A stretch of DNA of 11,733 bases. Source: an uncultured bacterium. Lineage in GTDB: Bacteria; SAR324; NAC60-12. The notes beneath the pieces were generated by a model. That model had not been told where the DNA came from. It made no database searches and was given only the letters and a program-made list of their open reading frames with translations. The stretch lies in contig CAXGMD010000086.1 in assembly GCA_964010765.1 (NCBI GenBank), forward strand, positions 1 to 11,733, read 5' to 3'. This document shows, piece by piece, positions 1 to 11,733 of the stretch. The position numbers were made by a program, and so were the translations under genes. Every line of letters starts with the position of its first letter. Position 1 is the first letter of the stretch.

Positions 1-138
1 CGAATTTTCAAAGAGACTTTTACTGCTTGTTTGGGGACTGATTTTGGAAAAGTTGCTGTTTCTTGAACAGCGGCAAATAATTATTTTTTCAAGAAGCAAG
101 GATTGTGCAGAGGAGACAGTGGATCTGAAGGTGAGCAT

Positions 139-666
139 TCAGCAGTCTTTGTAAATAATCTCCCCATCGGGCATGGTGGTATTGCAGAGTTGGGCTCCTT
201 CCATTTCTGCGAACGAAAGATCGGCTCCTTTCAGACTAGCGGCACCTAGGTTGGTGTCTTTCAAGTTCCCCTCTTTGAGATTAGCTCCTCCGAGATGAGC
301 TCTACGCAGATCACATCCTTCTAGATTGGCAAAACGCAGATCTACATCAACGAGACTCGCTGCCACTAACCGAGCACCTTTCAAATTGACTCCGTGAAGG
401 TCTGCTTGATCGAGTCGGGCATTTTCCAGGTTAACCCCTTCCAAATTAGCGAAACGCAATTTAGTGCCTTCAAGATTAGCTCCATAGAGGTCGGCCCCTT
501 GGAGGTTGGCACTCTCCATATCGCAGCTTGAGAAGTCTGCATCTTTCAAATTTGCCTCTTGTAGCTTAGCTCCCTTTAAATAAGCACCACTCAGATCGCC
601 ACCACTCAGGTCACCATTTGGACAATTTCTGGTTGAAGAGAGCCTCTCCAGATCGTCTTGTTTCAT
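139..666 (-). CDS. Pentapeptide repeat protein (175 aa)
   Basis: Continuous [A/G/V]-[D/N/K]-L-x-x pentapeptides (GDLSG, AYLKG, AKLQE, ANLKD, ANLQG, ADLYG...), typical C-terminal cap AQLCNTTMPDG, and an AAGGA Shine-Dalgarno upstream of the ATG on the minus strand. Confidence 0.95.
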   Translation of the reverse strand: MKQDDLERLSSTRNCPNGDLSGGDLSGAYLKGAKLQEANLKDADFSSCDMESANLQGADLYGANLEGTKLRFANLEGVNLENARLDQADLHGVNLKGARLVAASLVDVDLRFANLEGCDLRRAHLGGANLKEGNLKDTNLGAASLKGADLSFAEMEGAQLCNTTMPDGEIIYKDC

Positions 667-850
667 GTTGTTTCCTTAGGGAATTTTGGGGCTTGAATTC
701 GAATGTAGCTATTAGTTTTCAAGATAACTACTGAATGGTAGAAAAGTTTCTCTGATTAGTCTAGAGTCTAGCTTTCTCTTCCACTGGCAAAGAGCAATCT
801 CTAATAGCGGAGAGAATTTTACCATCAACCCTGTTGAATAATCATGAAAG

Positions 851-857
851 AAAGGAG
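851..857 (+). promoter_or_regulatory. Ribosome-binding site of the GYD-domain gene
   Basis: AAAGGAG ending 4 nt before ATG 862. Confidence 0.7.
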
Positions 858-861
858 TCCA

Positions 862-1191
862 ATGTACACAGCCGTTGCAAATGTAAAGGTTACCCCAGCC
901 TATTGGGAAGCACTGATGAAAAACCCGGATTCAGATCGGGCAGCTGCCATTGCCACAGCCATGGCAAGTGTTGGAGGTAAACTCCATTTCTTTGGTTTTA
1001 CCCACGGCAAGTGGGATGCCATCGTAGCTGGTGAGGCACCCTCTGAGGCTGCTTTTATGTCTGTTATTGCTAGTGCCTGGATGGCAGGAATGATACAGGA
1101 TGTTGAAACGATTCCCTGTATCGCTCAAGAAACAGTTACTGAAGTGATGTCTAAAGCCGGTAGTGCCAATTACAAAGGTCCAGGGCAGTAA
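862..1191 (+). CDS. GYD domain-containing protein (about 109 aa). Start moved from 844 to ATG 862.
   Basis: Family pattern T...W..LMKNP..R..A....MASVGGKL.....THGKWD.IV..EAP, with GKWD at the G-x-Y-D position. AAAGGAG at 851-857 precedes ATG 862, whereas ATG 844 has no SD. Confidence 0.8.
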   Translation: MYTAVANVKVTPAYWEALMKNPDSDRAAAIATAMASVGGKLHFFGFTHGKWDAIVAGEAPSEAAFMSVIASAWMAGMIQDVETIPCIAQETVTEVMSKAGSANYKGPGQ

Positions 1192-1215
1192 TCCCTTCAA
1201 TATCTTACCCCATCA

Positions 1216-1254
1216 AAGCCCTTGCCCCAAGCAGGGGTTTCGCTGTTTACTTTC
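1216..1254 (+). terminator. Probable intrinsic terminator after the GYD gene
   Basis: 10-bp stem AAGCCCTTGC / GCAGGGGTTT (two G:U pairs) with a 5-nt loop CCCAA, 24 nt after the stop, followed by an interrupted T-rich tail. Confidence 0.55.
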
Positions 1255-1386
1255 ATCCGAATAATCTAATTGTTGTTCAGCTGAAAAATGTAAGAACTCT
1301 CGTGCAAAAATTCAGACAAAATAATTTCAAAAATCTAATAAATCACTCAAATAAAAAATTCTATATTTAAAAAATTAGATTTCGTC

Positions 1387-3474
1387 ATGAAAAAGCTTAG
1401 TCTGTTATCTATTATACTTATATTTATTTGTACGTTTTCTTTGAAAGCCAATGAAAATAAAGATAAGGTTTATCAAGTCATATCTGAAGAATCAACAAAC
1501 ATCCCAAGAGAATATTATTCTTTTTTAGAAAATGTCAGTTATCAATTAACTCACAAAGATTTATCGGAAGCTAGCTGGACTTCAAAAATGAAAACTCCCC
1601 AATCTTTCTATGATGGTTATTGGGTAAGATTAAAAGTTAAAAATAAAACAGATAAAGTAAACTTAGGACTGGTTCATAGATGGAATTTTGAAAAAAGAAT
1701 TATTTATAAAAATTCCAATAAAATTTATAGTTTTCCGCTAGTACGCTCAATATACGATAACTACACACATCGATCGGAGGATCGTATTTGGTATAATTAC
1801 AAAATAATAATGCCAAAAGATGAACTAGTCGAAATCTACAGCTATTTCAGAAGTCAACCATTAGATAGAAATCAAATCTTTGAAGGCGGTCTGGATTGGA
1901 TGGCGATTGGGTTATGGCAAGATATTGAATTTAATGAAATTATGAGGTTATTAGGATACGTTGTAATGATCTCAATGTTGATTTGTTTTGGCTTATACTT
2001 TTTATTTTACTTTGTAGTTTCTAACGAAAGATCTTATCTTTGGATTTCAATAACACTCTTAGTTGGATTATATCCTTTTATTACATGGATGCTCAGTTCC
2101 ACATTTGGTATTAGATTTAACTATATTTATGGAGCAATTGGTTTGAGTGTCATGTCGATTGTTCTAATAAAATTTTTCCAGAATTTATTATCCTTCAAGC
2201 AAATATTTCCTAGAACTTATTATGTTTATGGAATCGTCACTAAATTTTATTTTTTTTGTGCATTTATTTATTTTTATGATTCTTTACAATACCCAAATAC
2301 TGAGCTGTATGAAGACATAATAAAATATCCACATCATCCTTGGGGTGTGGGTACAATTCCAATGAATTTAGCGCTTATACCAGTAGGTTTAATATTAGTG
2401 TCAGCAGTTTGCATTTCTTATTTATTATGGCGGAGAGGCGACAAGGTTGCGAGATATCTATTTTTTACTTTTTTAGTACCTGTAATTATATTTCCAACAG
2501 CATTCATGGATATGTGGTTCTTGTTTGAAGCAGGATACACATTAAAAGTCATTAAAGATGTAATACAAGTATTAGCAATTTTGCTAATACTCATCATGCT
2601 TGGAATGGCCCTAGCGCAAAAGTTAAACGACATAAAACAGAGTGCAATTGATCTGTTGGAGGATAAAGTTCTATCCAGAACAAAAGCGTTGACAGAGGCA
2701 AATCAATTAATTACGAAAAGTGTGGATTCAGCTAGCATGATTCAGAATGCAATTTTGCCCAAGTTTGATTATCAAGAACATGGATTTGAAGAGTTAAAAT
2801 ATCTCTGGATGCCCAGGGATGTTGTAGGTGGTGATTTTTATTGGGTTGGCAAAAAAGGAGACTGGACTTGCTTGATGGTAGCGGATTGTACTGGTCATGG
2901 CATACCAGGGGCATTCATGACACTGATCTCCACAACTCTACTGAATCGAGTTAAAGAGATTGTAGATCTTAGCCATCCAGATCAGATCCTAGATTCATTG
3001 GATTTCCTATTGGAAGAGACACTCAAGTTCGATGAGAACACAGGAACTGAATTTGGGCTGGATGGAGGTGTTTGTTGCTTTTCTCGAAAACAAAGTCTTC
3101 TTCGATTTGCGGGAGCAAAGATGAATCTTTATTACAAAGCAGCAAATGAAATCTTTGAACTGAAAGGAAATAAAAAAAGTCTTGGTTATGTAACCAAACC
3201 CCATCCACAAAGCTTTGATGTCCATGATGTCAGTCTAAGTAGTAGCCCCACTTTCTATCTTTTTTCTGATGGGTTGACAGATCAAGTAGGTGGACCCAAG
3301 AAAATTATGTATGGTAAAAAGCGCATCATTCGAAAGATTGGGGAGATTTCAGATCTTGATTTGACAATCCAGAACATTTCACAAGACTTTGAACAATATC
3401 AGGGGAAAAATAGGAGAAGAGACGATATTTCATTATTTGGCTTCCGAGTGAGTAACCAAGAAGAAACCGTGTGA
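1387..3474 (+). CDS. siaA: SiaA-like membrane PP2C/SpoIIE phosphatase with 7TM-DISM sensor (signal peptide, DISMED2-like extracellular domain, 7 TM helices, S-helix, PP2C), copy 1
   Basis: Signal peptide MKKLSLLSIILIFICTFSLKA; YWVRLKVKN (7TMR-DISMED2-like); seven hydrophobic segments; LEDKVLSRT S-helix; PP2C motifs PRDVVGGDFYW, VADCTGHGIPGAFM, FSDGLTDQVGG, RRDDI. Lies directly upstream of siaB/siaC. The symbol reflects position and catalytic domain; the sensor differs from P. aeruginosa SiaA. Confidence 0.85.
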   Translation: MKKLSLLSIILIFICTFSLKANENKDKVYQVISEESTNIPREYYSFLENVSYQLTHKDLSEASWTSKMKTPQSFYDGYWVRLKVKNKTDKVNLGLVHRWNFEKRIIYKNSNKIYSFPLVRSIYDNYTHRSEDRIWYNYKIIMPKDELVEIYSYFRSQPLDRNQIFEGGLDWMAIGLWQDIEFNEIMRLLGYVVMISMLICFGLYFLFYFVVSNERSYLWISITLLVGLYPFITWMLSSTFGIRFNYIYGAIGLSVMSIVLIKFFQNLLSFKQIFPRTYYVYGIVTKFYFFCAFIYFYDSLQYPNTELYEDIIKYPHHPWGVGTIPMNLALIPVGLILVSAVCISYLLWRRGDKVARYLFFTFLVPVIIFPTAFMDMWFLFEAGYTLKVIKDVIQVLAILLILIMLGMALAQKLNDIKQSAIDLLEDKVLSRTKALTEANQLITKSVDSASMIQNAILPKFDYQEHGFEELKYLWMPRDVVGGDFYWVGKKGDWTCLMVADCTGHGIPGAFMTLISTTLLNRVKEIVDLSHPDQILDSLDFLLEETLKFDENTGTEFGLDGGVCCFSRKQSLLRFAGAKMNLYYKAANEIFELKGNKKSLGYVTKPHPQSFDVHDVSLSSSPTFYLFSDGLTDQVGGPKKIMYGKKRIIRKIGEISDLDLTIQNISQDFEQYQGKNRRRDDISLFGFRVSNQEETV

Positions 3475-3489
3475 AAAGATAAAGGTAAA

Positions 3490-4041
3490 ATGGATTCGAT
3501 AAAATTTTATGAACTTCAGAAAACTCTGAAAGAAAACGATATAATGTTTTGTTACAGTGGTTATGTGACGCAAAAAATTTTGGTTGCTATTGGTGAAACA
3601 ATAAAAAAGAAATTAGAGGTTGAAGAAACAGATCTTGGAAAAACCAAAAAGGTTTTCTCGATCTTTGTTGAAGGTGTTCAAAACGTAATTCGCTATTCAG
3701 CAGATTCGATTGGTGAATCTGATGAGCTAGATAATGAAGTACGCTACGGGATAGTCACAATTGGAAATAACCCTGAGGGGATTACTGTTCGGTGCGGAAA
3801 TTTGATTTTTAATAAAGATGTAAATCGAATGAAAGAGCGAGTAAGTTTGATTGAAGGTAAGGACAAGGATGAATTAAAAAAATTATATAAAAAACAGATG
3901 ATGGAAGGGCCTGAGGAAGGCAGTAAGGGTGCTAGTTTGGGATTTTTAGAAATGGCCAGGAGGGCAGGTCATCCTCTTGAATTTTCGTTCGAAGAAGTGA
4001 GTGATGACTACACGTTTTTCTGTATTAACGCGATCATTTGA
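3490..4041 (+). CDS. siaB: SiaB-family protein kinase (DUF6272, GHKL-like fold)
   Basis: FCYSG.VTQ..L..IGE, N-box-like FSIFVEGVQNVIRYS, GN.I, K.ELK.LYK..M, and G-box SKGASLGFLEMARR; AAGGT SD; sits between a PP2C gene and a DUF1987 gene. Confidence 0.92.
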   Translation: MDSIKFYELQKTLKENDIMFCYSGYVTQKILVAIGETIKKKLEVEETDLGKTKKVFSIFVEGVQNVIRYSADSIGESDELDNEVRYGIVTIGNNPEGITVRCGNLIFNKDVNRMKERVSLIEGKDKDELKKLYKKQMMEGPEEGSKGASLGFLEMARRAGHPLEFSFEEVSDDYTFFCINAII

Positions 4042-4049
4042 GTAGAAAA

Positions 4050-4436
4050 ATGGATAATTTAGATATTACAGCTACAGAGACTACTCCAGAAATAAAATTT
4101 GATTTTAGTAACCACCACTTTTTATTTGGTGGAGAATCCTACCCTGAGCACTCTGATGAGTTTTATCGACCAATTTTAGAATCAATCCAACAATATTCAC
4201 AAAATGATTCTAATGAACCTGCAACATTCGTTTTCAAACTAACTTATTTTAATAGTTCAAGTGCTCGAGTGCTGATGAAGCTTTTCGAGCTTATTGATGA
4301 GATGGGAGAAAACAGAGAGATCAATGTTGAATGGCACTACCACGAGGAAGATGACACTATGGAAGAATTTGGGGAAGATTTTTCAGATGATATTGAGAAT
4401 GCTAACTTTAAGTTAATGAGTTACTCTGATGACTGA
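4050..4436 (+). CDS. siaC: SiaC-family regulatory phosphoprotein (DUF1987, STAS-like). Start moved from TTG 4038 to ATG 4050.
   Basis: MDNLDITATETTPEIKFD, GESYPE, FYRPI, LTYFNSSS (phosphoacceptor loop), V.WHY.EEDD.M.E.GEDF are all DUF1987 hallmarks. Confidence 0.93.
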   Translation: MDNLDITATETTPEIKFDFSNHHFLFGGESYPEHSDEFYRPILESIQQYSQNDSNEPATFVFKLTYFNSSSARVLMKLFELIDEMGENREINVEWHYHEEDDTMEEFGEDFSDDIENANFKLMSYSDD

Positions 4437-5415
4437 TTTACTTTCTCATGAAGAATCGATTATTGAGCAGGGTAAACAACGAGTTGATTCAGAAGAAGAA
4501 ATTGAGGCGCGTCACTATGCAGAATTACTCAAGGCCTATATCAAGCTCAATAAGGAGCAAAATCGGCTCATTCGTTTGAGTGATAAAAGTCAAAAAAAAC
4601 TCAGTGTTGCCAATGCTAAATTAGCCAATTTTTCTACGAAACTTTCAAAATACTTCTCCCCGGAGGTTTACAACTCTCTGTTTACCGGTGAACTTGATGT
4701 GAAAGTTCAGACTCAAAGGAAACTCCTGACAATTTTCTTTTCTGATCTCGAAGGCTTTACTGAACTGACAGAAAGATTGGAACCCGAAGTACTCACAGAG
4801 TTGCTTACCCACTATCTCACTGAAATGTCTAAAATTGCGTTGCGGTGGGGAGGAACAATCGACAAGTATATTGGCGACGCAATCATGATTTTCTTTGGTG
4901 ACCCAGCCAGTAAGGGGGAAAAAGCTGATGCTGTCAATTGTGTCAGGATGGCAATGGAGATGGTCGACCAATTGGCTGAAATTCGTGCAATCTGGAAAGA
5001 CAAAGGCCTTGCTCTCCCACTCAATGCGAGAATGGGGATCCACACCGGGATCTGTACCGTTGGGAATTTTGGTTCCGAAGATAGGTTAGATTATACTGTG
5101 ATTGGTAACGGGGTAAACCTCGCTTCTAGGCTGGAAAGCAACGCAAAGCCAAACTCGATCCTTATCTCCGAAGACACCTATCTGCATGTTCGAAGTGAGA
5201 TCAACTGTTCAAAGAATAACACGATCAAGGTCAAAGGTGTCTCGTACCCTGTGCAGACTTATAAAGTCGAAGGACTTATGATGGAACAAGCTGATCAGCT
5301 TGGTTTGACTGAACATCAGATTCCAGGACTTTCGTTAATTCTAGATCAAAGCAAAATTGAAAATCGAGTTCTTGTCAGGAAGAAAATCAAAGAAGTACTA
5401 GATCTACTTGAATAG
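4429..5415 (+). CDS. Soluble class III (IIIb) adenylate cyclase with N-terminal SiaD-like coiled-coil
   Basis: Metal ligands D106 (FFSDLEGFT) and D150 (DKYIGDA), ATP-specifying K146 and T223 (RLDYTVIG), transition-state N230/R234 (VNLASRLE), KVKG. LSKYFSPEV transducer-like element before the domain. No TM segment. 8-nt ATGACTGA overlap with siaC. Confidence 0.93.
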   Translation: MTDLLSHEESIIEQGKQRVDSEEEIEARHYAELLKAYIKLNKEQNRLIRLSDKSQKKLSVANAKLANFSTKLSKYFSPEVYNSLFTGELDVKVQTQRKLLTIFFSDLEGFTELTERLEPEVLTELLTHYLTEMSKIALRWGGTIDKYIGDAIMIFFGDPASKGEKADAVNCVRMAMEMVDQLAEIRAIWKDKGLALPLNARMGIHTGICTVGNFGSEDRLDYTVIGNGVNLASRLESNAKPNSILISEDTYLHVRSEINCSKNNTIKVKGVSYPVQTYKVEGLMMEQADQLGLTEHQIPGLSLILDQSKIENRVLVRKKIKEVLDLLE

Positions 5416-5463
5416 TTTTTTCCCCAATCGCTCTCCTACCGCCCCACTCTCCGTAGCCACCCC

Positions 5464-6612
5464 GTGCAAATTTTTAGAAAAATCAGTGTATGTGCTCTGG
5501 TTATTGCCTTGATCTACTCATTGTTGGGATGCTCCCAACTGGGGGAAAATCCGAGTGGAGCCCACTTGGAAGAACTCCGGAAGTCTCCGAACTATTCCAC
5601 TGAGAACAAGAGGTTCAAAAATCGTAGAGAAAATATTTTTGAAGAAATGCGGAAGAGAGATAGCTTCTGGAAGAATCCCATGAAGCGATTTTCCAATAAT
5701 ATGCTTTTTAACCCCAATCAAACCGTTCCTGAGATAGTACTGCCCGAAATACGGCCTCCTGATCTAAAGGAGTTTTTGAAGCCGACTGAGAGCATTAAAT
5801 TTGTTTGGTTTGGTCACTCAACCCTTCTGATAAATATTCAGAACACTATCATCTTAGTAGATCCCGTCTTCTCAACTTCAGCTTCGCCAGTCAATTTCAT
5901 CGTACCTAGATTTCAACCACCTGTTCTTGAACTCAATGAGTTACCAAAAATCGATGTCGTTTTGATCTCCCATGACCATTATGACCATCTTGATATGAAT
6001 ACTGTTCAGTACTTGAGTAACAAAGTTTCAAAATTTATTGTACCACTGGGGGTCACATCTCACTTGAAAAGCTGGGGGGTGAGTGAAGAGAAGATGGTTG
6101 AACTAGACTGGTGGCAGTCTACTTCATTCGATCAGGTTACCTTTACTTCAACACCAGCCCAACATTTCTCTGGAAGACATGCCCTTTTCAACATATCTCA
6201 AACACTTTGGTCTTCTTGGGTTGTTCAGTCAGCAGATGTCAGCTTTTACTTCAGTGGGGATTCAGGGTACGACGTCCACTACAAACAAATTGGAGACAAG
6301 TTCGGGCCCATTGATTTGGTATTTATTGATAGTGGGCAATACAACGCGCGGTGGCGGGAAGTGCATAATCTACCTGAAGAAGCAGTACAGGCATCCATTG
6401 ATCTCAAGGGACGCTATTTAGTCCCTGTTCATTGGGGCATGTTCAATCTTGCAATCCATAATTGGTATGACCCCATCCAAGAGAGTGTTAGGTTTTCTAA
6501 AAAACATAACGTGAAACTAATGACTCCAAAGCTAGGTCAATTAATTTCAATGGAAGAGCAAACATTGACTATTGATTGGTGGTCTAATCTGATTGGAGAG
6601 ATCAAAAAATAA
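5464..6612 (+). CDS. MBL-fold metallo-hydrolase, NAPE-PLD/RomA-like, predicted lipoprotein
   Basis: WFGHSTLLI, DPVFS, ISHDHYDHLD (HxHxDH), PAQHFSGR, FSGDSGY, VHNLPEEA, PVHWGMF; lipobox LLGC (Cys23) after a hydrophobic stretch; GTG start. Confidence 0.88.
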   Translation: MQIFRKISVCALVIALIYSLLGCSQLGENPSGAHLEELRKSPNYSTENKRFKNRRENIFEEMRKRDSFWKNPMKRFSNNMLFNPNQTVPEIVLPEIRPPDLKEFLKPTESIKFVWFGHSTLLINIQNTIILVDPVFSTSASPVNFIVPRFQPPVLELNELPKIDVVLISHDHYDHLDMNTVQYLSNKVSKFIVPLGVTSHLKSWGVSEEKMVELDWWQSTSFDQVTFTSTPAQHFSGRHALFNISQTLWSSWVVQSADVSFYFSGDSGYDVHYKQIGDKFGPIDLVFIDSGQYNARWREVHNLPEEAVQASIDLKGRYLVPVHWGMFNLAIHNWYDPIQESVRFSKKHNVKLMTPKLGQLISMEEQTLTIDWWSNLIGEIKK

Positions 6613-6648
6613 TCCTCCATTTTAGGAAATAAGATAACTAGAAATCAT

Positions 6649-8733
6649 ATGTTTCGTCTGACAACTCTTACTTACCTAATCACCAGTATCACAATATTCT
6701 CCATGTATATTGCGGGTACTTGTGCTCTTGGGAGTCCGTACGTTTACACTGGTGATTCAAAGATTTCAATCGAGCAATTTCAGTATCTTGAAGACATGGA
6801 CGAAACAACTAGTCTATCTGACCTTAAGAAAGCAAATTGGAAAAGTGAAATTGAGAATATACATTCGTATTATAATGGTTTCTGGGTAAAATTAGTAGTT
6901 CTTAATCAAAGTGATGAATCTGATCTTGGTGTTCGTCACTGGACTACATTTGAAAAGAAATTATATGCAGTAAATTCGAAAGGAATTCAAGAATACGATT
7001 ATATTAAATTTGATGATGATTCTTATAATTTTATTGGTATTGATAGAATCCAATTTCGATATCGGATTGTGATGCCAATCAATGAGATAACTACAATCTA
7101 TAGTTTTTACAGGTTTAAACCTCTCCATAGAACACTATCAACCAGGCATGTGACATTTGGTATCGATAGCTGGGAAAATCTACAATCGCAGGCTTTCTTT
7201 CAAATCATGCGGAATATCTTCTTTTATGCAATACTTATTTATCTTTTTTTAAATAGCATATCATCATTTATTGTGACAAAAGATTCGAACTATTTATGGT
7301 TGACAATTTTACTATTTACTCTGGTATTTTCTGCAATCTATTTATCTGGCTATACCATTGGTTTTCGCGGTAATCCCCACATAGGACAATTAATATTTAG
7401 CTGTGTATTGATTTCAATTATTCAATTTTTTAGAAATTTCTTAAATCTTGATTCTAAAATCATATGTAAATTAATAAATAGCTTAATTATTTTACATTTA
7501 TCGATTATTTTTTACTACTTTATTAGGTCATTTGAATTTCCTGATGGTGAATATTTTACTAACCTTAAAAAGTACCCAATTCAACCATTAGGTATTGGAT
7601 ATTTTCGAATGATTCTTCAGTTTGTACCTACTATCATTTTATTACTTTATTTCGCATTTCTTTCATTCAAATCTTGGCAATCAGGGGATAAAGCCTCAGG
7701 TTACATCGTTTTTGCACTTACGATTCCTGTTGTTTCCTTTGGGATTATGGCAATAATTATTAATCTAGCAAATAAAGGCTACTTTGGACTGGAAATTATT
7801 AATCTTGTTGCATTGCCATTAGGTGGCATACTTTTGATACTTTGTCCAATTGCAATTAATTTAGCGTTAGAAGAGAGAATAAAAGCGTTCAAAGATAATG
7901 CAATGAATAATCTACAGTCCTTGAATACAGAACTTGATAACAAAGTTAGAGAAAGGACTCTTGATCTTCAAAAGGCCAACAACTTAATTACAGACAGTAT
8001 ACAATCCGCCAGCGCGATTCAGTCAGCCATTCTCCCTAGCATTGAACCAAGTCACTACGGCTTCAGCGAACTGGTCTACATTTGGGAACCCAGGGACATC
8101 GTAGGTGGGGATTTCTATTGGGCCCAACAGCAGGAAGACTGGACAGCACTGGTTGTTGCAGACTGCACGGGTCACGGAATTCCTGGCGCTTTTATGACAC
8201 TAATCTCCAGTACAATCTTGGATCGTATCGCTTCACTACATGATCTCAGTCAGCCAGATCGAATTTTAGATCAACTTGACGAGTTATTGAGCCACCAAAC
8301 CTTTAAGTTAAGTGCTGGAGATAGCACAAATTTTGGGCTGGATTGTGGAGTTTGTTGTTTTTCCAAGGCAGAAGGAATCTTACGCTTTGCAGGAGCCAAA
8401 TCAAATCTGTATCAGAAAACGGGGGCAGAGGTAAAAGAGATGAAAGGAGACAAGGTCAGTTTAGGCTATGACTCCAAAGAACACCCGATTCCATTTAAGG
8501 TGATTGAAACCAAGCTCGATGAACATTCGAGCTTCTACCTGTTCTCTGACGGCATCACTGATCAAGTCGGTGGCGCAAAGAATCTAATGTATGGCAAGAA
8601 GCGCCTTTTGCGTCAAATCCAGTCTTCTAGCTCGGTGGCTGAGGCTATAGAAAGAATCATGAAAGATCTGAAGAGCTACCAGGCGGATAACAAAAGAAGA
8701 GATGACCTGACTCTGTTCGGTTTCTCTTTTTAA
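6649..8733 (+). CDS. 7TM-DISM receptor / PP2C (SpoIIE) phosphatase, SiaA-like copy 2
   Basis: Same architecture as 1387-3474: N-terminal hydrophobic signal, FWVKLVVLN, 7 TM, LDNKVRERT S-helix, PRDIVGGDFYW, VADCTGHGIPGAFM, FSDGITDQVGG, RRDDL. Confidence 0.88.
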   Translation: MFRLTTLTYLITSITIFSMYIAGTCALGSPYVYTGDSKISIEQFQYLEDMDETTSLSDLKKANWKSEIENIHSYYNGFWVKLVVLNQSDESDLGVRHWTTFEKKLYAVNSKGIQEYDYIKFDDDSYNFIGIDRIQFRYRIVMPINEITTIYSFYRFKPLHRTLSTRHVTFGIDSWENLQSQAFFQIMRNIFFYAILIYLFLNSISSFIVTKDSNYLWLTILLFTLVFSAIYLSGYTIGFRGNPHIGQLIFSCVLISIIQFFRNFLNLDSKIICKLINSLIILHLSIIFYYFIRSFEFPDGEYFTNLKKYPIQPLGIGYFRMILQFVPTIILLLYFAFLSFKSWQSGDKASGYIVFALTIPVVSFGIMAIIINLANKGYFGLEIINLVALPLGGILLILCPIAINLALEERIKAFKDNAMNNLQSLNTELDNKVRERTLDLQKANNLITDSIQSASAIQSAILPSIEPSHYGFSELVYIWEPRDIVGGDFYWAQQQEDWTALVVADCTGHGIPGAFMTLISSTILDRIASLHDLSQPDRILDQLDELLSHQTFKLSAGDSTNFGLDCGVCCFSKAEGILRFAGAKSNLYQKTGAEVKEMKGDKVSLGYDSKEHPIPFKVIETKLDEHSSFYLFSDGITDQVGGAKNLMYGKKRLLRQIQSSSSVAEAIERIMKDLKSYQADNKRRDDLTLFGFSF

Positions 8734-8835
8734 TTTTTTCCCACGTCGATACTTCTGAACAGGTAATACCTACTTTCAGTCATTTTTATTCAGTTTTTCA
8801 CCTCATTAACCTCACTTAGCTTTTTGAGCCCTCAC

Positions 8836-9906
8836 ATGCAAAGACTCACAAAACTCAGCTTTTTTACATTATGGATGACTGGGGTAGTTGCATGTTCCAG
8901 TGGCGGTTCTTCAAGCAGAATTGACAACAGCACATCAACTAAGGATATTGCAGATGTCGGTACACTTGTAGATCAAGATGAAGATCAAAATGTGAACACT
9001 GATTCCTCAGACAATAGTATCACACCACCGGACATCACCAACCATATCTTCACGAAAGCAGACCCTTCCTGCAGTGCCTACGTTGGTGAGTTCACTTCCA
9101 CGATCAAAGATCTTGGCAATAACCGTACTTTGTCGGGATCACTTTCCATCACAGCGAATGGCAACACCTGCACGATCAGCAGTAACTCGATTCCTAACCA
9201 CGATGTCAATGATACGGGTGCATTTGCAACAACGATTGGCGAGGTCGACGAAACTTTTAGTATCCCTATCTCACCATCTACAGCAAACAGTACCACCCAA
9301 CTTACTCTGCAATACGACAATGCGATTTTTTTAAATGGAGCAAAGCTCGATTTACTCGCTGCAGCCTGTTACGGGGTTGGGCCTGATCCACTTGGAAAAG
9401 AAAAGATTGGTTGTTCGCAGACGAGTATTCCTTGGCGCTATGATCCCATGTACTTGCTGAATCAATTTGGAACAGACTACCACAACGCTCATACGCAACC
9501 GGATGGAGCCTATCATTATCATGGAGATCCTTTAGCCATGTACGACACTTCAGGGCAAACGGCTTCGGGAGTAATTGGTTTTGCTGCTGATGGTTTTCCA
9601 ATTTATGGTCCTTTCATCGATGACAATGGAAGCATACGCAGAGTCACTTCAAGCTATGTCCTCATAGACGATGGAGGTACGCGGCAAAGTCAGGCTGGAG
9701 AGGGAGCATTCCCAGGTGGAAATTATGATGGTACTTATATCGATGATTATGAATACCAGGCTGGCAGTGGAGATCTAGACGAGTGCAATGGAATGGTGAT
9801 CAATGGTCATTACGGATATTTTGTGACAAATGCTTATCCCTGGATTATGAAATGCTTCAGAGGGCGTCCTGACAGTTCCTTCCGCAAGACTTCTGGAAAG
9901 CCTTAA
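8836..9906 (+). CDS. YHYH domain lipoprotein. Start likely ATG 8836 rather than TTG 8824.
   Basis: SNSIPNH, DYHNAHTQPDGAYHYHG, IGFAADGFPIYG, GDLDECNG, YGYFVT..YP....CFRG; lipobox VVAC (Cys20) followed by an S/D/N/T-rich linker. Confidence 0.88.
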   Translation: MQRLTKLSFFTLWMTGVVACSSGGSSSRIDNSTSTKDIADVGTLVDQDEDQNVNTDSSDNSITPPDITNHIFTKADPSCSAYVGEFTSTIKDLGNNRTLSGSLSITANGNTCTISSNSIPNHDVNDTGAFATTIGEVDETFSIPISPSTANSTTQLTLQYDNAIFLNGAKLDLLAAACYGVGPDPLGKEKIGCSQTSIPWRYDPMYLLNQFGTDYHNAHTQPDGAYHYHGDPLAMYDTSGQTASGVIGFAADGFPIYGPFIDDNGSIRRVTSSYVLIDDGGTRQSQAGEGAFPGGNYDGTYIDDYEYQAGSGDLDECNGMVINGHYGYFVTNAYPWIMKCFRGRPDSSFRKTSGKP

Positions 9907-9965
9907 GATGCAGAACATGTTATCCCAAAAGAGAGCATGGCCTTTCCCCAACCAAATAGATTTCA

Positions 9966-11429
9966 ATGAATACAACGTCTAAGGATCGCCCCTCTTCATT
10001 GACCCATCGTCCAGCCTCAGAACTGGCCCAACTGATTCGTCAAAGAGAGGTTACCGCAGAGTCCGTTGTGCAGGCTCATCTCACTCAGATCAAGCACCAC
10101 AATCCGCAAATCAAGGCGATCAGTGTTCTAGCCGAAGAGGAGGCACTCACTAGCGCAAGGCAAGCCGATCAGGAGCTGTCTGCTGGCAGCAACGAAATTG
10201 GTCCACTACATGGGGTGCCCATCACTCTGAAAGATTTGATGATCGTTAAGGGTATGAGAACCACCCGAGGACTACCGCAGTACTGGAACTACAGGCCTTC
10301 CAAGGACTGTGAGTTGGTAGCCCGCTTGCGAAGAGCAGGAGTAATCATCCTTGGTCGCAGTAATGTACCATTTGGATGCTATGACTGGAACTGTCGGAAC
10401 CCAATTTATCCGGAAACAGTAAATCCATGGAATACTGGACGTACTCCTGGCGGGTCATCCGGAGGGGCAGCAGCGGCAATTGCGACTGGGATGACTCCTT
10501 TGGATATGGGCTCTGATCTGGCAGGATCCATTCGCCTTCCTTCTCATTGTTGTGGAATCTTTGGATTGCGCACGACAGATGGACTCCTACCCATGAACGA
10601 TGTGGATCCTGAAGATTTTCCTTCCTCATCTTCATTGCTGACGGTTTGTGGACCAATGGGTCGCAGCATTGCCGATCTTCATTTGATGCTCTCTGTTTTA
10701 GCACCTGAGCAAAGACAGGACACGCCTCCAGTTCCTGAGAAACTGCGGATTGCCCAAACCCATAAAATTCTGGACGTCACCGCTGACGAAGCGACCCAAG
10801 CAGCAATCGGATCTTTTCTGAACAACCTGAGTAAAGAGGGTCACACGGTGACCAGAGATTGTGCACCTGAGGTTGACATGGCGGAGTGTTTTGAATTGTG
10901 GGCGCTGATCACGGGTCATCTCGGCAGTATTTCACTCCCCAAATTGATGCGCACGGAACCCCTCAACTCCATTTTGTTGTTCTACGTGTTGCAGATGCGA
11001 ATGGGTGGCGGCTGGATCGCTCAGAATCTTCGAAATGGATTTCATTCTTCAGAGCAGGATTTTCAAAACGCGTTGGAGCGACTCGTAGAAATTCGGGAAC
11101 AGGTGACAAAGTTCTATGACCAGTATGACCTCTGGATGCTTCCGAACATGCCCGGGCCTGCTTTTGAGAGAACGCGGATGAACTGGAATTTCAAAGTGGA
11201 TGGACACCGAGTTAGCTATGGGACTTACAACGGAACTTATCACTCTACGACTGCGCTGATGGGAACCCCTGGATTGACAGTGCCAATTGGTTTTAGCGAA
11301 GGATTACCACTTAGTGTACAGGTACACAGCAGAGCTTTTTCCGATTTCTGGTTATTGAAGGTGGCTGAACAGCACCTTGAACCCCACGCCGAGATCCGCT
11401 GGCCAAATGGCTTCGGCCCTGCGAGCTAG
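9966..11429 (+). CDS. Amidase-signature family enzyme (FAAH-like amidase)
   Basis: GPLHGVPITLKD (catalytic Lys), NPWNTGRTPGGSSGG (cis-Ser), GSDLAGSIRLP (nucleophilic Ser), GPMGRS..DL, P.L.VP.G...GLP..VQ. Confidence 0.93.
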   Translation: MNTTSKDRPSSLTHRPASELAQLIRQREVTAESVVQAHLTQIKHHNPQIKAISVLAEEEALTSARQADQELSAGSNEIGPLHGVPITLKDLMIVKGMRTTRGLPQYWNYRPSKDCELVARLRRAGVIILGRSNVPFGCYDWNCRNPIYPETVNPWNTGRTPGGSSGGAAAAIATGMTPLDMGSDLAGSIRLPSHCCGIFGLRTTDGLLPMNDVDPEDFPSSSSLLTVCGPMGRSIADLHLMLSVLAPEQRQDTPPVPEKLRIAQTHKILDVTADEATQAAIGSFLNNLSKEGHTVTRDCAPEVDMAECFELWALITGHLGSISLPKLMRTEPLNSILLFYVLQMRMGGGWIAQNLRNGFHSSEQDFQNALERLVEIREQVTKFYDQYDLWMLPNMPGPAFERTRMNWNFKVDGHRVSYGTYNGTYHSTTALMGTPGLTVPIGFSEGLPLSVQVHSRAFSDFWLLKVAEQHLEPHAEIRWPNGFGPAS

Positions 11430-11487
11430 AAAGTATAAACTGAAGTTGAGACGATGGTCCGTCGTAGCTGTGCGCGTAAGGAGCGAT

Positions 11488-11733
11488 TCAGAAATGATTT
11501 TGTGGCAGGTAAAGAACAAGATCGGGGAAGAGGGTCAACACGAGCATTCCCAGCAAGAGTAGCAGCCAATATGGAACGGTCGCCAAAGCGGTTTTGCCCA
11601 AGCCGATTTCATGGTTGGTGACAGCAACAATCACCGAGAGATTCAAACCAACAGGCGGAGTGACTTGACCGATCTCAATCAGGATCGTGACAATGACCCC
11701 CAGCCAAATTGGATCAAAACCGAGTCCTGTGAG
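11488..11733 (-). CDS. dctM: TRAP transporter large permease, C-terminal fragment (runs off the right edge; not in the ORF track)
   Basis: Manual translation of the minus strand gives LTGLGFDPIWLGVIVTILIEIGQVTPPVGLNLSVIVAV...VPYWLLLLLGMLVLTLFPDLVLYLPQNHF*, containing the DctM signatures GFDPIW.G and EIG..TPPVGLNL. The stop is TGA at 11488-11490. Confidence 0.92.
   Translation of the reverse strand, partial: LTGLGFDPIWLGVIVTILIEIGQVTPPVGLNLSVIVAVTNHEIGLGKTALATVPYWLLLLLGMLVLTLFPDLVLYLPQNHF

Follow-up and report, generated by a model that had tools for sequence, protein, structure and literature searches.

Four genes of a probable Sia-type switch lie at positions 1387-5415 of the window, by which we mean the whole 11,733-nucleotide stretch of DNA analyzed here, from a marine SAR324 bacterium. 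Switches made of a kinase, a phosphatase and a phosphoprotein are known from Pseudomonas biofilm control. All four genes are on the + strand, and open reading frames and Pfam matches place them in the order PP2C phosphatase (siaA-like receptor phosphatase, 1387..3474, 695 aa), SiaB-family kinase (siaB, 3490..4041, 183 aa), SiaC phosphoprotein (siaC, 4050..4436, 128 aa from ATG) and soluble class III nucleotide cyclase (4429..5415, 328 aa). Read off the sequence, a gap of 15 nt separates the siaA-like gene from siaB and one of 8 nt separates siaB from siaC, and siaC overlaps the cyclase gene by 8 nt (ATGACTGA). Judged by the sequence, this spacing is tight enough for translational coupling; all three gene junctions are spanned by metatranscriptome contigs, which we count as weak support. 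A GGDEF domain was matched in none of the 11 window ORFs scanned against Pfam. The sequence-only reading had described four genes packed with these same gaps and overlap in a window without GGDEF, and the ORF calls and Pfam searches agree with it.

The SiaABCD system of Pseudomonas aeruginosa (PA0172-PA0169; structures 6KKO, 6K4F and 7E6G) is described in PMC7647112 and PMC8457831. As in SiaABCD, the cluster encodes a PP2C whose C-terminal half is of the SiaA type, a SiaB-family kinase and a DUF1987/SiaC protein with its predicted acceptor at the start of helix alpha2, and the effector gene lies directly downstream, its product bearing an N-terminal stalk with an R-[ILM]-S-D-[KR]-x-Q docking motif. 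In contrast to SiaABCD, the effector is a class III cyclase (Guanylate_cyc) and not a GGDEF protein, and the operon is followed by an MBL-fold lipoprotein gene and a second receptor-PP2C paralogue. The former (5464..6612, + strand) encodes a hydrolase with a lipoprotein-like N-terminus (Lactamase_B_2 E 3e-44; one N-terminal hydrophobic segment) and is a conserved downstream neighbor, its position being kept in the related loci L049, L050 and L052. The second receptor-PP2C (6649..8733, + strand; SpoIIE E 1.7e-22) is also kept in L049 and L052.

Kinase, phosphoprotein and receptor phosphatase

SiaB is a GHKL-type Ser/Thr protein kinase by family (DUF6272 E 2.6e-41; NCBIfam SiaB_fam_kinase, NF038262, 189.9 bits against a cut-off of 85). 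It aligns over its full length with the P. aeruginosa SiaB chain 6kko_A (E 4.6e-19) and retains E61 and N65. SiaC matches PF09345 with E 4.5e-40 (136.5 bits, cut-off 24.5) and the P. aeruginosa SiaC chains 6kko_C/7e6g with E 7.8e-16; since it reaches only 85 bits against the cut-off of 150 of the NCBIfam SiaC equivalog model, it belongs to the family without being the equivalog of the P. aeruginosa protein. Translation of siaC could also begin at a TTG at 4038, but ATG is the start in homologues.

In the HMMER alignment, Ser69 of SiaC (codon 4254..4256, + strand, coordinates checked) falls on Thr68 of P. aeruginosa SiaC, with FNSSS in the former and LNTSS in the latter. Thr68 is the phosphosite of the P. 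aeruginosa protein as reported in PMC7647112 and PMC8457831, and Ser69 is the predicted phospho-acceptor here, a Ser where P. aeruginosa has a Thr. The residues Y66-F67-N68-S69 are invariant in 35 SAR324-phylum homologues.

The siaA-like protein has a signal-like N-terminus, an extracytoplasmic part, a multi-pass membrane region at about 190-410, a coiled-coil linker and a SpoIIE/PP2C domain at residues 494-688 (E 4.1e-16). Its metal-binding Asp motifs are kept, as seen in the PP2C motifs GGDF 481, ADCTGHG 499, SDGL 627 and RRDD 677. The NCBIfam SiaA equivalog model aligned only through its C-terminal positions 370-657 of 658 (183 bits, cut-off 700), so that the resemblance to SiaA is confined to the phosphatase half and does not extend to the sensor half. 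A different sensor on the input side had been proposed from the sequence, and this holds: the SiaA model is absent from the N-terminal half, whose hydrophobicity profile has a signal-like segment plus at least six hydrophobic segments at 192-410 and is compatible with a multi-pass receptor. The sensor half is predicted to be a 7TM receptor, unrelated to the N-terminal half of SiaA. In Pfam searches, neither 7TMR-DISM_7TM nor DISMED2 was matched by the siaA-like protein at E<=0.01, and its BLASTP alignment to the clear 7TMR-DISM PP2C of locus L051 starts only at residue 351. Its paralogue at 6649-8733 (phmmer 1e-50) has a weak 7TMR-DISM_7TM match (E 1e-5, 26 bits, under the cut-off of 29) and scores 187.9 bits with the SiaA model, again on positions 370-657. 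This second receptor-PP2C may feed the same SiaC as a second input.

The cyclase is probably of the adenylate type

The cyclase is built from a docking stalk, a catalytic domain (4723..5271, + strand, coordinates checked; Guanylate_cyc at residues 99-281, E 1.8e-29) and a conserved C-terminal tail, and no hydrophobic segment was found in its 328 residues. Its closest solved domain is that of the P. aeruginosa adenylate cyclase CyaB (3r5g, E 1.4e-66 over residues 92-280). In an alignment of 20 cyclases, the metal-binding Asp106 and Asp150 and the transition-state residue Arg234 are invariant, and Asn230, the other transition-state residue, is nearly so. Lys146 and Thr223 are likewise invariant in these 20 and have identical counterparts in the aligned CyaB (3r5g) and CyaC (1wc1). 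Adenylate cyclases carry an adenine-specifying Lys with an Asp/Thr partner, where guanylate cyclases carry Glu/Cys, and we take Lys146/Thr223 to be an ATP-specifying pair. By its residues, then, the window cyclase appears as an enzyme of the adenylate type with intact catalytic residues. It shares the Lys/Thr substrate pair and metal ligands with CyaB. An N-terminal MASE2 domain anchors CyaB in the membrane, and CyaB is not known to be under partner-switch control, whereas the window cyclase is soluble and begins with the SiaC-docking module.

Alternatively, the enzyme under the control of the switch could make cGMP or a different cyclic nucleotide, or its domain could be a non-catalytic scaffold. 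The Pfam Guanylate_cyc family takes in both adenylate and guanylate cyclases, and in more distant module-bearing cyclase subfamilies the Lys146 column holds A, N or G, so that specificity may vary within the wider group. We nevertheless consider these readings highly improbable, because Lys146/Thr223 and every metal and transition-state residue are kept both in the window enzyme and in its orthologues of 42-49% identity, and because the next-best solved relatives after CyaB are the adenylate cyclases CyaC, with guanylate cyclases far lower.

An N-terminal module resembling the SiaC-binding region of SiaD

The first ~72 residues of the cyclase (4429..4644, + strand) form a helical module, the proposed SiaC receiver, in a region where no Pfam family was matched. 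It belongs to a module of about 70 residues that is common, in a gap-free alignment, to the enzymes adjoining siaB/siaC in SAR324 genomes: cyclases, HD-GYP proteins, histidine kinases and one PP2C. A profile of the module matched 955 cluster representatives at E<=1e-3, nearly all at the N-terminus. Although absent from the profile seed, GGDEF proteins accounted for 23 of the top 118 representatives that were scanned.

The profile aligns to residues 16-55 and 60-100 of SiaD in the structure 7E6G (7e6g_A), which are its two SiaC-binding motifs, with an E of 0.0029 (20.7 bits), a match that ranks amid coiled-coil noise, as designed coiled coils and the coil of a kinesin reach equal or higher scores in the same PDB search. 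PMC8457831 reports that SiaD S82 and Q86 hydrogen-bond SiaC Thr68, and these two residues align with S51 and Q55 of the window cyclase. They fall within the predicted core docking motif R46-L-I-R-L-S51-D52-K-S-Q55 (4564..4593, + strand), placed by aligning the module profile to SiaD. S51 and D52 are invariant in the 20 aligned cyclases and likewise in 20 module-cyclases of two phyla. Between proteins, the length from motif to catalytic domain differs by 7 or 14 residues, which is what an uninterrupted coiled coil demands. Since the cyclase has one docking motif against the two of SiaD, the stoichiometry must differ.

We modeled two copies of cyclase residues 1-100 with two copies of SiaC, using our own alignments and three controls. 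The complex reached an ipSAE of 0.84, the best of the three controls 0.00; the mark applied is one that 116 of 157 solved complexes attain, against 2 of 215 mismatched pairs, a calibration that holds only roughly with our own alignments, and the pass may be a mere reproduction of the solved SiaC-SiaD complex (7E6G) by the predictor. At least 96% of contacts were common to the runs, and the pLDDT of the partner was at least 91. The modeled interface joins cyclase residues 42-57 to SiaC residues 66-81 and 103-114, which are the faces also used in SiaC-SiaD, and places SiaC Ser69 on the docking motif, with SiaC bridging both helices of a parallel dimer. From the model we infer that SiaC binds the cyclase.

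Recurrence of the siaC-cyclase pair

A survey of module-bearing genes and their distance from siaC found cyclases, GGDEF proteins, GAF-HD-GYP proteins and histidine kinases beside siaC. In 88 genomes of the SAR324 phylum, 30 of 41 module-bearing genes lay within 3.1 kb of siaC; 20 of these 30 encode cyclases (in 16 genomes of 5 genera) and none encodes a GGDEF protein. In a sample of 401 Pseudomonadota genomes, 63 of 93 module matches had siaC within 5 kb, and in 53 of the 63 the module-bearing gene directly follows on the same strand; the 63 outputs were 25 GAF-HD-GYP proteins, 17 GGDEF proteins, 13 cyclases, 7 histidine kinases and 1 cut gene. These synteny counts are overstated, as genomes of one lineage are not independent. 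The order siaB-siaC-cyclase was repeated at seven loci with cyclases 42-46% identical to that of the window, and siaC was present in 27 of 28 (SAR324) and 59 of 61 (Pseudomonadota) module-positive genomes.

The siaC-cyclase adjacency thus recurs, in 16 SAR324-phylum genomes and 13 times in the Pseudomonadota sample. GGDEF proteins are a minority among the siaC-linked effectors (17/63 in Pseudomonadota, 0/30 in SAR324), and cyclases are about as common (13/63 and 20/30). The sequence-only reading conveyed the sense of a one-off rewiring; this was too narrow, the cyclase being among several outputs that are common for the switch. In this 92%-complete assembly, the module was found only on two cyclases adjoining its two siaC genes, and no GGDEF protein with the docking module was found elsewhere; all GGDEF matches of the assembly are on other contigs, in proteins without the module. 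This SAR324 genome has 12 cyclase domains; GGDEF was detectable in a single gene, where it is fused to a cNMP-binding domain.

These data also bear on whether the genes are merely co-located, with the target of SiaB and SiaC elsewhere (a sigma factor, a kinase or another enzyme) and the cyclase regulated independently. Other partner switches have targets encoded elsewhere, and in some SAR324-phylum genomes siaB-siaC occurs in chemotaxis-type loci without an adjacent effector. In addition, 11 of 41 (SAR324) and 30 of 93 (Pseudomonadota) module-bearing genes do not adjoin siaC, so docking in cis is not the sole arrangement. Against mere co-location stand the SiaD-type docking motif on the stalk, the 8-nt overlap of the siaC and cyclase genes, the adjacency kept across two phyla, the confinement of the module to siaC-linked cyclases in this assembly and a complex model that passes its controls. 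We therefore regard it as very unlikely.

A probable partner switch with cAMP output

We assign a probability of about 0.7 to the reading that the four genes form one SiaABC-type partner switch with an adenylate cyclase output, in which docking of SiaC switches cAMP synthesis on. That the same phospho-switch now controls a cyclase had been proposed from the sequence, and every prediction of this that could be tested at that level was borne out, in Ser69, the kinase residues E61/N65, the phosphatase Asp motifs, the SiaD-type motif on the stalk, the complex model and the recurrence. Because the switch precedes a cAMP enzyme bearing a SiaD-type docking helix, cAMP rather than c-di-GMP is most likely what it controls.

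In the mechanism that we propose, an extracytoplasmic or membrane signal would act on the 7TM receptor phosphatase, and perhaps also on its paralogue at 6649-8733. The SiaB kinase would phosphorylate SiaC at Ser69 and the receptor phosphatase would remove the phosphate. Unphosphorylated SiaC would then dock on cyclase residues R46-Q55, with Ser69 lodged between the paired parallel helices of the cyclase dimer, and would clamp the coiled coil leading into the catalytic domains. Because the active sites of class III cyclases arise only across a dimer, this clamp would most likely turn cAMP synthesis on, and phospho-Ser69 would block docking and turn it off.

SiaC might instead dock on the stalk and inhibit, for instance if its binding held the coiled coil in an inactive register, in which case phosphorylation of SiaC would turn cAMP synthesis on. 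The sequence does not tell activation from inhibition, control of class III cyclases runs through the register of the helix ahead of the catalytic domain, and with one motif against the two of SiaD the mechanism need not be identical. However, the modeled bridging of parallel helices by SiaC favors the dimer that catalysis requires, and the sole characterized homologous interaction, as given in PMC8457831, activates by stabilizing a parallel dimer. Inhibition by docking is thus unlikely, and we favor activation. The same source describes activation of SiaD as the breaking of an inactive pentamer; unlike for SiaD, nothing suggests such a state for the window cyclase.

The STAS partner switches HsbA-HsbD of P. 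aeruginosa and BgrV-BgrR of Sinorhizobium meliloti control diguanylate cyclases (both switches are named in PMC8457831). There, as proposed here, a phosphorylatable small alpha/beta protein binds a second-messenger cyclase and regulates it, and not a sigma factor, but those systems have canonical STAS proteins and GGDEF outputs. Our literature searches found no partner switch with a class III cyclase output, and no paper on a SiaABC-type switch with one. The locus is a widespread, uncharacterized variant of SiaABCD, and what is new here is the cyclase output together with the counts of its recurrence.

The ~70-residue module is probably a general, uncatalogued SiaC receiver that plugs one Ser/Thr phospho-switch into at least five enzyme classes, namely class III cyclases, GGDEF proteins, HD-GYP proteins, histidine kinases (including hybrid and CheA-like ones) and PP2C phosphatases. 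If so, the targets of SiaC would be predictable from sequence alone, and the switch in this SAR324 genome may reach c-di-GMP only indirectly, via cAMP.

A Sia-type switch directly upstream of a class III cyclase

The assembly comprises 3.86 Mb in 266 contigs and is 92% complete, and contig C86 (11,733 bases) makes up the whole of the window. Four genes lie head to tail on its forward strand: a siaA-like phosphatase gene (1387-3474; 695 aa, PP2C/SpoIIE domain at residues 494-688), the siaB kinase gene (3490-4041; 183 aa, DUF6272), siaC (4050-4436; 128 aa, SiaC/DUF1987) and a cyclase gene (4429-5415; 328 aa, class III cyclase domain at residues 99-281). siaA and siaB are 15 nt apart, siaB and siaC 8 nt apart, siaC overlaps the cyclase gene by 8 nt, and no GGDEF domain was present in any of the 11 window ORFs scanned. 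These families, spacings and the lack of a GGDEF protein in the window had been described in the sequence-only reading, and ORF, Pfam and junction checks bore them out in every particular.

The kinase scored 189.9 bits against the NCBIfam model of the SiaB family (cut-off 85) and aligned over its full length with the P. aeruginosa SiaB chain in the SiaB-SiaC structure 6KKO (E 4.6e-19), with E61 and N65 kept. Window SiaC matched P. aeruginosa SiaC (E 7.8e-16) and its Ser69 aligned onto Thr68, the residue which, according to PMC7647112 and PMC8457831, is phosphorylated by SiaB and dephosphorylated by SiaA. Y66-F67-N68-S69 was invariant in 35 same-phylum SiaC homologues. The phosphatase matched the NCBIfam SiaA model on C-terminal positions 370-657 only, under the equivalog cut-off, and its N-terminal half consists of a signal-like segment and a multi-pass membrane region. 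The protein thus resembles SiaA in its phosphatase half but not in its sensor half, in agreement with the earlier proposal of a different sensor on the input side. In a comparison with 7TMR-DISM receptors, the siaA-like protein gave no Pfam hit to them at E<=0.01, and BLASTP aligned it to a clear 7TMR-DISM PP2C (L051) from residue 351 on only.

Downstream of the cyclase, after 48 nt, lies a gene (5464-6612, +) whose MBL-fold (Lactamase_B_2) product has a lipoprotein-like signal; it is followed, after 36 nt, by a second 7TM-PP2C gene (6649-8733, +), a paralogue of siaA with the same architecture. This six-gene order is kept in the congener loci L049 and L052, the second PP2C being split into two ORFs in L052, and L050 has the same gene order as far as its 4-kb contig extends. 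The two receptors (1387-3474 and 6649-8733) may feed one SiaC.

A promoter and terminator scan of 1100-9000 was uninformative on operon structure (27 promoter-like sites vs 25.1 in shuffles; 4 terminator-like vs 4.7). Metatranscriptome contigs from four runs in four studies, the runs having been picked with words from 3300-5600, map to the switch genes and run across the siaA/siaB, siaB/siaC and siaC/cyclase junctions, a single 1,601-nt contig covering 3745-5345. Contigs from these runs leave 1100-1891 and most of 6900-9000 uncovered, which says nothing of transcript ends. Because RNA libraries can contain DNA, and a contig over several genes is not proof of one transcript, these data give only a weak hint that the switch genes and the cyclase are co-expressed.

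The G+C content of siaA, siaB and siaC is 0.34-0.36 and that of the cyclase gene 0.42, compared to a genome value of 0.46 and to 0.48 in contig C144, a second contig of this genome. The low values of siaA to siaC could reflect a foreign origin or the composition bias of membrane and Lys/Asn-rich proteins. Recent horizontal transfer of the module from Pseudomonadota was considered because of the low G+C content, but sequence identity gives no sign of it, the closest cyclases of that phylum reaching just 42-46%.

A putative docking module shared by enzymes beside siaC

We inspected 6 kb to either side of all 42 SiaC matches in 88 genomes of the SAR324 phylum. The genes adjoining siaB and siaC encode class III cyclases, HD-GYP proteins, short histidine kinases and one PP2C, and no GGDEF gene was found beside siaB/siaC around any of these 42 matches. 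The adjoining enzymes of all four kinds have a common N-terminus of ~70 residues that aligns nearly without gaps (alignment A1) and over which Pfam has no family; its core in the window cyclase is R46-L-I-R-L-S51-D52-K-S-Q55. Searched against all PDB chains, the A1 profile matched SiaD, the GGDEF effector of P. aeruginosa, in the SiaC-SiaD structure 7E6G (E 0.0029) at SiaD residues 16-55 and 60-100, each of which terminates in an R-I-S-D-x-x-Q element. According to PMC8457831, these elements are SiaD's pair of motifs for binding SiaC, and S82 and Q86 hydrogen-bond Thr68 of SiaC.

Taken alone the match is weak, designed coiled coils and a kinesin coil scoring equal or higher. We judge the relation of A1 to SiaD to be real because three independent results point to it: the profile recovers GGDEF proteins, none of which were in the seed alignment; module genes adjoin siaC beyond chance; and genomes tend to hold both or neither. 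Among 1.84 billion proteins the profile found 955 cluster representatives at E<=1e-3, nearly always at residues ~5-80. Of the best 150 representatives, the 118 with at least 140 aa were scanned with Pfam, the 32 shorter ones being left out as fragments, and comprised 58 histidine kinases, 23 GGDEF proteins, 13 class III cyclases, 5 PP2C and 3 HD-GYP proteins; the other 16 were one with PAS only, one SiaC fusion and 14 without a family.

Some proteins join the module to parts of the switch itself. P0186, of 250 aa, has a SiaC domain (6-102) fused to a docking module (142-210), which places switch and own receiver on one chain. The module is combined with PP2C in proteins of ~325-370 aa (L054:5018-5995, minus strand; P0124, P0224, P0230 and P0250; and those of loci L136, L142, L145, L146, L151-L153, L155 and L157). 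All nine module-PP2C genes of a 401-genome sample from a second phylum lie away from siaC. Judging from the module-PP2C architecture, a further phosphatase may be under SiaC control, in which case partner switches would act in a cascade.

Recurrence of siaC-linked cyclases in two phyla

The second sample consisted of 401 genomes from the phylum of genome G088, which was taken as Pseudomonadota. siaC was found in 29 of the 88 SAR324-phylum genomes and 68 of the 401, the module in 28 and 61, and both together in 27 and 59, respectively. The SAR324 phylum had 41 module matches, 30 of them near siaC on the same contig (within 3.1 kb), and the second phylum 93, 63 of them near siaC (within 5 kb). 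Module genes adjoin siaC far above chance expectation; related genomes are not independent, and the counts show recurrence rather than a statistic.

The 30 siaC-near effectors of the SAR324 phylum are 20 cyclases (recognised by phmmer with the window cyclase, three confirmed by Pfam), 6 histidine kinases, 3 HD-GYP proteins and 1 PP2C, the cyclases coming from 16 genomes, 5 genera and 2 families. The remaining 11 matches lie away from siaC, and six of these are frames of 735-777 aa in genomes with siaB-siaC in a chemotaxis-type locus. Such loci (L044, L046, L048, L057 and L058, from family f7 and others) encode an MCP, a DUF3334/CheX-like protein, SiaB, SiaC and an FKBP; no module-bearing effector was found beside siaB-siaC in these five, and the 735-777-aa module frame lies elsewhere in those genomes. 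L058 encodes a single 318-aa fusion of SiaB and SiaC.

In the second phylum, 53 of the 63 nearby module genes follow siaC directly downstream, in the same orientation and within 200 nt. All 63 together encode 25 GAF-HD-GYP proteins (plus one cut after GAF), 17 GGDEF proteins, 13 class III cyclases, of which one has PilZ, and 7 histidine kinases; the 30 distant module genes encode 12 HD-GYP proteins, 9 PP2C, 5 cyclases, 3 histidine kinases and one protein without a family. The siaB-siaC-cyclase order of the window is found at seven of these 13 cyclase loci, with cyclases 42-46% identical to the window's and identical to it in the catalytic residues, and two more have the complete PP2C-siaB-siaC-cyclase order. 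S51-D52 is kept in 20 of 20 module-cyclases aligned. The sequence-only reading depended on siaC-cyclase adjacency recurring in other genomes. It does, at 20 loci in 16 SAR324 genomes and at 13 in the 401-genome sample, and the survey of neighbourhoods in 88 and 401 genomes yielded cyclase, HD-GYP, GGDEF, histidine kinase and PP2C as outputs beside siaC.

The cyclase and its predicted contact with SiaC

Among solved catalytic domains, the closest is that of adenylate cyclase CyaB from P. aeruginosa (3R5G, E 1.4e-66), with adenylate cyclase CyaC next. In an alignment of 20 orthologues, D106, K146, D150, T223 and R234 are invariant and N230 nearly so. In class III cyclases, Lys together with Thr or Asp specifies ATP. 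Because of its likeness to CyaB and CyaC, its kept catalytic residues and the lack of any hydrophobic segment in its sequence, the window protein is read as a soluble, active adenylate cyclase. The segment from docking motif to catalytic domain varies in length by 7 or 14 residues among cyclases, steps that would be expected of one continuous coiled coil relaying a signal. Just ahead of the catalytic domain is L-S-K-Y-F-S-P-E-V-Y, which we take to resemble the helical transducer element fronting many class III cyclases. After the catalytic domain comes a conserved tail of ~45 residues (window 5283-5415, residues ~285-328; G300 invariant and D306 nearly so in 20 sequences), to which no family matched.

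More distant module-cyclases (26-31% identical; L105, L106, L108, L116, L119, L147-L150 and L154) have A, N or G in the Lys146 column, which would be due either to misalignment or to another nucleotide specificity. The L106 protein (764-2494, minus strand), encoded downstream of siaC, is a module-bearing class III cyclase with a C-terminal PilZ domain, and may also sense c-di-GMP. A search with the A1 profile for longer proteins gave 205 matches, and most of the 120 listed are almost the same protein as the window cyclase.

Two copies each of cyclase residues 1-100 and SiaC, with alignments built in this analysis, were modelled as a complex in three runs with three controls. The model reached an ipSAE of 0.84, compared to 0.00 for the best of the three controls; among 157 solved complexes 116 attain the mark applied, as do 2 among 215 mismatched pairs. 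At least 96% of contacts were common to the three runs, with partner pLDDT of at least 91. The predicted interface joins cyclase residues 42-57 (plus 3-7) to SiaC 66-81 and 103-114, and modelled Ser69 contacts L47, I48, L50, S51, D52, S54 and Q55 over both helices. Ser69 is thus placed between the cyclase helices in the geometry reported of Thr68 between the SiaD stalks. Since a like complex has been solved, the model's pass may be a reproduction of that structure, and indicates likeness rather than binding.

A second module and other cyclic nucleotide genes in the genome

A search of a collection of genome contigs with the single SiaC protein as query gave two true relatives and one 10-residue chance match. 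Contig C144 carries a second Sia-type module on the minus strand (L003, C144:1-6105), in a gene order different from the window's: PP2C (cut), siaC, siaB, a 152-aa protein, a PNPOx-like protein, GAF-PP2C, a 349-aa docking-module cyclase and PP2C. The 152-aa protein matched no family. Compared to the window's proteins, SiaC of this module is 33% identical and the cyclase 47-49%. Contigs C86 and C144 are probably neighbours in this genome, because two congeners have both siaC genes on a single contig, separated by 16-18 kb (G055:C248, at 41179 and 57231; G050:C321, at 19803 and 37805).

Elsewhere in the assembly, the possibility that SiaC prefers a SiaD-type diguanylate cyclase would have counted against control of the cyclase. 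No candidate for such a target was found in the assembled 92%, and the docking module is confined to the cyclases of C86 and C144. The whole assembly has 12 class III cyclase-domain, 5 cNMP-binding and 2 GGDEF matches, and from these numbers cyclic mononucleotides seem to be far more important to this lineage than c-di-GMP. Both GGDEF matches sit at the end of a contig (L165, C120:2-1276, minus strand; C141:6108-6356) and, being complementary halves, are probably one gene. The C120 half has cNMP_binding, receiver-like and GGDEF domains, and one might speculate that cAMP from the Sia-controlled cyclases feeds c-di-GMP synthesis through this protein.

Discussion

Control of an adenylate cyclase by the phospho-switch is the best-supported reading of the four genes, and we put its probability at roughly 0.7. 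The window switch belongs to the Sia family through three of its four components and the docking motif; it is not SiaABCD in the strict sense, since a cyclase takes the place of the defining GGDEF effector. Nor is it rare: among siaC-linked effectors, cyclases occur about as often as GGDEF proteins, which raises the general importance of the system and lowers its strangeness.

No description of a SiaC- or partner-switch-controlled class III cyclase was found in the openly accessible literature on SiaB/SiaC, DUF1987, DUF6272, stalk homologues of SiaD and partner switching with cAMP. The closest published statement, in the discussion of PMC8457831, is that DUF1987 proteins may generally modulate "adjacent proteins". 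Mentions of partner switching together with adenylate cyclase in this literature were all two-hybrid (BACTH) or unrelated uses (e.g., PMC9127174), and PMC12834913 (JBC 2025) names adenylate cyclase only within a general comparison.

If the reading is true, cAMP synthesis would for the first time be shown to be governed by a partner-switching (Ser/Thr phospho-switch) system, and this would be a new form of class III adenylate cyclase control in which an accessory protein clamps the helix ahead of the catalytic domain. SiaABCD would then no longer be a peculiarity of Pseudomonas biofilms but a single example of a modular input device, with targets recognisable by a short N-terminal motif. SAR324 is an uncultured lineage abundant in the ocean, and public metagenomes contain numerous near-identical copies of the window cyclase; the system therefore probably plays a part in environmental sensing by these cells.

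Follow-up and report, generated by a model that had tools for sequence, protein, structure and literature searches.

The closest described system is SiaABCD of P. aeruginosa (PDB 7e6g; PMC8457831), in which a PP2C phosphatase, a SiaB-family kinase, SiaC and a soluble enzyme with a helical stalk are likewise encoded in one operon. According to the accessible part of that paper, the stalk of SiaD carries two SiaC-binding motifs, its residues S82 and Q86 hydrogen-bond SiaC T68, and SiaC-SiaD is presented as an atypical activation of one diguanylate cyclase in one pathogen. The same part mentions HsbA-HsbD of P. aeruginosa and BgrV-BgrR of Sinorhizobium, STAS-type switches acting on diguanylate cyclases. 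There too, a second-messenger enzyme is bound and controlled by a small STAS-like protein that can be phosphorylated and whose state depends on a kinase and a PP2C phosphatase, but, compared by description, these switches use a canonical STAS protein and other docking surfaces, with no portable helix described. A second relationship is with CyaB and the class IIIb cyclases anchored by a MASE2 domain (PDB 3r5g).

We analysed a window of 11,733 nucleotides from an uncultured marine SAR324 bacterium, in which a siaA-like gene, a siaB-family gene, siaC and a cyclase gene lie head to tail on the forward strand, siaB and siaC overlapping by 4 nt and siaC and the cyclase gene by 8 nt. As read from the sequence, the cyclase ORF is the last gene of a siaA-siaB-siaC-like operon. 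The siaA-like gene (1387..3474) encodes a sensor phosphatase of 695 aa, with an N-terminal signal/periplasmic part, a multi-pass membrane region and a C-terminal PP2C domain (residues 494-688, Pfam SpoIIE, E 4.1e-16). The NCBIfam SiaA equivalog model NF038263 matches only over model positions 370-657 (E 7.8e-54, 183 bits for a cut-off of 700), that is, the PP2C part alone, so the N-terminal sensor is unlike that of SiaA. The adjoining product of 183 aa (3490..4041; Pfam DUF6272, 2.6e-41) belongs to the SiaB-family kinases (SiaB_fam_kinase NF038262, 189.9 bits for a cut-off of 85) and scores 105 bits with the SiaB equivalog NF038264, under its cut-off of 225. A promoter and terminator scan of 1100-6700 returned sites no commoner than in shuffles (16 vs 16.9 and 3 vs 3.2), hence no operon boundaries. 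Contigs from RNA libraries (four runs, four studies) span siaB-siaC-cyclase, with one contig per run bridging the siaC/cyclase junction, but such contigs are no proof of transcription or of one continuous transcript, DNA carry-over is possible, and the contig-free interval 5388-5500 is uninformative.

The SiaC-family phosphoprotein has 132 aa when counted from TTG 4038 (4038..4436), and ATG 4050 is an alternative start that agrees with the one in relatives. It matches Pfam SiaC PF09345 (DUF1987) with E 4.5e-40 (136.5 bits, cut-off 24.5), and the PDB SiaC chains 6k4f, 6kko and 7e6g match SAR324 SiaC with E about 5e-16. In the phmmer alignment to 6kko and 7e6g, S73 occupies the position of the P. 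aeruginosa phospho-site T68, a Ser in place of a Thr. Among 12 SAR324 SiaCs, N72-S73 is invariant and S74 nearly so.

The output gene is where this locus departs from SiaABCD: where SiaD is a GGDEF diguanylate cyclase, the SAR324 output belongs to the class III adenylate cyclases and would make cAMP as its messenger. The ORF (4429..5415, 328 aa) consists of N-terminal helices, a SiaC-receiver module and a CyaB-like linker, catalytic domain and tail. Its sole domain is Guanylate_cyc (PF00211, 1.8e-29, 103 bits), which gives a class III, IIIb-type catalytic domain at residues 92-281 (4702..5271); GGDEF is absent, and neither MASE2 nor the SiaD model NF038266 gave a match at E<=0.01. The catalytic residues D106, D150, K146, T223, N230 and R234 are all present; in alignment A4, no variation is seen at D106, D150, N230 and R234, and T223 is nearly invariant. 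We take D106 and D150 to be the metal-binding Asp pair, N230 and R234 the transition-state pair and K146 and T223 the substrate pair. On these roles, K146 and T223 point to ATP, which is probably the substrate, and a guanylate cyclase was set aside.

Residues 92-280 match PDB 3r5g 'CyaB' with E 1.4e-66, and a 455-aa protein from a Pseudomonadales-order genome, made of a MASE2 domain (E 2.7e-20) and a cyclase, aligns without gaps to residues 54-311 only (48% identity, E 2e-92), which places the junction of the chimera. The alignment includes the EHQIPGLSLILD tail. The likeness to CyaB, tail included, that the earlier note had described is thus borne out. Shared with the MASE2-anchored cyclases are the 'KY.SP.VY' linker, the catalytic domain and the C-terminal tail. 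The linker (4642..4701, with LSKYFSPEV at 4642-4668), which connects the N-terminal long helix with the catalytic domain and bears the transducer-like element LSKYFSPEVYNSLF, is conserved in alignment A4, and this element is also found in the MASE2 CyaB-like protein. The C-terminal extension (residues 282-328, 5272..5412), with EHQIPGLSLILDQSKIEN, is predicted by AlphaFold2 as a beta-hairpin plus helix (helix 284-290, strands 293-298 and 301-306, helix 313-327); it is kept among siaC-linked cyclases, and the MASE2 protein aligns up to residue 311. Unlike CyaB with its membrane anchor, the SAR324 cyclase has SiaC-receiver helices and no membrane segment in its first 53 residues, so that a phospho-switch protein would provide the input in place of a membrane domain. 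When the whole cyclase was searched for homologues, the 120 matches listed held only SAR324 copies 96-100% identical.

AlphaFold2 (30-row alignment, mean pLDDT 85.7) predicts helices 2-21, 24-73 and 78-86 ahead of the catalytic domain. One third of residues 1-78 are D, E, K or R, and the 19-residue Kyte-Doolittle mean reaches at most 0.18 in windows starting at residues 1-77, in agreement with the earlier description of this end as helical, charged and devoid of a transmembrane segment. The SiaC-receiver module as profiled (residues 22-71, 4492..4641) lies within the long helix; it contains the stretch Y37-Q55, YIKLNKEQNRLIRLSDKSQ, at 4537-4593, where the earlier note had placed it, and the core contact motif R46-L-I-R-L-S-D-K-S-Q55 (4564..4593), equivalent to SiaD K77-Q86. 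The SiaD repeat that the note had given is indeed present in PDB chain 7e6g_A.

A profile built from 18 SAR324 siaC neighbours only (A1) ranked SiaD 7e6g_A second among 177,635 PDB sequences with E 0.095, a designed coiled coil being first. After one iteration (A2, 51 rows), SiaD came first with E 2.3e-6 and 30.1 bits, on both published SiaC-binding motifs; the significant match requires this iteration, which took in SiaD-like GGDEF proteins. A single-sequence phmmer search of PDB with residues 1-95 did not find SiaD at E<=10. The proposed alignment to SiaD stalks therefore holds with a profile and fails with a single sequence. At the profile level, the helix motif of the cyclase and the SiaC-binding motifs in the stalk of SiaD are homologues. 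Both alignments have the module of this cyclase as their first row, and the profile made from SAR324 siaC neighbours only matches 488 protein clusters at E<=1e-3. There is one match in the cyclase, as the note had counted one R..R.SD unit, whereas SiaD has two tandem motifs (SiaD2:SiaC4); two matches occur in 6 of 149 library hits. These two-module proteins also show weak DUF1815 matches (E 1.6e-4 to 8.6e-4), under the cut-off. For the pentamer-to-dimer step of SiaD there is no known counterpart in the cyclase.

Residue by residue, R46, L47, R49, L50, S51, D52, K53 and Q55 align with the SiaD contacts K77, V78, R80, I81, S82, D83, R84 and Q86, giving a common stalk core [KR]-[VL]-x-R-[IL]-S-D-[RK]-x-Q. 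The contact face of SiaC is kept as well: Y70, N72, S73, S74, M80, E84, D114 and D118 correspond to Y65, N67, T68, S69, M75, D79, E110 and D114 of P. aeruginosa. Besides the Ser for Thr at the phospho-site, several peripheral contacts are lost, with R74, Y85, M88, R90 and D91 of SiaD replaced by E43, S54, K57, S59 and V60 in the cyclase, and R103 and I71 of P. aeruginosa SiaC by T107 and A76. R103 of SiaC and D91 of SiaD form a pair, of which both partners are replaced here (T107/V60).

We modelled a complex of two cyclase and two SiaC chains, as the note had proposed, and obtained a score of 0.74 (best control 0.02). Among solved complexes 116 of 157 attain this mark, against 2 of 215 among mismatched pairs, although a job of 2+2 chains with its own alignments is unlike the tool's calibration set. 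The runs shared at least 83% of contacts, with a partner pLDDT of at least 89. The predicted interface involves E43, R46-K56 and S59 of the cyclase and residues 15, 33, 35, 39, 70, 72-74, 76-77, 80, 107, 110-111 and 114 of SiaC, and is equivalent in the model to the interface of the SiaC-SiaD crystal; the score may reflect a memory of the 7e6g structure.

From the module to the catalytic domain, spacings differ by multiples of seven residues, the pattern of an uninterrupted coiled coil; for the linker of this cyclase, with 54 residues from D52 to the metal-binding D106, the heptad series is 47/54/61/68. One heptad phase is common to 39 of 45 cyclases, 46 of 55 histidine kinases and 26 of 37 GGDEF proteins, with four to five lengths in each class. 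The coiled-coil control suggested in the note fits this periodicity.

Across 88 SAR324 genomes, SiaC and the module occurred together in 27, SiaC only in 2, the module only in 1 and neither in 58, counts drawn from related and hence non-independent genomes. By hand tally, 30 of 40 SAR324 module matches lie at most about 3.1 kb from siaC, the other 10 being off the siaC contigs. A six-frame profile search of the 3.86-Mb genome from which the window comes gave two module matches, both in cyclases of its two siaC loci, out of 12 cyclase-domain matches. Cyclase domains are present in 84 of the 88 genomes. Of the 59 siaC-negative genomes, 55 have class III cyclases and one has any module match; the motif is thus uncommon in cyclases of genomes lacking siaC, where equal frequency would have spoken against the note.

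Outside SAR324, we retrieved 80 siaC loci with a SiaC alignment (A3). Module-bearing ORFs numbered 69, in 65 loci, and 52 of them lie directly downstream of siaC, within 150 nt; 12 loci lacked a module match although 2.7 kb or more of sequence followed downstream. Five whole genomes were also searched, and in four of them the gene adjoining siaC gave the best module match. The 80 loci were the ones closest to SAR324 SiaC, which biases the proportions of output types among them. By hand tally, the 69 ORFs comprise 24 cyclases, 20 GGDEF proteins, 14 histidine kinases, 5 HD_5, 1 SpoIIE, 3 without a domain and 2 with GAF only, in ORFs cut at a contig end. Likewise tallied by hand, 98 library hits comprise 47 histidine kinases, 25 GGDEF, 12 cyclases, 3 SpoIIE, 2 HD_5, 6 without a domain and one each with PAS only, a SiaC domain or a PEPCK fragment. 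The module thus heads signalling enzymes of five or more kinds (class III cyclases, GGDEF proteins, histidine kinases, HD-GYP and PP2C proteins), and the portability put forward in the note extends to all of them, near siaC.

We consider it likely that the ORF 4429-5415 encodes a soluble adenylate cyclase of class IIIb, the output of a SiaA/SiaB/SiaC-type switch, acting through a helix dimer clamped by SiaC. The long helices of two cyclase chains would pair in parallel, and two unphosphorylated SiaC would clamp the pair at R46-Q55, S73 sitting between the helices and facing S51 and Q55, while the acidic E84, D114 and D118 of SiaC may form pairs with R46, R49 and K53. Continuing in heptad register via LSKYFSPEV into the catalytic dimer, the clamped coiled coil would set cAMP synthesis, which clamping most likely turns on. 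Phosphorylation of S73 by SiaB would release SiaC, and the membrane phosphatase SiaA would undo it upon an envelope or external signal. We infer SiaC binding, the 2:2 stoichiometry and activation over inhibition.

SiaC could also bind the helix and inhibit the cyclase or shift it between states, by keeping the register of the catalytic dimer unproductive, which we regard as unlikely. Such a view gains from the presence of the module on enzymes of opposite effect (GGDEF proteins make c-di-GMP and HD-GYP proteins break it down; kinases are opposed by PP2C phosphatases), for which one and the same clamp could not have 'on' as its physiological meaning throughout, and from the linker lengths, which vary among output types. 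However, the linker phase is constant within each output class, which is what a productive clamped state would give, and class III cyclases require a dimer to form their active sites. In the only studied case, as far as the accessible part of the paper goes, SiaC activates SiaD by stabilising its parallel dimer (PMC8457831).

That the helix is instead a dimerisation or docking element for SiaB or SiaA, or a co-evolving scaffold, with SiaC acting elsewhere, seems to us quite improbable. SiaB-like genes are found in 77 of the 80 siaC loci and PP2C genes in 65, so that linkage alone cannot tell which partner is bound; the conserved core nevertheless maps residue by residue onto the crystallographic SiaC contacts of SiaD, the SiaC face touching SiaD is conserved likewise, and the predicted complex puts SiaC S73 on S51 and Q55. 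Least probable of all, and very much so, is that the helix resembles the SiaD stalk by convergence or through generic coiled-coil composition, the cyclase being merely co-transcribed with a Sia switch of a distant target. The module is indeed short and rich in K, R, E, L and Q, a designed coiled coil heads the A1 search, a beta-lactamase reaches E 0.0059 with A2, and the single-sequence search missed SiaD. But composition does not give the invariant non-heptad Y37 and D52 (of the S-D pair), whole-genome searches return one or two module matches per genome, adjoining siaC, intermediates with 'RIARISD.[YF]Q' bridge to SiaD, and the 55 siaC-negative genomes with cyclases are essentially without the module.

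We located no account of siaC-linked class III cyclases or of a portable docking helix in the accessible parts of the SiaC/SiaB/SiaD/DUF1987 literature (including PMC7647112, PMC12834913 and PMC9239204). We lean towards the view that the helix of 50 residues represents a transferable domain, so far uncatalogued, that receives SiaC and brings heptad-phased dimeric enzymes, even unlinked ones, under a Ser/Thr phospho-switch. If so, one SiaB/SiaC pair would govern cAMP signalling, both the formation and the breakdown of c-di-GMP, two-component phosphorelays as well as further PP2C switches, and SiaC targets would be predictable from sequence alone. As a general input module, it would make the Sia switch a signalling chassis of broad use, its outputs being cAMP, c-di-GMP and phosphorelays, in Proteobacteria, Desulfobacterota, Campylobacterota, SAR324 and others, and would give a predicted input to hundreds of 'sensor-less' soluble cyclases and kinases. 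The seven-residue spacing would then be a handle on how catalytic domains read a coiled-coil clamp, and a rule for fusion design. The module profile is ready for use as that of a new domain family.

Module-bearing proteins of roughly 750 aa also occur in SAR324 genomes in which no output gene adjoins the siaBC pairs; these proteins are candidate unlinked targets.

On the + strand of the window, four genes form a tight array (1387-5415): they encode a 695-aa membrane protein with a PP2C/SpoIIE domain at its C-terminal end (1387-3474), a SiaB-family kinase (3490-4041; DUF6272; NF038262, 189.9 bits for a cut-off of 85), a SiaC-family phosphoprotein (4038-4436; PF09345, 4.5e-40) and a cyclase of 328 aa (4429-5415), whose gene overlaps siaC by 8 nt and whose sole Pfam domain is a class III cyclase domain (residues 99-281). 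Judged from the organism names attached to near-identical proteins, the window comes from a SAR324 bacterium. Sequence comparisons support reading this locus as a Sia partner switch connected to an adenylate cyclase via a portable, predicted SiaC-receiver helix, hereafter the module (cyclase residues 22-71). DUF1987 proteins were proposed to modulate adjacent proteins, other outputs not being shown in the accessible part of that article (PMC8457831). In the portions of the SiaC/DUF1987 literature available to us, we found no description of siaC-linked class III cyclases or of a portable helix.

An earlier note, whose quoted sequence letters and positions match the window exactly, had described the cyclase as a chimera with a helical N-terminus lacking a TM segment and a CyaB-like remainder. 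AlphaFold2 (30-row alignment, mean pLDDT 85.7) indeed places helices at 2-21, 24-73 and 78-86 before the catalytic domain, and the 19-residue hydropathy means starting at residues 1-77 reach a maximum of 0.18. PDB 3r5g ('CyaB') matches residues 92-280 with an E-value of 1.4e-66. Among 251 sampled genomes from the order containing a Hahella MAG, 104 had CyaB-like matches (E<=1e-40); one of these matches is a protein of 455 aa that includes a MASE2 domain (2.7e-20) and aligns without gaps to cyclase residues 54-311 at 48% identity, C-terminal tail included. Since this relative aligns from residue 54, the CyaB homology starts immediately past the R46-Q55 core, so that the label of chimera is a fair one. 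The substrate is probably ATP, given the presence of K146 and T223, which we take to be the substrate-specifying residues.

The module was also said to resemble the stalk of SiaD, the P. aeruginosa diguanylate cyclase. A single-sequence PDB search with cyclase residues 1-95 did not find SiaD and we therefore built a profile from which SiaD was left out (A1), with 18 rows comprising the window protein and SAR324 siaC neighbours, which have a 50-residue N-terminal block in common. With A1, SiaD (7e6g_A) ranked second of 177,635 PDB sequences (E 0.095), behind a designed coiled coil, its proximal motif being aligned and its distal motif weakly so. Among 1.84 billion cluster representatives, A1 had 488 protein matches with E<=1e-3, of which 65 reached E<=1e-10; in nearly all of them the module lies at residues 25-75. 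A second profile (A2), made of the window protein and 50 of these matches, placed SiaD on top of the PDB (E 2.3e-6, 30.1 bits) and matched each of its two motifs separately; the likeness to the stalk thus holds at the profile level. A stretch resembling 'KGYEKALRQMGDRVTMSDRFETELNEA' also led three beta-lactamase chains (3qhy_A, 6w33_A and 6w34_A; E from 0.0059 to 0.13) to match A2 at positions 14-40, probably by chance.

In the accessible part of the structural study (PMC8457831), SiaD contacts SiaC through R74, K77, V78, R80, I81, S82, D83, R84, Y85, Q86, M88, R90 and D91, S82 and Q86 are hydrogen-bonded to the SiaC phospho-site T68, and a second, similar motif lies upstream of the first. In the A2 register (SiaD number = cyclase number + 31), the conserved contacts are R46=K77, L47=V78, R49=R80, L50=I81, S51=S82, D52=D83, K53=R84 and Q55=Q86; those changed from SiaD to the cyclase are R74 to E43, Y85 to S54, M88 to K57, R90 to S59 and D91 to V60. 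When the window SiaC was compared with the crystallised SiaC by phmmer, the counterparts were Y70=Y65, N72=N67, S73=T68, S74=S69, M80=M75, E84=D79, D114=E110 and D118=D114; A76 occupies the I71 position, and T107 that of R103, the partner of SiaD D91.

A 2:2 model of module (A2) and SiaC (A3, the SiaC alignment) scored 0.74 (0.76, 0.74 and 0.74 in three runs) versus 0.02 for the best control; of 157 solved complexes, 116 came up to that mark, as did 2 of 215 mismatched pairs, though this job was unlike the tool's calibration. Contacts agreed between runs to at least 83%, with a partner pLDDT of at least 89. The modelled interface comprises E43, R46-K56 and S59 of the cyclase and SiaC residues 15, 33, 35, 39, 70, 72-74, 76-77, 80, 107, 110-111 and 114, S73 contacting L47, I48, L50, S51, D52 and Q55. 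The modelled 2:2 complex, of the kind that the earlier note had suggested predicting, matches the SiaC-SiaD interface, but memory of 7e6g may explain this pass; what was modelled is the transposed crystal interface, which shows likeness and not binding by the window copy.

For 223 non-identical module proteins, we measured how far the Asp of the S-D pair, which is invariant, lies from a landmark in the catalytic domain. The main series were 47, 54, 61 and 68 to the metal Asp of cyclases (39 of 45 in one heptad phase), 22, 29, 36, 43 and 50 to the phospho-His of histidine kinases (46 of 55), and 90, 97, 104, 111 and 125 to the GGDEF motif (26 of 37, with 10 more off by one); the spacing is 54 in the window protein and 68 in its paralogue. 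Lengths stepping by exact multiples of seven are a requirement of a continuous coiled coil. This spacing fits a clamp on the helix pair that would be read out by the catalytic dimer.

SiaC is present in 29 of 88 SAR324 genomes. By hand tally, 27 of the 88 carry both SiaC and the module, two SiaC without the module (siaC lying on contigs of ~2 kb in both), one the module without SiaC and 58 neither. The motif is thus not equally common without siaC: it occurs in 1 of 59 SiaC-less genomes, though 55 of these have cyclase domains (84 of the 88 overall). Thirty of 40 SAR324 module matches lie on the siaC contig, at most about 3.1 kb away. Outside SAR324, we retrieved with the SiaC alignment the 80 loci closest to the SAR324 SiaC (Alpha-, Beta- and Gammaproteobacteria, Desulfobacterota, Campylobacterota, Magnetococcales and one Bacteroidales MAG). 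At E<=0.01, the module was found in 69 of 3,139 ORFs, spread over 65 of the 80 loci, so that the linkage of the fused helix to siaC extends beyond SAR324; the genomes counted are related and these linkage figures not independent. Fifty-two of the 69 ORFs lie on the same strand directly 3' of siaC (<=150 nt), five one gene further 3' and eight just 5' of it. Of the 80 loci, 77 also hold SiaB-like genes and 65 PP2C genes. Three of the 15 module-less loci have less than 500 nt of sequence past siaC. In a Sulfurimonas MAG (L128:7399-8352, +), the gene directly 3' of siaC encodes a very basic N-terminus followed by a divergent 'KIMLRSDQRQ' core that the profile misses; 65 of 80 may thus be an undercount. 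In four of five whole genomes from these taxa the best module match is the gene beside siaC, and three of those four have no further match (E<=1e-3).

Six SAR324 genomes carry the module in an open frame of 735-777 aa off siaC contigs (G081:C41, G083:C41, G084:C3, G085:C33, G086:C40 and G087:C9). Five of them have a siaB-siaC pair elsewhere, without a module-bearing neighbour in four cases, and these proteins may be SiaC targets in trans.

The portability proposed for the helix is supported by its outputs (hand tallies from Pfam tables). The twelve SAR324 siaC neighbours scanned with Pfam comprise five cyclases (one with GAF), four histidine kinases, two HD-GYP proteins (HD_5) and one PP2C. 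The 69 siaC-linked ORFs comprise 24 cyclases, 20 GGDEF proteins, 14 histidine kinases, five HD_5 proteins (three with GAF), one SpoIIE, two with GAF only (cut by contig ends) and three without a domain; the 98 library matches of at least 170 aa comprise, respectively, 12, 25 (four with PAS), 47 (many of them hybrids containing REC and Hpt), two and three, plus one with PAS only, one with a SiaC domain, one PEPCK fragment and six without a domain. Pfam scans of the window proteins and the 98 library matches found no Pfam-A model covering the module. The NCBIfam SiaD model matches the GGDEF proteins with the module from about position 44-57 and under its cut-off, and by this measure they are SiaD-like, not SiaD. 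Six of 149 matches (P0129, P0145, P0156, P0177, P0208 and P0225) have two modules ~140 residues apart, with SiaD-like 'RIARISD.[YF]Q' cores and GGDEF or histidine kinase outputs; weak DUF1815 matches (E<=0.01) lie between the modules in three of four scanned. P0221 (250 aa), with a SiaC domain (6-102) and the module (163-212) on one chain, is either a genuine switch-receiver fusion or a merged gene call. One siaC-linked module cyclase (L052:7387-8682, +) has an additional C-terminal Diacid_rec domain (PF05651, 8.6e-20). At L033 (G079:C16) and L034 (G076:C84), a pair of kinase-like genes comes after siaC, and with it two consecutive module outputs, HD-GYP then histidine kinase, so that a single switch locus has two different outputs.

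In the genome to which the window belongs as contig C86 (3.86-Mb assembly, 92% complete), there are 12 matches to cyclase domains, of which just the two within siaC loci carry the module. The other locus, on contig C144 (L032:1-6105, -), encodes on the - strand SiaC (5228-5653), SiaB (4677-5204), two short ORFs of 152 and 131 aa, a PP2C of 470 aa, the paralogous module cyclase (1268-2317) and another PP2C, incomplete at the contig end; on the upstream side of siaC the contig stops within yet another PP2C gene. In the window, no tie to the Sia operon was evident for the genes assigned by Pfam to a pentapeptide-repeat protein (139-666, -), a GYD-domain protein (844-1191, +), a metallo-beta-lactamase-fold lipoprotein-like protein (5464-6612, +), a YHYH protein (8824-9906, +) and an amidase (9966-11429, +). 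A second SiaA-like phosphatase of 694 aa (6649-8733, +; 7TMR-DISM_7TM 1e-5, SpoIIE 1.7e-22, PP2C part of the SiaA model 3.2e-55) lies 1.2 kb 3' of the cyclase without siaB or siaC of its own, and may be a second sensor acting on the same SiaC.
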